Part shown: positions 1 to 64,000 of the stretch, one piece after another
How positions within the stretch are numbered: the stretch's first letter is position 1
Layout: every line of letters begins with the position of its first letter
Assembly: GCA_018609195.1 (NCBI GenBank)
Contig: JAHCSE010000018.1
Span: 4,750-68,749, forward strand
Direction: 5' to 3'
Length of the DNA stretch: 64,000 nucleotides
From: Patescibacteria group bacterium
Lineage (GTDB): Bacteria; Patescibacteriota; Minisyncoccia; Minisyncoccales; RBG-13-36-15
Position numbers and translations under genes: made by a program
The notes under the pieces: model-generated
The model's input: the letters and a program-made list of their open reading frames with translations, nothing else
The model's database searches: none
What the model was told of the DNA's origin: nothing

Positions 1-153
1 GAAATCTTCCTCATGTGCGTCAATGCTTATTGCTCCTGGAAGATGTCGCTTGGCGTATGATATTTTTCCAAGTACATCAATAAGGACGAAATCAGATTCT
101 TGGTCTATCTTCTTTTTGAGAGCATCTCTTGTAATGGTAAAATATTTTTTCAT
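1..153 (-). CDS. rhodanese-like domain protein (N-terminal part; gene runs off window start)
   Basis: ATG at 153..151 (not in ORF track). Translation MKKYFTITRDALKKKIDQESDFVLIDVLGKISYAKRHLPGAISIDAHEEDF resembles a rhodanese-fold N-terminus. Confidence 0.5.
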   Translation of the reverse strand, partial: MKKYFTITRDALKKKIDQESDFVLIDVLGKISYAKRHLPGAISIDAHEEDF

Positions 154-273
154 ATTTTCTCACTAATTTTTAAGTAATAAATATAGAAATCCATCGACCT
201 ATTGAATTCCTATCTCCACATTAATACAAACCTTATTTTCCTGCAGTGATCCTGGTCACAAGGGATATAATAT

Positions 274-1053
274 TTATAAATAATCATATAGTCTCTCATA
301 GTTGATAAATTGAAAAAGCTGAAATCCGTAGGAAATAAGTATACCAAAATTATTTGTAATGAGAAGTATGCCTAAAGCTACAAGAAACACTCCTCCAATA
401 ATCTCAACCCAACGTAAATATTTTGTAATTTTTGACACTTTTGTTGAAAGAGCTCCAAATCCTGCTGCGATTATCAAGAATGGTACCGCCAGCCCCATGG
501 AGAAAACAAACAAGAGAAACCCGCCTTGAAATGCGGTAGTCGAAGTCGAGGCAAGCAGAAGAATAGAACCGAGAATCGGACCTACGCAAGGGGTCCAGCC
601 AAAAGCAAAAGATGAGCCAAGTACCGTAGAACTCAACGGATTCCCTCGCTTGATCCGGAAGGGTAGCTTAATTCTTTTATCGGTGCCAAGCAACGAAGTA
701 AGAAAAGGAATCTTGAGTACGCCAATCATATACAATCCAAAAAATATCACAAATGCTCCTCCAATCCGCGTAAGCCAGATGCGCCATGGGACAAGCGCTT
801 GCCCCAGAAGACCTGCAAGGGTGCCGAACAGAACAAAAACCAAAGTTACTCCGATCATAAAGAATAATCCATTGAGAAAAATTTTTCCCCGCGCTTGTTT
901 CACTTTTTTTGGATCTTTGAGTTCTTCAGCTGAGGTTCCGCTGATAAAACCTAAATAAGCCGGCACAAGAGGAAGAGTGCAAGGGGCAAGGAATGTAATG
1001 AGCCCGGCTATAAAAGCGGGAATAATTAACGCAATTACTGTTAGTTCTGGCAT
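274..1053 (-). CDS. ccdA: cytochrome c biogenesis / thiol-disulfide electron transfer membrane protein CcdA (DsbD family)
   Basis: Polytopic membrane protein with FLAPCTLPLVPAYLGFISG and GWTPCVGPILG motifs, typical of CcdA/DsbD-beta. Confidence 0.85.
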   Translation of the reverse strand: MPELTVIALIIPAFIAGLITFLAPCTLPLVPAYLGFISGTSAEELKDPKKVKQARGKIFLNGLFFMIGVTLVFVLFGTLAGLLGQALVPWRIWLTRIGGAFVIFFGLYMIGVLKIPFLTSLLGTDKRIKLPFRIKRGNPLSSTVLGSSFAFGWTPCVGPILGSILLLASTSTTAFQGGFLLFVFSMGLAVPFLIIAAGFGALSTKVSKITKYLRWVEIIGGVFLVALGILLITNNFGILISYGFQLFQFINYERLYDYL

Positions 1054-1069
1054 AATAAAATAGTTTAAA

Positions 1070-1669
1070 TTAGAGATTAAAAAGTTTTTCTACTTTCTGC
1101 TTCATTTCTTCAAATGTCATGGGGCCCCGCTTATGGAAGAGGATATTTCCTTCTCCATCAACAAAAATTGTCTCTGGCATAGAAAATCCACCTATAGAAC
1201 GGTAAAAAGAGTCACTTGGATCCAGGAGAAATATTAAATCATCTGTGACCCCAAGGTCATCTGTATAGCTCTTGGTTAGCTCAAGAGATTCAGCTCGGTC
1301 AATTGGAATAATGGTGATTTTAGCCCCAAATTCCTGTTGGAGTTTTGCAAAATCTTCGAGTTCCTTGACACAGAACGGACACCAAACTGCCCAGGAATTT
1401 ACAATAATGGATTTGCCCTCAAAATCAGCGAGATTCACTGTGTTGCCATTAGAATCCTTCAAACTAAAATTAGGCGCTTTCCCGAGTGTGGGTGATTGTG
1501 TCTGTTCACTCGTTGAGGAGGACACTTCCTGATTACGATTTTCACCCAACACAACTACACCTATAACGGCAATCATGAGAATACCTCCAAAGATAAGATA
1601 TATTTTGTTCATAATATCGGATGATGTAGCTGAGCCATGCGCTTTCCGTGTATACATGGCCCAGCCCAC
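1070..1669 (-). CDS. membrane-anchored thioredoxin-fold thiol:disulfide oxidoreductase (TlpA/ResA-like)
   Basis: N-terminal TM helix, WAVWCPFC (CxxC) motif, adjacent to ccdA. True start may be the internal MNKIYLIF Met. Confidence 0.8.
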   Translation of the reverse strand: MGWAMYTRKAHGSATSSDIMNKIYLIFGGILMIAVIGVVVLGENRNQEVSSSTSEQTQSPTLGKAPNFSLKDSNGNTVNLADFEGKSIIVNSWAVWCPFCVKELEDFAKLQQEFGAKITIIPIDRAESLELTKSYTDDLGVTDDLIFLLDPSDSFYRSIGGFSMPETIFVDGEGNILFHKRGPMTFEEMKQKVEKLFNL

Positions 1670-1682
1670 AATTAGGTTTTAT

Positions 1683-2045
1683 CTATTCCTTTTTAAGCAT
1701 CTTTGCTAACCTTATAGGCATCATGAAGAGAATAAATACGATAGCCAACAAGGAAAGGAAAATACCTGTCAATATCTTTCCGAGACCTACCAGCTTTAAC
1801 TGCATAAGCTGAGAGGGATATTGCTGAATCCGAGCAAGGTCTTGATTCAACTGGGAGTTCGTTTCGGCTGCATCTCTCACTGCCTTGCTCTGCAAGAAAT
1901 AGGACTCCTGCAACTGATTGAATTTCACCTCTTCTGTTATTACTTGACTGTGCATTCCTGTCCCCTGCAAGACAAACACAATAGATGCGATGGTGAGAAC
2001 CATTAAGATGAGCATTGGCACCATCATTTGTTTCATGTTCTGCAT
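1683..2045 (-). CDS. hypothetical membrane protein
   Basis: 120 aa ORF with N- and C-terminal hydrophobic helices, in the same operon direction as its neighbours. Confidence 0.4.
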   Translation of the reverse strand: MQNMKQMMVPMLILMVLTIASIVFVLQGTGMHSQVITEEVKFNQLQESYFLQSKAVRDAAETNSQLNQDLARIQQYPSQLMQLKLVGLGKILTGIFLSLLAIVFILFMMPIRLAKMLKKE

Positions 2046-2093
2046 AGTTTTTGATTGAAGTTAATTAATAATAATTTCCATCTTTCGACCTTT

Positions 2094-2156
2094 CCCCCCC
2101 CCACACCGAACGGGGACCAAAACTTAACGAAGTCAGTCCCCGATAGGTATGGGGGG
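2094..2156 (-). repeat. GC-rich nested hairpin element in intergenic spacer
   Basis: C9 run pairs with a G-run (CCCCCCA..TGGGGGG). An inner GGGGAC..GTCCCC hairpin is present. Strongly GC-rich against AT-rich flanks. Confidence 0.55.
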
Positions 2157-2176
2157 TTTATTTTTTTTCAAAATTT

Positions 2177-3199
2177 TCATTTATATAGTTCCGTATCAGG
2201 ATGCGCGGCTGCCCAGCTGAACCAAAAGCCAGAAATGGGACTGATGCGTTCCTCCTCTCCATTTGGTAGCTGCCTGAACATTCGAATGACGTCGAGTTCT
2301 GGATCATGCCTCAAGATAATACGTTCACCTTGGAACATATCTTCAACCACTCCTTTTGCCTTCACTGCTTCCGTGGAGTAAGCTTTCGTCTTTCCGTTAA
2401 TCTCGATACCAAATACAAATGCATCGTTAGGAAGCCTGGTATCTGTGGGATTTGCCAAAGAGAGAGAAAGATTCGTGACATCAAAATAATCACCATAGGG
2501 ATTGCTTCCATAACTCCGGAAGGCACCGGTATCTCGAGAGAGAACTTCGCCAGTAGGATGTAACTTCTTCCATTCTCCGTATCGTGCTTGGTCTGATGGC
2601 AACACCTTGAGTTTTGTGCCTGTCATCTCGCCCACCACGGCTTCAGCTAAAACCTGAGGCCATAAACTGTCGGTCTTCCTGTCGTACATTACGAGATTTG
2701 ATTTCCAGAGTAACCCTGAAGTTCCAAATTCAACACGTTCACCTTGTACCAATGGATCTAAAACAAATCCGGTAAGGCAGAGAGGGCAATAAGTCACAAG
2801 AACTCGTTGTCCTTCAACGATGTCGTTCACAATTTCATGCCATACAAGAATTTGATAGGGATAAAAGCGATGAGTATTCCCTCGCGAAAATACAATGCCA
2901 GGATCCTTATCTCCTAACCACTTCTCTGCTTGTTTGACAGAAACAAATTTCGGGTTATCAATAGAAGGAATGCCATCCTTTGGTGGTCCGCCACCTCGCA
3001 GTTCTTCTAAAGGAATACTATGTTTTACACCGTCAGTAATCATAATTTCAATTTCTTTTCCGTCCTCAATAACGATAGCCTCTTTTCTTGTATCTCCACC
3101 TCGCGGCAGATTAAAGTCGTCCCGTGGTAATTGACGAAATATAAAAAATCCAATACCAATAGCAACTATGAGAAGTAAAATAAGGGAATAAGGTTTCAT
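2177..3199 (-). CDS. DUF3179 domain protein
   Basis: N-terminal TM helix; DGIPSIDNPKF and YCPLC motifs characteristic of DUF3179. Confidence 0.7.
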   Translation of the reverse strand: MKPYSLILLLIVAIGIGFFIFRQLPRDDFNLPRGGDTRKEAIVIEDGKEIEIMITDGVKHSIPLEELRGGGPPKDGIPSIDNPKFVSVKQAEKWLGDKDPGIVFSRGNTHRFYPYQILVWHEIVNDIVEGQRVLVTYCPLCLTGFVLDPLVQGERVEFGTSGLLWKSNLVMYDRKTDSLWPQVLAEAVVGEMTGTKLKVLPSDQARYGEWKKLHPTGEVLSRDTGAFRSYGSNPYGDYFDVTNLSLSLANPTDTRLPNDAFVFGIEINGKTKAYSTEAVKAKGVVEDMFQGERIILRHDPELDVIRMFRQLPNGEEERISPISGFWFSWAAAHPDTELYK

Positions 3200-3212
3200 A
3201 TTTGATAAATTG

Positions 3213-4370
3213 TTAAATTATTTTTTTCTGATTATTCCGATGAACGGCCATTGCTTTTTGCACTCTCTCCTGAGCAATATCTATTGCTGCCTTGCGTGGA
3301 TTTATTCCGTACCTTTCTGCATTTTCTAAAATCATTTTTGTATTTCTTGAAATTTTGCGCTTTATCACTCGGAACATATCTTTTGGGTTATATCCACGGT
3401 ATTCTGCATATGACGAAATGACTCCACCTGCATTTGCAATGATATCCGGGACCACAACAATCCCTCTTTCTTGTAGCTTTTTTTCAATATCATGGGGAAT
3501 GGGAATGTTTGCAGCTTCGATAATGATTTTTGCCTCGACCTTTTTATAATTATCGTTAGTAATTACATTTGGAATAGCAGCAGGAATTAAAATATCAACT
3601 GGTAGTTCAAATATTTCCTCATGTAATAACTTTTTTCCTTCTTTGTATTGGGTGACCGAACCTTTCCTTTTAGCTTCAAGAAGTTTTGGAAAATCTAGCC
3701 CATCCGCATCATAAATCGTACCCTTAATATCAGAAGTAGCGACTACTTTTGCACCCATTTCTCTCAAATATTTTGCCGCAAATTCTCCCACATTACCAAA
3801 ACCCTCGATTGCAATGCGCGCTCCTGCAATATCCATACCAATATGATTGGTTGCAACTTTTGTTGCCTCAGCTACCCCAGATCCCGTACTCCCAAACTCA
3901 TGAGGAATGCCGCATTTTTCACCTGGCTTGCCAAAAATTTTCATACAAAGATTTGCTGGTTTACCAGTGGCTGCGTGCCAATTTCCGTTTGCCTCAACAA
4001 ACCATTGCATCTCACGTTCTCCCAAGTTCATATCTGGTGCCGCAATATATTGCTTTGGGGCAAAGGGTTTGAGTGCTCTCGAAAATGCCTGGACTATTTC
4101 TTTTTTTTCTTCTTCGGAATAACTCTTTGGGTCAAAAACAATACCTGCTTTTGCTCCACCAAAAGGTAACTCTGCTAAGGCATTTTTCCAAGTCATGGTA
4201 CGAGCTAGTGTAAAGATCTCCTCCAGTGTTATATCAGGCGTCATGCGGATTCCTCCCTTTCCAGGACCAAGAGTAGTATTATCTATTACTAAAAAACCTC
4301 GCATGCCGTTTTTTGAATCGTAAACCTCTAAAAGATATTCAGGGCCAAATTTATCCTTTTTAATATTCAT
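3213..4370 (-). CDS. gdh: Glu/Leu/Phe/Val dehydrogenase family (glutamate dehydrogenase-like)
   Basis: GPGKGGIRM catalytic-lysine motif and GFGNVG Rossmann motif. Confidence 0.85.
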   Translation of the reverse strand: MNIKKDKFGPEYLLEVYDSKNGMRGFLVIDNTTLGPGKGGIRMTPDITLEEIFTLARTMTWKNALAELPFGGAKAGIVFDPKSYSEEEKKEIVQAFSRALKPFAPKQYIAAPDMNLGEREMQWFVEANGNWHAATGKPANLCMKIFGKPGEKCGIPHEFGSTGSGVAEATKVATNHIGMDIAGARIAIEGFGNVGEFAAKYLREMGAKVVATSDIKGTIYDADGLDFPKLLEAKRKGSVTQYKEGKKLLHEEIFELPVDILIPAAIPNVITNDNYKKVEAKIIIEAANIPIPHDIEKKLQERGIVVVPDIIANAGGVISSYAEYRGYNPKDMFRVIKRKISRNTKMILENAERYGINPRKAAIDIAQERVQKAMAVHRNNQKKII

Positions 4371-4552
4371 GACAACTTGACCATATCATGTGCATATATA
4401 TTTATCAGTGATTTGTGTCACATAAAGAATTACATGGAAGAACCCTAGTTATAATAGAAGAAAGTACCCGTCACTTCATCTCCTAGGCGGAGTGCTATAG
4501 GATTTTTTGAACAAATTTCTTCCAATCTATCTTTATTTTTGATACTCTTATA

Positions 4553-4948
4553 ATGATGTCTCTGAAAAAACAAAATAAACAAAAGAAAGTTATGGTGTTT
4601 GGAGTGTTTGACGGAATTCATGAGGGGCACAGAAATTTTTTAAAGCAAGCGAAACAATACGGGGATTATCTGCTTGTTGTTGTGGCACCAGACGAAGCTG
4701 TACAGCAATTTAAAAATCGGCTAGCACGTTTCAGCTTACCAGAGAGAATAAACTTTCTGAGCAAAGAGGGGATAGTTGATGAAATAGTAGAGGGGGACAG
4801 GGTTCAATATAGTTGGAAAGTGATAAAGAAGCATCAACCCTCGATCATTGCACTCGGTTATGATCAAGGGGCTATACGCAAAGAATTAGAAGCGATTCGG
4901 TATAGTTTTCCTTTCGCTCTCAAAATAAGCACCATGGATGCCTATTGA
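4553..4948 (+). CDS. cytidylyltransferase-like nucleotidyltransferase (FAD synthetase/RibF-N-like)
   Basis: VFGVFDGIHEGHRNFL (HxGH-type motif) near the N-terminus; 131 aa. Confidence 0.5.
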   Translation: MMSLKKQNKQKKVMVFGVFDGIHEGHRNFLKQAKQYGDYLLVVVAPDEAVQQFKNRLARFSLPERINFLSKEGIVDEIVEGDRVQYSWKVIKKHQPSIIALGYDQGAIRKELEAIRYSFPFALKISTMDAY

Positions 4949-5054
4949 CCGAATCTGTACTATTCGAGCTCACTTTAATAAGTTATCGCCCGAGAGTTGT
5001 TGCCTCGGACTTTTTTCTTAGGTATTCAAACCCTCTAAATGATATAATCAACAT

Positions 5055-5771
5055 ATGGAGCATTTTTTCTTTTTCATAATTGCCTTTATTGCTGCAGTAA
5101 TTGGAACTATAGCGGGCTTCGGTACAGCTACTATTTTAACACCATTTAGTTCTCTGGTGATTGATATCAAGGTGGCCATTGTTTTGGTAGCCTTTTTTCA
5201 TTTATTTAGGAATGTATCTACAATTTTTCTTTTTAAAAAAATAAATTGGGGAATATTTTTAAAATTTGGTATTCCCAGTATTGGGGCTTCATTCCTCGGC
5301 GCCAAACTCATAGCCATACTAGATACAGAAACCGTAAAAGTTATTTTTGGTTTATTTTTGATAACTTTTGTTTTTTATTCCTTTACGAAAAAAGTCATTC
5401 AGCTAAGACCAGTCAATTATGTTGCGTTTGGAGGTGGATTGGGTTCAGGATTTTTAGCAGGGCTCATTGGTACAGGCGGAGCCATTCGTTCACTTTTTTT
5501 GAATGCTTTTGGCTTGCCTAAAGAAGTTTATATAGCCACTTCAGCGATGATTGCCATTGTTATTGATTTAACCAGAATACCTGTGTATTTTGCAAGTGGG
5601 ATTATTTTGGATAAAATTTACCTCTATTATATCCCAGCTTTAATTGTAATAGCTTTTTTCGGAGTTATAATCGGGAAAGGGATAGTCAAGAAAATACCAA
5701 CCGAAACTTTTAGAAGAGTGGTGTTAATGGCCTTACTTTTGATTGGGCTAACGTTATTATTCGGAATTTAA
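5055..5771 (+). CDS. TauE/SafE (DUF81) family anion exporter
   Basis: About 8 TM helices and a duplicated G-rich motif (GFGTATILTP / GLIGTGGAIR). Confidence 0.8.
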   Translation: MEHFFFFIIAFIAAVIGTIAGFGTATILTPFSSLVIDIKVAIVLVAFFHLFRNVSTIFLFKKINWGIFLKFGIPSIGASFLGAKLIAILDTETVKVIFGLFLITFVFYSFTKKVIQLRPVNYVAFGGGLGSGFLAGLIGTGGAIRSLFLNAFGLPKEVYIATSAMIAIVIDLTRIPVYFASGIILDKIYLYYIPALIVIAFFGVIIGKGIVKKIPTETFRRVVLMALLLIGLTLLFGI

Positions 5772-5792
5772 ATAAACCAAATCGAAAATCGT

Positions 5793-5935
5793 CTACCCCA
5801 GTACCATTCGGTACGGGGTAGGTATGAACCGGCTGGTTCTGTACCACGACTCCCAGCCACAGCACCATTCGGTGCGTGGCTAGGCACGAACCGTATGGTT
5901 CTGTGCCAGCCCCAGTCACCGAATTAAAACCTTGA
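5793..5935 (+). repeat. about 2.5 tandem copies of a ~56-nt double-hairpin unit (structured RNA candidate)
   Basis: CCCCaGTACCattcGGTACGGGG + GAACCggctGGTTC, then CAGCCACaGCACCattcGGTGCGTGGCT + GCACGAACCgtatGGTTCtGTGC. Stems differ but stay complementary (compensatory changes). Confidence 0.6.
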
Positions 5936-5965
5936 GCGCGGTTCGAGAGACCGAGCAAGTAAAAG

Positions 5966-5995
5966 AATCGCCAAGAAGGCGGTTTTTTGATATGC
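5966..5995 (+). terminator. ATCGCC..GGCGGT hairpin + T-run (member of window-wide hairpin family)
   Basis: aatcgccaagaaggcggttttttgata. Confidence 0.55.
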
Positions 5996-6001
5996 AAAAA
6001 C

Positions 6002-6030
6002 TTGACAAAACGGAAATACGGGCGTATCAT
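6002..6030 (+). promoter_or_regulatory. sigma70-like promoter of the GC-rich ORF
   Basis: TTGACA (6002-6007), 17-nt spacer, TATCAT (6025-6030). Confidence 0.5.
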
Positions 6031-6100
6031 AGAGGTATTGGACAGTAACGATTCCGTAGTTTTACGGGCTCCGAGTAATCTCGGGGAAAGGAGACAAGTC

Positions 6101-6490
6101 ATGAGTGGATACGGATTTGCGGATCGTAGTCAGCCTACTCCTGCACCGCAAGCGCCAAAGATGACTTACAAGCAGATGCTTGAGGTTATCAATTCGGTCA
6201 AGCCTGGTGATAGGCTTCGTATAGTCTTCGCCGATGAGGAGTTCGATGGCGATCTCAAGGGTCGCGTCTATCATATCCTTGCGATGTGTGCCCCGGTCGG
6301 TCGAGCTATAGACATCGGCGAGCTTCCGATGTTCAACCTTCAGGCGGTCGCCGACAGTGGCAGGTGGATAGGATTTCGCACCTACGTCGCCACGATCCTC
6401 GACGGGTTCGATCCCAGACACTTTGTCAGCCGTACAATCGGGCACGACATGCTTGAGAGCATCAACCGAATCGATGGTCCGCTGATCTGA
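6101..6490 (+). CDS. hypothetical protein encoded in GC-rich island (129 aa from MSGYGFADRSQ)
   Basis: ATG 6101 is preceded by GGAGA. Strongly GC-rich compared with flanks. A hairpin + T-run follows (6515-6560). No recognisable domain. Confidence 0.5.
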   Translation: MSGYGFADRSQPTPAPQAPKMTYKQMLEVINSVKPGDRLRIVFADEEFDGDLKGRVYHILAMCAPVGRAIDIGELPMFNLQAVADSGRWIGFRTYVATILDGFDPRHFVSRTIGHDMLESINRIDGPLI

Positions 6491-6638
6491 TTTATCCTTA
6501 CAAGGGCTTCGGCTCAAGAAGGTCTCTTAACAGCCAGTTAGGAGACTTTTGTTTTTAAACAAAATATAGTGAGTTAACGAGTAGGGTAGAATAAGCTAAA
6601 TACTCAAATTTAACTTAAAAAATTTCTCAAAATTCGCT

Positions 6639-6662
6639 TACCCCAGGGTAGGATTCGAACCT
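6639..6662 (-). other. isolated tRNA 3'-end fragment (T-loop + acceptor 3' strand)
   Basis: Minus strand reads AGGTTCGAATCCTACCCTGGGGTA. There is no matching 5' half, D-arm or anticodon arm upstream. Confidence 0.4.
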
Positions 6663-6853
6663 TTATCGTTAAATTAATATTTTTTTATTTGAAAAGACAA
6701 TTTTAATATTGACATATTTTTTAAATATGTTATGTTTAAAGAGTAATAAGGTGGATTTCCCTGCATCATCATAATAAAAAAAAAGGGAAAAAATGTTCGT
6801 TAATAATTGAATATTCTGCACGAAAGAAAAAACAGAGAGGAGAGGAAAAGAAC

Positions 6854-7852
6854 ATGGTAACTCCTGAGATTTCTCGTCCAAAAAGAAGCAGGACATACAC
6901 CAAAAGAATTCAGATTAAGAGGTTCTCTCACAATCCCCTGATAGTTCCTGATCCAAACAGTTCTTGGATGAAAGTCGCCGTATTTAATTGCGGCGTAATC
7001 AAAGATGATAACGATGGTTTGTATAAAATGTTATTTAGAGCCACTTCTCGCAAGGACCACCAATATTCTAATATTGGGCTGGCCCTGAGTGAGGACGGAA
7101 AAAACTGGTCTATCCATGATGAGCCGGTATTACGAAGAGGCTTTAATCAATACTGTGCACGAGGAATTGAAGATCCGAGAATTATTCAATGGGTTGACGG
7201 GTGGTATTATGTCTTTGCCGCCGTCAAATCTGCCACTGCAGAACCTGACAATGTGCGAGTAGGAATTTTCAGAACAAAGGACTTCTTTGAGTATGAATGG
7301 GTAGGTTTTTCTTTTAATCGAATAGACAGGAATACTGTGGTCTTCCCTGAACCAATAGGGAATTGCGCATTTTTACTTCACAGGACGTATCCACATATCT
7401 GGATTTCAAGGAGTGAAGATCTCAGCCTTAATAATAACTGGCAGGACGGTCAGATTCTAATTAAATCAGAAGAATTGTATCCAAATCCACACAACGAAGT
7501 TAAGCCTTGGAAAATCGGAATTGCCTCTCCACCAATCAAAACTCCAAAGGGGTGGTTAGTGCTAATTAATACTTCTAACAAAGAGAGTCGTTATGACGTG
7601 GAGAGGGTATACAGTCTCGGATTTGCGGTTTTGGATCTACACGATCCAACCAAGGTAAACTATATTCATCCTGAGCCCATTTTGTGGCCTGCTGAAGAAT
7701 ACGAAACTATTGGGTGTGTACCCAATGTATGCTTCTGTTGTGCAGCGGTAGATACTGGAGGAGATGACATTTATGTTTACTATGGCGGCGCAGATACCGT
7801 TGTCGCTGGAGGTATACTCCACAAGGAAGAATTGGAAGGAATTTGTTACTAA
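6854..7852 (+). CDS. GH130-family glycoside phosphorylase/hydrolase (DUF377-type beta-propeller)
   Basis: NPLIVPD, VFNCGVI, IGLALSEDGKNW, GIEDPRI and VYYGGAD motifs typical of GH130. Confidence 0.7.
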   Translation: MVTPEISRPKRSRTYTKRIQIKRFSHNPLIVPDPNSSWMKVAVFNCGVIKDDNDGLYKMLFRATSRKDHQYSNIGLALSEDGKNWSIHDEPVLRRGFNQYCARGIEDPRIIQWVDGWYYVFAAVKSATAEPDNVRVGIFRTKDFFEYEWVGFSFNRIDRNTVVFPEPIGNCAFLLHRTYPHIWISRSEDLSLNNNWQDGQILIKSEELYPNPHNEVKPWKIGIASPPIKTPKGWLVLINTSNKESRYDVERVYSLGFAVLDLHDPTKVNYIHPEPILWPAEEYETIGCVPNVCFCCAAVDTGGDDIYVYYGGADTVVAGGILHKEELEGICY

Positions 7853-7860
7853 ATTATTAA

Positions 7861-7890
7861 AGTGGTCCATATCTGGACCACTTTTTATTT
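7861..7890 (+). terminator. intrinsic terminator
   Basis: agtggtccatatctggaccact + ttttatttt. Confidence 0.7.
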
Positions 7891-8064
7891 TATTGAAAAC
7901 ATCATAGGATTTGTAATAATTTCTTCGATTGTTGTAGAATTAACTCAGGATATTTAATCATTTCTACCTAATTTACGGTTCGAAAATTGTCTCATCTGGC
8001 ATTTAGACCCAGCTTGACTTTTCCAAGGCAAAGAATGTGACTATTAGTTTGAGAAAATTAATGT

Positions 8065-9024
8065 ATGATTGAAAGTAAAAAAGGACCATCAGAAGTTAGG
8101 GAAGTAAGTGCGGTTCCATTTATGGTAATTTTAATAGTATTAGGTTTTTTGTTAGCAGCTTTGGTCTTAATATTGCTATTCGTGTTTACTCCAGCCGATA
8201 GACAGGTATTATTATCCAGCCCGAAAAACCTGACTCATGATGGATTGGAACGAACCTACAGAATATATGATCCTGAAAGTGGCGGGAAGAAATCATTAAT
8301 CATTGGGCTTCATGCTCTAGGAGGAAGCAGCCGACGTTTTTCCTACTACACTGGACTTCACAATGTCACCGACGAAAATACAATCGTAGTCTATCCTGAC
8401 GCCGTTCCATCAAATAAGAAAGGGTTGCAAGCAGGTTGGAACTCGACTTACTGCTGTGGAACTGGACTTGAGAACAATATTGATGATGCTGGATTCATTC
8501 TGGCTCTTATAGAGAGGCTTGTTCAGGATTACGATATAGATCAGTCAAAAATTTTTATAACAGGATTTTCTAACGGTGCAACAATGTCTCAATATCTAGC
8601 TACTGAGCAGCCGGACAAATTTGCTGGAGTAGCTGCTATATCTGGATCAGTAGGAGTCGAAAAAAAGGTATTAAAACCATCGACTGCAATTCCAATATTA
8701 CTAGCCCATGGCATGAGGGATGCCAGTATTCCATTCAAGGGCGGAGTCGCGGGTGATGATGGTTTCTTTAATTGGTTAGATTTCGGCACCACCGTAAATA
8801 CTTGGAAAAATGTAAACGGCTGCAGCCAAGAAACTAAGATCATAGAACAGTCTAATACTCGTGAGATTATCGACTATGAAGGATGTGATGCCTTGGTTCG
8901 CAGCGTTATTTATCCAAACCTAGGCCATCAGTGGGATGACTGGCGCATTGGCCAGCTTTGGCGCAGAACACCAAGAGGTTCGAAATTAGTGGTCTCGTTT
9001 TTTGAAGACATTTCTAATAATTAG
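8065..9024 (+). CDS. secreted alpha/beta esterase, PHB-depolymerase (LpqC-like) family
   Basis: TM/signal anchor; GLHALGGSS oxyanion region; GFSNGA (GxSxG) nucleophile elbow. Confidence 0.65.
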   Translation: MIESKKGPSEVREVSAVPFMVILIVLGFLLAALVLILLFVFTPADRQVLLSSPKNLTHDGLERTYRIYDPESGGKKSLIIGLHALGGSSRRFSYYTGLHNVTDENTIVVYPDAVPSNKKGLQAGWNSTYCCGTGLENNIDDAGFILALIERLVQDYDIDQSKIFITGFSNGATMSQYLATEQPDKFAGVAAISGSVGVEKKVLKPSTAIPILLAHGMRDASIPFKGGVAGDDGFFNWLDFGTTVNTWKNVNGCSQETKIIEQSNTREIIDYEGCDALVRSVIYPNLGHQWDDWRIGQLWRRTPRGSKLVVSFFEDISNN

Positions 9025-9060
9025 CTAGGTAAATTATTTCTGCATTGGAACTGACTGAAG

Positions 9061-9116
9061 TTCGAAAATCGTCCACGACTGCCAGCACTTCGACAAGCTC
9101 AATGCAAGCTAATAAA
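9061..9116 (+). repeat. short copy of the 5783-5999 element
   Basis: Shares tcgaaaatcgtc(c/t)ac, cacgact(g/c)ccagc and the terminal atcgccaagRRggcggttttttgata with the long copy. Confidence 0.45.
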
Positions 9117-9149
9117 AAAATCGCCAAGGGGGCGGTTTTTTGATAAAAT
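9117..9149 (+). terminator. ATCGCC..GGCGGT hairpin + T-run fused to extended -10 (TGATAAAAT)
   Basis: aaaaaaatcgccaagggggcggttttttgataaaat. Confidence 0.55.
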
Positions 9150-9182
9150 ACAGGAATATGGAAGAAGATAAGAATTATCTTA

Positions 9183-10532
9183 TTGAAGCAAATGAATATG
9201 ATTGCAAGGAACTCTAAAAGAAAACTTCTATTTATATCAAAAGAAAATCTAAGTGGCGATCTTGCATGGCAACTAAAACGCAACGGTCATGAGGTAAAAG
9301 CTTATATTGAAACAAAGGAGGATGTCGATGTTTATACTGGCTTCATTGAGAGAATAAAATCATGGAAACCTTATAAAAATTGGGCCGATGTCATAATATT
9401 TGATGATGTGGGCTTTGGAGAGATCGCTGATAGCCTTCGTAAACAAGGCAAGCTAGTAATAGGAGGTAGTAAATATACTGACAGATTAGAAAAAGATCGT
9501 AAGTTTGGTCAATTAGAACTCAAAAAATATGGGATAAACATACTGCCAAGTTGGCAGTTCTCTGATTATGATAAAGCCATGTGCTTTATTCGTAAAAATC
9601 CCATGCCCTATATATTCAAGCCAAGTAGTAATAGATTACAGGATGGTGAAAATAAAGAATACGAAAAAGATTTAATTGTTTTGGGAGAAGAAAAAAACGG
9701 CAAAGATCTTCTTGAATTTCTTGAACAAAACAAGATTATTTTACAAAAAAAATGTCCAACTTTTTTAATCCAGAAATTCGTAAGAGGAGTTGAAGTTGCA
9801 GTTGGGGCATTTTTCAACGGAAAAGAGTTTATTTACCCCATCAATATTAATTTTGAACACAAGAGATTTTTCCCCGGCAATATCGGTCCCTTTACGGGTG
9901 AAATGGGAACACTTATGTACTGGAGTTCATCGAATACTTTATTCCGTGCAACACTTAAACGTATGCTGCCCGCACTTAAGGAATCTGGTTATATAGGTTA
10001 TATCGATATTAATTGTATTGTGAATAATGAGGGAATATATCCACTTGAATTTACTTCTCGATTTGGATATCCCACAATTCAAATTCAACTTGAGGGGATA
10101 ACCACACCAACAGCAGAATGGTTATATCGCTTAGCGAGGGGAGAAAAATTTCAGATTCAGACAAAACGAGGTTTTCAGGTCGGTGTAGTAATTTTAGTGC
10201 CTTCATATTTCTCGTATTTTTTTGGAGGAAACAATCGAGAACTTATCAAAACATATAAAAATTTAACAATTATTTTTAAAAATTCATCTAATTTAGGAGG
10301 TGTTCATATTGGGGACGTGAAAAAAGATAAACAAGATGTTTGGCGTATTGCCGGAGGATCAGGTTGGCTTCTTGTTGTGACTGGAAGCGGTGTTACTGTA
10401 AAAAAAGCAAGACAGAAAACCCACAAACTAATAAGGGATATTAAAATTCCACATATGTTTTATCGTACTGATATAGGTAAAAATTGGAGAGTGGATAGTA
10501 AAAAACTTCGCACCTGGGGTTATATTAATTAA
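9183..10532 (+). CDS. ATP-grasp enzyme, phosphoribosylamine-glycine ligase (PurD)-like
   Basis: FEHKRFFPGNIGPFTGEMGT resembles the PurD (N)EHKR..GP.TGGMG motif within an ATP-grasp layout. Start codon uncertain. Confidence 0.55.
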   Translation: MKQMNMIARNSKRKLLFISKENLSGDLAWQLKRNGHEVKAYIETKEDVDVYTGFIERIKSWKPYKNWADVIIFDDVGFGEIADSLRKQGKLVIGGSKYTDRLEKDRKFGQLELKKYGINILPSWQFSDYDKAMCFIRKNPMPYIFKPSSNRLQDGENKEYEKDLIVLGEEKNGKDLLEFLEQNKIILQKKCPTFLIQKFVRGVEVAVGAFFNGKEFIYPININFEHKRFFPGNIGPFTGEMGTLMYWSSSNTLFRATLKRMLPALKESGYIGYIDINCIVNNEGIYPLEFTSRFGYPTIQIQLEGITTPTAEWLYRLARGEKFQIQTKRGFQVGVVILVPSYFSYFFGGNNRELIKTYKNLTIIFKNSSNLGGVHIGDVKKDKQDVWRIAGGSGWLLVVTGSGVTVKKARQKTHKLIRDIKIPHMFYRTDIGKNWRVDSKKLRTWGYIN

Positions 10533-10590
10533 ATTGTAGGTTTAATTAACTAAAAAATATCGCACAAGCTAAAAAATAACTTATCAAATA

Positions 10591-10637
10591 GTGTACCCTA
10601 TAAGGTACACTATAGGGTACACCATAGAGTACCCTAT
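10591..10637. promoter_or_regulatory. cluster of interlocking palindromes/direct repeats (GTGTACC/GGTACAC, GTACCCTATA/TATAGGGTAC)
   Basis: gtgtaccctataaggtacactatagggtacaccatagagtaccctat, about 135 nt upstream of the excisionase-family HTH gene. Confidence 0.45.
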
Positions 10638-10665
10638 TTCGTGGAATAAAAAAATGCCCATCGCT

Positions 10666-10714
10666 GGGACGTAAAGTCCCCGTGGGGACCACGTCCCTTT
10701 ACGGGGCGTTTTTT
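10666..10714 (+). terminator. GC-rich hairpin(s) with T-run; two mutually exclusive pairings are possible
   Basis: GGGACGTaaaGTCCCCgtGGGGACcACGTCCC versus CCCCGT..ACGGGG + cgtttttt. Confidence 0.5.
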
Positions 10715-10717
10715 ATT

Positions 10718-10765
10718 CTGTCAAAAATTGCCAAAATTGACAGAGAAAAGATGAAAAGTTAAAAT
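10718..10765 (+). promoter_or_regulatory. promoter with palindrome over -35
   Basis: CTGTCAA..TTGACAG inverted repeat; TTGACA (10737-10742), 17 nt, TAAAAT (10760-10765). Confidence 0.5.
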
Positions 10766-10772
10766 AAAACAT

Positions 10773-10964
10773 ATGGATAAACTCTTAACCATAAAAGAAG
10801 TTGCCAAATATTTAAGAGTCAGCGAGCGTTCAGTCAACCGTTATATTGAATCTGGCCGGCTTAAAGCCTCCAAAATCGGCCAATGGAGAATCAAACAAAG
10901 CGATTTAGAAAAATTTTTAAAAGAAAACTCAAATGACAAAAGAAGGTTTAAGAAAAAGCTATAA
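10773..10964 (+). CDS. excisionase-family helix-turn-helix DNA-binding protein
   Basis: LTIKEVAKYLRVSERSVNRYIESGRLKASKIG matches the excisionase/MerR-like HTH pattern. Confidence 0.7.
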   Translation: MDKLLTIKEVAKYLRVSERSVNRYIESGRLKASKIGQWRIKQSDLEKFLKENSNDKRRFKKKL

Positions 10965-11631
10965 GATAAAAGATTTACCTAAAGTTGAAAGGCCGAGAGA
11001 GAAATTGATTTCAAAAGGCGCCCAAAACCTAAAAGATGAAGAACTTTTAGCTATTTTACTCCGGACCGGCAGGGAAGGTAAGAATGTTTTAGATTTGGCA
11101 AAACAAATTTTAAATAAATTTTCTAAAAAGAGGTTCTTTAAAATGAAATATGAAGATTTAATAAAGATTGATGGAATAGACCAATCTAAGGCTTGTACAA
11201 TTTTAGCCTCTCAGGAATTGATCCAAAGAGCGTTAAAGGTTAGAGACGAAAGTTTACCTCAAATCAAATCGATTCAAGATGTTTTAGCTCAAGCGGTTTA
11301 TATGAGAGATAAAACTCGTGAGCATTTAATGGCAATTTATCTTAATGCCAGAAATGAGATGGTTTACAAAAAGCCAATGTTTGTTGGCACACTTAATGCT
11401 AATCTTGTTCATCCTCGGGAAATTTTTAATGAAGCTCTGAAACAAAATGCAGCTTCAGTCATTCTAGTCCACAACCATCCTTCTGGAAATCCCGAACCTT
11501 CAGAAGACGATTTAGAAATTACCAAAAGGCTAATTGAAGCTGGTAAAATAATGGGCATTGATGTTTTAGACCACATAATTATTGCCAAAAACAAACCTCC
11601 TTTTAGTTTCAAAGAGAAAAAATTGATTTAA
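10933..11631 (+). CDS. radC: RadC-like JAB/MPN domain protein
   Basis: ERPREKL, ELLAILLRTG and HNHPSGNPEPSEDD (JAMM motif). Confidence 0.85.
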   Translation: MTKEGLRKSYKIKDLPKVERPREKLISKGAQNLKDEELLAILLRTGREGKNVLDLAKQILNKFSKKRFFKMKYEDLIKIDGIDQSKACTILASQELIQRALKVRDESLPQIKSIQDVLAQAVYMRDKTREHLMAIYLNARNEMVYKKPMFVGTLNANLVHPREIFNEALKQNAASVILVHNHPSGNPEPSEDDLEITKRLIEAGKIMGIDVLDHIIIAKNKPPFSFKEKKLI

Positions 11632-11635
11632 AATT

Positions 11636-13345
11636 ATGGCAAAGACTAATAAAAAATCAGAGGTTGAAAAATTGAAAGGCGAAGTTGATCGCCTGAAAAA
11701 GGAATTGAAGAAAAGGAAGAAATACGGCTTGGTTTGGGAAGAAAAACCTGAAGAAGTGGTTGAGATGTGCAAAGAAAAACTGCCAGTGCTAAAAGAAGTA
11801 AAAAATAAAGAAATAATCACCGACAAAGACAAGCCGGTAAATTTACTGATTGAAGGCGACAATTATCACGCCCTTTCAGTTTTGAATTATACCCACGCAA
11901 AAAAAGTTGATGTCATTTACATTGATCCACCGTATAACACCGGTAAGCCAAAGGAATTTAAATATAACGATAAGTGGGTAGATCTTAATGATGGGTATAG
12001 ACATAGTAAGTGGGTTGCTTTTATGGAAAAAAGGATGAAGCTGGCTAAAAATTTACTTAAAGATACTGGACTTATTTTTATTTCTATCGATGATAATGAG
12101 TTGGCCCAGTTGAAGTTGTTGATGGACAGACAGCCAGAATTATTTGGAGAAAATAATAAAATAGGAATTTTTACGATAGAGACTCCGAATCAAACCTCCG
12201 ATGTTAATAAAATAAAGAACTCCGATTTCTTATTAGTATATGGGAAAACATCACAAGCGGCGTTTAAGTTGTTATTTAAAAAACAGGTTGCGAGGTGTAC
12301 TACAGGAAAGGAGAACCAAACACAACCAATTATAGAATTCCCCAAGGGGTTAAAAGTGGTTGGTGTGTCAGATGGGATATATAAAGATACGAGAAAAACA
12401 AATGGTATGGAAGATATTTTTTTAATAAAAGGACCAATAATCGTAAGAAACGGGAAACTGGTTCAATCTATCAGATTAAAAGCCAGATGGGCCAATCCAA
12501 ATGATATGAAACGATTTATAAATAAATTTATCAGCAAAAGCAAGCATCCAATATTTAATAAATTTGGCAAAGAACTTTTAGATCTATATCTGCTAGGCGA
12601 TCGTTTTCAGCCACAAATGGTAAAGCGTGGCTTTGATATACCCCATACAATCTTGTTAGGATTTACTCAAAAAGGAGGAGATTTATTAAAAAATATTTTA
12701 CACAAAGAAACATTACAATATCCCAAGCACCCATCATTTATAAAATATTTATTAAGCATTTCAATAGACAAAAACTCCATCGTGTTAGATTTTATGGCTG
12801 GCTCTGGCACTACTGGCCATGCGGTTTTGGAACTTAATAAAGAAGATGATGGCAATCGCCAATTTATTCTTTGTACCAATAACGAAAACAATATTTGTAC
12901 CGATGTTTGTTATCCAAGGATTAAAAAAGTTATTAGAGGATACAAAAATTCGAAAGGGGAAAAGGTGGAAGGATTAGGCGGTAACCTAAAATATTTCAAA
13001 ACTAATTTTGTCGATGCTGAACCGACCGATAAAAATAAAATTAAACTTACACAGCAAGCTACGGAGATGCTTTGTATTAGAGAAGAAACTTTTGAAAAAG
13101 TTTTAGACAAAAAGGATTTTAAAATTTTCAAAAATAATAATCATTATACCGGCATAATTTTTGACCAATTAGCAATCCCAGGATTTAAAAAGACAATTAA
13201 AAACATCAAGGGTAAGTTTAGCGTCTATGTTTTTTCGCTAAGCGACGAAACTTTTGACGAAGAATTCGCTGATATTAAACAAAAAGTAAAATTATCTCCT
13301 ATACCAGAAGCGATTTTAAGGGTGTATAGGAGAATATTTAGATAG
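11636..13345 (+). CDS. mod: Type III-like (beta-class) N6-adenine/N4-cytosine DNA methyltransferase (Mod)
   Basis: DVIYIDPPYNTG (motif IV) precedes VLDFMAGSGTTGHA (motif I). Gene is 4 nt after radC and 4 nt before the next gene. Confidence 0.85.
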   Translation: MAKTNKKSEVEKLKGEVDRLKKELKKRKKYGLVWEEKPEEVVEMCKEKLPVLKEVKNKEIITDKDKPVNLLIEGDNYHALSVLNYTHAKKVDVIYIDPPYNTGKPKEFKYNDKWVDLNDGYRHSKWVAFMEKRMKLAKNLLKDTGLIFISIDDNELAQLKLLMDRQPELFGENNKIGIFTIETPNQTSDVNKIKNSDFLLVYGKTSQAAFKLLFKKQVARCTTGKENQTQPIIEFPKGLKVVGVSDGIYKDTRKTNGMEDIFLIKGPIIVRNGKLVQSIRLKARWANPNDMKRFINKFISKSKHPIFNKFGKELLDLYLLGDRFQPQMVKRGFDIPHTILLGFTQKGGDLLKNILHKETLQYPKHPSFIKYLLSISIDKNSIVLDFMAGSGTTGHAVLELNKEDDGNRQFILCTNNENNICTDVCYPRIKKVIRGYKNSKGEKVEGLGGNLKYFKTNFVDAEPTDKNKIKLTQQATEMLCIREETFEKVLDKKDFKIFKNNNHYTGIIFDQLAIPGFKKTIKNIKGKFSVYVFSLSDETFDEEFADIKQKVKLSPIPEAILRVYRRIFR

Positions 13346-13349
13346 AAAT

Positions 13350-16109
13350 ATGGCTAATCAAAGTCTATACCAAAGAGGATCGAAATGGAGAAAATGGGAT
13401 TTACAAATCCATTGCCCTGATGATGTTCTCAATAATCAGTTTAATGGTAAGACTTCCGATGAGAAATGGGAGAGTTATATTGCGAAAATAGAAAGAACAG
13501 ATTTAGAAGGTGTGGGGTTAACCAATTATTTTTGTATAAATGGGTACGAAAAAATTTTGAGTTATAAAAAGAAGGGTAGATTGGATAAGATAAAAATTAT
13601 TTTGTCAAATATAGAATTTCGGTTATCGCAGCCGAATCGTAGTGGAGAATACATAAATTTACATGTTATTTTTTCTGACTCGGTAAGTATAAAGAAAATT
13701 AAAGATTTTCTTGCTAGGCTTCCTATCATTGGCACGGATTCTAAAAATAGAAGTCTATTCTGTACAGAAAATGATTTACAGCAAATTGGTTATGATAAGG
13801 CACTAGTTGAATTTAGTGAATTACGAAAAAAATTAAAAGAAAACTTTGTTCATAGAAAAGATTATCTTATTGCTGGAGTTTCAAGAGGTTATGGTTCTTT
13901 TAGACCTTCACCGAATGAAGGTAGGGGAGCATCGTTAGCAATCGAAATTGATAAAATATCCGATTTCTTTTTTGGGAAAATAGAAGATGTTAACTTTTTT
14001 TTAGGTATTGGAAGATATAAAAATGCAAAGCCAAAACCAGTTGTACGAGTTTCTGATGCTCATAGACTAGAAAAGATTGGCTCTGAATTTTCTTGGATTA
14101 AAGCTGACCCCACTTTTGAAGGATTGAAACAAATAATTTACGAACCGGAATTAAGAACTTCTTTAGGAGAAAGACCAGAGCTTTACTTATATCCACAAAT
14201 TATTTCGGTTCAATTGAAAGGGGTCGAAAGATACCAAGGCCAACAGGACATCGAAGATTTCCCGCCTATAAATCTCGGAAAACAAATTTTTTTCAGCTCC
14301 AATTTAACAAATATTGTTGGTCCTCGGGCTTCTGGAAAAACTGTTCTTGTAGAATTACTTAATTATCCATTTAATCAACATCAAAAAGAGGCTAAAAAAG
14401 ATGAGAAATTACCTTTAATTCGCTTCTTATCAAAGAGATTCCCGGGTTTAACTGTTGAGATTTTATATCAGCAAGGAGAAAAAGAAATAGATGGAATAAA
14501 GAGAAAGATTGTTGATTTATTAGACCCGTTTTATACACCGCCTTTAACTATGGAATATTGGTCGCAAGGACAAATAGAGCAAGTGGCTAATAAAAAAGAG
14601 AAGTTAGATGAGTACATAAGAAATAGGTTAGAATCAACTCTTCTTTCGAACCTTTCTCTAAAAATTGATGAATTGAAAGAAAATCTAAAAAAATTGCGTG
14701 AAAAATATCTCCGTAAATTCGAGGTAGAGATTGAACAAAAGAAGCTTTTAGCAGAGAAAAAGCAAATTGAAGAATATTTTGAAAAACTAAAAACCAAAGA
14801 GTACAAAGATTTAATCAAGAAAATCAGAGAAAATAGGACAAACAGCCAACTTTTAGATACATTTATCGAAAATATTCAAACAATAATTAAATTTTTAGAA
14901 GAAGCCAATAAACAGTTTAGTTTTATAAGTCTTCCTGATAAGGGTGAACTTTTAAAATTATTTCCCAAGAGCCCTTCAACATCTCAAGAGATTGAGAATT
15001 TTTATAAATTTATTAAGAGTGATTTTGCAACTATCATTAAAAGATTTCCAAGGCTTCAACAGAACATCAGTAGTTCGGAAGAAAGAAAAAGATTAGCAAA
15101 AGAAGCTACGCTACTTAAAAAAGAGTTCCTTGCTTATTGTAAAAAACACGGAGTCAAGATTACACAATTAGAATATGAGAAACGGACAAAAAGATTAGAC
15201 GCTGTAAATCGCCAGTTAAGAGTATTAGAAGCTAAATTAAAGGAGTACGAAGCAGCAAAAGAAACACATAGTCAGTTTGCACAACAGCTTAATAGAAAAT
15301 TAGCCAAATGGGAAGAAGAAAATAATCGGATACTTAAGAAATTTAACAAACTGTCCTCAAAGACCAATGTCAGAGTAGTTTGGGATAACCCCTTTAAAAG
15401 ACTACCGGAATGGATAAAAAAACAATTTTTAGCTAGTGATTCAGTAGCCAAACCACTAATAAGAAAATATTTTTATATTTTCTCTCCTGTTAAAGAAAAT
15501 TTTATTGAAGAAATTGTAAAAGAATTAGTAGAAAGTAAGAAGTACTCGATAGAAAAGATTATTGAAAATTTGAACAATAAAGAACGACCGGCATTAGTGA
15601 AAAGTGGTGGAAAACAGGAAAATTTAAAATGGTTTTTTCAACGAGATGAAACAGAAATTATGCGCAAGGATTTAATTATGAGACTTCAAGAATATGCCGA
15701 GAGAGGAATTAATCTTATTCAATATAAAGGGAAAATTCTTGGTAAAGACAGCATGTCCTTCGGTGAACGCTGTGGTACTCTTATTGAACTTATTTTACAA
15801 TCAGGAGACCACCCACTTATTATTGATCAGCCTGAGGAACATCTTGACTCAAAGTTTATTGCAGACCGAGTTGTGAATATTATTAGAGGGCAAAAAATAA
15901 AGCGCCAAATAATCATATGTACACATAATGCAAATATTGTAGTATTGGGCGATTCAGAATTAGTTACAGTACTTTCTGCGGATAGACAGGGTACAGATGC
16001 CTATCAAGGTTCTTTGGAAAATTCAAAGCTTAGAAAGCAAATTTATGATGTTTTAGAAGGTGGTCCCGAGGCATTTAAGAAAAGAGAACAAAAATATGGT
16101 TTTAAATAA
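13350..16109 (+). CDS. PHP phosphoesterase domain fused to Rad50/SbcC-like coiled-coil ABC ATPase
   Basis: N-terminus has WDLQIHCPDD, NLHVIF and VSDAHRLE (PHP His/Asp motifs). Walker A GPRASGKT starts at aa 324. A long K/E-rich coiled-coil follows, then signature-like SFGERCG, Walker B LIIDQPEEHLD (D826) and H-loop CTHNANI. Confidence 0.75.
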   Translation: MANQSLYQRGSKWRKWDLQIHCPDDVLNNQFNGKTSDEKWESYIAKIERTDLEGVGLTNYFCINGYEKILSYKKKGRLDKIKIILSNIEFRLSQPNRSGEYINLHVIFSDSVSIKKIKDFLARLPIIGTDSKNRSLFCTENDLQQIGYDKALVEFSELRKKLKENFVHRKDYLIAGVSRGYGSFRPSPNEGRGASLAIEIDKISDFFFGKIEDVNFFLGIGRYKNAKPKPVVRVSDAHRLEKIGSEFSWIKADPTFEGLKQIIYEPELRTSLGERPELYLYPQIISVQLKGVERYQGQQDIEDFPPINLGKQIFFSSNLTNIVGPRASGKTVLVELLNYPFNQHQKEAKKDEKLPLIRFLSKRFPGLTVEILYQQGEKEIDGIKRKIVDLLDPFYTPPLTMEYWSQGQIEQVANKKEKLDEYIRNRLESTLLSNLSLKIDELKENLKKLREKYLRKFEVEIEQKKLLAEKKQIEEYFEKLKTKEYKDLIKKIRENRTNSQLLDTFIENIQTIIKFLEEANKQFSFISLPDKGELLKLFPKSPSTSQEIENFYKFIKSDFATIIKRFPRLQQNISSSEERKRLAKEATLLKKEFLAYCKKHGVKITQLEYEKRTKRLDAVNRQLRVLEAKLKEYEAAKETHSQFAQQLNRKLAKWEEENNRILKKFNKLSSKTNVRVVWDNPFKRLPEWIKKQFLASDSVAKPLIRKYFYIFSPVKENFIEEIVKELVESKKYSIEKIIENLNNKERPALVKSGGKQENLKWFFQRDETEIMRKDLIMRLQEYAERGINLIQYKGKILGKDSMSFGERCGTLIELILQSGDHPLIIDQPEEHLDSKFIADRVVNIIRGQKIKRQIIICTHNANIVVLGDSELVTVLSADRQGTDAYQGSLENSKLRKQIYDVLEGGPEAFKKREQKYGFK

Positions 16110-16123
16110 TTTTTAAATCGTTT

Positions 16124-18352
16124 ATGCGACTAAAAATTTATCAAGAAAACGCAATAGAGGAATTATTAGAGAAAGCCAAGAAACTTTTAGGTTATTCTGG
16201 CGAGAAAAAGCTTGTTTTTAAGGCGCCGACAGGTTCAGGAAAAACAATAATGATGGCAGAATTTTTGAAACAACTGGTTGATGATAGAGAAATAAGGCAA
16301 AACCTTACTTTTATTTGGACGGCGCCAAGACAACTCCATATTCAAAGTAGAGCTAAGTTAGAAAATTATTTTGAAGAAAGCCGAGCGTTAAAATGCTCAT
16401 ATTTTGAGGATTTAGATGACAGGAAAATCGGCGAGAATGAAACTTTGTTTTTTAATTGGGAGAGCATAAACAGAGCTGATAATGTCTATATTCGCGATAA
16501 TGAGCAGGATTTTAATTTATCCAAAGTACTGGAAAGAACGAAAGAAGAGGGTAGAGAAATAATCTTGATTATTGATGAAGCCCATCATCACGCAACAAGC
16601 GAAATTTCTCAAGGATTGATTCAGATGATTGGACCAAAGTTGACGATTGATGTTTCCGCAACGCCGGCTATCATTGATCCTGACGCCGAAAAAGTAAATG
16701 TTCATTTGGAAGAAGTAAAAAGGGAAGGAATGATTAAAAAGGCAGTGGTCTTGAATGAAGAGTTTGTCAATCTTTTGAAAAGAGGAAAGATCGAATCTGA
16801 TTTAAGTGGCAGTAGTGAAGAATTGGTTATTGATGCGGCATTGAAAAAACAAAAAGGATTATTAAAAGCATTTCAAAAAGAGAAGGCAAAAATTAATCCA
16901 TTAATTTTGATTCAACTTCCAGACAGGATTGGACAGCTTGAAGATATAATGAAAGATAGGGTGATTAGAATTTTAAAAGATAAATATAAAATCTCAATCG
17001 AAAATGGCAAGTTAGCAATTTGGCTTTCAGGAGAACATATTAATAAAGAAGATGTTGAGAAAAATGACAGCGAAGTAGAGGTTTTAATTTTCAAGCAGGC
17101 GATTGCTTTAGGTTGGGATTGCCCTCGCGCGCAGATTTTAGTTTTGTTTAGACAATGGCACAGCCCAATATTTTCTATTCAAACAGTGGGTAGAATTATG
17201 AGAATGCCGGAACCAATAAAAGGACATTATGAAAATGATATTTTGAACTACAGCTATGTATATACCAACTTGAGCGATATAGAAATTAAAGAAGATATTG
17301 CTCGCGATTATATTACTATTTACACAAGCAAGAGACGACCTGATTATAAGCCAATAAATTTACTATCTTGTTATTCAAAACGATATCGTGAGAAAACAAG
17401 ATTATCGCCGCTTTTTATAGAGTTGTTTTTGAAGGAGACGAAAAGTTATGGGCTAAAAAAGAAAATAGATACGAAGGCGAAGAAATTGAATATAAAGGTT
17501 TTTAATGATTGGAAAGCTGAAAATATTGATTTATTAGCGGGGAAAACAATCGCTGGCGATAAAGCAATTAAAGTAAGTGGGTTTGATCTACAGAGATTGT
17601 TTGATTTTTTTGTAAGAAATAGTTTGAGAGAGGGCTCTGTTTCATTTTATCCAGAAGACAGGTCGGTTGGTCGTGTTAAAGAAGCAATTTATAAATTTTT
17701 TGAAACAGAATTCAAAATGAAGCGAGGCGAGGGAGAAGATGAGACCGCTCAGATTGTTTTAAGCGATAAAAATATTCAACAATTTGTTAATGTAATTGAT
17801 AAGACTAAAGAAGAATATCAGAAGGAAGTAGTTAAACGCGAACCAGAAATTATTCCTCTTGAAAATTGGGACATGCCAGAATCTTTAACTTTTGGTAGTG
17901 ATTATAAAAAAGAGGAGAGAAAAAAGAGTGTAATGCAGCCGTTTTACAGTGATAATAGATGGAAAACAGAAAAAGTATTCATTGAGTTTTTGGAAAAATC
18001 AGAGAATATTGAATGGTGGTTTAAAAATGGGGATCGAGACAAAATATTTTTCGCTGTGTCATATGATAATGGCGAGCAAAAACCTTTTTACGTTGATTTT
18101 ATCGTTAAGATAAAAGACGGAAGGATTGGCTTATTTGATACCAAGACGGGAATTACATTGCGAGATGCTAAACCGAAAATTGATGGTTTGTATAAGTATA
18201 TTCGAACGCAAAACAAAAAAGGCAAAAAACTTTTTGGTGGCATAGTTACTAACACTGACCAAAGAAATTATCGCGGAAGATGGATTTATTTTGATAAAAA
18301 TTCTAAAGAATTAAGAAACAATTTCAGTAACTGGCAAATTTTAGAATTATAA
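16124..18352 (+). CDS. res: Type III restriction enzyme Res-like helicase-nuclease
   Basis: FKAPTGSGKT (motif I) and IIDEAHH (motif II). C-terminal FYVDFIV..GLFDTKTG is PD-(D/E)XK-like. Confidence 0.8.
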   Translation: MRLKIYQENAIEELLEKAKKLLGYSGEKKLVFKAPTGSGKTIMMAEFLKQLVDDREIRQNLTFIWTAPRQLHIQSRAKLENYFEESRALKCSYFEDLDDRKIGENETLFFNWESINRADNVYIRDNEQDFNLSKVLERTKEEGREIILIIDEAHHHATSEISQGLIQMIGPKLTIDVSATPAIIDPDAEKVNVHLEEVKREGMIKKAVVLNEEFVNLLKRGKIESDLSGSSEELVIDAALKKQKGLLKAFQKEKAKINPLILIQLPDRIGQLEDIMKDRVIRILKDKYKISIENGKLAIWLSGEHINKEDVEKNDSEVEVLIFKQAIALGWDCPRAQILVLFRQWHSPIFSIQTVGRIMRMPEPIKGHYENDILNYSYVYTNLSDIEIKEDIARDYITIYTSKRRPDYKPINLLSCYSKRYREKTRLSPLFIELFLKETKSYGLKKKIDTKAKKLNIKVFNDWKAENIDLLAGKTIAGDKAIKVSGFDLQRLFDFFVRNSLREGSVSFYPEDRSVGRVKEAIYKFFETEFKMKRGEGEDETAQIVLSDKNIQQFVNVIDKTKEEYQKEVVKREPEIIPLENWDMPESLTFGSDYKKEERKKSVMQPFYSDNRWKTEKVFIEFLEKSENIEWWFKNGDRDKIFFAVSYDNGEQKPFYVDFIVKIKDGRIGLFDTKTGITLRDAKPKIDGLYKYIRTQNKKGKKLFGGIVTNTDQRNYRGRWIYFDKNSKELRNNFSNWQILEL

Positions 18353-18453
18353 AGATATTTAATCCCACGTCGCCTCAAAAAAAACAAAAAGAATTATTTG
18401 AAGGAGCAAACAAAAGGTCGAGGAGTTAATAGAGAACGAAGATAGATAGATTC

Positions 18454-18888
18454 ATGGCAAAATCAAATCACAATGCCAAGGGATGGCCTCGAGATAGCTA
18501 CACCGGCCCCGGCGGCGGACTATATACCGACCCAGGGGGAGGGCTTTATACCGGTCCTGGCGGCGGAGCGTATACTGGACCCGGCGGCGGTCTTTACACA
18601 GGGCCTGGAGGAGGTTTGTACACTGGGCCAGGTGGCGGATTATATACCGGACCGGGTGGTGGCCTCTACACTGGCCCCGGTGGTGGATTATCTACGGGTC
18701 CGGGAGGAAGTCTTTATACAGGCCCAGGTGGAGGGCTGTACACTGGACCCGGTGGGGGTCTTTATACTGGACCATGCGAAGAACCTTACTATAGCAATTG
18801 GCCGCCTAGGGAAGTTTTTCTCAAACACTTAAAGGAGCTTGGTATGGATGATATATACCAGCTTCTCAAAGATAGTTGGGGTTTATAA
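18454..18888 (+). CDS. Gly/Tyr-rich octapeptide-repeat protein with small alpha-helical C-terminal domain
   Basis: 15-aa head, 11.5 x (Y-T-G-P-G-G-G-L), 37-aa tail CEEPYYSNWPPREVFLKHLKELGMDDIYQLLKDSWGL. The repeat peptide is conserved only in this frame. Confidence 0.6.
   Translation: MAKSNHNAKGWPRDSYTGPGGGLYTDPGGGLYTGPGGGAYTGPGGGLYTGPGGGLYTGPGGGLYTGPGGGLYTGPGGGLSTGPGGSLYTGPGGGLYTGPGGGLYTGPCEEPYYSNWPPREVFLKHLKELGMDDIYQLLKDSWGL
18499..18774 (+). repeat. 11.5 tandem 24-nt repeats (coding)
   Basis: Units differ mostly at third codon positions (e.g. ggc/ggt/gga/ggg, ctt/ttg/tta/ctc/ctg). Confidence 0.9.
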
Positions 18889-19168
18889 AAAATACTTAAT
18901 TTACTATGGCAAGAAAACGAAAAGCAGACCTGGAAAAAATTGGAAGTTGAATCTGTGGAAGTTTGACTCCCACAGACTCTTCTAATTATTTGAATCAGTT
19001 TTAAATCAATCAATGACAGGCAAGTTGATTAAATGAGTATATACAAGCAAAAACCCCACACTACAGCAAAGCTGAGTACGGGGCAGGCTTTTAGAACACC
19101 CTGAAGTATGCCTCGCGGAGTTTACCCCGTATCAAATTTATTCTGATGCGGGGCTCGGCAACTACAGG

Positions 19169-19243
19169 GCAAGAAAACAAAAACTTCAAGAATTATTCGA
19201 AAGCGTTTTAAATAAAGCATTTAAAGGAGAATTGGTAGAATAA
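19169..19243 (+). pseudogene. possible remnant of a restriction-modification specificity (HsdS-like) gene C-terminus
   Basis: Frame ending at TAA 19241-19243 reads ..ARKQKLQELFESVLNKAFKGELVE*. This resembles the conserved C-terminal helix of S subunits. No start codon or upstream domain is present. Confidence 0.35.
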
Positions 19244-19251
19244 AAAGAAAT

Positions 19252-19884
19252 ATGTTAGTTTTTATTGACGAGTCTGGAGATCCAGGATTAAAAATAGAAA
19301 AAGGATCTAGTCGATATTTCACGGTATCGTTGGTTATATTTGAGGAGAGAGATGAGGCCTTGGCTTGCGATCAGAGAATCAATCTTTTGAGAAAAGAATT
19401 AGGCTGGGAGCCAAATAGCGAATTCCATTTTAAAAGAAACTCCGATAAGGTAAGGCGGGCTTTTTTACAGGCGGTGGCTCCATATAATTTTTTCTATTAT
19501 GGAATTGTTATTAATAAAGACCCCAAAAAGCTTTGGGGTGAGGGTTTTAGAGATAAAAAATCTTTTTATAAATATACTTGTGGTTTAGTATTTGAAAATG
19601 CAAAAGAGAAGTTAGAAAGCGCAATCATCATAATTGATAAAAGCGGAAATTTAGATTTTAGAAGACAGTTGGCAAAATATTTACGAAAGAGAATGAATGA
19701 AAGAGATAAGAAATTAATTAGAAAAGTAAAAATGCAACGATCGAGTGGGAATAATTTATTGCAGTTAGCGGATTATGTTGCGGGTGTGATAAATAGATCT
19801 ATCCAAAAAGGGAAGAAATATGCAGAGGAATACAGAAAAATCATAGCGCATAGAGAAATTTATGTTCAAATTTGGCCAAAATAA
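19252..19884 (+). CDS. DUF3800 domain protein
   Basis: MLVFIDESGDPG N-terminus and C-terminal LLQLADYVAG, typical of DUF3800. Confidence 0.8.
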   Translation: MLVFIDESGDPGLKIEKGSSRYFTVSLVIFEERDEALACDQRINLLRKELGWEPNSEFHFKRNSDKVRRAFLQAVAPYNFFYYGIVINKDPKKLWGEGFRDKKSFYKYTCGLVFENAKEKLESAIIIIDKSGNLDFRRQLAKYLRKRMNERDKKLIRKVKMQRSSGNNLLQLADYVAGVINRSIQKGKKYAEEYRKIIAHREIYVQIWPK

Positions 19885-20042
19885 GAACCTTGCCTTCGGC
19901 AGAACCTTGATTCCTTTGGAATTAAGAACCTCACCTTCGATGAGAACCTTGTTTTCTTGTTTCACTCGAAAATAAAACTTCCGAGCCTATCCCTTTCGGG
20001 AACGCGGCGATAAACGCCACAGTTCAGCTCGGAAGCAATTCC
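19885..20042 (-). ncRNA. candidate structured sRNA convergent on DUF3800 (three-way junction + AGGTTCT/hairpin repeats)
   Basis: Minus-strand TTGACA (20078-20073), 18 nt, TAATAT (20054-20049). Then CUUCCGAGC..GCUCGGAAG closes two hairpins (GUGGCG/CGCCGC, UCCC-GAAA-GGGA) followed by UUUUAUUUU. After that come 4 x AGGUUCU separated by small hairpins. Confidence 0.4.
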
Positions 20043-20165
20043 ATTTCTATATTAGCAAATTTCAAGAAGGGTTGTCAATACTCTAACTTAGTTCTTGAAA
20101 CCCTCCTTTATAGTTTCTCATTTGTCTTATGAATAACTCGTCTTTATTAATTGAATCTCCAAATC

Positions 20166-21452
20166 ATGAAAGAAGAAAATAAGCAAAAAGCTGAGAAAAT
20201 TTTTTCTATTTCTGATTATATTAAAATTGTAAACCAGGGCTTGAAAGATTTTAGAGCAAAAATTATAGGAGAAATTAGCGAGGTTAGTTTTGGTCCCACG
20301 GGCCATGTCTATTTTTCCCTAAAAGACGAAAAAGATGGAAGTATAATAAAATGTATAATTTGGAAATCCAGATATAATATTTATGGCATTGAATTAAAAG
20401 AGGGGCTTAAAATTATTGCTTCCGGGTATCCTGAAATATATCCGCTATCAGGAAGGCTATCTTTTATAGCCGAAGTCATTGAATATGCCGGAGAAGGGAC
20501 TTTGAAAAAAGAGTATGAAAAATTAAAGAAAAAATTAACCACAGAGGGGCTTTTTGAAGAATCTAGAAAGCGGCCAATTCCAAAATATCCGCAGAAAGTC
20601 GGAATGATTACATCACGACAAGGGGCGGTTCTTGCTGATTTTTTAAATAACTTAGGGAGGTTTGGATTTAAAGTTAAAATGATTGATTCTCGAGTAGAAG
20701 GGCAAGCTGCTATTGCCGATTTATTGCTTTCAATTAAAACGTTTAAAAAAGAAGACATAGAAGTATTGGTAATTATGCGCGGGGGAGGTTCTTTAGAATC
20801 AATGCTGGCATTTAATAATGAATTATTGGCTAGGGAAATAGCTAATTTTCCAGTCCCGGTAATTGCGGCAATCGGTCACCATAAAGATGTTCCCCTTGCA
20901 GCATTAGCGGCTGATGTAATGGTTTCTACGCCAAGCATTGCGGCAACCGTTCTTAGCGAGTCGTGGGAACAAGCAGCTTTACTATTAGAGGAATACGAAA
21001 GAGATATTATTAGTTCTTATGAGGATGTATTGGAAAACGCCGATTCATTAATAAATCAATCGGTAGATACAATTCGTGGAATAAATAATTTAATTTTTGA
21101 TAAATACAGAGAGATTGAAACCTCGCTAAAGATTTCTTTTCAAGGATTTAAGAATGCTCTCCAGAATTGTAAAATTAATTTAAAAAGCTCATGGAGAAAA
21201 TCCATATTTGGATTTAAATCATTAGTATCAATAATCAATCAGCAATTAGAGCACTCGGATAAAATTGTTTATCTTCGTAATCCAGAAACCCAACTTAAAC
21301 TTGGGTACAGTATTGCACGATGTAATGGTAGATTGATTAGAAGTATACGAAATACTAAAATAGGAGAAGATGTAGATATCCGTGTAGTGGATGGAACAAT
21401 TATTTCTAAAGTAAAAAATATTAGTAAAATTAATAAAAAGCAAAATGCCTAA
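20166..21452 (+). CDS. xseA: exodeoxyribonuclease VII large subunit
   Basis: N-terminal OB-fold region, IMRGGGSLE motif, long C-terminal helical region. TTG 20151 is an alternative start. Confidence 0.85.
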   Translation: MKEENKQKAEKIFSISDYIKIVNQGLKDFRAKIIGEISEVSFGPTGHVYFSLKDEKDGSIIKCIIWKSRYNIYGIELKEGLKIIASGYPEIYPLSGRLSFIAEVIEYAGEGTLKKEYEKLKKKLTTEGLFEESRKRPIPKYPQKVGMITSRQGAVLADFLNNLGRFGFKVKMIDSRVEGQAAIADLLLSIKTFKKEDIEVLVIMRGGGSLESMLAFNNELLAREIANFPVPVIAAIGHHKDVPLAALAADVMVSTPSIAATVLSESWEQAALLLEEYERDIISSYEDVLENADSLINQSVDTIRGINNLIFDKYREIETSLKISFQGFKNALQNCKINLKSSWRKSIFGFKSLVSIINQQLEHSDKIVYLRNPETQLKLGYSIARCNGRLIRSIRNTKIGEDVDIRVVDGTIISKVKNISKINKKQNA

Positions 21453-21741
21453 AGAAAAACCAGATATTAAAAATTTAAGCAACAATCTTAAACAGCTTTC
21501 TAAAATTACCGAATGGTTTGAAAACCAGGAAGATATTGATATTGAAGAAGGTTTGAAAAAAGTAAAAGAAGCAGCAGTCCTTATTAAAGCCAGTAAAGAA
21601 CGACTTAAAACGATTGAGAATGAATTTAAAGAAATAAAAAAAGAAGTAGACCTCGAAGAAGAAAATAATGAAGACGAGGATAATAATACTGATAAGGAAG
21701 TAGAGGGGGACGACGTAGGCTCAAAAAACATACCACTTTGA
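21445..21741 (+). CDS. xseB: exodeoxyribonuclease VII small subunit
   Basis: Overlaps the xseA stop. L..I..WFE..E.DIEEGLKK..EA motif; acidic tail. Confidence 0.75.
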   Translation: MPKEKPDIKNLSNNLKQLSKITEWFENQEDIDIEEGLKKVKEAAVLIKASKERLKTIENEFKEIKKEVDLEEENNEDEDNNTDKEVEGDDVGSKNIPL

Positions 21742-22101
21742 GACATCCTTAAAAGCCGCCGAAATTCCCCTTAAAAAGCGGGTTCTAGACCGAGGTCGCC
21801 AGCCAGTATCTTTTGTCTTTTTTTTTGAAAGTGAATTGACTTTTACTTCTAAAAGAGTTAGGATTAAAAAGAATATGAGAAAAAGTAAAAAAGCTAGAAG
21901 AAAACAAAGATTAAAAAAAAGATTGTTCAAGAATATCTTTAAAAGAAAAGGATAATGCCTGCTAAAGTAATAAATATCAATTTGACAGAGAAAAACATTT
22001 CCTGTATATTTGAGAATAGCAGTTCTTTTTTCTCAAGGAAGTACTGTAATTTCTAAGTTGAGAACAAGGTCGGTAAAATTTAATTAATCAATTTTCTAGA
22101 A

Positions 22102-22362
22102 ATGAATAAAAAACTTTATATAGGAAGTCTTTCTTTCGATACTACCGAAGATGGTCTTCGCGATCACTTTGCAAAAGCAGGTAAAGTAGAGTCAGCAAGT
22201 ATCATCATAGATAGAACTTCTGGTAGATCAAAAGGATTTGGTTTTGTAGAAATGTCTTCAGAGGACGAAGCGAAAAAGGCAATAGAAATGTTTGATGGAA
22301 AAGAATTAGATGGAAGAACTATTGTAGTAAATGAAGCAAGGCCAATGAAAGAAAGGTTTTAA
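22102..22362 (+). CDS. RRM-type RNA-binding protein
   Basis: LYIGSLSF (RNP-2) and KGFGFVEM (RNP-1). Confidence 0.85.
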   Translation: MNKKLYIGSLSFDTTEDGLRDHFAKAGKVESASIIIDRTSGRSKGFGFVEMSSEDEAKKAIEMFDGKELDGRTIVVNEARPMKERF

Positions 22363-22384
22363 AAAACTCCTAAACTGATGAACA

Positions 22385-22407
22385 AAAAGCCCCTAAGGGG
22401 CTTTTTG
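22385..22407 (+). terminator. intrinsic terminator
   Basis: aaaagcccctaaggggcttttt. Confidence 0.75.
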
Positions 22408-22556
22408 CGTTTAAGAAACAGGAAATTAGGGACGGTTTTGAATTTTCAGAAATAGTGAGTAGTCCTTCACGGTGGCCAGCATTGACGGATTGAGCTCATT
22501 TTATTACCATACAAGTAGCACATTTAAGTAGCATACTCGTAAAAAGGAGGGATTTT

Positions 22557-23552
22557 GTGTCTTTTCAGGTTTTGGTAGCTAAACCCCGGGGATTTTGCAG
22601 TGGTGTAGAAATGGCCATCGATACACTGGAAATCGTGCTTGAGCTCTATGACCCGCCGATTTATATGAAGCACAAAATTGTGCACAATGACCACGTAGTT
22701 CAACATTTTAAGGAAAAAGGGGTAATCTTTGTGGAGAGAATCGAAGAAATTCCCCAGGGAGCTACGGTTGTCTTCTCAGCCCATGGTTCACCTCCTGAGG
22801 ATCATAAGATAGCGAGCTCAAGAAGAATTACGGTCGTTGATACAACATGTCCATTAGTGCTGAAAGTTCACAAAGAAGCTATCTTTTACGCAAAGAAGGA
22901 TAAGGAAAACACCATCATTATTGTCGGCCATCATGATCATGTGGAGCCTCGTGGAGTATTAGGACAAATCCCGAAAGAACAGAGAAGACTGGTTGAGACC
23001 GTTAAAGACGCTGAAACTGTCGAGGTTGCAGATCCAACAAAAGTAGTCCGCCTTACCCAGACCACCCTTTCCGTAGATGATATGAAAGAGGTCACCTCAG
23101 CCCTAAGGCAGCGCTTTCCTCAGCTTTTGGAGCCGGAAGATATCTGCTATGCAACTGATAACCGTCAAGCTGCGGTGAAGAAATTAGTAAGAAAAGCAGA
23201 TGTTGTGCTTGTTGTGGGCTCTGAAGAAAGCTCAAACAGCAAACGGTTGAGAGAAGTTGCTGAAATTTATGGGGCAGAAGCTCATCTTATAGATAGAGCA
23301 AGCGATATTAATCTTGATTGGCTCAAGGATGCAAAAATAGTAGGGGTGACTTCAGGAGCCTCCACTCCAGAAATCCTTGTTAAGGAAGTGTTAACTTCTT
23401 TAGAAAAACATGGAGCAAGTAGTATCGAAGAACTGACAGTTATTGAAGAAGACGTTTCCCCTTTTAAACTGCCAGAGAATGTAGTGCGTAAAGCCAAGGA
23501 AAAAGGGCAAGACCCTGCAAAAATCAGAAGAACCATAGCTCAACAATGGTAA
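22557..23552 (+). CDS. ispH: 4-hydroxy-3-methylbut-2-enyl diphosphate reductase
   Basis: GTG start after GGAGGG. PRGFCSGVEMAI, TTCPLV and HGS motifs of IspH/LytB. Confidence 0.9.
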   Translation: MSFQVLVAKPRGFCSGVEMAIDTLEIVLELYDPPIYMKHKIVHNDHVVQHFKEKGVIFVERIEEIPQGATVVFSAHGSPPEDHKIASSRRITVVDTTCPLVLKVHKEAIFYAKKDKENTIIIVGHHDHVEPRGVLGQIPKEQRRLVETVKDAETVEVADPTKVVRLTQTTLSVDDMKEVTSALRQRFPQLLEPEDICYATDNRQAAVKKLVRKADVVLVVGSEESSNSKRLREVAEIYGAEAHLIDRASDINLDWLKDAKIVGVTSGASTPEILVKEVLTSLEKHGASSIEELTVIEEDVSPFKLPENVVRKAKEKGQDPAKIRRTIAQQW

Positions 23553-23560
23553 GTTCCAAA

Positions 23561-23592
23561 GCGACTCAACAATAGCGAGAGTCGCTTTTTTT
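23561..23592 (+). terminator. intrinsic terminator
   Basis: GCGACTC..GAGTCGC + ttttttt. Confidence 0.7.
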
Positions 23593-23668
23593 ATCATCCT
23601 CATCGGATGATGTGCCGGAGAGGCACATTTCTCTGGACTCAAAATCAGTATCTTGATATATTTTAACT

Positions 23669-24331
23669 ATGTTTCCTCTTTATGATAAATCAGCTCCTCG
23701 TCTAAAGCCTCCCTATGTTACTCTGGCCTTAATTTTTATTAATGTTTTAGTATTTATATTTGTTTTTTTCAGCGGAAATTTCGAAGAAATAATTTTCCAA
23801 TACGGAACAATTCCTAGTCAGATTTTAGAAGGCGAACGACTCTTCACATTATTTACTTCCATATTTTTACATGCAGGTATTTTGCATTTAGTCGGTAACA
23901 TGTGGTTTTTGTGGATTTTTGGAGATAATATTGAGTACAATTTAGGAAAAATAAAATTTTTAATTTTTTATCTGGCAGTAGGCATCTTTGCCAGTCTTTT
24001 TCATGTCTTCGGAGCCCCAGCAGCACAAGCCGGCATCCCGGCAATTGGTGCCTCGGGAGCTATTTCTGGAGTGTTGGGAAGCTATGTAATTCTTTATCCT
24101 AAAAATAGAATTCGAGCTTTTATAATAATTTTTTTTCACCCTATCCTTTTCTGGGTTCCGGCCTATCTTTATGTAGGTGCGTGGTTTTTCTATCAATTAG
24201 CCTACATTGGCCAGCCAACTTCCATTGCTTATTTAGCCCACATTGGAGGGTTCATATCTGGCATTATTTTAATTTTGCTTTTGAGAAGGAAAGGCATTAG
24301 AGGCGTGCCTCTTCGGCACGTCCGCCGATGA
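23669..24331 (+). CDS. rhomboid family intramembrane serine protease
   Basis: HLVGNM, GASGAISGVLG (catalytic Ser) and AHIGGF (catalytic His). Confidence 0.8.
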   Translation: MFPLYDKSAPRLKPPYVTLALIFINVLVFIFVFFSGNFEEIIFQYGTIPSQILEGERLFTLFTSIFLHAGILHLVGNMWFLWIFGDNIEYNLGKIKFLIFYLAVGIFASLFHVFGAPAAQAGIPAIGASGAISGVLGSYVILYPKNRIRAFIIIFFHPILFWVPAYLYVGAWFFYQLAYIGQPTSIAYLAHIGGFISGIILILLLRRKGIRGVPLRHVRR

Positions 24332-24373
24332 GGCGGATTTGACAGAAATTTTCGCTAGTTTTATATTAAGCTA

Positions 24374-25771
24374 ATGGCAAGAAGAGTCTCAAAAAGGAAA
24401 AAAGGATTAAAGAAAAGAAAAAAGATTAAAAAAATCCGAAAATCTCAGGTTCAAGAGAAAGTTTTTGATTTTCAACCAAGGAAAATCAAAATGAAGGTAG
24501 TTGGCATTGGTGGAGGAGGAAGTTCAATTGTTTCAGGAATTGCTCCTAAATTAAAGAAAATAAAATTTGTGGTAGCCAATACCGACCTACAAGCTTTAAA
24601 GAAATCAGCGAAAGGGGTTACAAAATTTCATTTTGGTAAAGATTTTACTCGAGGACTGGGAACGGGAATGAATCCTGAGTTAGCTGAGAGAGCTGCTCTG
24701 GCAGAAATAGAAAAAATTAAAAAAATTTTTCGGGGTCAAGATCTCTCGATTTTAATTTCTTGTCTGGGAGGAGGAACAGGATCAGGAGCTACCCCTATCT
24801 TTGGTCAAGCAGCTAAAGATTTAAAAAATTATACATTAGGTATTTTTACTTTGCCTTTTTTGTTTGAAGGGGAAAAAAGGTTAGCAATAGCATTAAATGC
24901 CCTGGAAAAAATAAGGCCAAATTTAAATTCAATTGTTATTGTTCCCAATGAAAGAGTTTTCCAGTTAATTTCTCAAAAAACGCCAATTAAAGAGGCTTTC
25001 TCTGCTATTAATAAGATTTTAGCTGAAAACTTGGAGGGATTGATTGAAATGTTATATTTAGCAGGTTTAATTAATATTGATTTTGCTGATGTAAAAACTA
25101 TTCTCTCTGGGAAAGGAAGGCTTTCTTATTTACATACAGTTTTGATTCAAGGGGGAAATAAGGTTGAAGAAGAAGCTAAGAAAATCTTGGAAAATCCATT
25201 TTATGAATATACAATGGAAGGGGCAGACAGAATCTTATTTAATATTTCAGGTGGGAAAGATTTGAAAATTACAGAAGTTGAAAAAATTAGTAAACGCATC
25301 GCAGATTCCAATAAAAAAGCAAAAATTATTTTTGGAATATCGGAGAATGAAAAATACAAAAATAAAATAAAAATTACGCTGCTGGCCGTAGGCTGTAGAG
25401 AAAAACCAAAAATTTCTACTCCAGCCAAGAAAAAGATTTCTAAAATTAAAAAAATCACTAAAATTACTCGCCTCGCTCTCGCCTCGCCTCGGCGGAGCGG
25501 GTCGGAGGCGAAGCGGGCTCGCCTCGCTGAAGCTACGGCGAAGCGGGCCAAAAAGTCTAAAAAAAACAAAAAGAAAGAGATTAAATCAGAAGAGTCTAGT
25601 ACTAGTAAAAATCTAGTCTTTTCTCCAGAAATTAAAGAGGAGAAAACGGAGATGAAAACGAGGAGAAATGCTCTGGAACTAAAACAAGAAGCAGAGCAGG
25701 CTGAAAAAGAACACCTATCCAGAGAGGCTGCGTGGGATATTCCTGCTTTTTTAAGAAGGAGAAAAAAATAA
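24374..25771 (+). CDS. ftsZ: cell division GTPase FtsZ with basic N-extension and long C-terminal linker
   Basis: GIGGGGSSIV, GGGTGSGATPI (tubulin signature), and C-terminal DIPAFLRRRK peptide. Confidence 0.85.
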   Translation: MARRVSKRKKGLKKRKKIKKIRKSQVQEKVFDFQPRKIKMKVVGIGGGGSSIVSGIAPKLKKIKFVVANTDLQALKKSAKGVTKFHFGKDFTRGLGTGMNPELAERAALAEIEKIKKIFRGQDLSILISCLGGGTGSGATPIFGQAAKDLKNYTLGIFTLPFLFEGEKRLAIALNALEKIRPNLNSIVIVPNERVFQLISQKTPIKEAFSAINKILAENLEGLIEMLYLAGLINIDFADVKTILSGKGRLSYLHTVLIQGGNKVEEEAKKILENPFYEYTMEGADRILFNISGGKDLKITEVEKISKRIADSNKKAKIIFGISENEKYKNKIKITLLAVGCREKPKISTPAKKKISKIKKITKITRLALASPRRSGSEAKRARLAEATAKRAKKSKKNKKKEIKSEESSTSKNLVFSPEIKEEKTEMKTRRNALELKQEAEQAEKEHLSREAAWDIPAFLRRRKK

Positions 25772-25878
25772 TAAAAATAAAAAATCTCAGAATTATTTCT
25801 AATATAGAATTAAGAGTAGATGAAACTTAAATTTATCTACTCTTTTTTTAAAAATTTATGTTAAAATAAATAAATACT

Positions 25879-26757
25879 ATGGTAGAAATCAAAAAAGCAA
25901 TTATTCCAATCGCTGGTTTAGGAACAAGGTTTTTGCCGCTTAGTAAGGTGGTCCCAAAAGAGTTTTGGCCTTTAGTCGACAAACCCGTGCTTCAATATAT
26001 TGTTGAAGAAGTTAAGAATTCAGGAATCGAGGAGATAATCTTCGTCGTTCCGCCCGAAAAAAAATTTGTTTTGGATTACTTTAAAAAACCTAAAAAACTG
26101 GAAAAAATTTTGAAAGAAAAAAAACAAACTCATCTTTTGCCGGAAATAAAAAATTTACAAGAGCTCTTTAAAAATATTTCCTTTTCCTCTGTCTTTCAGA
26201 AAAAACCCTTAGGTGATGGACAAGCCATTTTGCAGGCGAAAAATAAAATAGGGAAAGAGCCCTGCGCCGTTTTATTCGCAGACGATGTTGTTGATTCAAA
26301 AACACCTTGTATTTCTCAGTTAATGAAAGTGTTCAAAACCTGCCAGAAGCCAGTTATAGCTCTTTTCCGCCTTCCTAAAGAAAAACTATCTGCTTATGGA
26401 ACAGTTAAGATTGAGAAAATTGCGCAGCGTATTTACAAAATTAAGGAAATTGTGGAAAAACCTCCCCTTGAAATCGCTCCTTCTAACTTAGCTATCGTTG
26501 GCAAATATATCATCACCTCTGAAGTTTTTGATTATCTGAAAATAACTCAACCTTCCCCAAGGGGGGAGATTCTACTCGCTGAGGCTTTGTCCAAAATGAT
26601 AAAAGATGGTAAAATAATTTATGGCTATGAATTTGAGGGGAGATGGTTAGAATGTGGAAATAAGCTTGACTGGCTAAAATCTCATTTTTATCTTTCATTA
26701 AATCACCCGGAAATTGGTCCCAAACTTAGGAAATATTTAAAAGAAATACAATTATGA
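25879..26757 (+). CDS. galU: UTP-glucose-1-phosphate uridylyltransferase
   Basis: KAIIPIAGLGTRFLPLSKVVPKE N-terminal motif. Confidence 0.85.
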   Translation: MVEIKKAIIPIAGLGTRFLPLSKVVPKEFWPLVDKPVLQYIVEEVKNSGIEEIIFVVPPEKKFVLDYFKKPKKLEKILKEKKQTHLLPEIKNLQELFKNISFSSVFQKKPLGDGQAILQAKNKIGKEPCAVLFADDVVDSKTPCISQLMKVFKTCQKPVIALFRLPKEKLSAYGTVKIEKIAQRIYKIKEIVEKPPLEIAPSNLAIVGKYIITSEVFDYLKITQPSPRGEILLAEALSKMIKDGKIIYGYEFEGRWLECGNKLDWLKSHFYLSLNHPEIGPKLRKYLKEIQL

Positions 26758-27617
26758 TTGAAGTAACCAAGGAGATCTTAAAAAAGATTTATCCAAAAAG
26801 GCCAAAAGTAGGCAAAAAATATGATTATGGTTTATTAGTGATTATTGGAGGGTCTGAATTTTATTCAGGGTCTCCGGCTTTGGCTGCATTAGCTGCCTTC
26901 CGATCAGGAGTGGATATGGTGAGAATTGTTGCTCCAAAAAGAGCAGCAGATATTATCGCTTCCTTTACTCCAGATTTAGCAGCTTACCCCTTAAAAGGTG
27001 ATTGGTTAACAAAAGAACATTTAGCCACTCTGCTTGGAATGACAGAAGGAGCAAAAGCGGTAGCGAGAGGAAAGACAGCCGTAGTCATTGGAGGAGGAAT
27101 GGGAAGATCTGAGGAAACCCAACAAACTATCTTGGATTTTCTTACTGAACTTTCTGTTCCCTGTATTATTGATGCCGATGCCATTTATGCTATAGCAGAA
27201 AAACCAGAGATAATTTCTGGCAAACCATTTTTAATCACTCCTCATGGGTATGAATTTTTTATCTTAACTAAAAAGGAAGTCACTGGAAAAAGTGATACGG
27301 AGCGAATAAAAATTGTTCAAGAAGAGGCTCAAAGATTGCAAACCACAATTTTGTTAAAAGGCGGGGTAGATATAATTTCTGATGGCAAAGAGGTAGCTTT
27401 AAACAAAACCGGAGTTTCCTTAATGACTGTCGGGGGAACGGGAGATACTTTAGCCGGAATTGCAGGGGCAATTTTAGCTCGAGGTATAAACCCATTTGAA
27501 GCAGGACAGGCTGCAGCCTATATAAATGGTTTAGCTGGTGAGAGAGCTGGTAAACAATTAGGAGAATCAGTAATTGCCACCGATTTAATCGAGAAAATCT
27601 CTGAAGTTTTAAAATAA
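26754..27617 (+). CDS. nnrD: ADP/ATP-dependent NAD(P)H-hydrate dehydratase (YjeF C-terminal family)
   Basis: Ribokinase-like fold with GGTGDTLAGI motif. Confidence 0.8.
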   Translation: MIEVTKEILKKIYPKRPKVGKKYDYGLLVIIGGSEFYSGSPALAALAAFRSGVDMVRIVAPKRAADIIASFTPDLAAYPLKGDWLTKEHLATLLGMTEGAKAVARGKTAVVIGGGMGRSEETQQTILDFLTELSVPCIIDADAIYAIAEKPEIISGKPFLITPHGYEFFILTKKEVTGKSDTERIKIVQEEAQRLQTTILLKGGVDIISDGKEVALNKTGVSLMTVGGTGDTLAGIAGAILARGINPFEAGQAAAYINGLAGERAGKQLGESVIATDLIEKISEVLK

Positions 27618-27632
27618 AATCTCAATCTTAAA

Positions 27633-28946
27633 TTGCAATCTAAAATCGAAAATCTAAAAGCAAGAGAGATTCTTGATTCAAGGGGAGAGCCCACCGTAGA
27701 AGTACAATTAATCACTAATGTTGGTGATTTTTTTTCTTCGGTTCCGTCAGGATCCTCAAAAGGAAAATATGAGGCAGTAGAGATAAGAGATGGCGGAAAG
27801 AGGTATCACGGGAGGGGAGTAGGGAAGGCTGTACGGAATGTTAATGAAATAATATTCCCGCAACTCAAGGGAAAAGATGTTAGAGATCAGAAAACGATTG
27901 ATGAGATTTTAATTCAACTAGATGGAACAAAAAATAAATCAAAATTAGGGGCTAATGCCATTTTACCCGTAAGTATAGCAACCTGCCGAGCTGGAGCTGC
28001 GGCAGAAAATTTACCTCTTTATAAGTACATTCAAAAGATTTTTCAACCAAGATACCCGCCAAAGGCAAGGCTCGCCAGGGGCGGCAAGATACAAGCTACC
28101 CCGAAAGAGAGCAAGCATCCTACGGGGCAAGCACGCTACAAACTCCCTATCCCTTGCTTTAATATCATCAATGGGGGAGTACACGCTGGTAATGAATTGG
28201 CACTTCAAGAGTTTATGATTGTTCCTCAATTTAAATCAATTAAAAAGTCTCTTCAGGCAGCTTCAGAAATTTATCATACTCTTAAGAAAATCTTAATAAA
28301 ACATTTTGGGAGGAAATCTGTGAATGTTGGGGATGAAGGAGGTTTCGCCCCGCCCCTGTCTTACACGAAAGAGGCTCTCAGCTTACTAATGGCAGCGATT
28401 AAAGAAGCAGGCTACAACCAAAAAGTACAAGTTGGTTTAGACGTAGCTGGTTCCCAAATTTTTGAAAAGGGAGTCTATAAGTTAGATAAAACAATTTTTA
28501 TCAGAGCGGGTTTAATAATCTTTTATCAAGACCTTATTAAAAAATATCCGATTGTTTTTATTGAAGATCCCTTTTTTGAAGAAGATTGGGTGGGATTTCA
28601 AGAGATTACTCAAAAGTTAGGCAAGAAAATAACTATTTTTGGTGATGATTTATTAGCTACAAATACGGAAAGGATAAAAACGGCTCAAAATAAGAAAGCT
28701 TGCAACGGTTTGATTTTAAAACCAAATCAGATTGGCACAGTGACGGAAACCATAGAAGCTGCAAAACTATCCAGATCTTTTGGTTGGAAGATAATGGTCT
28801 CGCATCGCTCAGGAGAAACGAGGGACGATTTTATTGCAGATTTAGCAGTAGGAATTTCAGCTGACTTTATTAAAGCCGGAGCCCCAGCCAGAGGGGAAAG
28901 ATTAGCAAAGTATAATAGGCTAGTAAGAATTGAGGAGGAATTATGA
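27633..28946 (+). CDS. eno: enolase (with ~30-aa GC-rich insertion)
   Basis: AREILDSRGEPTVEV, NIINGGVHAGN, SHRSGETRD. TTG start. Confidence 0.9.
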   Translation: MQSKIENLKAREILDSRGEPTVEVQLITNVGDFFSSVPSGSSKGKYEAVEIRDGGKRYHGRGVGKAVRNVNEIIFPQLKGKDVRDQKTIDEILIQLDGTKNKSKLGANAILPVSIATCRAGAAAENLPLYKYIQKIFQPRYPPKARLARGGKIQATPKESKHPTGQARYKLPIPCFNIINGGVHAGNELALQEFMIVPQFKSIKKSLQAASEIYHTLKKILIKHFGRKSVNVGDEGGFAPPLSYTKEALSLLMAAIKEAGYNQKVQVGLDVAGSQIFEKGVYKLDKTIFIRAGLIIFYQDLIKKYPIVFIEDPFFEEDWVGFQEITQKLGKKITIFGDDLLATNTERIKTAQNKKACNGLILKPNQIGTVTETIEAAKLSRSFGWKIMVSHRSGETRDDFIADLAVGISADFIKAGAPARGERLAKYNRLVRIEEEL

Positions 28947-30193
28947 AAATTCTTTTTATTGTCATTGATGGCCTGGGTGATCGGCCAATTTCTGAATTAG
29001 GGGAAAAAACTCCGCTGGAGGCCGCTAAAACTCCAAATTTAGATCGGTTGGCTAAAAATGGAATTTGTGGGCAGATTTCACCTTTTCAATTTCCCTGGCA
29101 GAAATATCCAGTATCAGACACTGCCCATTTAGCTCTATTTGGCTATAACCCAAAAATTCATTATTTAGGCCGAGGACCCTATGAAGCAGCTGGAATTGGA
29201 ATGGAATTAAAGAAAGGAGACGTGATATTAAGAGTAAATTTTGGCACAGTAAACAGGAAGCTTAAGGTAATTGACAGGAGGGCAGGAAGAATAGAAAAGA
29301 CCGAACTTTTCGTAAAAGCTTTAAATGGAATCAAGATTGAAGGAGTTACATTTTTGGTAAAAAAATCTTTTGGCCACCGAGCAGTACTAATCTTGAGAGG
29401 GAAAAATCTATCAGAGAAAATAACCGATTGTGATCCAAAAAAAACAGGGAAGATTATGAAAAAGGCAGTTCCTTCAACAAGCGCGAAGGGAAAGGAGTTA
29501 AGTAAAGCTAAATTTACTGCGGACATTTTGAATAGATTTTTAGAAAAGGCGCATTTTATTTTAAAAAATCACCCTCTGAATAAAAAAAGAATCAAAGAAA
29601 AGAAATTACCCGCAAATTATTTCTTAGTAAGAGGAGCAGGAAAGTTTAAAAAGACAACCAGTTTTTATCAAAAATATAAATTAAACGCTTGTTGTATTGT
29701 AGGAGGAGCCTTATACAAGGGGATAGGAAAGATTTTGGGAATGAAATTGATAAAAGTCAAAGGAGCTACCGGTTTTCCCACTACGAATTTGAAAGGAAAA
29801 TTCCAGGCAGCAAAAAAAGCTTTAAAAAAACCTGCCCCGTACCGAAACGCAGTTTCTGGTGCGGGGTACGATTTTGTTTTTCTTCATATTAAGGCTGCAG
29901 ATACCTTGGGAGAAGATGGAAATTTTCAAGGAAAAAAAGAATTTATTGAAAAAATTGATAAGAATTTAAAAATTTTAATGGATCTAAAGAATGTTTTAAT
30001 TGTAATAACTGGCGATCATTCCACTTGTTCCAAACTCAAAAGCCATTGTTCGGAGCCAGTGCCAATTTTAATATATGGGAATAGGAAAGATAAAGTTCGA
30101 GAATTTGGAGAAAGAGCTTGTAAAAAGGGGAAATTAGGGACGATTGAGGGATTAAATGTAATGCCAAAAATTTTAGCTCTGATGAAATCATAG
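28943..30193 (+). CDS. apgM: 2,3-bisphosphoglycerate-independent phosphoglycerate mutase, archaeal type
   Basis: MKILFIVIDGLGDRP, YDFVFLHIKAAD and ITGDHST motifs of ApgM. Confidence 0.85.
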   Translation: MKILFIVIDGLGDRPISELGEKTPLEAAKTPNLDRLAKNGICGQISPFQFPWQKYPVSDTAHLALFGYNPKIHYLGRGPYEAAGIGMELKKGDVILRVNFGTVNRKLKVIDRRAGRIEKTELFVKALNGIKIEGVTFLVKKSFGHRAVLILRGKNLSEKITDCDPKKTGKIMKKAVPSTSAKGKELSKAKFTADILNRFLEKAHFILKNHPLNKKRIKEKKLPANYFLVRGAGKFKKTTSFYQKYKLNACCIVGGALYKGIGKILGMKLIKVKGATGFPTTNLKGKFQAAKKALKKPAPYRNAVSGAGYDFVFLHIKAADTLGEDGNFQGKKEFIEKIDKNLKILMDLKNVLIVITGDHSTCSKLKSHCSEPVPILIYGNRKDKVREFGERACKKGKLGTIEGLNVMPKILALMKS

Positions 30194-30282
30194 ATTTTAT
30201 TTTGGAAAAGAAATATGGTAAGATAAATATGAAGCTTCAAAGGTCAAAATAATCAAAATAATTAAACAAAAAAATAAAAAAT

Positions 30283-30510
30283 ATGGTTAAAATATTTTCA
30301 ACGCCCGCCTGCGTCTATTGCATCACCTTAAAGAAGTTTTTAAAGGAAAAAAATGTTGAATTTGAAGATATCGATGTATCGCAAGACAAGAAAGCCTTAG
30401 ATGAGATGGTTGAAAAATCCGGTCAGATGGGAGTACCAGTAACTGAAATTGACGGCCAAATCGTGGTAGGGTTTGACAAAGGGAAGATATCAAAACTTTT
30501 AAATCTCTAA
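30283..30510 (+). CDS. glutaredoxin-like (NrdH/YruB-type) small redox protein
   Basis: 75 aa, CVYC active site, GVPV..IDG motif. Confidence 0.75.
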   Translation: MVKIFSTPACVYCITLKKFLKEKNVEFEDIDVSQDKKALDEMVEKSGQMGVPVTEIDGQIVVGFDKGKISKLLNL

Positions 30511-30560
30511 TCAATTACGAATCTGATTCGCGAATAAATTAGAGTTTGATTAGCGTTAAT

Positions 30561-30593
30561 ATGATAAAAGTCGCAATCAATGGTTTTGGCCGT
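30561..30593 (+). pseudogene. orphan N-terminal fragment of a second gap allele (MIKVAINGFGR)
   Basis: atgataaaagtcgcaatcaatggttttggccgt parallels the real start atgccaagaattgcaataaatggatttggtagg (30650). It runs into a GC-rich hairpin and stops. Confidence 0.55.
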
Positions 30594-30649
30594 ACCCCAC
30601 ACCAGAACAGAGTTCGGTACGGGGCAAGTTGGCCGCCCGGTAATAAATT

Positions 30650-31669
30650 ATGCCAAGAATTGCAATAAATGGATTTGGTAGGATTGGGAGACCCACTTTC
30701 AAGAAAATTTTAAAAGACCATTCCGATTTGGAAGTGGTAGCGATTAATGATTTGACAGATACGAAAACCTTGGCTCATCTGTTAAGATATGATTCTGTTT
30801 ATGGAATCTATAATAAACAAGTAAAATCTTCTGAAGATTCCCTTTTAATCGATGGAAAGCGCGATGGAAAAAAAGTTAAGGTTTTAGCTGAGACAGATCC
30901 CGCAAAACTCCCTTGGAAAAATCTGGGAATAGATCTTGTTTTGGAATGCACTGGCAGGTTCACTGAAATTGAGGGAGCAAAAAAGCATTTGGCAGCAGGA
31001 GCTAAAAAAGTGATAATCTCTGCCCCCTGTAAAAGCCCAGGGGTGAAAACTTTTGTTTTGGGAGTAAATGAAGAAATGTATGATCCGAAAGCAGATAATG
31101 TAATTTCAATGGCTTCTTGTACTACCAATTGTTTCGCTAACGTAGTTAAAGTTTTAAATGACAATTTCAAGATAATTCGGGGTTTTATGACCACTGTCCA
31201 TAGTTATACCAATGATCAAAGAGTTCTGGATTTACCCCATAGGGATTTGCGAAGAGCAAGGGCAGCAGCCTTAAATATTATTCCAACTACCACAGGGGCA
31301 GCAAAAGCCATTGGTAGGATTATTCCTGAATTAGAAGGGAAATTAAATGGTATTGCCTTTCGAGTTCCCACTCCCACAGTATCAATTTTAGATTTAATTT
31401 GTGAAGTTGAAAAGAAAACAACTACTGAGGAAGTAAATTATATTTTTAAAAAGGCTTCTGAAAAAAAAGAACTACAGGGAATTTTAGGAATAGAGGACAC
31501 TCCCTTAGTTTCTTCTGATTATATTGGCAATTCTTTCTCTGCAATTGTTGATAGCCCTTTGACTATGGTCAAAGACAATTTGGTCAAAGTTGTCGCCTGG
31601 TACGATAACGAATGGGCATACGCTTGTCGTCTTGCTGAGTTCGCAGAATTTGTTGGAAAGAAACTTTAA
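30650..31669 (+). CDS. gap: type I glyceraldehyde-3-phosphate dehydrogenase
   Basis: INGFGRIGR, SCTTNC and WYDNEW motifs. Confidence 0.9.
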   Translation: MPRIAINGFGRIGRPTFKKILKDHSDLEVVAINDLTDTKTLAHLLRYDSVYGIYNKQVKSSEDSLLIDGKRDGKKVKVLAETDPAKLPWKNLGIDLVLECTGRFTEIEGAKKHLAAGAKKVIISAPCKSPGVKTFVLGVNEEMYDPKADNVISMASCTTNCFANVVKVLNDNFKIIRGFMTTVHSYTNDQRVLDLPHRDLRRARAAALNIIPTTTGAAKAIGRIIPELEGKLNGIAFRVPTPTVSILDLICEVEKKTTTEEVNYIFKKASEKKELQGILGIEDTPLVSSDYIGNSFSAIVDSPLTMVKDNLVKVVAWYDNEWAYACRLAEFAEFVGKKL

Positions 31670-31866
31670 TTTTTGATTAACTAAATAAATAAAGTTAGCG
31701 TATGCCCATTCGCACAGGAGGGGTCGGGAGGATTGGGTATCCTCCCGTGGTGGAAAAATAGGAGGTTGCCGAAGGCAACCGACGTAAGAAACCGAAGGTG
31801 TCTTAGGAGCGGAGCGAAGCGAACCCGAAGGGCGAGCGCCTGAACAAAGTGAAGGAAGAGCGGAGC

Positions 31867-31929
31867 GACGAATGGGCTTACGCCTGCCGTCTAGCTGAAT
31901 TTGCAGAATATGTTGGAAAAAAGCTATAA
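31867..31929 (+). pseudogene. orphan C-terminal fragment of a second gap allele (DEWAYACRLAEFAEYVGKKL*)
   Basis: 20 codons + stop parallel the real C-terminus NEWAYACRLAEFAEFVGKKL* (31607-31669), with mostly synonymous differences. Confidence 0.6.
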
Positions 31930-31953
31930 TCTTGAAAGTTAATGGCGTAATTA

Positions 31954-31977
31954 AGCGAGGCTTCGCCTCGCTTTTTT
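31954..31977 (+). terminator. intrinsic terminator
   Basis: agcgaggcttcgcctcgct + ttttt. Confidence 0.75.
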
Positions 31978-32031
31978 ATTTGGTTTTGCATAGGCTTTTT
32001 ATTTCAGGTATAATAAAATTACAATAAAAAT

Positions 32032-32640
32032 TTGCGTTTCGAAAATATGTCTGGTAAAACTAAAAAATTAATCAGGAAAAGCAAAAAAGTCAATTTTAAA
32101 AAATTTCTTGAGATTGAAAGAAATCTTGATAGAATAGTGAGATTTAGCACGAGTGTTCGAATAAAAGATGAGAGTGTTTCTGAACACTCTTTTCATACTG
32201 CTCTCTATGCTATGATCTTAGCTGATTTGGAGGAACAGTTCGGAAATAAAGTTGATAAAGAAAAAATACTGAGAACCGCTCTCCTGCACGACCTTGAAGA
32301 GAGTTTAACTGGGGATGTAATTTACTCTTTTAAATATAGCGAGGAGGACCTTACCCGAGAAATTAAAAAAATTGGTAGAAATCTATTACAAAAATTGATG
32401 GATAATTTACCAAAGGAAATTTCTCAAAAGTATATGGAACTCTGGATTGGTGCGAAAGATAGAAGAACTTTGGAAGGAAAAATTATAGAAGCTGCAGATA
32501 AATTGGAGGGGTTGATTTACGTAATGAACGAACTGAATCTCGGGAACAAATCTCTGAAAGGAGTTCGAGATAATTATTTTAAGCTGTTAAAAGAACTGAA
32601 ATTAAAGTCGGTTGATACACTCCTCAGACAAATCAAATAA
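32032..32640 (+). CDS. HD-domain phosphohydrolase (YfbR-like 5'-nucleotidase family)
   Basis: ESVSEHSFH..LLHDLEES..GD motif series. ATG at 32047 is the more likely start. Confidence 0.65.
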   Translation: MRFENMSGKTKKLIRKSKKVNFKKFLEIERNLDRIVRFSTSVRIKDESVSEHSFHTALYAMILADLEEQFGNKVDKEKILRTALLHDLEESLTGDVIYSFKYSEEDLTREIKKIGRNLLQKLMDNLPKEISQKYMELWIGAKDRRTLEGKIIEAADKLEGLIYVMNELNLGNKSLKGVRDNYFKLLKELKLKSVDTLLRQIK

Positions 32641-32657
32641 AATTACTAATATTCTTC

Positions 32658-34625
32658 TTGCAATATATGATCAAAAAAGGTAATTTGTATTTTCCAACGA
32701 AAGAATTCAAAAAAAGGGCTTTGATAAAAAGTGCGGCAATCTATAAGACAGCCGCTAAAAATCCAATTAAATTTTGGGAGAAGTTAGCCAAAGAGCTTTT
32801 ATGGCAAAAGAAATGGAAAAAAGTATTTTCCCACCGACCACCCTATTTTAAATGGTTTGTCGGAGGAAAATTAAACATTACCGAGAATTGTCTGGAGAGA
32901 AATCTTGAAAAAAGGAAAAACAAAGTAGCTTTCATTTGGGAACCAGAACCAATAGCCGCTCCAAATGGGCGAGCCTCGCCCAGTAAAACTGGGCGGGAAG
33001 AAAGAGAAAGGTATTTCACATATTATGATTTGTATAGAGAAGTTAATAAATTAGCCAATGCTCTTAAAAAATTAGGGGTGAAAAAAGGAGATCGAGTAGG
33101 AATTTATTTGCCAATGATTCCTGAAGCAATAATTTCAATGTTGGCCTGTGCCAGAATAGGAGCTATTCATACTGTCGTTTTTTCTGCCTTCTCCCCACAA
33201 GCGCTACGGATAAGGCTTCAAGATACTACAGCCAAAATTTTAATCACGGCTGATGGTTACTATCGAAAAGGTAAAATTATTAATTTAAAACAAAATGCAG
33301 ATAAAGGGGTAAAAAGCACTAAAGTGAAGAAGGTAATTGTGGTAAAGCGAGCGAAAAACGAAATTCCCTGGCAAAGAAAACGAGATCTCTGGTGGTCAGA
33401 TTTAATTAAAAATGAAAAAGAATTCTGCAAACCTGCAGCAATGGATAGTGAAGATACTTTATTTATTCTCTACACGTCGGGAAGCACCGGGAAACCAAAA
33501 GGAATAGTTCACACCACAGGTGGCTATATGGTACAAGCCAATTTCACCGGCAAATGGATTTTTGATTTAAAAGAAGATGATATTTTCTGGTCTATGGCAG
33601 ATGTAGGTTGGATTACCGGGCATACGTACAGTTGTTACGGGCCATTACTGACAGGCACCACCTTTTTAATTTTTGAAGGGGCACCAGATTGGCCGACTCC
33701 TGACAGGTGGTGTAAAATCATTGAGAAATATGGAGTCACTACTTTTTATACAGCTCCCACTGCCATTCGGATGTTTGAAAAATACGGGATAAAACTTCTC
33801 AAAAGATATACATTTAATACTTTACAAATTTTAGGCTCAGTAGGAGAACCAATCGATACAGCAGCCTGGCAATGGTATTTTAAAGAAGTTGGGAGAGAAA
33901 AATGCCCAATTGTTGATACTTGGTGGCAAACAGAAACAGGTGGAATTTTAATAACTTCTCTTCCTGGAATCGGGCCCTTTAAACCAGCTTTCACTGGTTT
34001 GCCCTTCCCTGGATTACGAGTTAATATTTTAGACGAAAAGGGGAAATCTCTTCCAGTTCACAAAGAGGGGAACTTGGTGATTTTACCTCCTTTTGCTCCT
34101 GGATTATTAAGAGGAGTGTATAAAAATCCAAAAAAATATTTAGAAACCTATTGGAGTCAATACGGGAAGAGAATCTATTTTACCTCAGATACAGCATACC
34201 GCGATAAAAATGGTCTCATCAGAATTGTGGGAAGAGTAGATGATGTAATTAAAGTAGCTGGTCATAGATTAACTACCGGAGAGCTGGAAAGTGCAATTGC
34301 GAAACATCCAGATATTACTGAATCAGCCGTGGTTGGCATTCCTGATGAGATTAAGGGAGAGGTACCGGTAGCTTTTGTGGTCTCTCATAAAAAAAGGAAA
34401 GCTGAAACAATAGCAAAAGAGGTGAGAGAACAAGTGAGAAAAGAAATTGGCCCCATTGCCCTGCCAAAAAAAGTTTATTTAGTAGAAGATATTCCAAAAA
34501 CTCGCTCAGGAAAAATTATGAGGAGAATTTTAAAGAGATTATTTACTAAAGAAAAGTTAGGAGACCTTTCTACCTTGGCCAACCCAGAAAGCGTCAAAAA
34601 AATTAAAGAAGTAATTGTTAAATGA
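32658..34625 (+). CDS. acs: acetyl-CoA synthetase (AMP-forming)
   Basis: YTSGSTGKPKG, WWQTETGG and the C-terminal PKTRSGKIMRR motif. Confidence 0.9.
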   Translation: MQYMIKKGNLYFPTKEFKKRALIKSAAIYKTAAKNPIKFWEKLAKELLWQKKWKKVFSHRPPYFKWFVGGKLNITENCLERNLEKRKNKVAFIWEPEPIAAPNGRASPSKTGREERERYFTYYDLYREVNKLANALKKLGVKKGDRVGIYLPMIPEAIISMLACARIGAIHTVVFSAFSPQALRIRLQDTTAKILITADGYYRKGKIINLKQNADKGVKSTKVKKVIVVKRAKNEIPWQRKRDLWWSDLIKNEKEFCKPAAMDSEDTLFILYTSGSTGKPKGIVHTTGGYMVQANFTGKWIFDLKEDDIFWSMADVGWITGHTYSCYGPLLTGTTFLIFEGAPDWPTPDRWCKIIEKYGVTTFYTAPTAIRMFEKYGIKLLKRYTFNTLQILGSVGEPIDTAAWQWYFKEVGREKCPIVDTWWQTETGGILITSLPGIGPFKPAFTGLPFPGLRVNILDEKGKSLPVHKEGNLVILPPFAPGLLRGVYKNPKKYLETYWSQYGKRIYFTSDTAYRDKNGLIRIVGRVDDVIKVAGHRLTTGELESAIAKHPDITESAVVGIPDEIKGEVPVAFVVSHKKRKAETIAKEVREQVRKEIGPIALPKKVYLVEDIPKTRSGKIMRRILKRLFTKEKLGDLSTLANPESVKKIKEVIVK

Positions 34626-37045
34626 AAAAGTCCCAAAAAAATATTTTGTGGTTCAAGGAAATTTCCTCTAAAGATGTTCTTTTGGTTGGAGGTAAAAATG
34701 CCTCTTTGGGAGAAATGTTCTCGCAATTACAAAGAAAGGGAATTAATATTCCAGATGGTTTCGCTACCAGTTCTTTTGCGTATCGAAACTTTTTAACTAA
34801 GAACAAAATTTTACCTCAATTAAAAGAAGTTTTTAAAAAACTCAATGTAAAAAATATAAAGAGTTTACAAGCAACTGGCAAGAAAGCGAGAAATCTCATT
34901 TTAAAAGCTGAACTTCCTGAGGATTTAAAGGTAGACATTATCAAGGCCTATCGGATTCTTGGAAGAAAATATGGGCAAAATCCAGATGTAGCAGTAAGAA
35001 GTTCAGCAACGGCAGAAGACCTTCCTCGAGCTTCTTTTGCTGGGTTACACGAAACTTACTTAAATATTAAAGGGAAAAAGGAATTATTAGAGGCTGTCAA
35101 AAAATGCATAGCTTCTTTATTTAATGACCGGGCGATCTCTTATAGGGAGGAGCAGGGATTTGACCATTTTAAAGTGGCTTTGTCAGTCGGGATTCAGAAA
35201 ATGGTCAGGTCAGACCTATCTTCAGCAGGAGTAATTTTCACCTTAGATACAGAAACTGGATTTAAAGATGTGGTGTTAATTAATGGTTCTTGGGGATTAG
35301 GAGAAATGGTGGTGAAAGGAAAGGTTATTCCTGATGAATTTTTGATTTTCAAACCGACTTTAAAAGGGGGCTTCGCCCCCATAATTTCTAAAAATTTAGG
35401 AACAAAGAGAAGAAAACTTATTTACCCTCATTCGCCAAAGCTTCGGAGGGAAAGCACCATTCAAGAAGTTCGAGTACCAGAAAAGGACCAGAAACGATTT
35501 ACTTTAACTGATGCTGAGATTTTGAAATTGTCAAAATGGGCTTTACTTATTGAAGATCACTATTCAAAAAAAGCTAAAAAATGGATGCCTCAAGATATTG
35601 AGTGGGCAAAAGATGGAAAATTGAATCAGTTATTTGTGGTCCAATCAAGACCGGAAACAGTTCATGCCCCAAAAGAAATCAAAACCTATAGCCAATATAT
35701 TTTAAAAGGAGAAAAGGAACCTATTTTAACAGGGGACGCAATTGGTTCAAAAATTACTTCAGGCAAGGTCAATGTGATCCCAGACGTTTCTAAAATAAGA
35801 AGCTTTCGACCAGGAGAAATTTTAGTGACAAGAATTACTGATCCTGATTGGGAGCCAATTATGAAGATTGCGAAAGCCATCATTACTAATTCTGGAGGAA
35901 GAACTTCCCACGCAGCAATTATCTCTCGGGAATTGGGAGTTCCTTGCATTGTTGGAACTAAAAATGCTACCAAAATTTTAAAATCAGGTTCATTAATTAC
36001 TGTAGATTGCTCAGGAGGCCAAAAAGGGAGAGTTTTTTCAGGCCAGTTAAAATTTGAAATTAAAAAATATAATTTAAAAAAAATTCCAAAGACCAGAACC
36101 AAAATTATGATGAATACCAGTTATCCTGATACCGCTTTTTCCCATTCCTTCTTACCCAATTCTGGAATTGGATTAGCTCGAGAAGAATTCATTATTGCTT
36201 CCCAAATTCAAATCCATCCTTTGGCTCTTTACTATTTCCAAAAATTAAAGGGTAAAAAATTAAAAAGCGAGATTTCTAAATTGACTTCCGGTTTTAAAGA
36301 CAAAAAAGAATATTTTATTGACAAACTCACTCAAGGAATAGCCAAAATTACAGCCGCCTTTTACCCGAAACCCGTGATTGTCAGGTTTTCTGATTTTAAA
36401 TCAAATGAATATGCACAATTGCTGGGTGGGGGAATTTTTGAACCAAAAGAGGCAAATCCAATGCTGGGTTGGCGGGGAGCCTCAAGGTACTATGATAAAA
36501 AATTCAAACCAGCCTTTGAGATGGAATGCAAGGCGATAAAAAGAGTGAGGGAAAAATTTGGCCTCAAAAATCTGAAAGTAATGATTCCTTTTTGTCGGAC
36601 TGTTGAAGAGGGAAAAAAAGTGCTAAAATTAATGAGAGAATATGGGTTAGAGAAAAGGAAGGAAGGTTTAGAGGTTTATGTAATGTGTGAAATTCCTTCT
36701 AATGTTATTTTAGCTGGAAAATTCCTGGATATTTTCGATGGAATGAGTATTGGTTCAAATGACTTAACTCAATTAGCCTTGGGATTGGATAGAGATTCAG
36801 CTTTAGTAGCAAAAGTCGCGGATGAAAGAAATTTAACTGTTAAAAACTTAATTAAAACGGTAATTACTGAGTGCAAAAAAAGGAAAAAATATATAGGGAT
36901 TTGTGGAGAAGCCCCAAGTACCTTTTCAGAATTTGCTGAATTTTTAGTTGAGCAGAGAATTGAATCAATATCCCTGAACCCAGATACGGTTATTCCAACC
37001 ACGATAATCATCGCAAAAAAAGAAGAACAACTAAAAGGTCGATAA
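34622..37045 (+). CDS. ppsA: phosphoenolpyruvate synthase (pyruvate, water dikinase)
   Basis: VGGKNASLGEM, GGRTSHAAIISRELGVPCIVG (phospho-His) and a C-terminal PEP-utilising TIM domain. Confidence 0.9.
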   Translation: MKKSQKNILWFKEISSKDVLLVGGKNASLGEMFSQLQRKGINIPDGFATSSFAYRNFLTKNKILPQLKEVFKKLNVKNIKSLQATGKKARNLILKAELPEDLKVDIIKAYRILGRKYGQNPDVAVRSSATAEDLPRASFAGLHETYLNIKGKKELLEAVKKCIASLFNDRAISYREEQGFDHFKVALSVGIQKMVRSDLSSAGVIFTLDTETGFKDVVLINGSWGLGEMVVKGKVIPDEFLIFKPTLKGGFAPIISKNLGTKRRKLIYPHSPKLRRESTIQEVRVPEKDQKRFTLTDAEILKLSKWALLIEDHYSKKAKKWMPQDIEWAKDGKLNQLFVVQSRPETVHAPKEIKTYSQYILKGEKEPILTGDAIGSKITSGKVNVIPDVSKIRSFRPGEILVTRITDPDWEPIMKIAKAIITNSGGRTSHAAIISRELGVPCIVGTKNATKILKSGSLITVDCSGGQKGRVFSGQLKFEIKKYNLKKIPKTRTKIMMNTSYPDTAFSHSFLPNSGIGLAREEFIIASQIQIHPLALYYFQKLKGKKLKSEISKLTSGFKDKKEYFIDKLTQGIAKITAAFYPKPVIVRFSDFKSNEYAQLLGGGIFEPKEANPMLGWRGASRYYDKKFKPAFEMECKAIKRVREKFGLKNLKVMIPFCRTVEEGKKVLKLMREYGLEKRKEGLEVYVMCEIPSNVILAGKFLDIFDGMSIGSNDLTQLALGLDRDSALVAKVADERNLTVKNLIKTVITECKKRKKYIGICGEAPSTFSEFAEFLVEQRIESISLNPDTVIPTTIIIAKKEEQLKGR

Positions 37046-37092
37046 GTTCGTTGATTATAAATTAAATTTTGGTAGTATAAAAATAGCGCTTT

Positions 37093-38196
37093 ATGAAAAT
37101 CACTTTATCAATAATCAAAGCAGATATTGGCAGTATTGCCGGACATATCAAGCCCAGTCAAAAATTATTGGAGACAGTGGAGAATTATGTCAAACAAAAG
37201 AGCAAGGGTCTTTTCATTGATTCTTATATTGGCTTTACTGGGGACGATATCGCCATTTTGAGCACTCATAAGAAAGGGGTTTTAGCAGAGCCAGTTCACA
37301 AACTTTGCTGGGATGCCTTTATTGCAGGAACTAAGGTGGCAAAGTCACAGGGGCTTTACGGAGCAGGCCAAGATTTACTGAAAACGGCTTTTTCGGGGAA
37401 CGTGAAAGGGATGGGGCCAGCTGTGGCTGAAATGGAAATTGAAGAACGACCAGGTGAACCATTTTTGTTCTTTGCTGCAGATAAAACTGATCCTGGGGCT
37501 TATAATCTACCCTTATACCTCACCTTTACGGATCCTATGCATACCCCTGGTTTCATGTTAGCTCCTCAAATCAAAAAAGGCTTCAAGTTTATAATCATGG
37601 ATGTGAGTTTTACCAAGGCTGATAAAATTATTGAATTGGTATCACCCGAAGAAATTTATGATATCGCAGCTCTCCTTCGTGATCCAGAAAGATTTGTGGT
37701 GGATTCAATCTGGTCAAGAGCAACGAAGGAACAGGTGGTAGTAGTGAGCACCACAAGACTCCACAATATCGCAGGGAAATATGTAGGAAAAGATGATCCC
37801 GTGATGCTCGTGAGGTCTCAGAAAAACTTTCCTGCAACCGGTGAAATTCTTTCTCCCTACATAATCTCTCCTTATGTTGGAGGAGACTTAAGAGGTTCTC
37901 ACAACCTTCCTTTGATGCCGGTAAAGAAAAACTCTTCCATTCCCTATTTCGATGGCCCCCCTATCGTTTCTTGTTTGGGTTTTTGCGTCCACGAGGGAAA
38001 ATTGACAGAACCTGCAGACATCTTTGGTCAGCCCTTCTGGGATTATGTGAGAGATAAAGCTGCAAGGAAAACAGAGGAAATGAGGCGTCAAGGATTTTTC
38101 GGAGCGGCAATGTTGCCTTATGCAGAACTGGAATACGGAGGAATTGTGAAAACCTTAAAGGAGCTTGAGAAAAGATTTATTGTTAGAAAAAAATAA
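37093..38196 (+). CDS. fbp: bifunctional fructose-1,6-bisphosphate aldolase/phosphatase (class V FBPase)
   Basis: MKITLSIIKADIGSIAGH N-terminus and overall length typical of archaeal-type FBP A/P. Confidence 0.85.
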   Translation: MKITLSIIKADIGSIAGHIKPSQKLLETVENYVKQKSKGLFIDSYIGFTGDDIAILSTHKKGVLAEPVHKLCWDAFIAGTKVAKSQGLYGAGQDLLKTAFSGNVKGMGPAVAEMEIEERPGEPFLFFAADKTDPGAYNLPLYLTFTDPMHTPGFMLAPQIKKGFKFIIMDVSFTKADKIIELVSPEEIYDIAALLRDPERFVVDSIWSRATKEQVVVVSTTRLHNIAGKYVGKDDPVMLVRSQKNFPATGEILSPYIISPYVGGDLRGSHNLPLMPVKKNSSIPYFDGPPIVSCLGFCVHEGKLTEPADIFGQPFWDYVRDKAARKTEEMRRQGFFGAAMLPYAELEYGGIVKTLKELEKRFIVRKK

Positions 38197-38264
38197 CCCT
38201 GCGCTGTCGTCGAAAGCGACTCTCCTAAGGGTTGATTACGAATATACGAATTCGTAGGTGGTTT

Positions 38265-38717
38265 ATGAATAAGTTATTAATTTTGATTGTTGCAATAATC
38301 TTACTGGTTATTTTACTGTTTTCTTTTTTAGCCTGGAAGGGTTATCAAATATCAAAAGAGCGGGCACTTTCTGTTTCCACTGACCAAAAAGAATATCAAG
38401 TAGAAGAAAATCCAAAAGTAAAAATTAAGAACAATTCAAAAGAAACTGTTTGTTTTTCCTCTTGTTATCCTTATTATTTGGAGAGAAATAATGGCTCTCT
38501 CAAATCCTATAGTTATGGCAGCTGCCCCGATCCTGATGTGGCTGAAACCTGCATTGATCCCAGAGAGCTTAAAACCTTTGAAATTTTATTAGTAGATAGA
38601 ATGAAATTAGAGAAAGGTATCCACCGAATAGCTATTCCTGCTTGTATTGGCTGCACCTTGCAGGAAAATTTCAGAAAGGATAAGTTCTTTTACTCCAACG
38701 AATTCCTTATTAAATAG
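38265..38717 (+). CDS. hypothetical membrane-anchored Cys-containing protein
   Basis: MNKLLILIVAIILLVILLF signal anchor and 6 Cys in the ectodomain. The ORF-track start at 38232 is less likely. Confidence 0.45.
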   Translation: MNKLLILIVAIILLVILLFSFLAWKGYQISKERALSVSTDQKEYQVEENPKVKIKNNSKETVCFSSCYPYYLERNNGSLKSYSYGSCPDPDVAETCIDPRELKTFEILLVDRMKLEKGIHRIAIPACIGCTLQENFRKDKFFYSNEFLIK

Positions 38718-38721
38718 AGAT

Positions 38722-39441
38722 ATGCTGACCTTACCTGTTAAAATTCGCCAAACTTTTGGAAAGGAAACAAAAACCCTTAGAAATAAGGGTCTTTTACCTG
38801 CTATAGTTTATGGCCCAAAAATAAAATCTCTGCCCTTAGAATTGGATTACAAAATCTTTGAAAAAGTTTACAAAGAAGCTGGAGAAAGCTCTCTCATCTC
38901 TCTTGAGATTGAAAATCAAGGAGAAAAGCCTTCAGTTTTAATTCACGAAATTCAAAAAGATCCTCTATCTGATAAAATAATCCATGTTGATTTTTACCAG
39001 GTTCCTGTAGATAAAGAGGTGGAAGCAAAAGTTTCTTTAATTTTTGAAGGAGAGACAAAAGCAATTAAAGAATTAGGAGGAACCTTAATTAAAAATATTT
39101 CTGAATTGGAAGTTAAAGCCCTTCCTCAAAATTTGCCAAAAGAAATTAAAGTGGGAATTTCACAGCTGAAAACTTTTGAGGATAATATTTTAATTAAAGA
39201 TCTGAAGATACCTAAAGGGGTGAAAATTTTACGAGACCCAGAAGAAATCGTAGCGAATGTCGTTCCCCCTGAAAAAGTTGAAGAGGAATTAGAAAAACCA
39301 ATTACTGAGGCAGTGGAAGAAGTAGAAAAGGTAGCCGCCAAAGGCGAGCCTCGCCAAGAGCGGGAAGAAAAGAAAGAAGAGGAAGAGGTGAAAGAAGAAA
39401 AAGAGGGAAAGAAAGAAGAAGAAAGTGCTAAAGAGAAATAG
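38722..39441 (+). CDS. rplY: ribosomal protein L25/Ctc with K/E-rich tail
   Basis: MLTLPVKIRQTFGKETKTLRNKGLLPAIVYG. The ORF-track N-extension (38647) overlaps the previous gene and is rejected. Confidence 0.85.
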   Translation: MLTLPVKIRQTFGKETKTLRNKGLLPAIVYGPKIKSLPLELDYKIFEKVYKEAGESSLISLEIENQGEKPSVLIHEIQKDPLSDKIIHVDFYQVPVDKEVEAKVSLIFEGETKAIKELGGTLIKNISELEVKALPQNLPKEIKVGISQLKTFEDNILIKDLKIPKGVKILRDPEEIVANVVPPEKVEEELEKPITEAVEEVEKVAAKGEPRQEREEKKEEEEVKEEKEGKKEEESAKEK

Positions 39442-39458
39442 TTAATTGTTAATAGCTA

Positions 39459-40796
39459 ATGGTTACTCGGTTTTTAAAATTTGTTTTGCTTTTTACTCTC
39501 CTGTTGGCTTTCATTTTGCCAAATTTGGAGAGTTTTGCTCTTACCCCAACAGAAGAAAGAGAGGCGCTGGAGGCAGAATTAAGAGAATTAGAGGAACAAA
39601 TTGCGAAATATGAAACAGATATTACCAAGACTCAACAAGAGAAGAAAACTCTACAAAATCAAATTTATATTTTAAAAAGGAAAATCGGAAAATTGAATCT
39701 TCAAATTCAAGGATCAAATGTGATGATTCGCGATGTAACTCTCCAAGCTAAAGACACTGAAAGTTCAATTGAAACTACCTCCTTGAAAATCGGGGATTCT
39801 AAGACGCAGCTAGGAAATTTGTTAAGAAAAATTTATGAAGAAGATCAAAAGACCCTTTTTGAGATATTAATTTCTGAAGAGAGTATTTCTGATTTTTTTG
39901 CAAATTTAGTCTATCTCGAAAATTTAAGTGAAAATTCATTTCAACTCCTCCAAAATATTAAAAGCCTAAAATCGAAACTTCAAACTCAGAAAGAAACCCT
40001 AAGTACAGAAAAAGAAGACTTAGAGAGAATTCTTAAAATACAAATTTTGCAAAAAAGAGAAGCTGATGTGACAAAATTCGAAACAGATATACTTTTGAAA
40101 AAAACTAAAGGTGAAGAGGCCCTCTACCAAAAATATCTCAAAGAAACTCAAGCAGAGGCAGCTGAAATCAGGGCAAGAATTTTTGAATTAATCGGGGTAC
40201 CTAAAGCTCCAACTTTTGGGGAGGCCTTAGAAATTGCAAGATATGTGGAAAGTATCACCGGAGTGAGACCGGCTCTTTTACTGGCGGTTTTAACCCAGGA
40301 GTCAAATATCGGAAAGAATGTTGGCCAGTGTTATTTAAAAGATCCTGCTACGGGAACGGGGGTTGTTATTGCAACTGGAAAATCGATTTCAAGGGTGATG
40401 AAACCTTCTCGTGATGTGCAACCGTTCTTGCAAATCACCCAGGCTTTGGGCAGAGACCCTTATAATACGCCGGTGTCTTGTCCAATGTCCTTTGGGTGGG
40501 GAGGGGCAATGGGACCTGCCCAATTTATCCCTTCTACCTGGAATTTGTACAAGGACAAAGTAGCAGCTATCACCGGAAAAACAGCCGATCCCTGGGACAT
40601 CAGAGATGCCTTTTTAGCAGCAGCCGTTTATCTAAAAGATTTTGGAGCAGCTTCCCAGAATCCGAATGATGAATGGCGAGCAGCTATGATTTACTTCTCC
40701 GGCTCCACCAATACCAGATATCGATTTTACGGAGACTCAGTTTTGGCTATTGCTTCTCGCTATCAACGAGATATTGAGACACTTGAAGGAGTATAA
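39459..40796 (+). CDS. secreted coiled-coil protein with C-terminal lytic-transglycosylase-like domain
   Basis: Signal peptide, ~230-aa coiled-coil, and GAMGPAQFIPSTW (SLT/MltB-like). Confidence 0.6.
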   Translation: MVTRFLKFVLLFTLLLAFILPNLESFALTPTEEREALEAELRELEEQIAKYETDITKTQQEKKTLQNQIYILKRKIGKLNLQIQGSNVMIRDVTLQAKDTESSIETTSLKIGDSKTQLGNLLRKIYEEDQKTLFEILISEESISDFFANLVYLENLSENSFQLLQNIKSLKSKLQTQKETLSTEKEDLERILKIQILQKREADVTKFETDILLKKTKGEEALYQKYLKETQAEAAEIRARIFELIGVPKAPTFGEALEIARYVESITGVRPALLLAVLTQESNIGKNVGQCYLKDPATGTGVVIATGKSISRVMKPSRDVQPFLQITQALGRDPYNTPVSCPMSFGWGGAMGPAQFIPSTWNLYKDKVAAITGKTADPWDIRDAFLAAAVYLKDFGAASQNPNDEWRAAMIYFSGSTNTRYRFYGDSVLAIASRYQRDIETLEGV

Positions 40797-41890
40797 CCTA
40801 ACTTAGTATTCAAAGTCTCAATGATCTTATCCAAGTTCCCGGCTAAAATCCTATCTAAATTTTTCCAGGACTTTTTAATCCGGTGGTCAGTTAATCTATC
40901 TTGGGGGAAATTATAAGTTCTAATTTTTTCTGCTCTCTTTGCCCAACCAATCTGGGCTTTTCTTTTTCCGTGAATTTTCTCTTCTGACTCTCTCTCTTTT
41001 TTCTCCAAAAACCTAGCTTCTAAAATCGAGAGAGCATTTTCTTTATTTTGTAATTGATTTCTTTCAGTTTGAGAAGTAACCACAATACCTGAGGGGGAGT
41101 GAGTAATTCTCACTGCAGTTTCCCTGCGATTTACATATTGGCCCCCTGGGCCTGAAGCCCGGTAAAAATCAATTTTTAAATCTTCTGGATTTATTTTAAT
41201 TTTCGCCTTCTTTGGTTTAGGTAGAATGGCAACTGAAGCCGTAGAAGTATGAACTCTTCCCCCCTTCTCGGTTATGGGAATTCTCTGAACTCGATGGACG
41301 CCTCCTTCATATTTCATTTTCGAGAAAACATTTCCATTTGATAACTCAAAGATTACTTCTTTAAAACCTCCGATCGAACTTTCCCTTGAATCTAAAGTTT
41401 TTTGCCTCCAGCCTTGAGACTGGGCATATTTTAAATACATTCTAAATAAATCTCCGGCAAAGAGCGCAGCTTCTTCCCCACCTGTACCTGCTCGAATCTC
41501 AACAATTACTGATTTTGGGCTTCGACTGAGTCCTTCGGCAGTGAGCTTAGGGCCGAACTGCTCAGTCAAACGTCCCTCCTCTGGTTCTTTATTTTGTATA
41601 AGTTCTTGGATCTCTCTCTCTAAATTTTTTTCTCTGGATTTAAGTCGAGTAATTTCCTCCTCAGCTAAAGAAGATAGCTGAGGATCTTCTCCGGCATTTA
41701 ATATTGTTTTGTTTTCTTCAATTTGGTTTCTCAAATTTTTTATTTCAGTATTTTTTTCAATAATTTTTTCTAATCGGTTTTTTCTTTTCGTTAAAGCTTC
41801 AAATCCTTCCCAGTGAGAAATTAGCCCAGGATCTGAGAGCTTTTGGAGAATGTTGTTGTATTCCTTTTGGATTTCTTCGGGATTTACCAT
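40763..41890 (-). CDS. prfA: peptide chain release factor 1
   Basis: GGQ motif (SGPGGQYVN); RIPITE (PxT-type tripeptide); EIRAGTGGEEAALFAGDL. Confidence 0.85.
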   Translation of the reverse strand: MVNPEEIQKEYNNILQKLSDPGLISHWEGFEALTKRKNRLEKIIEKNTEIKNLRNQIEENKTILNAGEDPQLSSLAEEEITRLKSREKNLEREIQELIQNKEPEEGRLTEQFGPKLTAEGLSRSPKSVIVEIRAGTGGEEAALFAGDLFRMYLKYAQSQGWRQKTLDSRESSIGGFKEVIFELSNGNVFSKMKYEGGVHRVQRIPITEKGGRVHTSTASVAILPKPKKAKIKINPEDLKIDFYRASGPGGQYVNRRETAVRITHSPSGIVVTSQTERNQLQNKENALSILEARFLEKKERESEEKIHGKRKAQIGWAKRAEKIRTYNFPQDRLTDHRIKKSWKNLDRILAGNLDKIIETLNTKLGYTPSSVSISR

Positions 41891-41908
41891 GTTTTTTCGC
41901 TGTTATAA

Positions 41909-42118
41909 TTATTTTCTTTTTTTTGCTAATCTCTTTCTAAATTTTTCTACTCTTCCCATCGTATCTAAAATCCTCGTTTTCCCAGTATAAAAAGGGTGGC
42001 ATTTTGAGCAAATCTCAACTTCAATAAATTCTTGAGTTGAACCTACAGTAAAAGTATTTCCACAGGCGCAATGGACCCTTGCTTCTGAGAAATATTGTGG
42101 ATGTATGTTTTTTTTCAT
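41909..42118 (-). CDS. rpmE: ribosomal protein L31
   Basis: [20 protein letters not shown]. Confidence 0.9.
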
Positions 42119-42167
42119 GCTATTTTATTTCTTTATCAATCTGATTCCTAAACCAGAAAGAGGAAAA

Positions 42168-42269
42168 TTAAGGTATTAAAGTTGGAATTAAAGTATCCCA
42201 AGAATTCACCATATACCAGCCAATAATTGCAACGGCAATTATAACAGTGAGAATATCAAATTTACTCAT
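42168..42269 (-). CDS. possible 33-aa single-TM mini-protein
   Basis: Not in ORF track. MSKFDILTVIIAVAIIGWYMVNSWDTLIPTLIP*. No other support. Confidence 0.25.
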   Translation of the reverse strand: MSKFDILTVIIAVAIIGWYMVNSWDTLIPTLIP

Positions 42270-42314
42270 ATATTCCGATTTTACTCAAAATCTAAATAAA
42301 ATCAAGGGAGTATA

Positions 42315-43064
42315 TTATTTTAATCTCTTTGGATAATTTTCAATTTGAGATAATAAATCTCGATTTACTAACTCCCAAAGTTTTTTTGCTGTTAAAAACA
42401 TCTCAAGATAAATTTGGTGGTTGTTTACTTCTTTTAATTCACATATTCCTTTTGCCAGAGACCATTTATGGGGGCAAGTTGTATCTCCTTCTTTAATATC
42501 AGGCTCACCTCCTTTTTCTCTTTTTTTAGCCCCACATAGACTGCACTCTTGATACTGATCGATTCTCAAAATCCAATGAGTTTCAGCTTTTCTCAAATCT
42601 CCTTCATTATGAGCTTGGAAATAAGCTGCGGTTTGGATAAATTGATCATCCCAGACTCTATCGGTCGTCTTTAAATCCAAAACTCCAAAATTTCCATCTA
42701 TTTCAGTTAAAACATCAAGGGTACCTGTATAAAAATGTTTATTACTTACCACCCTCCTTTCAACATCAAAGGCTTTCACTTTGTGCGCCTTTAACCAATG
42801 AGAAAAAGCGTCTACGGAAGGTGAAATGAGAGGGTCTACTTCAGGGGCTTCGCCCATAAGCATTTTTTCTATTGTATCGTGGACTAAATTACCAAAATCA
42901 AATATTTTTCTCCTCTTTTCTGTCATAGCAGCAACACTTCCGTGTTTCGCAAACCACTTTTCTAAACCAGGTTTCCCAATGATTTTACAGATAGCAGTAA
43001 CTCTTGGGTACCAAATTCCTCCAACCTTATATCCGTTTATTGACTTAAAAAATTGTAAATCCAT
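42315..43064 (-). CDS. PD-(D/E)XK nuclease family protein (RecB/Cas4-like) with C-terminal Cys cluster
   Basis: GTLDVLTEIDGNFGVLDLKTT (D..DxK) and C-terminal CSLC..C..C. Confidence 0.6.
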   Translation of the reverse strand: MDLQFFKSINGYKVGGIWYPRVTAICKIIGKPGLEKWFAKHGSVAAMTEKRRKIFDFGNLVHDTIEKMLMGEAPEVDPLISPSVDAFSHWLKAHKVKAFDVERRVVSNKHFYTGTLDVLTEIDGNFGVLDLKTTDRVWDDQFIQTAAYFQAHNEGDLRKAETHWILRIDQYQECSLCGAKKREKGGEPDIKEGDTTCPHKWSLAKGICELKEVNNHQIYLEMFLTAKKLWELVNRDLLSQIENYPKRLK

Positions 43065-43101
43065 ATATTGGAAAAATAGGAAAGATTACTTTTTTCATTA
43101 T

Positions 43102-43131
43102 ATTATAACAAAAAATCGCCAAAAAGGCGAG
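43102..43131 (-). terminator. ATCGCC..GGCGA hairpin + extended -10 (TGTTATAAT) module
   Basis: Minus strand: ctcgcctttttggcgattttttgttataat. Confidence 0.5.
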
Positions 43132-43156
43132 ATCTTCTTTAGATAATCTATGTACC

Positions 43157-43996
43157 TTACAAGTCCTCCCCAACAAAATATAATTCTCTATTCATTTTTC
43201 TATCAAAACCGACATATTCTGCTTTATTGGAAATTACTTTTTCATATTTCTCACATTTAAAGCACTTCCCCGATGGGTGTTTACAGCGCAATTCTTCCTT
43301 ATCTATTGCCTTTTTGATCTCCAATGCCTTTTCTTGAATGATTGGAATATAAAATTGGGGAGTATTTAATTTTCTCAAAACAGGATGGCCATCTTTTTCC
43401 AGATACCAGTAACTCGTCTTTTCAATCGGCTTTTTAAAATTATAATTTCCTAAAATCAGATAAATTGGCAATTGCAAAGAGCTCTTCTCTTCCTCGGATT
43501 TACCAGTTTTGAAATCTATGATATGAAGCGATCCTGTGGGTAATATCTCAACCCAATCAATGCCTCCGACTAAAACAATATCTCTATCCGGGAACAATCT
43601 AACTTTTGGCAAATCACCTCCTATTGTATAAGATTGATTGTGAATTATTTGAGAATTCTCCAATTTCTCTATCATTTTCCTTCCTCTCGCATAAAAAATT
43701 TTCTCTTTTTTAAGTGGGGAAAAACCTCCTCTTTTTCCGCTAAAGAATTGCCATATTCTCTCAAACCTATCTAATAGGGGAATATCTTTTCGCTTTTCAG
43801 GTTCCAAATTATAAATCTCGTCCACGGATCTGTGAACTACCGTTCCTAAAGTTAAATAAGGATCTACCACCTGAATTTTTCTTTCTGTTACTGGAGTGTG
43901 GTATAAATTCTTTAAATAATACAATCTCGGGCAATTCTTAAAATCTGAAATTCCTGAATAAGAAATCCAAAGGGTCCGCTTTAATTGATAATTCAT
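43157..43996 (-). CDS. Cas4/AddB-type PD-(D/E)XK nuclease with putative 4-Cys cluster
   Basis: N-terminal FKNCPRLYYL, GGIDWVE..IIDFKTGK, and C-terminal CKHPSGKCFKC. Confidence 0.65.
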   Translation of the reverse strand: MNYQLKRTLWISYSGISDFKNCPRLYYLKNLYHTPVTERKIQVVDPYLTLGTVVHRSVDEIYNLEPEKRKDIPLLDRFERIWQFFSGKRGGFSPLKKEKIFYARGRKMIEKLENSQIIHNQSYTIGGDLPKVRLFPDRDIVLVGGIDWVEILPTGSLHIIDFKTGKSEEEKSSLQLPIYLILGNYNFKKPIEKTSYWYLEKDGHPVLRKLNTPQFYIPIIQEKALEIKKAIDKEELRCKHPSGKCFKCEKYEKVISNKAEYVGFDRKMNRELYFVGEDL

Positions 43997-44016
43997 AATA
44001 ATTTTGTTATTTCGAT

Positions 44017-44736
44017 TTAACCTAAGAATTGACCAATTGCAACAACAAAAATAATACCCAATAAAACCAAGAATATATTCAAGAAGTTATATTTTTTATG
44101 GATTTCTGGCACTAAATCAGAAGCCCCAATATAGATAAAGCTGCCGGCGGCGGCTGCCAGTAACCAACCCAAAACGAAAGGCGAAATTCCTTGGATGAAT
44201 AAAAAGGTTATAATAGCTCCAAAAGGAGTAGCCAAAGCTACAATCCATGCATAGAATAGGGCTTTGCTTCGGAAAGCTTGGTCGTGCATTAATAATGTAT
44301 AAATAAAAACTCCTTCGGCGGTCTCGTGGAGAATAACAGCTAAAGAAGTGATTAATCCCACAGTAAAACTGACCCCGAAACCAACACCAATAATAATTCC
44401 ATCAATCAATGAATGCAAAGCTATGCCTAAAAAACTGGTTGTACCTAAAGCGTGAGCGTGGTATTCTTCTTCACGACAGGAGTGAATGATAATTAAATGC
44501 TCAACCAGGAAAAGAAAGAAAATTGAGCCTAGTGTCCAGTAAAACCAGGTAGGATTTTTTTCAATTGCTTCTGGTAATAGTTGAAAAAAAGCATTGGCGA
44601 GTAATACTCCAATTGCAAAACTGAGCAGAAAAATAGCATTGCGTTTTGTCCAGTTTTCAAAACGCCTGACAAGATAAACTCCGAAGATTGTCGAAAGTCC
44701 AGCTATAAAACTGTAAATGATGACATTGATTAACAT
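44017..44736 (-). CDS. ZIP family divalent metal (zinc) transporter
   Basis: HSLIDGIIIG and HETAEGV motifs; 8 TM helices. Confidence 0.85.
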   Translation of the reverse strand: MLINVIIYSFIAGLSTIFGVYLVRRFENWTKRNAIFLLSFAIGVLLANAFFQLLPEAIEKNPTWFYWTLGSIFFLFLVEHLIIIHSCREEEYHAHALGTTSFLGIALHSLIDGIIIGVGFGVSFTVGLITSLAVILHETAEGVFIYTLLMHDQAFRSKALFYAWIVALATPFGAIITFLFIQGISPFVLGWLLAAAAGSFIYIGASDLVPEIHKKYNFLNIFLVLLGIIFVVAIGQFLG

Positions 44737-44754
44737 AATTTATTCGGCATGAGA

Positions 44755-45378
44755 TTATTTCGAATTTTGGGTACGCTCAAGGATGAAGTGGAGAAGATGG
44801 GCAGGAGCTAAAGTAGGGTAGGGGTCTTGGCTAGCAGAAAGAATGCGAAAATACTGGCCAAATAATTCTTTGATTAATTCTGGAGTAAAACGTTCGCCAA
44901 TACCTTCTGGGTTTTTGGTGGAAAAGACAGAAAGGTAAACTAAGCTTTTTGGTTTAAGAACTTTGAGTATGTTTTGAAAATAAAGCGTTCGATTTGCAGG
45001 TAAAATGTGGTGGAATAAACCCCGATCGATTGCAGCTTCAAAAAACTCTTTTTCGTAAGGCAGATTCAAAGCATCGCCAACTTGGAAATGGATGGTATTA
45101 GCTACTCCTGCGGCTTTGGCAGCCTCTTTCGCTTCCTCAATAGCAGTCTCTGAAGAATCAATACCCCAGACGACATTACCTTCTTTTACAGCACGAATTG
45201 AAATCCAGCCGTCACCACAACCAATATCGAGGATTTTAGCTTTAGGGTATTTTTGCGAAAGTACACGAAAGAAATCATCTAAAGCAGGTTCCGCTCCATG
45301 TTTAACCCAGGGTTTTTCTCCTGCCTGATACATTCCTTCAAAATGCTCTTTTATTTGTTTTTGCCTCTCAAGATCCAT
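44755..45378 (-). CDS. class I SAM-dependent methyltransferase
   Basis: ILDIGCGDGW (motif I). Start taken at MDLERQKQ. The ORF-track N-extension to 45537 overlaps a better small ORF. Confidence 0.75.
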   Translation of the reverse strand: MDLERQKQIKEHFEGMYQAGEKPWVKHGAEPALDDFFRVLSQKYPKAKILDIGCGDGWISIRAVKEGNVVWGIDSSETAIEEAKEAAKAAGVANTIHFQVGDALNLPYEKEFFEAAIDRGLFHHILPANRTLYFQNILKVLKPKSLVYLSVFSTKNPEGIGERFTPELIKELFGQYFRILSASQDPYPTLAPAHLLHFILERTQNSK

Positions 45379-45391
45379 TATTGGATGATTG

Positions 45392-45571
45392 CTATTTCTC
45401 AGTTTCGGTTTCCGACGCACTATCTTCTTTTTCAAAAGCCCCGCCGTGCTTATCATCCGTACAGTTGCATTCTTTGAGTGGCTGATTATTTTTAGGACAA
45501 TCTGACGCTTGGCAGGTGCCAGGATTATCCGAAACACCTTTACATCCGCCAGTGCAAATATAATGTGCCAT
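45392..45571 (-). CDS. 59-aa Cys-rich (6 Cys) small protein, possible metal-binding
   Basis: Not in ORF track. MAHYICTGGCKGVSDNPGTCQASDCPKNNQPLKECNCTDDKHGGAFEKEDSASETETEK*. Sits just downstream of the hairpin/-10 module at 45625-45658. Confidence 0.5.
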   Translation of the reverse strand: MAHYICTGGCKGVSDNPGTCQASDCPKNNQPLKECNCTDDKHGGAFEKEDSASETETEK

Positions 45572-45624
45572 ATGTTTTTACCTTTTCATTATTATTTAAA
45601 ATTGATCGACCATTTTTATCTTCC

Positions 45625-45658
45625 ATTCTACCAAAAACCGCCTTCTTGGCGATTTTTT
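45625..45658 (-). terminator. hairpin + extended -10 (TGGTAGAAT) module
   Basis: Minus strand: aaaaaatcgccaagaaggcggtttttggtagaat. Confidence 0.55.
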
Positions 45659-45680
45659 GTGTTGTGTAGATATACACAGC

Positions 45681-46439
45681 TCATTCTTGCGGAAATACAG
45701 CCTTCAAATCTGCCCGTGCGCTTTCTAACTCTGATTTAAAATCTTCAATTGCTTTTTTGATTGCTTCTCTTCTCGCAGCAATAAGCGTCTCCTTCGGAGT
45801 CTTTAGTTTCTCAATCTCTTGCCGATCGCTTGCAAGCTTTTCTCGAGCTGCTCTCAGATCGGCGCGCAAATTCTCGCGGGCAGTTCTTGGATCGACGCCG
45901 TTTTCACAATCAGAAGTAGCTTTTCCAAAAGCAGATTGAATGGAATTTCTAAAGGTACTGACCACTGTATCAACAGACAATTTGTGTGAAGCAATCGCTT
46001 CTTTTACGCCTTCACGAAAATCCTGAATTGCTTCATCAATTGCAGCCCGACGAGTTGCTATTGACGCATTAATTGTTTCTTTAAACGCCACTACTGCCTG
46101 TTGTTGTTCATCAGTTTGTGCCCTTTCTTCCAACTTTGCAAAATGTTCAGCGCGATTGGCATCCCATTTCGCTCTCTTCTCTAAAATCCTTGCATCACGC
46201 TCACCCTGGCGTGTCTCAATCCTATTAGCTATCTCCGTACGTTTAGCTTCCAGCCTTGAATCACGATTGGCAATTCTCTGGTCAATATTTGAAGAAAGTG
46301 TTGAAAGTCGCGCACAGTAACCTTTTGCCTTCTCCTCGGCATTATCATGACCAGCAAAAATCAGAACGGGTACCAAAATACCCATTATTATTGCCGCCCC
46401 AAGTCCAGTTGTAAATATTTTTCTAGAGTTCACTTTCAT
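45681..46439 (-). CDS. hypothetical secreted all-alpha (A/R/E-rich) protein
   Basis: Signal anchor FTTGLGAAIIMGILVPVLIFAG followed by repetitive helical sequence. GC higher than the genome background. Confidence 0.5.
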   Translation of the reverse strand: MKVNSRKIFTTGLGAAIIMGILVPVLIFAGHDNAEEKAKGYCARLSTLSSNIDQRIANRDSRLEAKRTEIANRIETRQGERDARILEKRAKWDANRAEHFAKLEERAQTDEQQQAVVAFKETINASIATRRAAIDEAIQDFREGVKEAIASHKLSVDTVVSTFRNSIQSAFGKATSDCENGVDPRTARENLRADLRAAREKLASDRQEIEKLKTPKETLIAARREAIKKAIEDFKSELESARADLKAVFPQE

Positions 46440-46725
46440 TGATGGATTGACCAAAATCACCAACCTCTTGACTATCGGTGGTTATTAATGCTGCATCATT
46501 CTCTCCTTCTGTAAGTACTGCCCCTTCATCAAGTAATTCTTTCAGTAAAGCATCTACTACATCATCAATGTTACCGGTTGCAGGAGGCGGAACAATTTCC
46601 TCCTCCTCTATCGGGCTTATTGGCGAGGGTTTTGGCGCAGGGGAATAAAAAGCAAAAATGGCAACAAGCACCGCTACCACGATTACCACAATCACGAGAG
46701 CTATTACCTTATTCTGCGTTGTCAT
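46423..46725 (-). CDS. hypothetical membrane-anchored acidic protein
   Basis: N-terminal TM VIALVIVVIVVAVLVAIFAF and an acidic C-terminus. Confidence 0.45.
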   Translation of the reverse strand: MTTQNKVIALVIVVIVVAVLVAIFAFYSPAPKPSPISPIEEEEIVPPPATGNIDDVVDALLKELLDEGAVLTEGENDAALITTDSQEVGDFGQSINESEL

Positions 46726-46937
46726 AAGATTGTGAATTTGATTTGTTATGTTAATAACAAAGATTCGACCTTTTTGAACACCTTTCTATAATGGCTAATT
46801 TCGTTATTTGAGGTGCTCCTATTTTATCAATTCTAGCAAAAAACTTCTCCTTTGTCGATTGTTATCTAAAAAAAAGACCCCCAGGCATTGCATTGATGCT
46901 TTGCCTGAGGGCTCAGAAAGGGGGGAAATCGGCTGGG

Positions 46938-47162
46938 TTAGTCGTGGTCTGCGATCCATCTTTGAAGCTGGGCGATCCGTTCTAGGACCTGGACGTGACA
47001 GGTCCCGATTGCCTTGATTTCTCCGAACTCCTGCGGGGACATCCCGAGCCCAAGGGCCTCCTTTTCGAGGAACCAGAGTTCCTCTTCTGGAGTACGCTGC
47101 GTCTCAGCCGGTACCTCCCGAACCGGTGCTTTCCTAACCGGTGCCTCCACAGTCAATACCAT
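46938..47162 (-). CDS. 74-aa protein in GC-rich mini-island
   Basis: AAGGAGGT RBS 7 nt upstream of ATG. Own TTGACA-17-TAGAGT promoter (about 47196-47224). Long terminator hairpin at 46868-46915. Confidence 0.5.
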   Translation of the reverse strand: MVLTVEAPVRKAPVREVPAETQRTPEEELWFLEKEALGLGMSPQEFGEIKAIGTCHVQVLERIAQLQRWIADHD

Positions 47163-47238
47163 CTCGACACCTCCTTTCTTTTGAACTAATGCTACTCTAT
47201 CAAATTATCAACAAAATGTCAATTTAAATATTGTGTGC

Positions 47239-48138
47239 TTATCCGGCGACACACGCATTAAACGCCTTGGCTTGATTATTGTATTCAATAACGAGCACTT
47301 GAGTCGCTTCAGAAAGATTATTATATTGAAAAACTAAAGCATTGTACTCCTCAACCTTTCTATTGTATCTAGGCCCCCATTTGGGGCGTGCCCTTTGCAG
47401 TTCCCGTTTCTTTACAGCTAACTCTTTCTCAAGTTCTTGAAGTTGAGTCGCGTTACTCTCAATCTGCGCTTTTAACGATTCATCTAATTCTGGGCATGCG
47501 GATATGGGCAGGCCGAATTCTTGAACCGCAACCCAGGTCGACTTCCCCTCAAAAACACCTTTTGCTACTCCAACCCCTATTTCTGCATAGCGAGAATTTA
47601 GGATATTAGCCCTATGTCCAGGGCTATCCATCCAGGCTCGTATCAAGGTTTTATCATCCTCAAAATTACCGAGTGCTAAATTTTCACCAATTGCAATGAA
47701 TTGATACCCGACACTTTCAGCCAAATCTCCAGCATCAACGCCTGATGGTGAAACATGAGCAAAATATTGTTTCTCAAACATATCCTGCATCTTGAGGGCA
47801 GCAGCGATATTCAGTTGTTTATCTTCTGTTAATTGTAAGAATCCCTGAGCGCTTCTCTGAACGTTGGTCCAGGTAATTATTCCAGATTGAGTGAGAAAAG
47901 AGTCGGGAACTTCTTTTGCTGCCCGAAGGGGTGGGGGAGAAGAAATGTCTTTGCTGATTTTTTCAATCGTAAATTCTGATGGCACTTCTTGAACTAACTG
48001 TTCAATTTTCGAAAACTGAGGAAAAAGACGCAGAATATCCGCCCAGAAAAAATACAAAACCAAAAAAACAAGAACTAAAACTAAAATATATTTAAGATTT
48101 TTTATACTTAGATGCGTGTAGATATTTAACATCTGCAC
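47239..48138 (-). CDS. CAP (SCP/PR-1-like) domain secreted protein
   Basis: YFAHVSPSG, GENLA and WMDSPGHRANIL motifs. Confidence 0.75.
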   Translation of the reverse strand: MQMLNIYTHLSIKNLKYILVLVLVFLVLYFFWADILRLFPQFSKIEQLVQEVPSEFTIEKISKDISSPPPLRAAKEVPDSFLTQSGIITWTNVQRSAQGFLQLTEDKQLNIAAALKMQDMFEKQYFAHVSPSGVDAGDLAESVGYQFIAIGENLALGNFEDDKTLIRAWMDSPGHRANILNSRYAEIGVGVAKGVFEGKSTWVAVQEFGLPISACPELDESLKAQIESNATQLQELEKELAVKKRELQRARPKWGPRYNRKVEEYNALVFQYNNLSEATQVLVIEYNNQAKAFNACVAG

Positions 48139-48146
48139 AGGTAAAA

Positions 48147-48878
48147 TTATTTGCCGAAAAGTTCGAGGGCGAAAGCGTAGGCAGCCATTACCTCTCCTTC
48201 GGTGAGTTCCATTCCATTGGCACCTCTGAACATCAAGCGGTTTATTGATTCGTCGGTATGGGAAAGCGAAAGAAGATGGCCTATCTCGTGGGCTGTGGCC
48301 CGAAAATCATACACGGTTGTAAAATCAGCAACAGCTAAGCTTTTGATACCAGAAAAAGCAATGCCATTGATGCCGCCAAGGCTTCGTACCAAAAATAAAT
48401 TAAAGGACGTTCGGTCAAATTGGGGAATATCCTTTGCCAAAAGACTAGGTGTTTTGAAAAATTGAGAAATAGTCTCGTCACTCGTCTCAATTGAATAAAC
48501 GACTCTGATAGAAAGGGTGATATCGGCCTGGGCCCAAATACGCGAAGCATTCTCAACAAGCAGTACAATATTTGCTGCGTCTCTTTGGCTTCCAAGATTC
48601 CCTGTATTTCGAAAAACAATGATATTAAGTGGCACTACGATTTTTTCAGCCTCTAGTATGCTTTGAAGCTCCTTTTCTTTTATTGGAGGGGTCTTTCGAT
48701 AAAAAAAAGCCTGACGCCCCCCAGACAACCAAAGCAAACCAAGGATCACCATTATAGCAACGCCTGTTAAGAGTAAGGTTTGCCAAATTGGCCTTGGCTT
48801 TTGCTCTTCAATATATTCTTCTTCCGGCAGAATATCATTAAAGTCTGGGTCTAATCCTTTTTTGTTTTCTTTTTCCAT
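48147..48878 (-). CDS. membrane-anchored zinc metalloprotease (HExxHxxxxxH)
   Basis: AHEIGHLLSLSH motif; N-terminal TM helix. Confidence 0.65.
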   Translation of the reverse strand: MEKENKKGLDPDFNDILPEEEYIEEQKPRPIWQTLLLTGVAIMVILGLLWLSGGRQAFFYRKTPPIKEKELQSILEAEKIVVPLNIIVFRNTGNLGSQRDAANIVLLVENASRIWAQADITLSIRVVYSIETSDETISQFFKTPSLLAKDIPQFDRTSFNLFLVRSLGGINGIAFSGIKSLAVADFTTVYDFRATAHEIGHLLSLSHTDESINRLMFRGANGMELTEGEVMAAYAFALELFGK

Positions 48879-48884
48879 CTTCTC

Positions 48885-48920
48885 ATCTTATCAAAAAATC
48901 GCCTTTAAGGCGATTTTTTG
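48885..48920 (-). terminator. hairpin + extended -10 (TGATAAGAT) module
   Basis: Minus strand: aaaaaatcgccttaaaggcgattttttgataagat. Confidence 0.55.
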
Positions 48921-48991
48921 GTTATTCTTACGACTCCACTCTTTACAGACTTATGACACCGGGTCTTCAACGGTGCTTGTAACAAGGAGGT

Positions 48992-50728
48992 TCATGTGGG
49001 TTGTTGTTGTTCGATTATTTCTTTGACTTTTTGACTTATCGGCAAAGTAAGGAAAAAGGTTGATCCCGCGCCCTCTTTGGATTCAAACCATATCTTCCCT
49101 TTATGTCCCACAATGACATTTTTTGCGATATACAGGCTCAGTCCCGTCCCTTCCGTGTTAAGCCGCATGGCAAGATTCCCTCGGAAGAATTTCTGAAAAA
49201 TCTTATCCCGTTCATTATCTGGAATTCCAACCCCTGTATCAGATATAGCAATCTCAACTGCATCACCAACTTTTCTAATACGAAGTTCAACTCTTCCTTT
49301 GGGGTATGTGTACCAAAAGGCGTTATCGAGAATACCATAGAGAACAACCCCGATTTTCACTTTATCCATATCTACTTCAGGAAGCTTGGCTTCGATTTGC
49401 ACACTAAAATTGATCTTTTTTGACTCAAATCGCTTTATAAAACTCTTTGCGGTCTCTTCAACAACCCACCGAGGAATAACTCGAGAGAATTGATATCCGA
49501 ATTTTCCTTCTTCGATACTTACTGCATCTAGCAGCTCACTGATCAACTTTGTCAACCGATCCACTGATCCAAATCCCTGGCCAACGGCACTTTTCTGCTC
49601 AGGAGATAGATGATCTAATGATCCAGCTAATAATTCACTGAAGAGCCACTTCATTTCTGAAAGGGGCGTGCGGATCTTATGAGAAGCAATTTTCACAAAA
49701 CTTGATCGCATTTTATCGATCTCCTTCTCTCGAGTGATATCATGTAAGACAATGATGTATCCAGCCTCCTTTTTGTCCTGAAGAAGAGGTATTTTGGTAA
49801 TCCCGAGGATACGCTCGCGGTCGTATTGATCGGCAACAGATATTTCATATTTCTCAAGCGGTTGAGGCGCTCGAGAAAATTCTGAAATTTTCTCGAGGTT
49901 AAGATGAGAAAAGTGGGCAGAGATCTTCTTCCCGAGGATTTCTTCACTGGAAAGATCAAGAAGTTCTCGGGCTCGAGGATTGACGAATACAACCTGCTCC
50001 TCCTCGTTAATCAAAAAGAGGCCGTCAGTAAGATTCTCAATGAGCGCACGGAGGTGATTACGTTCATTACGAAGCCTGCTGCGCCCAGTTCGAATGCTTC
50101 GGACAAACAGTCCTCCGTGATACCCGATATAAACCAGCAGAACTAAACTTAACGGAAGAAAGATCGCGAGGTATTGAGGATTCTGGAAAAAGCCGGCATC
50201 CAATGAAACAATCGGCGTAGGAACAATGATACGAAAATATTCAAGCAAGGTTGTAGCGAAAAGGAAAACAATGGTCTCAGTAATAAGAACCGACACTTGC
50301 CACAGATACGGCAAATATCGAAAAGCAGACACGATATACAGCGGAAAAACGAAGAGTCCTCCGACGCTGTAACTCCCGGACAAAAAAACTAACGGGATAA
50401 CAACAGCTGCATCAACAAGCAAAAAAACCGTGTACACTATACTCAATCTTCTAAAATTCTGGAGATACGACAAAGGAAAAATTAATAAATAAAAAAAGGC
50501 TGTATAGAAAAAAAGCCAACCGAAGAGTAAGAAAGCGGCTGTTGGGATATGGACTTGAAAAATAGGAGGAATAACAAATGCAAGAATTGTAATGATTAAG
50601 CTCACTACCATTCTAGAACGAGAGTCGCTTGCAAGAACATTACGTAATGCTTGAAGCTCTTCTGCTTCTTGGATCCTTTCAAAGTAGGAATTCCTCCGCC
50701 TCTTTTGTGTAAAAATATTGATGGGCAT
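48992..50728 (-). CDS. membrane sensor histidine kinase with PAS domain
   Basis: Multi-TM N-terminus, PAS-like region, H-box ASHKIRTPL, N-box, G-boxes DTGVGI / GTGLSL. Confidence 0.85.
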   Translation of the reverse strand: MPINIFTQKRRRNSYFERIQEAEELQALRNVLASDSRSRMVVSLIITILAFVIPPIFQVHIPTAAFLLFGWLFFYTAFFYLLIFPLSYLQNFRRLSIVYTVFLLVDAAVVIPLVFLSGSYSVGGLFVFPLYIVSAFRYLPYLWQVSVLITETIVFLFATTLLEYFRIIVPTPIVSLDAGFFQNPQYLAIFLPLSLVLLVYIGYHGGLFVRSIRTGRSRLRNERNHLRALIENLTDGLFLINEEEQVVFVNPRARELLDLSSEEILGKKISAHFSHLNLEKISEFSRAPQPLEKYEISVADQYDRERILGITKIPLLQDKKEAGYIIVLHDITREKEIDKMRSSFVKIASHKIRTPLSEMKWLFSELLAGSLDHLSPEQKSAVGQGFGSVDRLTKLISELLDAVSIEEGKFGYQFSRVIPRWVVEETAKSFIKRFESKKINFSVQIEAKLPEVDMDKVKIGVVLYGILDNAFWYTYPKGRVELRIRKVGDAVEIAISDTGVGIPDNERDKIFQKFFRGNLAMRLNTEGTGLSLYIAKNVIVGHKGKIWFESKEGAGSTFFLTLPISQKVKEIIEQQQPT

Positions 50729-50757
50729 AAAGAAGACGATGTTGTTGAATCAACTCC

Positions 50758-50791
50758 ATCCTACCAAAAAATCGCCTTTAAGGCGATTTTT
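50758..50791 (-). terminator. hairpin + extended -10 (TGGTAGGAT) module
   Basis: Minus strand: aaaaatcgccttaaaggcgattttttggtaggat. Confidence 0.55.
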
Positions 50792-50798
50792 ATTTCCT

Positions 50799-51101
50799 TC
50801 AACTGAGCTCCTCTAAAATCTTCTTTATTCTTTCTGCTTCTCCTTCAACTACCTCACCCGTGTATTCTCCGCTGTGAGCTCGGCTTCCCGAATAAGAAGG
50901 TCTTTTCTGGTCCAAATGTAAATTAAAAGTAAATTCATCTTTTTTTCTATCTTCTTTGATATAAAGATGAAACCTGGGATATTCAGCTCCCAGATATCTT
51001 ACGCAATTGAACTCTTCCTCGGTCCTTAGCAACGGCCGATATCCTAATTTTCTGATTAAAGTCACAATACTTTCTTTTGGGCTCCTCACAACAAATTTCA
51101 T
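50799..51101 (-). CDS. hypothetical protein
   Basis: 100-aa ORF with compact spacing; no recognisable motif. Confidence 0.45.
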   Translation of the reverse strand: MKFVVRSPKESIVTLIRKLGYRPLLRTEEEFNCVRYLGAEYPRFHLYIKEDRKKDEFTFNLHLDQKRPSYSGSRAHSGEYTGEVVEGEAERIKKILEELS

Positions 51102-51116
51102 ATATTTTTTAGTAGT

Positions 51117-52310
51117 TCATTTTATATTTTCATTTGCTGGAAAAAGAGCTTCCTTTGTATAAATATTTTTTGAGTTCCACAACATAAAACCTGAAAAATT
51201 CTCTCCTAATGCCTCAGATACAGCATCAATTTCTGCTCGAACCTGCTCTTCATCGTACGTAGCTCCTAAATCAAAATCCTGAAGCCAGGGTCGCAATTTG
51301 GCCTTTGTTGGATTAAGCTGGTTAAGAAGATTTAATTTCTTTAAAGCACTCTCCATTGAATGTTTCACTACTTCATAGGGATATTCGGCAGGATTTTGGT
51401 ATCCTAAAAATCCCTCAGCATAATGAGAAGGATAAACCATTGGGGAGACAAAATCAAAGTATTGGTAAGCATTTTCAATAACCTGACCTACGCCCAAATC
51501 AGAATTAACGGTGGAAAGCCCAAAAAGATCAATTGAAAGAACAGCTTGGGGAAGTTTTTCCCGAAGATATTTATAAAACTCTTTAATGATTACATTTCTT
51601 GGAGTGGTTTCATCCCAAAGAGGAAAATTCATATCTTGCAAATTACCATCTGAGGGGAATCTCACATAATCAAAGTTCAATTCATCAAAACCTCGATTCA
51701 AGACATCCCTTGCAATGGCAATATTATAATCCCAAGCATCTTTCGCTGCTGGATCAATCCAAGCCAATCCTGATTTATCCAGCCATAACAAAGATTTATC
51801 TGATTTTTGATGAACTGCCAGATCTGGTCTGGCTAAAGCCAAGACCGGATCTTGAAAAACAGTAATTCTGGCAATCACGTATATTCCTTCTTTGTGAAAT
51901 CTTTCCACAAATGCCTCAATATCCGGAATTAATGCTCTTTCAGCATTATATTGTTCAGCTTCAAGAACCTGGGTATCGTAGGTGATATAGCCTGACCAAT
52001 CTTTAATATCAATTACTACCGCATTAATCTCTGTATTTTTGGCAATATCAACTGCATAATCAACAACCCTGGGATTGGCAGCTGACCAGTTAGTTAAATA
52101 AACAGCTCTTACTATTTCTGGTGGCTGAAAGGTTGATTTTTGAGATTCAATATCAACAGCAGGAGTAATGTCAGTTGTAATGCTAGGGGAAAATTCTTTT
52201 TCAATAAAATTATTCTCTTTTTGAGGCAAAAAGATAGATTTTTGAAGAAAAATAAAAAAACCTCCAACTATGATGATTATTATTAAAATTAAAAAACTGC
52301 GAGGTATCAT
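51117..52310 (-). CDS. putative TIM-barrel glycoside hydrolase (DUF4015-like)
   Basis: TM anchor; RAVYLTNW..AVVIDIKD..FDYVRFP pattern as in the DUF4015/GHL family. Confidence 0.55.
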   Translation of the reverse strand: MIPRSFLILIIIIIVGGFFIFLQKSIFLPQKENNFIEKEFSPSITTDITPAVDIESQKSTFQPPEIVRAVYLTNWSAANPRVVDYAVDIAKNTEINAVVIDIKDWSGYITYDTQVLEAEQYNAERALIPDIEAFVERFHKEGIYVIARITVFQDPVLALARPDLAVHQKSDKSLLWLDKSGLAWIDPAAKDAWDYNIAIARDVLNRGFDELNFDYVRFPSDGNLQDMNFPLWDETTPRNVIIKEFYKYLREKLPQAVLSIDLFGLSTVNSDLGVGQVIENAYQYFDFVSPMVYPSHYAEGFLGYQNPAEYPYEVVKHSMESALKKLNLLNQLNPTKAKLRPWLQDFDLGATYDEEQVRAEIDAVSEALGENFSGFMLWNSKNIYTKEALFPANENIK

Positions 52311-52326
52311 CCGCTAAAAATTTTAG

Positions 52327-52605
52327 TTATTTTATTATCTCATCTTCATATTCGGGAAAGTAGTTGCTAATCACCCGGAGATTAAATTCTCTTAAAATAG
52401 ATTCTTTTAGCTCCCTCGCCAATAAAAATTCAAAAGATTTTTCTACCAACTCAGCAGGTGTGTGTTTCCCATCGGTTAGCTTCTGGTAATATTCTTTATC
52501 CAACGTTACTGAATACTCAATTTTATCCTCATTATCACCAACTTCAACCAAAAAATTCCACCCATTTTCAGTCTGTTCCTCTTTTTTAATTTTGATATTC
52601 TTCAT
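52327..52605 (-). CDS. hypothetical protein
   Basis: 92-aa ORF preceded by TGGTAGAAT at 52610-52618. Confidence 0.45.
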   Translation of the reverse strand: MKNIKIKKEEQTENGWNFLVEVGDNEDKIEYSVTLDKEYYQKLTDGKHTPAELVEKSFEFLLARELKESILREFNLRVISNYFPEYEDEIIK

Positions 52606-52732
52606 ATTGCAATTCTACCAAAAAACATACCCCATATAAAGCCCCGAACCAGAAACTTCGTTTCAGTTCGGGACTAGTCCAGCACCGTGCTCTGCTCTGG
52701 TGCTGGGCTTAGTTTTTGTGCGGGGTCGCCAC

Positions 52733-52963
52733 AAAAAAAAGAGCCCCCAAGCATTACATCAATGCTTTGCCTGGGGGCTTGGTGGTGGCCCTGAAGGGGC
52801 CTTGGCAAAAAGGGCTAATGGGGGAGAGGGAAAGCGATCCCGGGGTGAGACACCCCGCCGAGGTCATAAAGGAAGGTTACCGGTTTGGCGCATCGCCATG
52901 GAGCCAACTTCCATCCTTCCCGCTTCGAGACCTCTGGTTGAAGAGAACCACCTTCCCTCTCCC
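52733..52963 (-). ncRNA. GC-rich structured RNA, paralog A (unknown class)
   Basis: TTGACT (52997-52992), 16 nt, TATAAT (52975-52970). Transcript starts GGGAGAGGGAAGG and pairs with UUCCCUCUCCC (52821-52833). There are several internal hairpins. It ends in a 17-bp hairpin + U8 (52733-52780). Confidence 0.5.
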
Positions 52964-53021
52964 AAATTAATTATAATTTTTTCAGAACTTGAGTCAAGAG
53001 GAAGGCTAAATAAAAACTCTC

Positions 53022-53056
53022 ATTCTACCAAAAATCGCCCACAAGGCGATTTTTTG
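53022..53056 (-). terminator. hairpin + extended -10 (TGGTAGAAT) module
   Basis: Minus strand: aaaaaatcgccttgtgggcgatttttggtagaat. Confidence 0.55.
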
Positions 53057-53079
53057 GGTTCTCTTTATTCTTGGTTCAC

Positions 53080-53562
53080 TTAATAAAGTAAAGAAAAAGT
53101 AATTATACCAAAGGCGACTGCTACGTTGAGGGATTCTTTCTTGCCCCTCATTGGAATTTCTAATATTTTATCAGCTCTTTGAAGAATTGATGAGGGTAAA
53201 CCTTTTATTTCGTTACCTACTACCAATGCTGCTCTCTCTAAATTTGATTTTGATAGTTTCACTTTGTAGTAGGGGATTGATTTCTTACTTTGCTCAATGG
53301 CAAAAATTTTATAACCTCTGCCAGCAGGTCCATTTTTGATTTTATCAATAAGGCGGGCAGTAGATTTCACTTTCTCCCACGGAACAGATTTTTCTGCTCC
53401 CAAAGATACTTTTATTAATTGCTGGCGAGGGCGACCGAGTTCATCAAAAGGGGCAGGTGTAATTCCGCAAAGATAGATTTTTTCAACACCGGCAGCATCA
53501 GCTGTTCGAAAAATCGAACCCACATTATGCAAACTCCGAATATTATAAAGCAAAACTATCAT
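53080..53562 (-). CDS. SpoU/TrmH family RNA 2'-O-methyltransferase
   Basis: NVGSIFRTADAAG, and C-terminal IPMRG..ESLNVAVA knot motifs. Confidence 0.8.
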   Translation of the reverse strand: MIVLLYNIRSLHNVGSIFRTADAAGVEKIYLCGITPAPFDELGRPRQQLIKVSLGAEKSVPWEKVKSTARLIDKIKNGPAGRGYKIFAIEQSKKSIPYYKVKLSKSNLERAALVVGNEIKGLPSSILQRADKILEIPMRGKKESLNVAVAFGIITFSLLY

Positions 53563-53572
53563 AGATTTTTAT

Positions 53573-53767
53573 TTATTTTCTTTTTGGCGGCTCTATACCA
53601 AGATCTTGGCAAATTTTCTTTGCTAAAAAATTATCAATTTCTTTGTGGCGAGAAACAGTGGATGTTTTTTTCATTAGGGAATTAAAAAAGACGCTATGTC
53701 TTGCGCCTTCCCTTATACAAATACATCTATTTTTAATAAGGTGCTTAATTAAATCCCTTCACTTCAT
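53573..53767 (-). pseudogene. hicA: HicA-family toxin with in-frame TGA at codon 3
   Basis: ATG AAG TGA AGG.. reads MK*RDLIKHLIKNRCICIREGARHSVFFNSLMKKTSTVSRHKEIDNFLAKKICQDLGIEPPKRK*. The ATG overlaps the hicB stop (ATGA). Confidence 0.6.
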
Positions 53768-53988
53768 TTTAAAGAAATTGAGAGTGGCTCCCGAATAACT
53801 TTCCCTTTGGCAATTTCTTTTTTATTAAGAGTCCGATTAGTCTCCAGAATTAACAAAAGCGCGTCTTTCAGATTCTCTTTTACCTCTTTAAGGGTTTTTC
53901 CCTGGGTATTAACTCCTGGAATTTCTTCTACCCAGCCCAAATACCATTTTCCATGTTTTTTGTAAATTGCGGTAAATTGCCTCATCAT
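53764..53988 (-). CDS. hicB: HicB-family (UPF0150) antitoxin
   Basis: FTAIYKKHGKWYLGWVEEIPGVNTQGKTLKEVKENLKDAL pattern. Confidence 0.7.
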   Translation of the reverse strand: MMRQFTAIYKKHGKWYLGWVEEIPGVNTQGKTLKEVKENLKDALLLILETNRTLNKKEIAKGKVIREPLSISLK

Positions 53989-54043
53989 ATATTTTAATTA
54001 TAGATTCCTCAAAAATTATGTCAAATCCGGCTTTTATTTTCTC

Positions 54044-54078
54044 ATCCTACCAAAAAATCGCCGTTTCGGCGATTTTTA
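54044..54078 (-). terminator. hairpin + extended -10 (TGGTAGGAT) module
   Basis: Minus strand: aaaaatcgccgaaacggcgattttttggtaggat. Confidence 0.55.
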
Positions 54079-54090
54079 GCTTCTCAGGAT

Positions 54091-54936
54091 TCACACAGTC
54101 TTGCATCCTTGGAGCAGTTCATCAATATCGTTTCCCACATTTTTACCGACATACCCTCCCTCCAAAACAAAAAACGTAGGTTTTCTCAATTTTGCAAGCT
54201 CTTCTCCTATTTTCCGATAAGATTTTCCTGTCAACCCCAAAGAAGCCAAATCCCTTTCATGAGCATCAAACCCAGCTGACACAGCGATAATTTCTATCTT
54301 CTTAAAATCTATTTTTCTCAAAGCCTCTTGTAAAGTTTTCAAATAAATTTCCTCACCACAGTCAGCCTCTAATGGGAAATTAAAATAATTCCCTTTTGAT
54401 TCAAAACCAGTTCCTGGATAATAAGGGGATCTGTGAAGAGAGAAATAAATTACCTTGGAATCTTCAAAGAAAATTTCTTCTGTGCCGTTGCCATGATGGC
54501 CATCGATATCTAAAATTAATGCCGGCTTTCCCAAATATTTAACAGCAATAGCGACATTGTTGAAATAACAAAATCCTCTGGTTGGAACGCCGAGAGCAAA
54601 ACCTGCTCTTCCGGCATGATGGCCGGGAGGTCGCATTAAAGAAAAGCCGCTAACTTTAGCAGCTAAAATTGCACCTCCCGCAGAAAGCATTGCATATTCG
54701 TAAATATTTTCATAGGCTGGCGTATCTGTGTCTTCTATCTTTCCTTTTTTGAGTTTTTCAATGTAATCTGTTTCGTGAACTAAAAGAAGATCTTTTTCAG
54801 AAGCTAATTCAGGTTTTAAAAACTCATATCCTTTCTCTTTAAGAATTTTGGCAGCTATTTTGACCCTCTCTGGACTCTCAATATACCCCTTCCCATACTT
54901 CAAACACCTTTCATCAAAAATTATTTTCCTTTTCAC
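54091..54936 (-). CDS. histone deacetylase-family (AcuC/Aph-like) deacetylase
   Basis: RPPGHHA, DIDGHHGNGT and EGGY motifs. Confidence 0.85.
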   Translation of the reverse strand: MKRKIIFDERCLKYGKGYIESPERVKIAAKILKEKGYEFLKPELASEKDLLLVHETDYIEKLKKGKIEDTDTPAYENIYEYAMLSAGGAILAAKVSGFSLMRPPGHHAGRAGFALGVPTRGFCYFNNVAIAVKYLGKPALILDIDGHHGNGTEEIFFEDSKVIYFSLHRSPYYPGTGFESKGNYFNFPLEADCGEEIYLKTLQEALRKIDFKKIEIIAVSAGFDAHERDLASLGLTGKSYRKIGEELAKLRKPTFFVLEGGYVGKNVGNDIDELLQGCKTV

Positions 54937-54942
54937 TGGATT

Positions 54943-54972
54943 ATTCTACCAAAAAATCGCCTTTTTGGCGAT
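54943..54972 (-). terminator. hairpin + extended -10 (TGGTAGAAT) module
   Basis: Minus strand: atcgccaaaaaggcgattttttggtagaat. Confidence 0.55.
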
Positions 54973-54976
54973 TAAA

Positions 54977-55171
54977 CAAAAAAGCCCAGAGGGGGCCTTT
55001 TGGCGAAAAGAGCTGGAAAGAGCTGAAGGGAGAGGGGAGGCGATTCTGTCTGAGGTGAGCCTCCCGTATCTGACCACGATGAGGTAGAGAGGTACCGTTC
55101 TGCATCGCGCCACGTCTGAGTCCCCAAGGAGGGGAACGTTTGAGGGTCCGGAGAACCACCTGCCCTCTCCC
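54977..55171 (-). ncRNA. GC-rich structured RNA, paralog B (unknown class)
   Basis: TTGAAT (55205-55200) + TATAAT promoter, nearly identical to paralog A. The 5' end GGGAGAGGGCAGGUGGUUCUC pairs with CCUCCCCUCUCCC (55028-55040). The interior has diverged but keeps hairpins. Confidence 0.5.
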
Positions 55172-55286
55172 AAGTTAATTATAGTTTTTCCAGAACTTGA
55201 TTCAACCCCCACACCTATTTTTAGGTAGTGGCGGGCTTGCCATTCCATAGCTTTAGCGAAGGATGGGCTAAAAGTTGGCTGACTTT

Positions 55287-55859
55287 TTATTTTAGTTTTT
55301 TTAATTTAATGTCGTATATAATATTTTCTATTTTTCTTAGATTTCTTTCTGTTTCATCATATTTTCGCCTTAATTTTCCCGTAAAACCAATCTTAGTAAG
55401 TTCCTCGCTAATATTTTCAATTACTTTTTTATACGAAAGTAACTGTTCAAGATTCTCTGCGCTTGCTATAGTTATTGCTCTTCTTATAAGCTCACCCGTA
55501 AAATCACAGATTCCAGAAATTATCTCCTCTGGCCCCACTTTAATAAAATCAGGAGTTTCTTTTTCAGGTTTGGTTAGAAAGTTATAAAAGGTTATGGCTT
55601 CAATATATTCTTCGACCGCTTCTCTATAAGAAACTTGATTTACCAAATCTTTATTTTTCTTAATTATTTTGTTAATTAATCTAAAAAGATTTTCTACTTT
55701 TTCAATTATCTTTTCACTTTCTTTTATATTATCTCTGCGCAATAAGGCAATCGCTTTTTTAGATGCAACTCTAATTTCATTAGAAATTTTTTGAATCTCG
55801 TATATTAATTCCTGGGTTTCTTGATGCTCTTTAATCGATTTTTTTAATAAATTATTCAT
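55287..55859 (-). CDS. possible translin-family nucleic-acid-binding protein
   Basis: All-alpha 190 aa. GICDFTGELIRRAI resembles the translin/TRAX G..D..GEL.R motif. Weak call. Confidence 0.4.
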   Translation of the reverse strand: MNNLLKKSIKEHQETQELIYEIQKISNEIRVASKKAIALLRRDNIKESEKIIEKVENLFRLINKIIKKNKDLVNQVSYREAVEEYIEAITFYNFLTKPEKETPDFIKVGPEEIISGICDFTGELIRRAITIASAENLEQLLSYKKVIENISEELTKIGFTGKLRRKYDETERNLRKIENIIYDIKLKKLK

Positions 55860-55918
55860 ACTTTTAGTTAAATTCTTCTACGGGATTTGCCCCCATCCTT
55901 ATTTAGGCAGTGGTGGGG

Positions 55919-56638
55919 CTAAAATTTGGCTGCTTGGTCAAACCACTTGCCAAATTGGCAGTCTTGACGGTGGGCAGGCGGTGTATTTTTTCTCAAAACA
56001 GCCACTGCTTCTTCAAAAAGTCCCTGGACATACGCAGGGTCTGTCTCTATCTCATGAAGTTCTTTTCGAAAAGGTAATCTATCACCAAAACCGTTTTCCT
56101 TATCAACGATATAAAAAGCTAGATAACCCTTTCTTGGGGTTAAAAATCCATTTTTTTCCAACAAGTAAGTATAAACATCCATTTGCAGCTGAAAACGATC
56201 ATATACAGTAGGCACCTTGCTACCAGTAGATTTATAATCAAGAGGAGATAATTTGCCATCTGGAAATTCTAAAATATCATCAACCGCTCCAAAAATAGTT
56301 GCTTTAAGCTCTGAATCATAATAACGTATCCCTGCAAAATTACTGCGCCATTGATTTAACTTATCTTGATTAGGAAAGAGTTTTGCCTTGATATTATTCT
56401 CCAAAAGCAAAGGATGAGGTTCTCCTTTCGCCCGATAATCATCAAACTCCTTTTTTAAAAGAGTATCTACAGCCATGTTTAAAGCATAGGGATAGGGCGG
56501 TGGCCTTTTAATTCCTTTACGCTTTCCCAGCCAAAAACAAAGTTGACACTCTAAGAATAAATTTAGGCTCGTCGGCGAAAGTTTAACCTGCCCCGTAGGG
56601 AACTTGTTCTCCTTCGGGGTTTGATTATTATTGCTCAT
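55919..56638 (-). CDS. PD-(D/E)XK nuclease family protein (Cas4/RecB-like)
   Basis: N-terminal SLNLFLECQLCFW; GAVDDILEF..LSPLDYKSTG (D..DxK). Confidence 0.6.
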   Translation of the reverse strand: MSNNNQTPKENKFPTGQVKLSPTSLNLFLECQLCFWLGKRKGIKRPPPYPYALNMAVDTLLKKEFDDYRAKGEPHPLLLENNIKAKLFPNQDKLNQWRSNFAGIRYYDSELKATIFGAVDDILEFPDGKLSPLDYKSTGSKVPTVYDRFQLQMDVYTYLLEKNGFLTPRKGYLAFYIVDKENGFGDRLPFRKELHEIETDPAYVQGLFEEAVAVLRKNTPPAHRQDCQFGKWFDQAAKF

Positions 56639-56725
56639 TTTTTATTTCAGCTTCGGCTTTGTCATCCATAGCTTTAGCGAAGGATGGGCTAAATTTTGGT
56701 TTTTTTAGGATTTTTGTAAGGATAA

Positions 56726-58060
56726 CTATGGCGTTTCCGATTGTAGACTGTTCATATAATCAACGATTCGATCATCAACAAATATATCGTTTGGGTAAAG
56801 TTCTTTTGTGACAGTAAGCCCCTCTAAAGTACGGCAACGACTGAGAGCAACATATGTTTGTCCGCCTACAAAAGGAGATCGAGTGTAATCAATATTGATA
56901 CGATCAAAAGTCATTCCTTGGCCCTTGTGAATAGTAATTGCCCAGGCAAGACGAAGCGGGAATTGTTCTAATTCCCCAATAATTTCCGTCGTAATGGTAT
57001 TTGAATCCGGATCAATGCCATAACGAATATTCTCCCATTTTTCACGTAGCACGATAAATTCTTCCCCACTTGAATCTAATTTGATAAGAATATTTCTTTT
57101 ATCCAATTTCGTTACAATCCCCATATCTCCGTTATTAAACTTTCCCGTGTTCTTCAAAATCATCACACGTGCACCTTTGCGTAATAATAGACTTCGAGGA
57201 ACAATCGTATCTTTTTCTTCAGGAAATTCACCTATGATATTGGCTTCAAATTCATATTCAGGGCCAGAGAGTTTTAATAACTCTGTCTGATTGATAGTAT
57301 CTGCCACTCTGTTCGTCGTCGTAAGAGTAACGCCTTGATCCTTATAAGAGTGTGTATAGAAAGGCTTAACAAGCCGATCGTTAATTGGCTGGAGGATTCG
57401 CATATTCACGCTTCCGTGGCGAATTAAGTTCAAGAGTTCAATGAACTCCGCATCATGTTGTCGATGAAATTCTGTCAATTCTAACAGTCGAAAATTACCA
57501 TGATTATACGCTTCTGTACTGAAAAAATATGGCGTTTTGTAGATTCTCGATATTACCGGTTCCTCTGCGGAAGTCACAACGGGTGGTAGTTGATAGGGAT
57601 CCCCAACTAAGATAATCTGAGCACCACCAAATGGTAATCTACTATCCCGCCCCTTTAATCTCATAAAGTTGTCTATACCATCAAGGACATCGGCTCGAAC
57701 CATTGAGACCTCATCGATGATAATAGTGTCGACGACCTTGTAAATTCTGTCATTCGAATGTAACTCGTCAATAACCTGAGGTGTTATGATACGGGGTGGA
57801 AAATGAAAAAAAGAATGTATCGTTTTTCCCCCGACATTAAAAGCAGCGATACCAGTTGGAGCTAAAACAACTATTCTTTTTTTCGTTTTATCTCGAAACT
57901 GTTGGATAAGAGTAGTTTTTCCTGTGCCCGCATTGCCGGTTAAAAACCAATTGTCGTTGGAGTTTTCAAATAAAGACAATACGGAACGAAATTCATCAGT
58001 TAATACGATTCGCGATGAGCTGGTTATTTTTTTATTTGAGAATGGCCAGAAGAGACCCAT
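56726..58060 (-). CDS. Pif1/RecD-like SF1B DNA helicase
   Basis: GNAGTGKTTL (Walker A), IIIDEVSMV (Walker B), and C-terminal TIHKGQGMTF. Confidence 0.8.
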   Translation of the reverse strand: MGLFWPFSNKKITSSSRIVLTDEFRSVLSLFENSNDNWFLTGNAGTGKTTLIQQFRDKTKKRIVVLAPTGIAAFNVGGKTIHSFFHFPPRIITPQVIDELHSNDRIYKVVDTIIIDEVSMVRADVLDGIDNFMRLKGRDSRLPFGGAQIILVGDPYQLPPVVTSAEEPVISRIYKTPYFFSTEAYNHGNFRLLELTEFHRQHDAEFIELLNLIRHGSVNMRILQPINDRLVKPFYTHSYKDQGVTLTTTNRVADTINQTELLKLSGPEYEFEANIIGEFPEEKDTIVPRSLLLRKGARVMILKNTGKFNNGDMGIVTKLDKRNILIKLDSSGEEFIVLREKWENIRYGIDPDSNTITTEIIGELEQFPLRLAWAITIHKGQGMTFDRINIDYTRSPFVGGQTYVALSRCRTLEGLTVTKELYPNDIFVDDRIVDYMNSLQSETP

Positions 58061-58173
58061 AAATTATTTACTTACTATTTAAAGTCCTTTTGATTCATGG
58101 TTTTCGATTAAATTTTTCTCAACTTCGGACTAAATTTTGGAGATTTTTATGAGATTTAAATAACGCGTCTCGG

Positions 58174-58401
58174 TCAAGAGGTTAAAACCCAAACATCCCG
58201 CATCTCTAGTCTGTCTGGTGGAGTCACAATTCTGTACTTTGTGTCTTCACTTTTCAAATCGGCACAAATTTGTTCTAAAGTAGGGTTTTTATGGTTAAGA
58301 GAATAACGGTGCTTAAAGCCCTCATTCTCTAGTGCTTTATTATCATAGTTATAAGTTGTAGGACGCTCCTGACTTACTAGATCAGGATATTCTTTTTTCA
58401 T
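58174..58401 (-). CDS. hypothetical small protein
   Basis: 75-aa ORF in the operon direction; no motif. Confidence 0.4.
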   Translation of the reverse strand: MKKEYPDLVSQERPTTYNYDNKALENEGFKHRYSLNHKNPTLEQICADLKSEDTKYRIVTPPDRLEMRDVWVLTS

Positions 58402-58454
58402 ATTATTTCACTAATTCTCCCTTAAATGCTTTGTCTAAAATTGATTGCTTCTAT

Positions 58455-58682
58455 TTATTTAATTTCTTCTAAAAATATCCAGCGTTGTTTTTCCTTTTCA
58501 TTTAACTTATCAAAGCATTCTCCGCACATCTTAGCATAATCTAGTTTATAATCACCTTTTTCATCTACTTCTCCTTTGCCTGTCTGTATACCAAGATTAT
58601 AGTACCACCGACCAGAATCCCTGGGGTATACTTTATTACAATTTAATCCATTGCAAGTTTGTTCCATAAATTTATTTCTCAA
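58455..58682 (-). CDS. hypothetical small protein with CxxxxC..CxxC (zinc-ribbon-like)
   Basis: CNGLNC ... CGEC. Confidence 0.4.
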   Translation of the reverse strand: MRNKFMEQTCNGLNCNKVYPRDSGRWYYNLGIQTGKGEVDEKGDYKLDYAKMCGECFDKLNEKEKQRWIFLEEIK

Positions 58683-58776
58683 TTAATTCTTCGATCTTTT
58701 GTTTGGCCTCTTCTAATAATTCTTTTGCTTTTTTGTGGAGGGGTGGACCACAAACTATTATATTGCTACTGCTTGT

Positions 58777-59460
58777 TTAATTTTCTGAGGAGGAGGTGTT
58801 TTTGTAACCACTTTCTAAAAATTTTTTAATTTCTAATTCTCTGAGTTTCCAGCAATCATTTTTCAAATTTCCAAGTTCTTCACCGTTTAAATTTTTCCCA
58901 CCTGATTCTGAAATCTGCCAAACATCTATAGGAAAGCCTAGTCCATATGCCCCAATTTCAATTGCTTCTTCTATTACTTTAAACGCGAGGAGAGTTCCTT
59001 TTCCAATATCAATTTTCGTAGGGATTAACTCTTGATATTTTTGCAATAGCGCATGAACAAATGTACGTCCTATTCCTATTCCGAATGGTCCTGTTTTTAT
59101 CCATTCTGGGGTGCCACTCGCTGTTATATGGAGAATACGAGGGACCTTATGATATTCCACAAAAATAAATTCTTCTTGAGGCGGTTGTTGGTCTATCCCA
59201 AATAACTCGATGGAACAATTCTTTACAGTTTGAGCTAAATTATCTCGAATATTTCCTAACGGATTTTCTTTATTAGGTAAATTAACAATTTTTTCTTCCA
59301 CTCGCTGAATTAATGATTCTCTGCCAGCCGCCGCCCAAAGACAATTTTTATTTAATTGTTTAATTTTTTTACCAGGAGCCCGAATTTCTCCGGAGGTAAT
59401 CTGACCATCTGATGCTAAAATTATGCCGTTTTTTGTAGGAATAGCTAAAATAATTGTCAT
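58777..59460 (-). CDS. proteasome beta/HslV-like Ntn-hydrolase
   Basis: Taken from MTIILAIPTKNGIILASDGQ, with Thr directly after the initiator Met and the Asp17/Lys33-equivalent pattern. The ORF-track start at 59508 would bury the Thr. Confidence 0.55.
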   Translation of the reverse strand: MTIILAIPTKNGIILASDGQITSGEIRAPGKKIKQLNKNCLWAAAGRESLIQRVEEKIVNLPNKENPLGNIRDNLAQTVKNCSIELFGIDQQPPQEEFIFVEYHKVPRILHITASGTPEWIKTGPFGIGIGRTFVHALLQKYQELIPTKIDIGKGTLLAFKVIEEAIEIGAYGLGFPIDVWQISESGGKNLNGEELGNLKNDCWKLRELEIKKFLESGYKNTSSSEN

Positions 59461-59471
59461 AATTTTAAAAT

Positions 59472-59798
59472 CTAAGAAAATCGGCATCCTATTACGGGGC
59501 ATCTCCAATTCATTCCAAGGGGAGCCGCTGGATGATTTACATTGTCTTTTGGATTATATTTATGATAATAATCGCATTCTTTTAGATAGGCATCTTTTGA
59601 TGAACTTGTATATTCAAACCAAAAATAAGTATGTCCTAACCCTTCCTGTACTGATTGTTTAATTCGCGAGTTTAAATCTGTGTCTGATCTACCCACATAA
59701 GCCGCGGTTTTACCATCACGTGAAAAAAGATAAACCCCTGGTGATTGTTGTGTTACATAAACATCTACCCTAGTTATTGGGAATGGTCCTAATAACAT
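59472..59798 (-). CDS. GIY-YIG-like nuclease domain protein
   Basis: PGVYLFSRDGKTAAYVGRSDTDLNSRIKQ ... E..YHKYNPKDN. Confidence 0.5.
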   Translation of the reverse strand: MLLGPFPITRVDVYVTQQSPGVYLFSRDGKTAAYVGRSDTDLNSRIKQSVQEGLGHTYFWFEYTSSSKDAYLKECDYYHKYNPKDNVNHPAAPLGMNWRCPVIGCRFS

Positions 59799-59848
59799 AA
59801 TTTTATTCTAATTTAGATTTTTATTCCGATCAACTTATTTGTATCATT

Positions 59849-59977
59849 TCAGAATATATCTTCGACCCTTTCGTTTGGTCCCGGTTTGAGATTTTGGACT
59901 ATTTCATCACTTACCCGCGATGTAAAATAATCCTGCCCGAATGATTCTTTTATTGAATTAAAAGTTTCGTAGAGCAT
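59849..59977 (-). CDS. mosaic mini-ORF L1 (42 aa; module A + unique tail)
   Basis: Not in ORF track. MLYETFNSIKESFGQDYFTSRVSDEIVQNLKPGPNERVEDIF*. It differs from L3 module A at 8 nt, 7 of them synonymous. Confidence 0.55.
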   Translation of the reverse strand: MLYETFNSIKESFGQDYFTSRVSDEIVQNLKPGPNERVEDIF

Positions 59978-59979
59978 AG

Positions 59980-60648
59980 TTAGAATTTCTTTATAATGTC
60001 AGTAATGATTTTTTCTAATTGATAGTAATCTTCATAATAATCGACATAAACATCAAACGCTCTTTCAGTGTCAGGCTTATGAATATGAATTTCTAAACGA
60101 GAATCTGTAGCACCCAGACTCCATATTTTTGGGTCTATTTGTAAGTCTAACCCATATGGATTGTAATTATGTTCAATTAGTTTGTTTCTCATTTCGTTAA
60201 ATTTTGTCAAAAATTCCCAATCATTATGGTTCTCATCAATGAGTTTTAGTGCTTTCAATAAATCAATACATTTTTTACCATGATGATACATCCCGTATAA
60301 ACTAACCCCGGTTAGCTCATTAAGATGTAACATTTTCAATCTATTTCCAAAAGATTCATTGATGCATGCCACTTTATTAAATCTTAATTGTTCAAAACTG
60401 AAATAGAAGAGCTTAAATGAATCGTATAAAAAACGATAATTTTGTCTTTCCTCATTCCAATTATTACCAAACGATTTCCATTTATTGTTCCAATTATTTT
60501 CAAAATCGTTTAAATTAACTTGTTGCCCCTGATCGTTTTGAAATCTACTAACAAAGTATTCGTCTCCAAAAATTGTTTGACGAGACATATTATCATCCAC
60601 TTTAACAATTGTTGTTAAATCTATTAGTTTTTGTATGTCAGCATCCAT
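59980..60648 (-). CDS. hypothetical protein with HEPN-like Rx5H motif
   Basis: 222 aa; FNEMRNKLIEHN (R-x5-H) in a predicted helical region. Functional call is weak. Confidence 0.45.
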   Translation of the reverse strand: MDADIQKLIDLTTIVKVDDNMSRQTIFGDEYFVSRFQNDQGQQVNLNDFENNWNNKWKSFGNNWNEERQNYRFLYDSFKLFYFSFEQLRFNKVACINESFGNRLKMLHLNELTGVSLYGMYHHGKKCIDLLKALKLIDENHNDWEFLTKFNEMRNKLIEHNYNPYGLDLQIDPKIWSLGATDSRLEIHIHKPDTERAFDVYVDYYEDYYQLEKIITDIIKKF

Positions 60649-60769
60649 AAAATTCCCTATTTAACTTCTTGTCCTTCTCTTTCAGCCCATACTCCTCATC
60701 ATCAATCCGTTGAGTAAAATAATCTTGTCCAAACGATTCTTTTATTGAATTAAATGTTTTGTAAAGCAT
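60638..60769 (-). CDS. mosaic mini-ORF L3 (43 aa; module A + module B)
   Basis: Not in ORF track. MLYKTFNSIKESFGQDYFTQRIDDEEYGLKEKDKKLNREFYGC*. Overlaps the previous gene's stop and the next gene's start. Confidence 0.55.
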   Translation of the reverse strand: MLYKTFNSIKESFGQDYFTQRIDDEEYGLKEKDKKLNREFYGC

Positions 60770-61532
60770 AAATTTTTTCTATAATAGTGCTGAACATCCT
60801 ATCTATCCACTCAAAACCGAACAAGGAATTTACTACACTGATCAGCGTAATAATTAGCGTCAATCCTGCAATAACGAGGACCCATTTGGTTAATTTACTA
60901 GCACTTTTTTGCTCGTTTAATATATTCTTTTGAACTTTCAAAGAAGTGTTTGATACGCTCAATAGCTCAGCGTGCCGTTCCCAGTTATTTTCTTCCTGTA
61001 TAACAGATATCGGCTTGAAGGACATCGATTCAGAAGAAGCCATATCAAAAACTTTAGGTAAAGTAATTTTAGGCATGGTTTTTTGTATATTTTCTACGGT
61101 ACTACGCACTTTCTCTAATGCTTCTCGCGCTATCTCTTTCATTGGTTCAATGTGTCTATCAAGATATTCCTCAACGCCTACTCGAAAATCTTTAAAAAAG
61201 TTTCCGGTTTCTTTGTAGTTTTCGAAAAATGACTCCTCGTTTTTAATAAAAGCTCTTGCAATCTCAATTATCTCTTTTTCACTAATTTTTTGAAATTCTG
61301 CAAAGTTTATTTTAGGTTTCAGTAACTGATTGTATAAAACCTTTAAAGTGAAATCTTTACTTGTTAATTCATCTTTTCTTTCTAGCTTAAACTTTTCATC
61401 AATCTCCTTCAACTCCCCCATTAATTCCATAAATTTATGTATATCACCACCAGAAATATATTTAAGCTCAACTTCGTCCAATGAAGAAGTTTTTAATCTT
61501 GTATTATAGTCGTTGTAATTAAGCTTAGGCAT
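60750..61532 (-). CDS. hypothetical helical protein with C-terminal TM helix
   Basis: MPKLNYND.. start (ATG 61532; TTG 61538 in track). WVLVIAGLTLIITLISVV near the C-terminus. Confidence 0.55.
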   Translation of the reverse strand: MPKLNYNDYNTRLKTSSLDEVELKYISGGDIHKFMELMGELKEIDEKFKLERKDELTSKDFTLKVLYNQLLKPKINFAEFQKISEKEIIEIARAFIKNEESFFENYKETGNFFKDFRVGVEEYLDRHIEPMKEIAREALEKVRSTVENIQKTMPKITLPKVFDMASSESMSFKPISVIQEENNWERHAELLSVSNTSLKVQKNILNEQKSASKLTKWVLVIAGLTLIITLISVVNSLFGFEWIDRMFSTIIEKIYALQNI

Positions 61533-61554
61533 AATCAAAATCTTCGTAGAGCAT
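61525..61554 (-). pseudogene. truncated module-A mini-ORF L2 (MLYEDFDYA*)
   Basis: ATGCTCTACGAAGATTTTGAT matches the first ~20 nt of L1/L3, then runs into the next gene's start. Confidence 0.35.
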
Positions 61555-61564
61555 AATTTAAAAA

Positions 61565-62473
61565 TTAGGGCTCAATTTTTTTAATTTCTAAGCCATTCTC
61601 CTTATATTCTGCCCTCCATTGTTGTAAAAACGAAAAGATGTCTAAGTCTATTGGAAATTTAGCCCTTGGATTGTATACCATTATACAATCTGAGCCCATA
61701 ACTTCCGGATGATTTAAGACAGTTTCGGTTGAATAAATAACAGCGCTGACAATATTATGATTTTCTTCTTCAAAAAATTTCATTGAAACTTTTTCTCCGT
61801 CTTTCTTTTTAATATAGTCCCTTCTTGTCCAGCCCGCATAAACTAAATGGTCGTTAACTTTTTTAAAGTGTTCGTATCCGAAACCAAGTAAACATTTTAA
61901 GATTAGTGGAATTTGAGGGTCAGGATGTTCTAACCCTCCTTTATTAACGGCAATAATATACGGTTTCTTTTTATTTTCTATAAAATCTTTATACTTTTTA
62001 TATTTTGTATCTAGCGAGTTAGTTAATCTAAGTAACATTTCATCGTGTGGGATATCCTGTACTACCATTTCTTCCGGGCTTCTCGCTACAAACATTTCAG
62101 GAACTGCATCTTCGGTTGTTCCCTTTTCACAAGCAACTGCCTCAATAAAAATCTCATTTTCTTTATCTTTGTTAATAATAAAATCCGGGCCTTTATCTGG
62201 AGAAAAAACATCAAGGTTATTTTTGATAAAAACAACACCTAAATACATCTCCCATGTTCTCTGATGAAAATGCTTTTTAACATCCGATAAAAAATTACTA
62301 TCAGCTAATGATCTATAAATTTTCCATAGTTTATCAAAATTTTCTCTTCTTTCTTTTATACAACCGCTCACAATGTAGTAAGAGTCGTAATCAGGATATA
62401 ATGCCTTCACCCGTTCTAATCCTCCATTATTATTTATCAATGGAAGTTCAACAGTAAAAATTGAATTTTGCAT
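61565..62473 (-). CDS. hypothetical protein, possibly restriction-endonuclease-like fold
   Basis: 302 aa. GPDFII..IFIEAVACEK loosely resembles a PD-(D/E)XK core. Weak call. Confidence 0.45.
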   Translation of the reverse strand: MQNSIFTVELPLINNNGGLERVKALYPDYDSYYIVSGCIKERRENFDKLWKIYRSLADSNFLSDVKKHFHQRTWEMYLGVVFIKNNLDVFSPDKGPDFIINKDKENEIFIEAVACEKGTTEDAVPEMFVARSPEEMVVQDIPHDEMLLRLTNSLDTKYKKYKDFIENKKKPYIIAVNKGGLEHPDPQIPLILKCLLGFGYEHFKKVNDHLVYAGWTRRDYIKKKDGEKVSMKFFEEENHNIVSAVIYSTETVLNHPEVMGSDCIMVYNPRAKFPIDLDIFSFLQQWRAEYKENGLEIKKIEP

Positions 62474-62476
62474 AAT

Positions 62477-62617
62477 TTAATTTTTATAAAATTCTTTATT
62501 CAACTTCTTATCCTCCTCGTTCACTCCATACTCCTCATCATCAATCTCGCTGTAGTTGACATAGAGATGATTTTTATCTAAACACTCCAGTAAAAATTTC
62601 TTTTGATCTTCCAACAT
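62477..62617 (-). CDS. mosaic mini-ORF L4 (46 aa; unique head + module B)
   Basis: Not in ORF track. MLEDQKKFLLECLDKNHLYVNYSEIDDEEYGVNEEDKKLNKEFYKN*. Its stop is 3 nt before the next ATG. Confidence 0.5.
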   Translation of the reverse strand: MLEDQKKFLLECLDKNHLYVNYSEIDDEEYGVNEEDKKLNKEFYKN

Positions 62618-62679
62618 TAAATCCCTAAACTCTTTAGTATTTTTTATTGATTTCCCTCAGCTTCAGCTAAATTTTCTTT

Positions 62680-62708
62680 ATTTTACCTCATTTCGCCCAT
62701 TTTTTCAA
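62680..62708 (-). promoter_or_regulatory. candidate promoter of the mini-ORF/effector operon
   Basis: Minus strand TTGAAA (62708-62703), 17 nt, TAAAAT (62685-62680). Divergent from the MTase gene. Confidence 0.45.
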
Positions 62709-62771
62709 TCTCCGATCTCATCTTGTCTTTTTCCAAAAATCGCGGTAATTTGAAGGTAGGGAATACTATTT

Positions 62772-63596
62772 ATGAAAGGAAATCAAAAAATATTATCTTC
62801 TGTCAAAGAAAAACCTCACTTTTCTGAAGGAAATTTTGTGCTCTATCATTCAGATTGCTTGAAAATATTAGAGCAATTACCAGATAACTCAATCCATATG
62901 ATATTCGCTGATCCCCCCTACAACCTTTCTAATGATGGATTCACTGTTCATGCTGGCAGAAGGGTTAGCGTAAATAAAGGAGAATGGGATGTCAGTAGAG
63001 GATTAAAAAAAGATTTTGAATTTCATTTTAACTGGATAAAGGCTTGTAAGAGAGTTTTAAAACCAAATGGGACTATCTGGATAAGCGGCACTTATCACTC
63101 CATACATGAATGCGGTTTTGCCTTGCAGGTAGCAGGCTTTCATATTTTAAATGATATAACATGGTACAAGCCTAACGCTTCCCCAAATCTCAGTGGGAGG
63201 TATTTTACTGCTAGCCATGAAACTCTTATTTGGGCAAGGAAAGATAAAAAAGCCAAACACTTATTTAACTATAAATTAATGAAAATGGGGGATTGGCCAT
63301 CTGATTTTTTAAAAAAACCTGGCAAACAAATGAGATCTGTTTGGGCTATAAACACACCCCAAGTATGGGAAAAGAAGTTTAAAAAACATCCCACTCAAAA
63401 ACCATTTGAACTATTAAGGCGTGTTGTTTTAGCAAGTACTAAGAAAGGAGATATTGTATTAGATCCGTTTACTGGGAGTTCAACCACTGGTTTAGCGGCA
63501 ATAAAATTTGGGTGCAAATTTGTTGGAGTTGATACAAAGAAAAAATATTTAGATTTATCAAAAAAAAGATTTAACGATTTAAATAAAAATAAATAA
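62772..63596 (+). CDS. Type II beta-class N6A/N4C DNA methyltransferase
   Basis: IFADPPYNL (motif IV) precedes VLDPFTGSSTTGLAA (motif I). Confidence 0.85.
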   Translation: MKGNQKILSSVKEKPHFSEGNFVLYHSDCLKILEQLPDNSIHMIFADPPYNLSNDGFTVHAGRRVSVNKGEWDVSRGLKKDFEFHFNWIKACKRVLKPNGTIWISGTYHSIHECGFALQVAGFHILNDITWYKPNASPNLSGRYFTASHETLIWARKDKKAKHLFNYKLMKMGDWPSDFLKKPGKQMRSVWAINTPQVWEKKFKKHPTQKPFELLRRVVLASTKKGDIVLDPFTGSSTTGLAAIKFGCKFVGVDTKKKYLDLSKKRFNDLNKNK

Positions 63597-63600
63597 ATTT

Positions 63601-64000
63601 ATGGAGATTATTTCCCGAAAACAAGCCGTTGGACAGCTGCAAAAACTTATTGGTAAAGATTTAAGAAAATTAGCGGATAAATATAAGGTCACCGTTTTTA
63701 AAAATGGAAGGCTTAATAAGGGATGGGCTGGACATACCCTAGAGCGTTACTTAGGCTTAGATCTCAGTTCAAAACAAGCACCAAATAGCGAATTTTGGGA
63801 ATTGAAAGTTGTTCCACTAAAGAGACAGGGTAATTCTTATATTCCAAAAGAAACTATGGCAATTACAATGATTAATGCAAAAGATGTAGCTACAACCGAC
63901 TTTGAAAACAGTCATCTATTAAAAAAGTTGCAGAGTTTGATTATCTGTGGAAGAGAATTTGAAAGCAAAGAAGAAAGATATTCAATTTTAATTAGCGTTG
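63601..64000 (+). CDS. MutH/Sau3AI-family restriction endonuclease (N-terminal part; runs off window)
   Basis: NKGWAGHTLERYLGL ... FWELKVVP matches the MutH KGW.G..LE..LG / ..ELK catalytic pattern. Confidence 0.7.
   Translation, partial: MEIISRKQAVGQLQKLIGKDLRKLADKYKVTVFKNGRLNKGWAGHTLERYLGLDLSSKQAPNSEFWELKVVPLKRQGNSYIPKETMAITMINAKDVATTDFENSHLLKKLQSLIICGREFESKEERYSILISV

What the first reader, a model, noticed from the sequence alone, without database searches (positions are those of the whole stretch)
54977..55205. Second copy (paralog B) 2 kb away: promoter almost identical, RNA interior diverged but ends and stems retained
The promoters align over ~35 nt as ttgactcaagttctgaaaaaattataattaattt versus ttgaatcaagttctggaaaaactataattaactt. 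The RNA 5' ends are GGGAGAGGG(A/C)AGGTGGTTCTC. A central (A/C)(T/G)GGCG(C)GATGC..AA(C)CGGTA(A)CC block and the 3' (G/A)ATCGC..CCCTCTCCC are shared, while the remaining sequence differs yet still forms local hairpins (UCCCC/GGGGA, GAGG/CCUC). The two copies bracket the trmH-hicAB-deacetylase block. Divergent paralogs that keep their closing helix suggest a functional RNA family. Alternatively these are a MITE-like element with GGGAGAGGG/CCCTCTCCC terminal inverted repeats that carries its own promoter.
Basis: seen in the sequence. Interest (0 to 1): 0.6.

Follow-up and report, generated by a model that had tools for sequence, protein, structure and literature searches.

The report
Orphan pair of sibling small-RNA genes
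Two look-alike, self-contained small RNA genes sit 2 kb apart in a tiny Patescibacteria genome and share a promoter, a long closing helix and a tail but not their ~100-nt interior; closely related strains lack them at this locus and none of the searches that worked found a relative, so they are probably real but dispensable RNAs of unknown role.

Summary
On the minus strand, 55205-54978 (copy B) and 52997-52733 (copy A) are each a complete unit. Each has a near-consensus sigma-70 promoter, a +1 G, a 19-20 bp closing helix, a three-way junction, a pyrimidine-rich tail and an intrinsic terminator.

Between the copies the promoter is 30/34 identical, the 5' strand of the helix 19/20, the 3' strand 16/20 and the tail plus terminator 29/45. 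The ~103-nt interior is no more alike than shuffled sequence. Helix differences are transitions that keep pairing through G-U, which fits an RNA read from the minus strand.

There is no shared ORF and no Rfam match. A covariance model found no third copy in the window. Two exact-pattern scans of 185,579 species genomes found no homologue, and neither did the virus, phage or plasmid searches or two spurious-ORF protein searches.

Strains with 95-97% identical translin lack the RNAs at this locus, so the flanked block is accessory. No reverse transcriptase, integrase, transposase or Ro60 gene lies in the 64 kb.

Best reading: two sibling, independently transcribed structured small RNAs. The conserved frame would be a shared handle and the interiors copy-specific. 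The MITE reading is not supported. With two sequences and no expression data, function stays inferred.

The parts
55172..55205 (-). Promoter of RNA B: -35 TTGAAT (55205-55200), 16-nt spacer, -10 TATAAT (55183-55178), 6 nt to the +1 G at 55171.
   Evidence: Promoter scan gives 10/12. It is 30/34 identical to the copy A promoter.
54978..55171 (-). RNA B, predicted transcript of about 194 nt from the +1 G to the end of the terminator U-run.
   Evidence: Sequence. Full-length fold -74.7 kcal/mol, z -2.4. Covariance model R1 scores 106.3 bits on the minus strand and 30.2 on the plus strand.
55152..55171 (-). B P1, 5' strand: GGGAGAGGGCAGGUGGUUCU.
   Evidence: Pairs with 55028-55047. The helix has 19 pairs plus a C10-C mismatch.
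55028..55047 (-). B P1, 3' strand: AGAAUCGCCUCCCCUCUCCC.
55145..55151 (-). B P2, 5' strand: CCGGACC. It follows P1 directly.
   Evidence: Minimum-energy fold. Two pairs are compensatory relative to copy A in the hand alignment.
55064..55075 (-). B P2, 3' strand: GGUC-AGAUA-CGG, with a 5-nt bulge.
55091..55112 (-). B conserved central block UGGCGCGAUGCAGAACGGUACC inside the variable apical domain (55076-55144).
   Evidence: Shared with copy A at 52875-52898. The rest of the interior is not significantly similar.
55052..55063 (-). B P5 hairpin: GAGG-CUCA-CCUC.
   Evidence: It aligns with the copy A P5 through the shared CUCACC, with one compensatory pair.
54998..55027 (-). B single-stranded pyrimidine-rich tail: UUCAGCUCUUUCCAGCUCUUUUCGCCAAAA.
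   Evidence: Mostly unpaired in the fold: a 4-bp AGCU/AGCU hairpin forms inside it, and its last four A's pair with the terminator U-run. AGCYCUUUUYGCC is shared with copy A.
54978..54997 (-). B intrinsic terminator: GGCCCCCUCUGGGCUUUUUU.
   Evidence: The terminator scan calls 55001-54979, 9 pairs followed by a T-run.
54943..54973 (-). Terminator-promoter module AATCGCCAAAAAGGCGATTTTTTGGTAGAAT. It separates RNA B from the deacetylase gene, whose GTG start follows the -10 element by 6 nt.
   Evidence: The same module occurs five times between 48.9 and 55 kb.
52964..52997 (-). Promoter of RNA A: TTGACT-16-TATAAT.
   Evidence: Promoter scan gives 11/12.
52733..52963 (-). RNA A (the paralogue), predicted transcript of about 231 nt. 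Parts: P1 52945-52963 with 52822-52840; P2 52929-52937 with 52858-52865; central block 52875-52898; P5 52841-52857; tail 52802-52821; first terminator hairpin 52787-52801; second terminator 52733-52778.
   Evidence: Full-length fold -111.1 kcal/mol, z -5.2. Model R1 scores 123.6 bits on the minus strand and 21.6 on the plus strand.
52998..54977 (-). The block flanked by the two RNA genes: deacetylase, hicB, hicA pseudogene and SpoU/TrmH methylase. Together with the RNAs it varies between strains.
   Evidence: Pfam. In L169 the whole block and both RNAs are missing between translin and the 92-aa gene. In L170 RNA B and the deacetylase are missing.

Best explanation
RNA B (55171 to 54978) and RNA A (52963 to 52733) are two sibling small-RNA genes, each transcribed on its own, in a Patescibacteria chromosome.

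Shown by the sequence:
- Each is a self-contained cassette with a near-consensus sigma-70 promoter.
- The transcript starts with a G, and its first 19-20 nt pair with nt ~125-144 to form a long closing helix (P1).
- P1 opens into a three-way junction. One arm is P2, which carries a ~65-nt apical domain. The other is a short P5 hairpin with a CUCA(CC) loop.
- A 20-30 nt pyrimidine-rich tail that is largely unpaired (AGCYCUUUUYGCC) and an intrinsic terminator follow.

Inferred:
- The conserved frame (promoter, P1, tail, terminator) gives both RNAs the same expression, protection of the 5' end, and a common handle for a protein or a pairing partner.
- The unrelated interiors give each copy its own specificity. 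This is the logic of sibling sRNAs and of Y-RNA paralogues.
- The RNAs act in trans. Each is closed off from the next gene by its own terminator plus a separate terminator-promoter module.
- They are accessory, because the locus is a cassette hot spot that differs between near-identical strains.
For: - Promoters are 11/12 and 10/12 matches to consensus. A terminator is called for B, and a hairpin plus U8 is visible for A.
- Similarity starts exactly at the -35 element and ends at the terminator. By segment: promoter 30/34, P1 5' strand 19/20, P1 3' strand 16/20, tail plus terminator 29/45 with z 5.2.
- In P1 all three one-sided differences keep pairing (G-C/G-U, U-A/U-G). Overall 98.7% of cells pair, against 47-61% when the partners are slid. 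P2 and P5 hold 3 compensatory double changes.
- Strand asymmetry: the core of A folds at -74.3 kcal/mol (z -4.95) against -62.3 on the plus strand. The core of B folds at -60.5 (z -2.32) against -58.8 (z -1.12). Model R1 scores 124 and 106 bits on the minus strand and 22 and 30 on the plus strand.
- No ORF is shared: GUG at +13 gives 27 aa in A and 72 aa in B, the latter reading through the terminator.
- The arrangement is identical in independent assemblies from JGI, Logan and ENA/NCBI, so it is not an assembly artefact.
- The locus is accessory.
Against: - There is no expression data.
- There are only two sequences. The P2/P5 alignment was fitted by hand to the structure, so the compensatory counts lean towards it; 56 of 500 shuffles reach the observed covariation.
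- B has a C-C mismatch in the middle of P1.
- The interiors are not detectably homologous, and the conserved central block sits in different predicted pairings in A and B.
- No homologue was found anywhere. Conservation across species, the usual test of a functional RNA, is therefore missing.
- The exact-pattern scans would miss diverged relatives, and the metagenome scan failed.
- Strains with 95-97% identical translin lack the RNAs at this locus.
- The genome is full of GC-rich hairpin repeats.
Confidence: 0.55

Rival explanations
1. Selfish GC-rich repeat, MITE-like or REP-like. The GGGAGAGGG...CCCTCTCCC inverted repeat would be the end of a small non-autonomous mobile element, or a hairpin into whose loop other GC-rich hairpins have nested. 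The promoter would be carried along or be fortuitous.
For: - The RNAs are 60-62% GC in a 37% GC genome.
- The genome and its relatives carry many repeated GC-rich intergenic hairpins. One 29-nt hairpin is repeated exactly at 55244-55272 and 56665-56693.
- One case of GC-rich hairpins nested in the loop of another hairpin can be seen by comparing window 52630-52725 with L169 1867-1895.
- The locus is strain-variable.
- The interiors of A and B are unrelated.
Against: - Only two copies exist in 64 kb, even by covariance model with filters off.
- None was found in relatives' loci, 185,579 species genomes, IMG/VR, phages or plasmids.
- Similarity runs 34 nt upstream and about 45 nt downstream of the inverted repeat, so the repeat is not the element's end.
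- Neither the repeat nor the whole unit has a target-site duplication.
- The arms pair through G-U, which would be C-A mismatches on the other strand.
- No transposase or RAYT gene lies in the window.
Confidence: 0.15
2. 6S-like RNA. The long closing helix plus an internal open region would mimic an open promoter and sequester RNA polymerase holoenzyme. The two paralogues would parallel Bacillus 6S-1 and 6S-2.
For: - Core size is 142-144 nt, transcript size about 194-231 nt, and there is a strong promoter.
- The 5' and 3' ends pair in a long stem.
- In A, 7 unpaired nt lie 5' of the junction (6 in the hand alignment), opposite a hairpin on the 3' side. Many 6S RNAs show this layout (own knowledge).
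Against: - The Rfam 6S models give nothing even at E <= 10 on the isolated RNAs.
- B has no unpaired 5' bubble strand, because P1 runs straight into P2.
- The fold is a three-way junction, not a rod.
- The RNAs are missing from the locus in strains with 95-97% identical translin and no homologue was found in other genomes. This does not fit a housekeeping RNA.
Confidence: 0.06
3. Boundary repeats of a genomic island. The two copies would be attL/attR-like direct repeats left by integration of the deacetylase-hicAB-trmH block into a pre-existing RNA gene, or would serve as recombination substrates for cassette exchange. The RNA fold would be secondary.
For: - The copies are direct repeats that flank a block absent from a near-identical strain (L169).
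- A part of the block is absent from another strain (L170).
Against: - Both copies are complete genes and not a gene plus a fragment.
- The longest identical run is 11 nt, so there is no att-like identical core.
- No integrase or recombinase lies in the 64 kb.
- L169 has neither copy, so there is no resident target gene.
- Cassette borders coincide with the AATCGCC...GGCGATTTTTTGGTAGAAT modules rather than with the RNAs.
Confidence: 0.08

Closest known systems
Sibling sRNA pairs such as OmrA/OmrB of enterobacteria (own knowledge, not tested here)
   Same: Two adjacent paralogous sRNA genes point the same way, each with its own similar promoter and terminator. The 5' and 3' ends are nearly identical and the middle is divergent.
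   Different: In OmrA/B the conserved 5' end is a single-stranded seed. Here the conserved 5' end is locked in a 19-20 bp helix with the conserved 3' segment. The RNAs are 2-3 times longer, GC-rich and 2 kb apart, with four genes between them. No targets or chaperone are known.
Y RNAs (Ro60-associated; Rfam RF00019 and bacterial YrlA)
   Same: The 5' and 3' ends form a conserved terminal stem. Paralogues differ in the internal domain and cluster in the genome. This is the same 'shared handle plus variable module' logic.
   Different: There is no Rfam hit. No TROVE/Ro60 gene lies in the 64 kb. The bulged Ro-binding helix and the tRNA-like module were not seen.
6S RNA (Rfam RF00013)
   Same: Similar size, strong promoter, long closing stem, and paralogue pairs in some bacteria.
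   Different: There is no model hit. The fold is a three-way junction and not a rod with a central bubble. Copy B lacks the 5' bubble strand. The RNAs are not conserved among close relatives.
MITEs with promoters, such as Neisseria Correia elements (own knowledge)
   Same: About 150 nt bounded by an inverted repeat, able to fold as a hairpin in RNA, and associated with a promoter.
   Different: There are only two copies and the interiors are unrelated. Homology extends beyond the inverted repeat. There is no target-site duplication, and G-U pairing favours one strand.

Membership tests
Independent bacterial sRNA gene (generic) | Own sigma-70-type promoter | tested here: met
   TTGAAT-16-TATAAT (10/12) and TTGACT-16-TATAAT (11/12), two of the three best sites in 3.6 kb and 30/34 identical between copies.
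Independent bacterial sRNA gene (generic) | Intrinsic terminator at the 3' end | tested here: met
   B has 55001-54979, 9 pairs plus a T-run. A has GGCCCCUUCAGGGCC followed by a 12-pair hairpin and U8 at 52733-52778.
Independent bacterial sRNA gene (generic) | No conserved reading frame | tested here: met
   All three frames were compared. Only MVL is shared at the +13 GUG, and stops fall at different places.
Independent bacterial sRNA gene (generic) | Detected transcript with defined ends | not testable with these tools
Independent bacterial sRNA gene (generic) | Structure conserved with covariation across species | tested here: inconclusive
   Only two paralogues exist. There are 40 pairs with 98.7% of cells paired, 3 double and 3 one-sided changes and 1 mismatch. 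The alignment was fitted by hand, and 56 of 500 shuffles reach the covariation score. No orthologues were found.
MITE | Terminal inverted repeats mark the ends of the repeated unit | tested here: not met
   Similarity continues 34 nt upstream (promoter) and about 45 nt downstream (tail and terminator) of the inverted repeat.
MITE | Target-site duplication | tested here: not met
   Flanks of the repeat are TAATTT|...|CCATTA in A and TAACTT|...|TTCAGC in B. The flanks of the whole units are also unrelated.
MITE | Many near-identical copies | tested here: not met
   Two copies in 64 kb by pattern and by covariance model with filters off. The interiors are not significantly similar. None was found in other collections. 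Copy number in the rest of the 750-kb genome was not seen.
6S RNA | Match to the Rfam 6S covariance models | tested here: not met
   No 6S hit at the gathering score or at E <= 10 on the isolated RNAs.
6S RNA | Closing stem, large two-sided central bubble, terminal stem | tested here: not met
   The fold is a three-way junction. Copy B has no unpaired 5' strand between P1 and P2.
6S RNA | Binds RNA polymerase holoenzyme and templates product RNA | not testable with these tools
   This needs biochemistry.
Y RNA | Ro60 (TROVE) gene nearby and a Ro-binding bulged stem | tested here: not met
   No TROVE domain was found among the ORFs scanned across the 64 kb. There is no Rfam Y_RNA hit. The rest of the genome was not seen.
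Retron msr-msd | Reverse transcriptase gene next to the ncRNA | tested here: not met
   No RVT domain was found in the window.
Integron attC site | IntI integrase nearby and R''/R' core sites (RYYYAAC / GTTRRRY) at the ends | tested here: not met
   No integrase was found in the window (same calls). The ends read GGGAGAGGG/CCCTCTCCC, which are not core sites.

The most novel reading that the evidence does not exclude
The conserved promoter, closing helix and tail may form a natural RNA 'frame' into which unrelated ~100-nt GC-rich modules are placed. That would make this a modular, cassette-borne RNA system. The frame would recruit a common partner, for example the genome's RRM protein or a dsRNA-binding factor, and the swappable interior would set specificity. 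Such a system could be an accessory RNA-based function (defence, toxin-antitoxin control or cassette mobility) peculiar to Patescibacteria. My data do not exclude this: the frame is under much stronger constraint than the interior, the locus exchanges cassettes between near-identical strains, and nothing similar is in Rfam.
Probability: 0.1. Interest if true: 0.7.

Novelty: new member of a known kind. Interest (0 to 1): 0.33.

Why it matters
Very few non-coding RNAs beyond the universal ones are described for Patescibacteria (CPR). Their reduced genomes leave little room for non-essential DNA. A pair of strongly promoted, structured, strain-variable RNAs would be a concrete handle on RNA-based accessory functions in this group. 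The same locus also shows how genes are exchanged as single promoter-to-terminator cassettes. With only two sequences and no expression data, this is a lead and not a result.

Tried and rejected
1. Rfam. I scanned the whole window at gathering score, the 3.1-kb region at E <= 10, and each RNA alone at E <= 10. Nothing relevant matched.

2. Synteny through translin, the gene upstream of B. Ninety-three homologues were found. Loci L003-L016 from relatives with 55-77% identical translin have different neighbours and no RNA, by blastn and by covariance model.

3. Synteny through the deacetylase downstream of B. The closest homologue (79%, L179) sits in a tight operon with no RNA upstream.

4. Spurious-ORF trick. 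The 127-aa ORF that annotators called across RNA A (P0094) finds only itself in 5.8 billion proteins and in 1.84 billion representatives.

5. Exact-pattern scans. The genome-contig scan with the 20-mer 5' end found 0 hits. The second scan used GGAGAGGG-N105-135-CCCTCTCCC-N5-8-ATTNTA, validated on the window. It gave 4 unrelated hits from Simkaniaceae, Okeania and Nodosilinea, none with an Rfam match.

6. The metagenome scan with GGGAGAGGGNAGGYGGTYC was a mistake. Even the source contig was not reached, so this scan says nothing.

7. Four viral scans gave only chance hits, two of them the 3' end of a phage tRNA.

8. blastn against phages and plasmids gave nothing.

9. Coding potential was rejected.

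10. PADLOC on the neighbouring proteins gave only generic RecD/PIF1 helicase and Cas4-like nuclease hits, plus a marginal Cas12f hit (E 0.006) for the 92-aa protein, which I discount.

11. Ideas considered and dropped. Resemblance of the P1 3' strand to the 16S anti-Shine-Dalgarno tail is just pyrimidine tract against pyrimidine tract and is not significant. A tRNA-like or T-arm reading fails because the loop does not fit and ARAGORN finds nothing. A phi29 pRNA-like ring RNA, hammerhead or other ribozymes, a bridge or omega RNA, and TIGR arrays were dropped because no partner gene is present and no Rfam model matches.

12. A possible 4-5 bp pseudoknot between the central UGGCG and the tail YGCCA fits both copies (C-G in B, U-G in A). 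It is too short to test with two sequences.

Full report
**What is there**

The window is 37% GC. Its genes are ordinary chromosomal ones: glycolysis, FtsZ, a release factor, ribosomal protein L25 and restriction-modification genes. A homologue of its translin gene is named 'Patescibacteria group bacterium' by NCBI.

The finding lies on the minus strand. Copy B has a promoter at 55205-55172 (TTGAAT-16-TATAAT, 10/12 to consensus). A G follows 6 nt after the -10 element, at 55171. The GC-rich transcript runs to the terminator GGCCCCCUCUGGGCUUUUUU at 54997-54978.

Copy A lies 2.2 kb downstream in the same orientation. Its promoter is at 52997-52964 (TTGACT-16-TATAAT, 11/12). The RNA starts at 52963. 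It has a first terminator-like hairpin at 52801-52787 and a second hairpin with U8 at 52778-52733.

They are far beyond chance: degenerate patterns for the promoter and for the 5' end each find exactly these two sites and none in shuffles.

**Anatomy**

Both RNAs fold with their first 19-20 nt paired to nt ~125-144. This helix, P1, is GGGAGAGGGnAGGUGGUUC(U) paired with (A)GrAUCGCyUyCCCUCUCCC.

P1 opens into a three-way junction. P2 is CC-GAGGUC/GACCUC-GG in A and CCG-GACC/GGUC-CGG in B. It carries a 63-69 nt apical domain. P5 is a short hairpin that abuts P2 and holds the shared CUCACC.

After P1 comes a 20-30 nt pyrimidine-rich tail, largely unpaired in the fold, with the shared motif AGCYCUUUUYGCC. 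The terminator follows.

I forced a hand-made structural alignment through MAFFT, using N as filler. On it, 40 pairs are 98.7% paired, against 47-61% when the 3' partners are slid by 1-3 columns. Three pairs change on one side only and keep pairing through G-U. Three pairs change on both sides and stay paired: two in P2 and one in P5. One pair is lost, the C10-C mismatch in B. The alignment was fitted to the structure and there are only two sequences, so these numbers are supportive but not decisive. Fifty-six of 500 shuffles reach the observed covariation score.

**Which strand, and RNA or DNA**

P1 holds four G-U pairs in A and two in B. On the other strand these would be C-A mismatches.

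- The core of A folds at -74.3 kcal/mol (z -4.95) on the minus strand and -62.3 on the plus strand.
- The core of B folds at -60.5 (z -2.32) on the minus strand and -58.8 (z -1.12) on the plus strand.
- A covariance model built from the two cores scores 123.6 and 106.3 bits on the minus strand, against 21.6 and 30.2 on the plus strand.

This agrees with the direction of the promoters and terminators. It argues for selection on an RNA and against selection on a DNA inverted repeat.

**Pattern of conservation**

| Segment | Identity between A and B |
|---|---|
| Promoter | 30/34 |
| P1, 5' strand | 19/20 |
| P1, 3' strand | 16/20 |
| Tail plus first terminator | 29/45 (z 5.2) |
| Interior (103-104 nt) | not above shuffles (z 1.45; 39 of 500) |

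The one recognisable interior element is a 22-24 nt block, UGGCG..AUGC..CGGUA.CC.

Similarity begins exactly at the -35 element and ends at the terminator. The duplicated unit is therefore a gene: a conserved frame around an interior that has either diverged to saturation or been replaced.

No reading frame is shared. GUG at +13 gives 27 aa in A and 72 aa in B, and the B frame reads through the terminator.

**Is it a known RNA?**

No Rfam family matches at gathering score or at E <= 10, even when each RNA is searched alone. The only Rfam hit in the window is a DUF3800-IX RNA at 19973-20036, next to a DUF3800 gene.

ARAGORN finds no tRNA or tmRNA. No reverse transcriptase, integrase, transposase, TROVE/Ro60 or Cas protein is encoded among the ORFs I scanned across the 64 kb.

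**Distribution**

A covariance-model search of the whole window with filters off finds only A and B. The next best score is 13.5 bits.

No homologue was found in any of the following:

- loci from relatives fetched through translin or the deacetylase;
- 185,579 species-representative genomes, by two exact-pattern scans, the second validated on the window;
- IMG/VR;
- GenBank phages or PLSDB plasmids;
- two protein searches with the spurious ORF that annotators called over RNA A.

My metagenome scan was wasted on a pattern that was too degenerate, and it says nothing. Exact patterns miss diverged relatives. The fair statement is that no close relative exists in the representative genomes. It does not follow that the family is unique.

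Independent assemblies of the same strain from JGI, Logan and ENA/NCBI are 99.8-99.98% identical and show the same arrangement. The structure is therefore not an assembly artefact.

Two slightly different strains are informative.

- In L169 (translin 95% identical), translin is followed by a promoter and a 31-aa hydrophobic peptide gene, and then directly by the homologue of the 92-aa gene that lies downstream of RNA A in the window. RNA B, the deacetylase, hicBA, trmH and RNA A are all absent.
- In L170 (translin 97%), translin is followed by a terminator-promoter module and then hicB and an intact hicA. RNA B and the deacetylase are absent.

The stretch between translin and the 92-aa gene is thus a cassette hot spot, and the RNAs are accessory. 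Cassette borders coincide with a repeated module, AATCGCC-loop-GGCGATTTTTTGGTAGAAT. It occurs five times between 48.9 and 55 kb. The module combines a two-way terminator with an extended -10 promoter placed 6-8 nt before the start codon.

**Interpretation**

The best-supported reading is that these are two sibling small-RNA genes, each transcribed on its own.

Shown: the gene-like unit, the strand, the closing helix, the absence of a shared ORF, the accessory status, and the absence of partner genes typical of retrons, integrons, mobile elements or Ro60.

Inferred: the conserved frame gives common expression, protection of the 5' end inside P1, and a common binding handle (the P1 duplex and the single-stranded tail). 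The interiors would give each copy its own specificity. The RNAs would act in trans, because each is walled off from the next gene by its own terminator and a separate terminator-promoter module.

This is how sibling sRNAs such as OmrA/OmrB, or Y-RNA paralogues, are organised. Membership of those families is either untestable here or not met.

**Rivals**

- The MITE reading fails on ends, target-site duplication and copy number.
- A 6S-like role fails on the Rfam model, on the shape (copy B has no 5' bubble strand) and on dispensability.
- An attL/attR reading fails because both copies are whole genes, the longest identical run is 11 nt, there is no integrase, and L169 has no resident copy.
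- A selfish GC-rich hairpin element remains the most serious rival. This lineage is full of repeated GC-rich intergenic hairpins, and one hairpin near RNA A has visibly acquired nested GC-rich hairpins when compared with L169.

**Verdict**

It most likely marks an unclassified, species-restricted pair of small structured RNA genes in an accessory cassette locus of a Patescibacteria genome. Function is unknown, and the mechanism proposed here is inference. Interest is moderate to low until expression data or homologues are available.

Noticed in passing
window 48895-48917, 50768-50790, 53031-53053, 54054-54076, 54953-54973 (minus-strand genes); also L170 1188-1216: A repeated punctuation module, AAAAATCGCC-loop-GGCGATTTTTTGGTAGAAT. 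It is a palindromic, probably two-way terminator fused to an extended -10 promoter. The next gene's start codon lies 6-8 nt after the -10 element, which suggests leaderless mRNAs. Cassette borders between strains fall at these modules.
   Followed up: partly
window 52600-55290 compared with L169 1573-1986 and L170 1158-1571: The stretch between translin and the 92-aa gene is a cassette hot spot. Three strains with 95-100% identical translin carry three different gene sets here. L169 has a promoter plus a 31-aa hydrophobic peptide ORF (MPPFILGLIVGLLLYPVIAIAVIFYKDVLRG) in place of the whole block.
   Followed up: yes
window 53565-53767 (-): hicA is a pseudogene in the window. Codon 3 is TGA where L170 has CGA and an intact N-terminus (MKRKDLIKHL...). 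Annotators call only a 33-aa C-terminal remnant.
   Followed up: partly
window 31698-31883 (+), flanks 31620-31670 and 31884-31935: A 186-nt GC-rich element with a ~15-bp closing helix (GCGUAUGCCCAUUCG / CGAAUGGGCUUACGC) sits just after the GAPDH stop codon. A diverged second copy of the last ~50 nt of the GAPDH gene follows it. This looks like an insertion that brought or duplicated the gene's 3' end. No Rfam hit.
   Followed up: partly
window 52679-52707 (-) and L012 5717-5746: A hairpin with a conserved 18-nt loop, ACCAGAGCARAGCACGGU, and a covarying stem (CCAGC/GCUGG against CCCCG/ACGGGG). In the window it and a second GC-rich hairpin (52642-52672) lie inside the loop of a larger hairpin (52715-52725 with 52630-52640). 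In L169 (1867-1895) that larger hairpin has a plain 7-nt loop.
   Followed up: partly
window 55244-55272 and 56665-56693 (-); similar in L013 2560-2640, 3240-3300, 700-790: The motif TTTAGCCCATCCTTCGCTAAAGCTATGGA is repeated exactly, downstream of translin and upstream of the PD-(D/E)XK nuclease gene. It belongs to a lineage-wide set of GC-rich hairpins of the form CCUCCUUCG...CGGAAGGRCAAG that sit just before start codons.
   Followed up: partly
window 46941-47162 (-) with terminator 46868-46911; window 6101-6490 (+): Two small GC-rich ORFs (GC-rich islands peaking above 0.6 in 80-nt windows) with their own promoters and no Pfam match, in a 37% GC genome. The 46.9-kb ORF is preceded by a clear Shine-Dalgarno sequence (AAAGGAGG). 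Its terminator is 87% identical to the second terminator of RNA A (52733-52778).
   Followed up: partly
window 5781-5983 (+): Two tandem ~60-nt GC-rich structured units (ACCCCAGUACCAUUCGGUACGGGGUAGG...GAACCGnnUGGUUCUGURCC) lie between a TauE-like gene and the GC-rich ORF at 6101.
   Followed up: no
window 19973-20036 (-) and 19252-19884 (+): A DUF3800-IX RNA (Rfam RF02968, 58.3 bits) lies next to a DUF3800 protein gene. This is the expected association and the only Rfam hit in the window.
   Followed up: yes
window 54091-54936 (-): Many of the deacetylase's closest homologues, at about 70% identity, are annotated as Bathyarchaeia archaeon MAGs. This suggests gene transfer between archaea and Patescibacteria.
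   Followed up: no
window 55287-55859 (-): A translin-family protein, which is rare in bacteria, has 93 homologues that all look like this lineage. Its neighbours differ in every relative examined.
   Followed up: partly
L175 6403-6556 (Simkaniaceae MAG JAGOSM010000030.1), opposite strand: A chance pattern hit landed on an unannotated ~150-nt element with a TAGAAT -10 box and a long closing helix (GGGGGAGAGGGGGGUGG...CCACCCCCUCUCCC). It has no Rfam match. It may be an undescribed RNA of chlamydiae and is unrelated to the finding.
   Followed up: partly
window 18454-18888 (+) and 22102-22362 (+): An ORF made of GPGGGLYT-like glycine-rich repeats, and an 86-aa single-RRM RNA-binding protein. The RRM protein is a candidate generic partner for small RNAs in this genome.
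   Followed up: no
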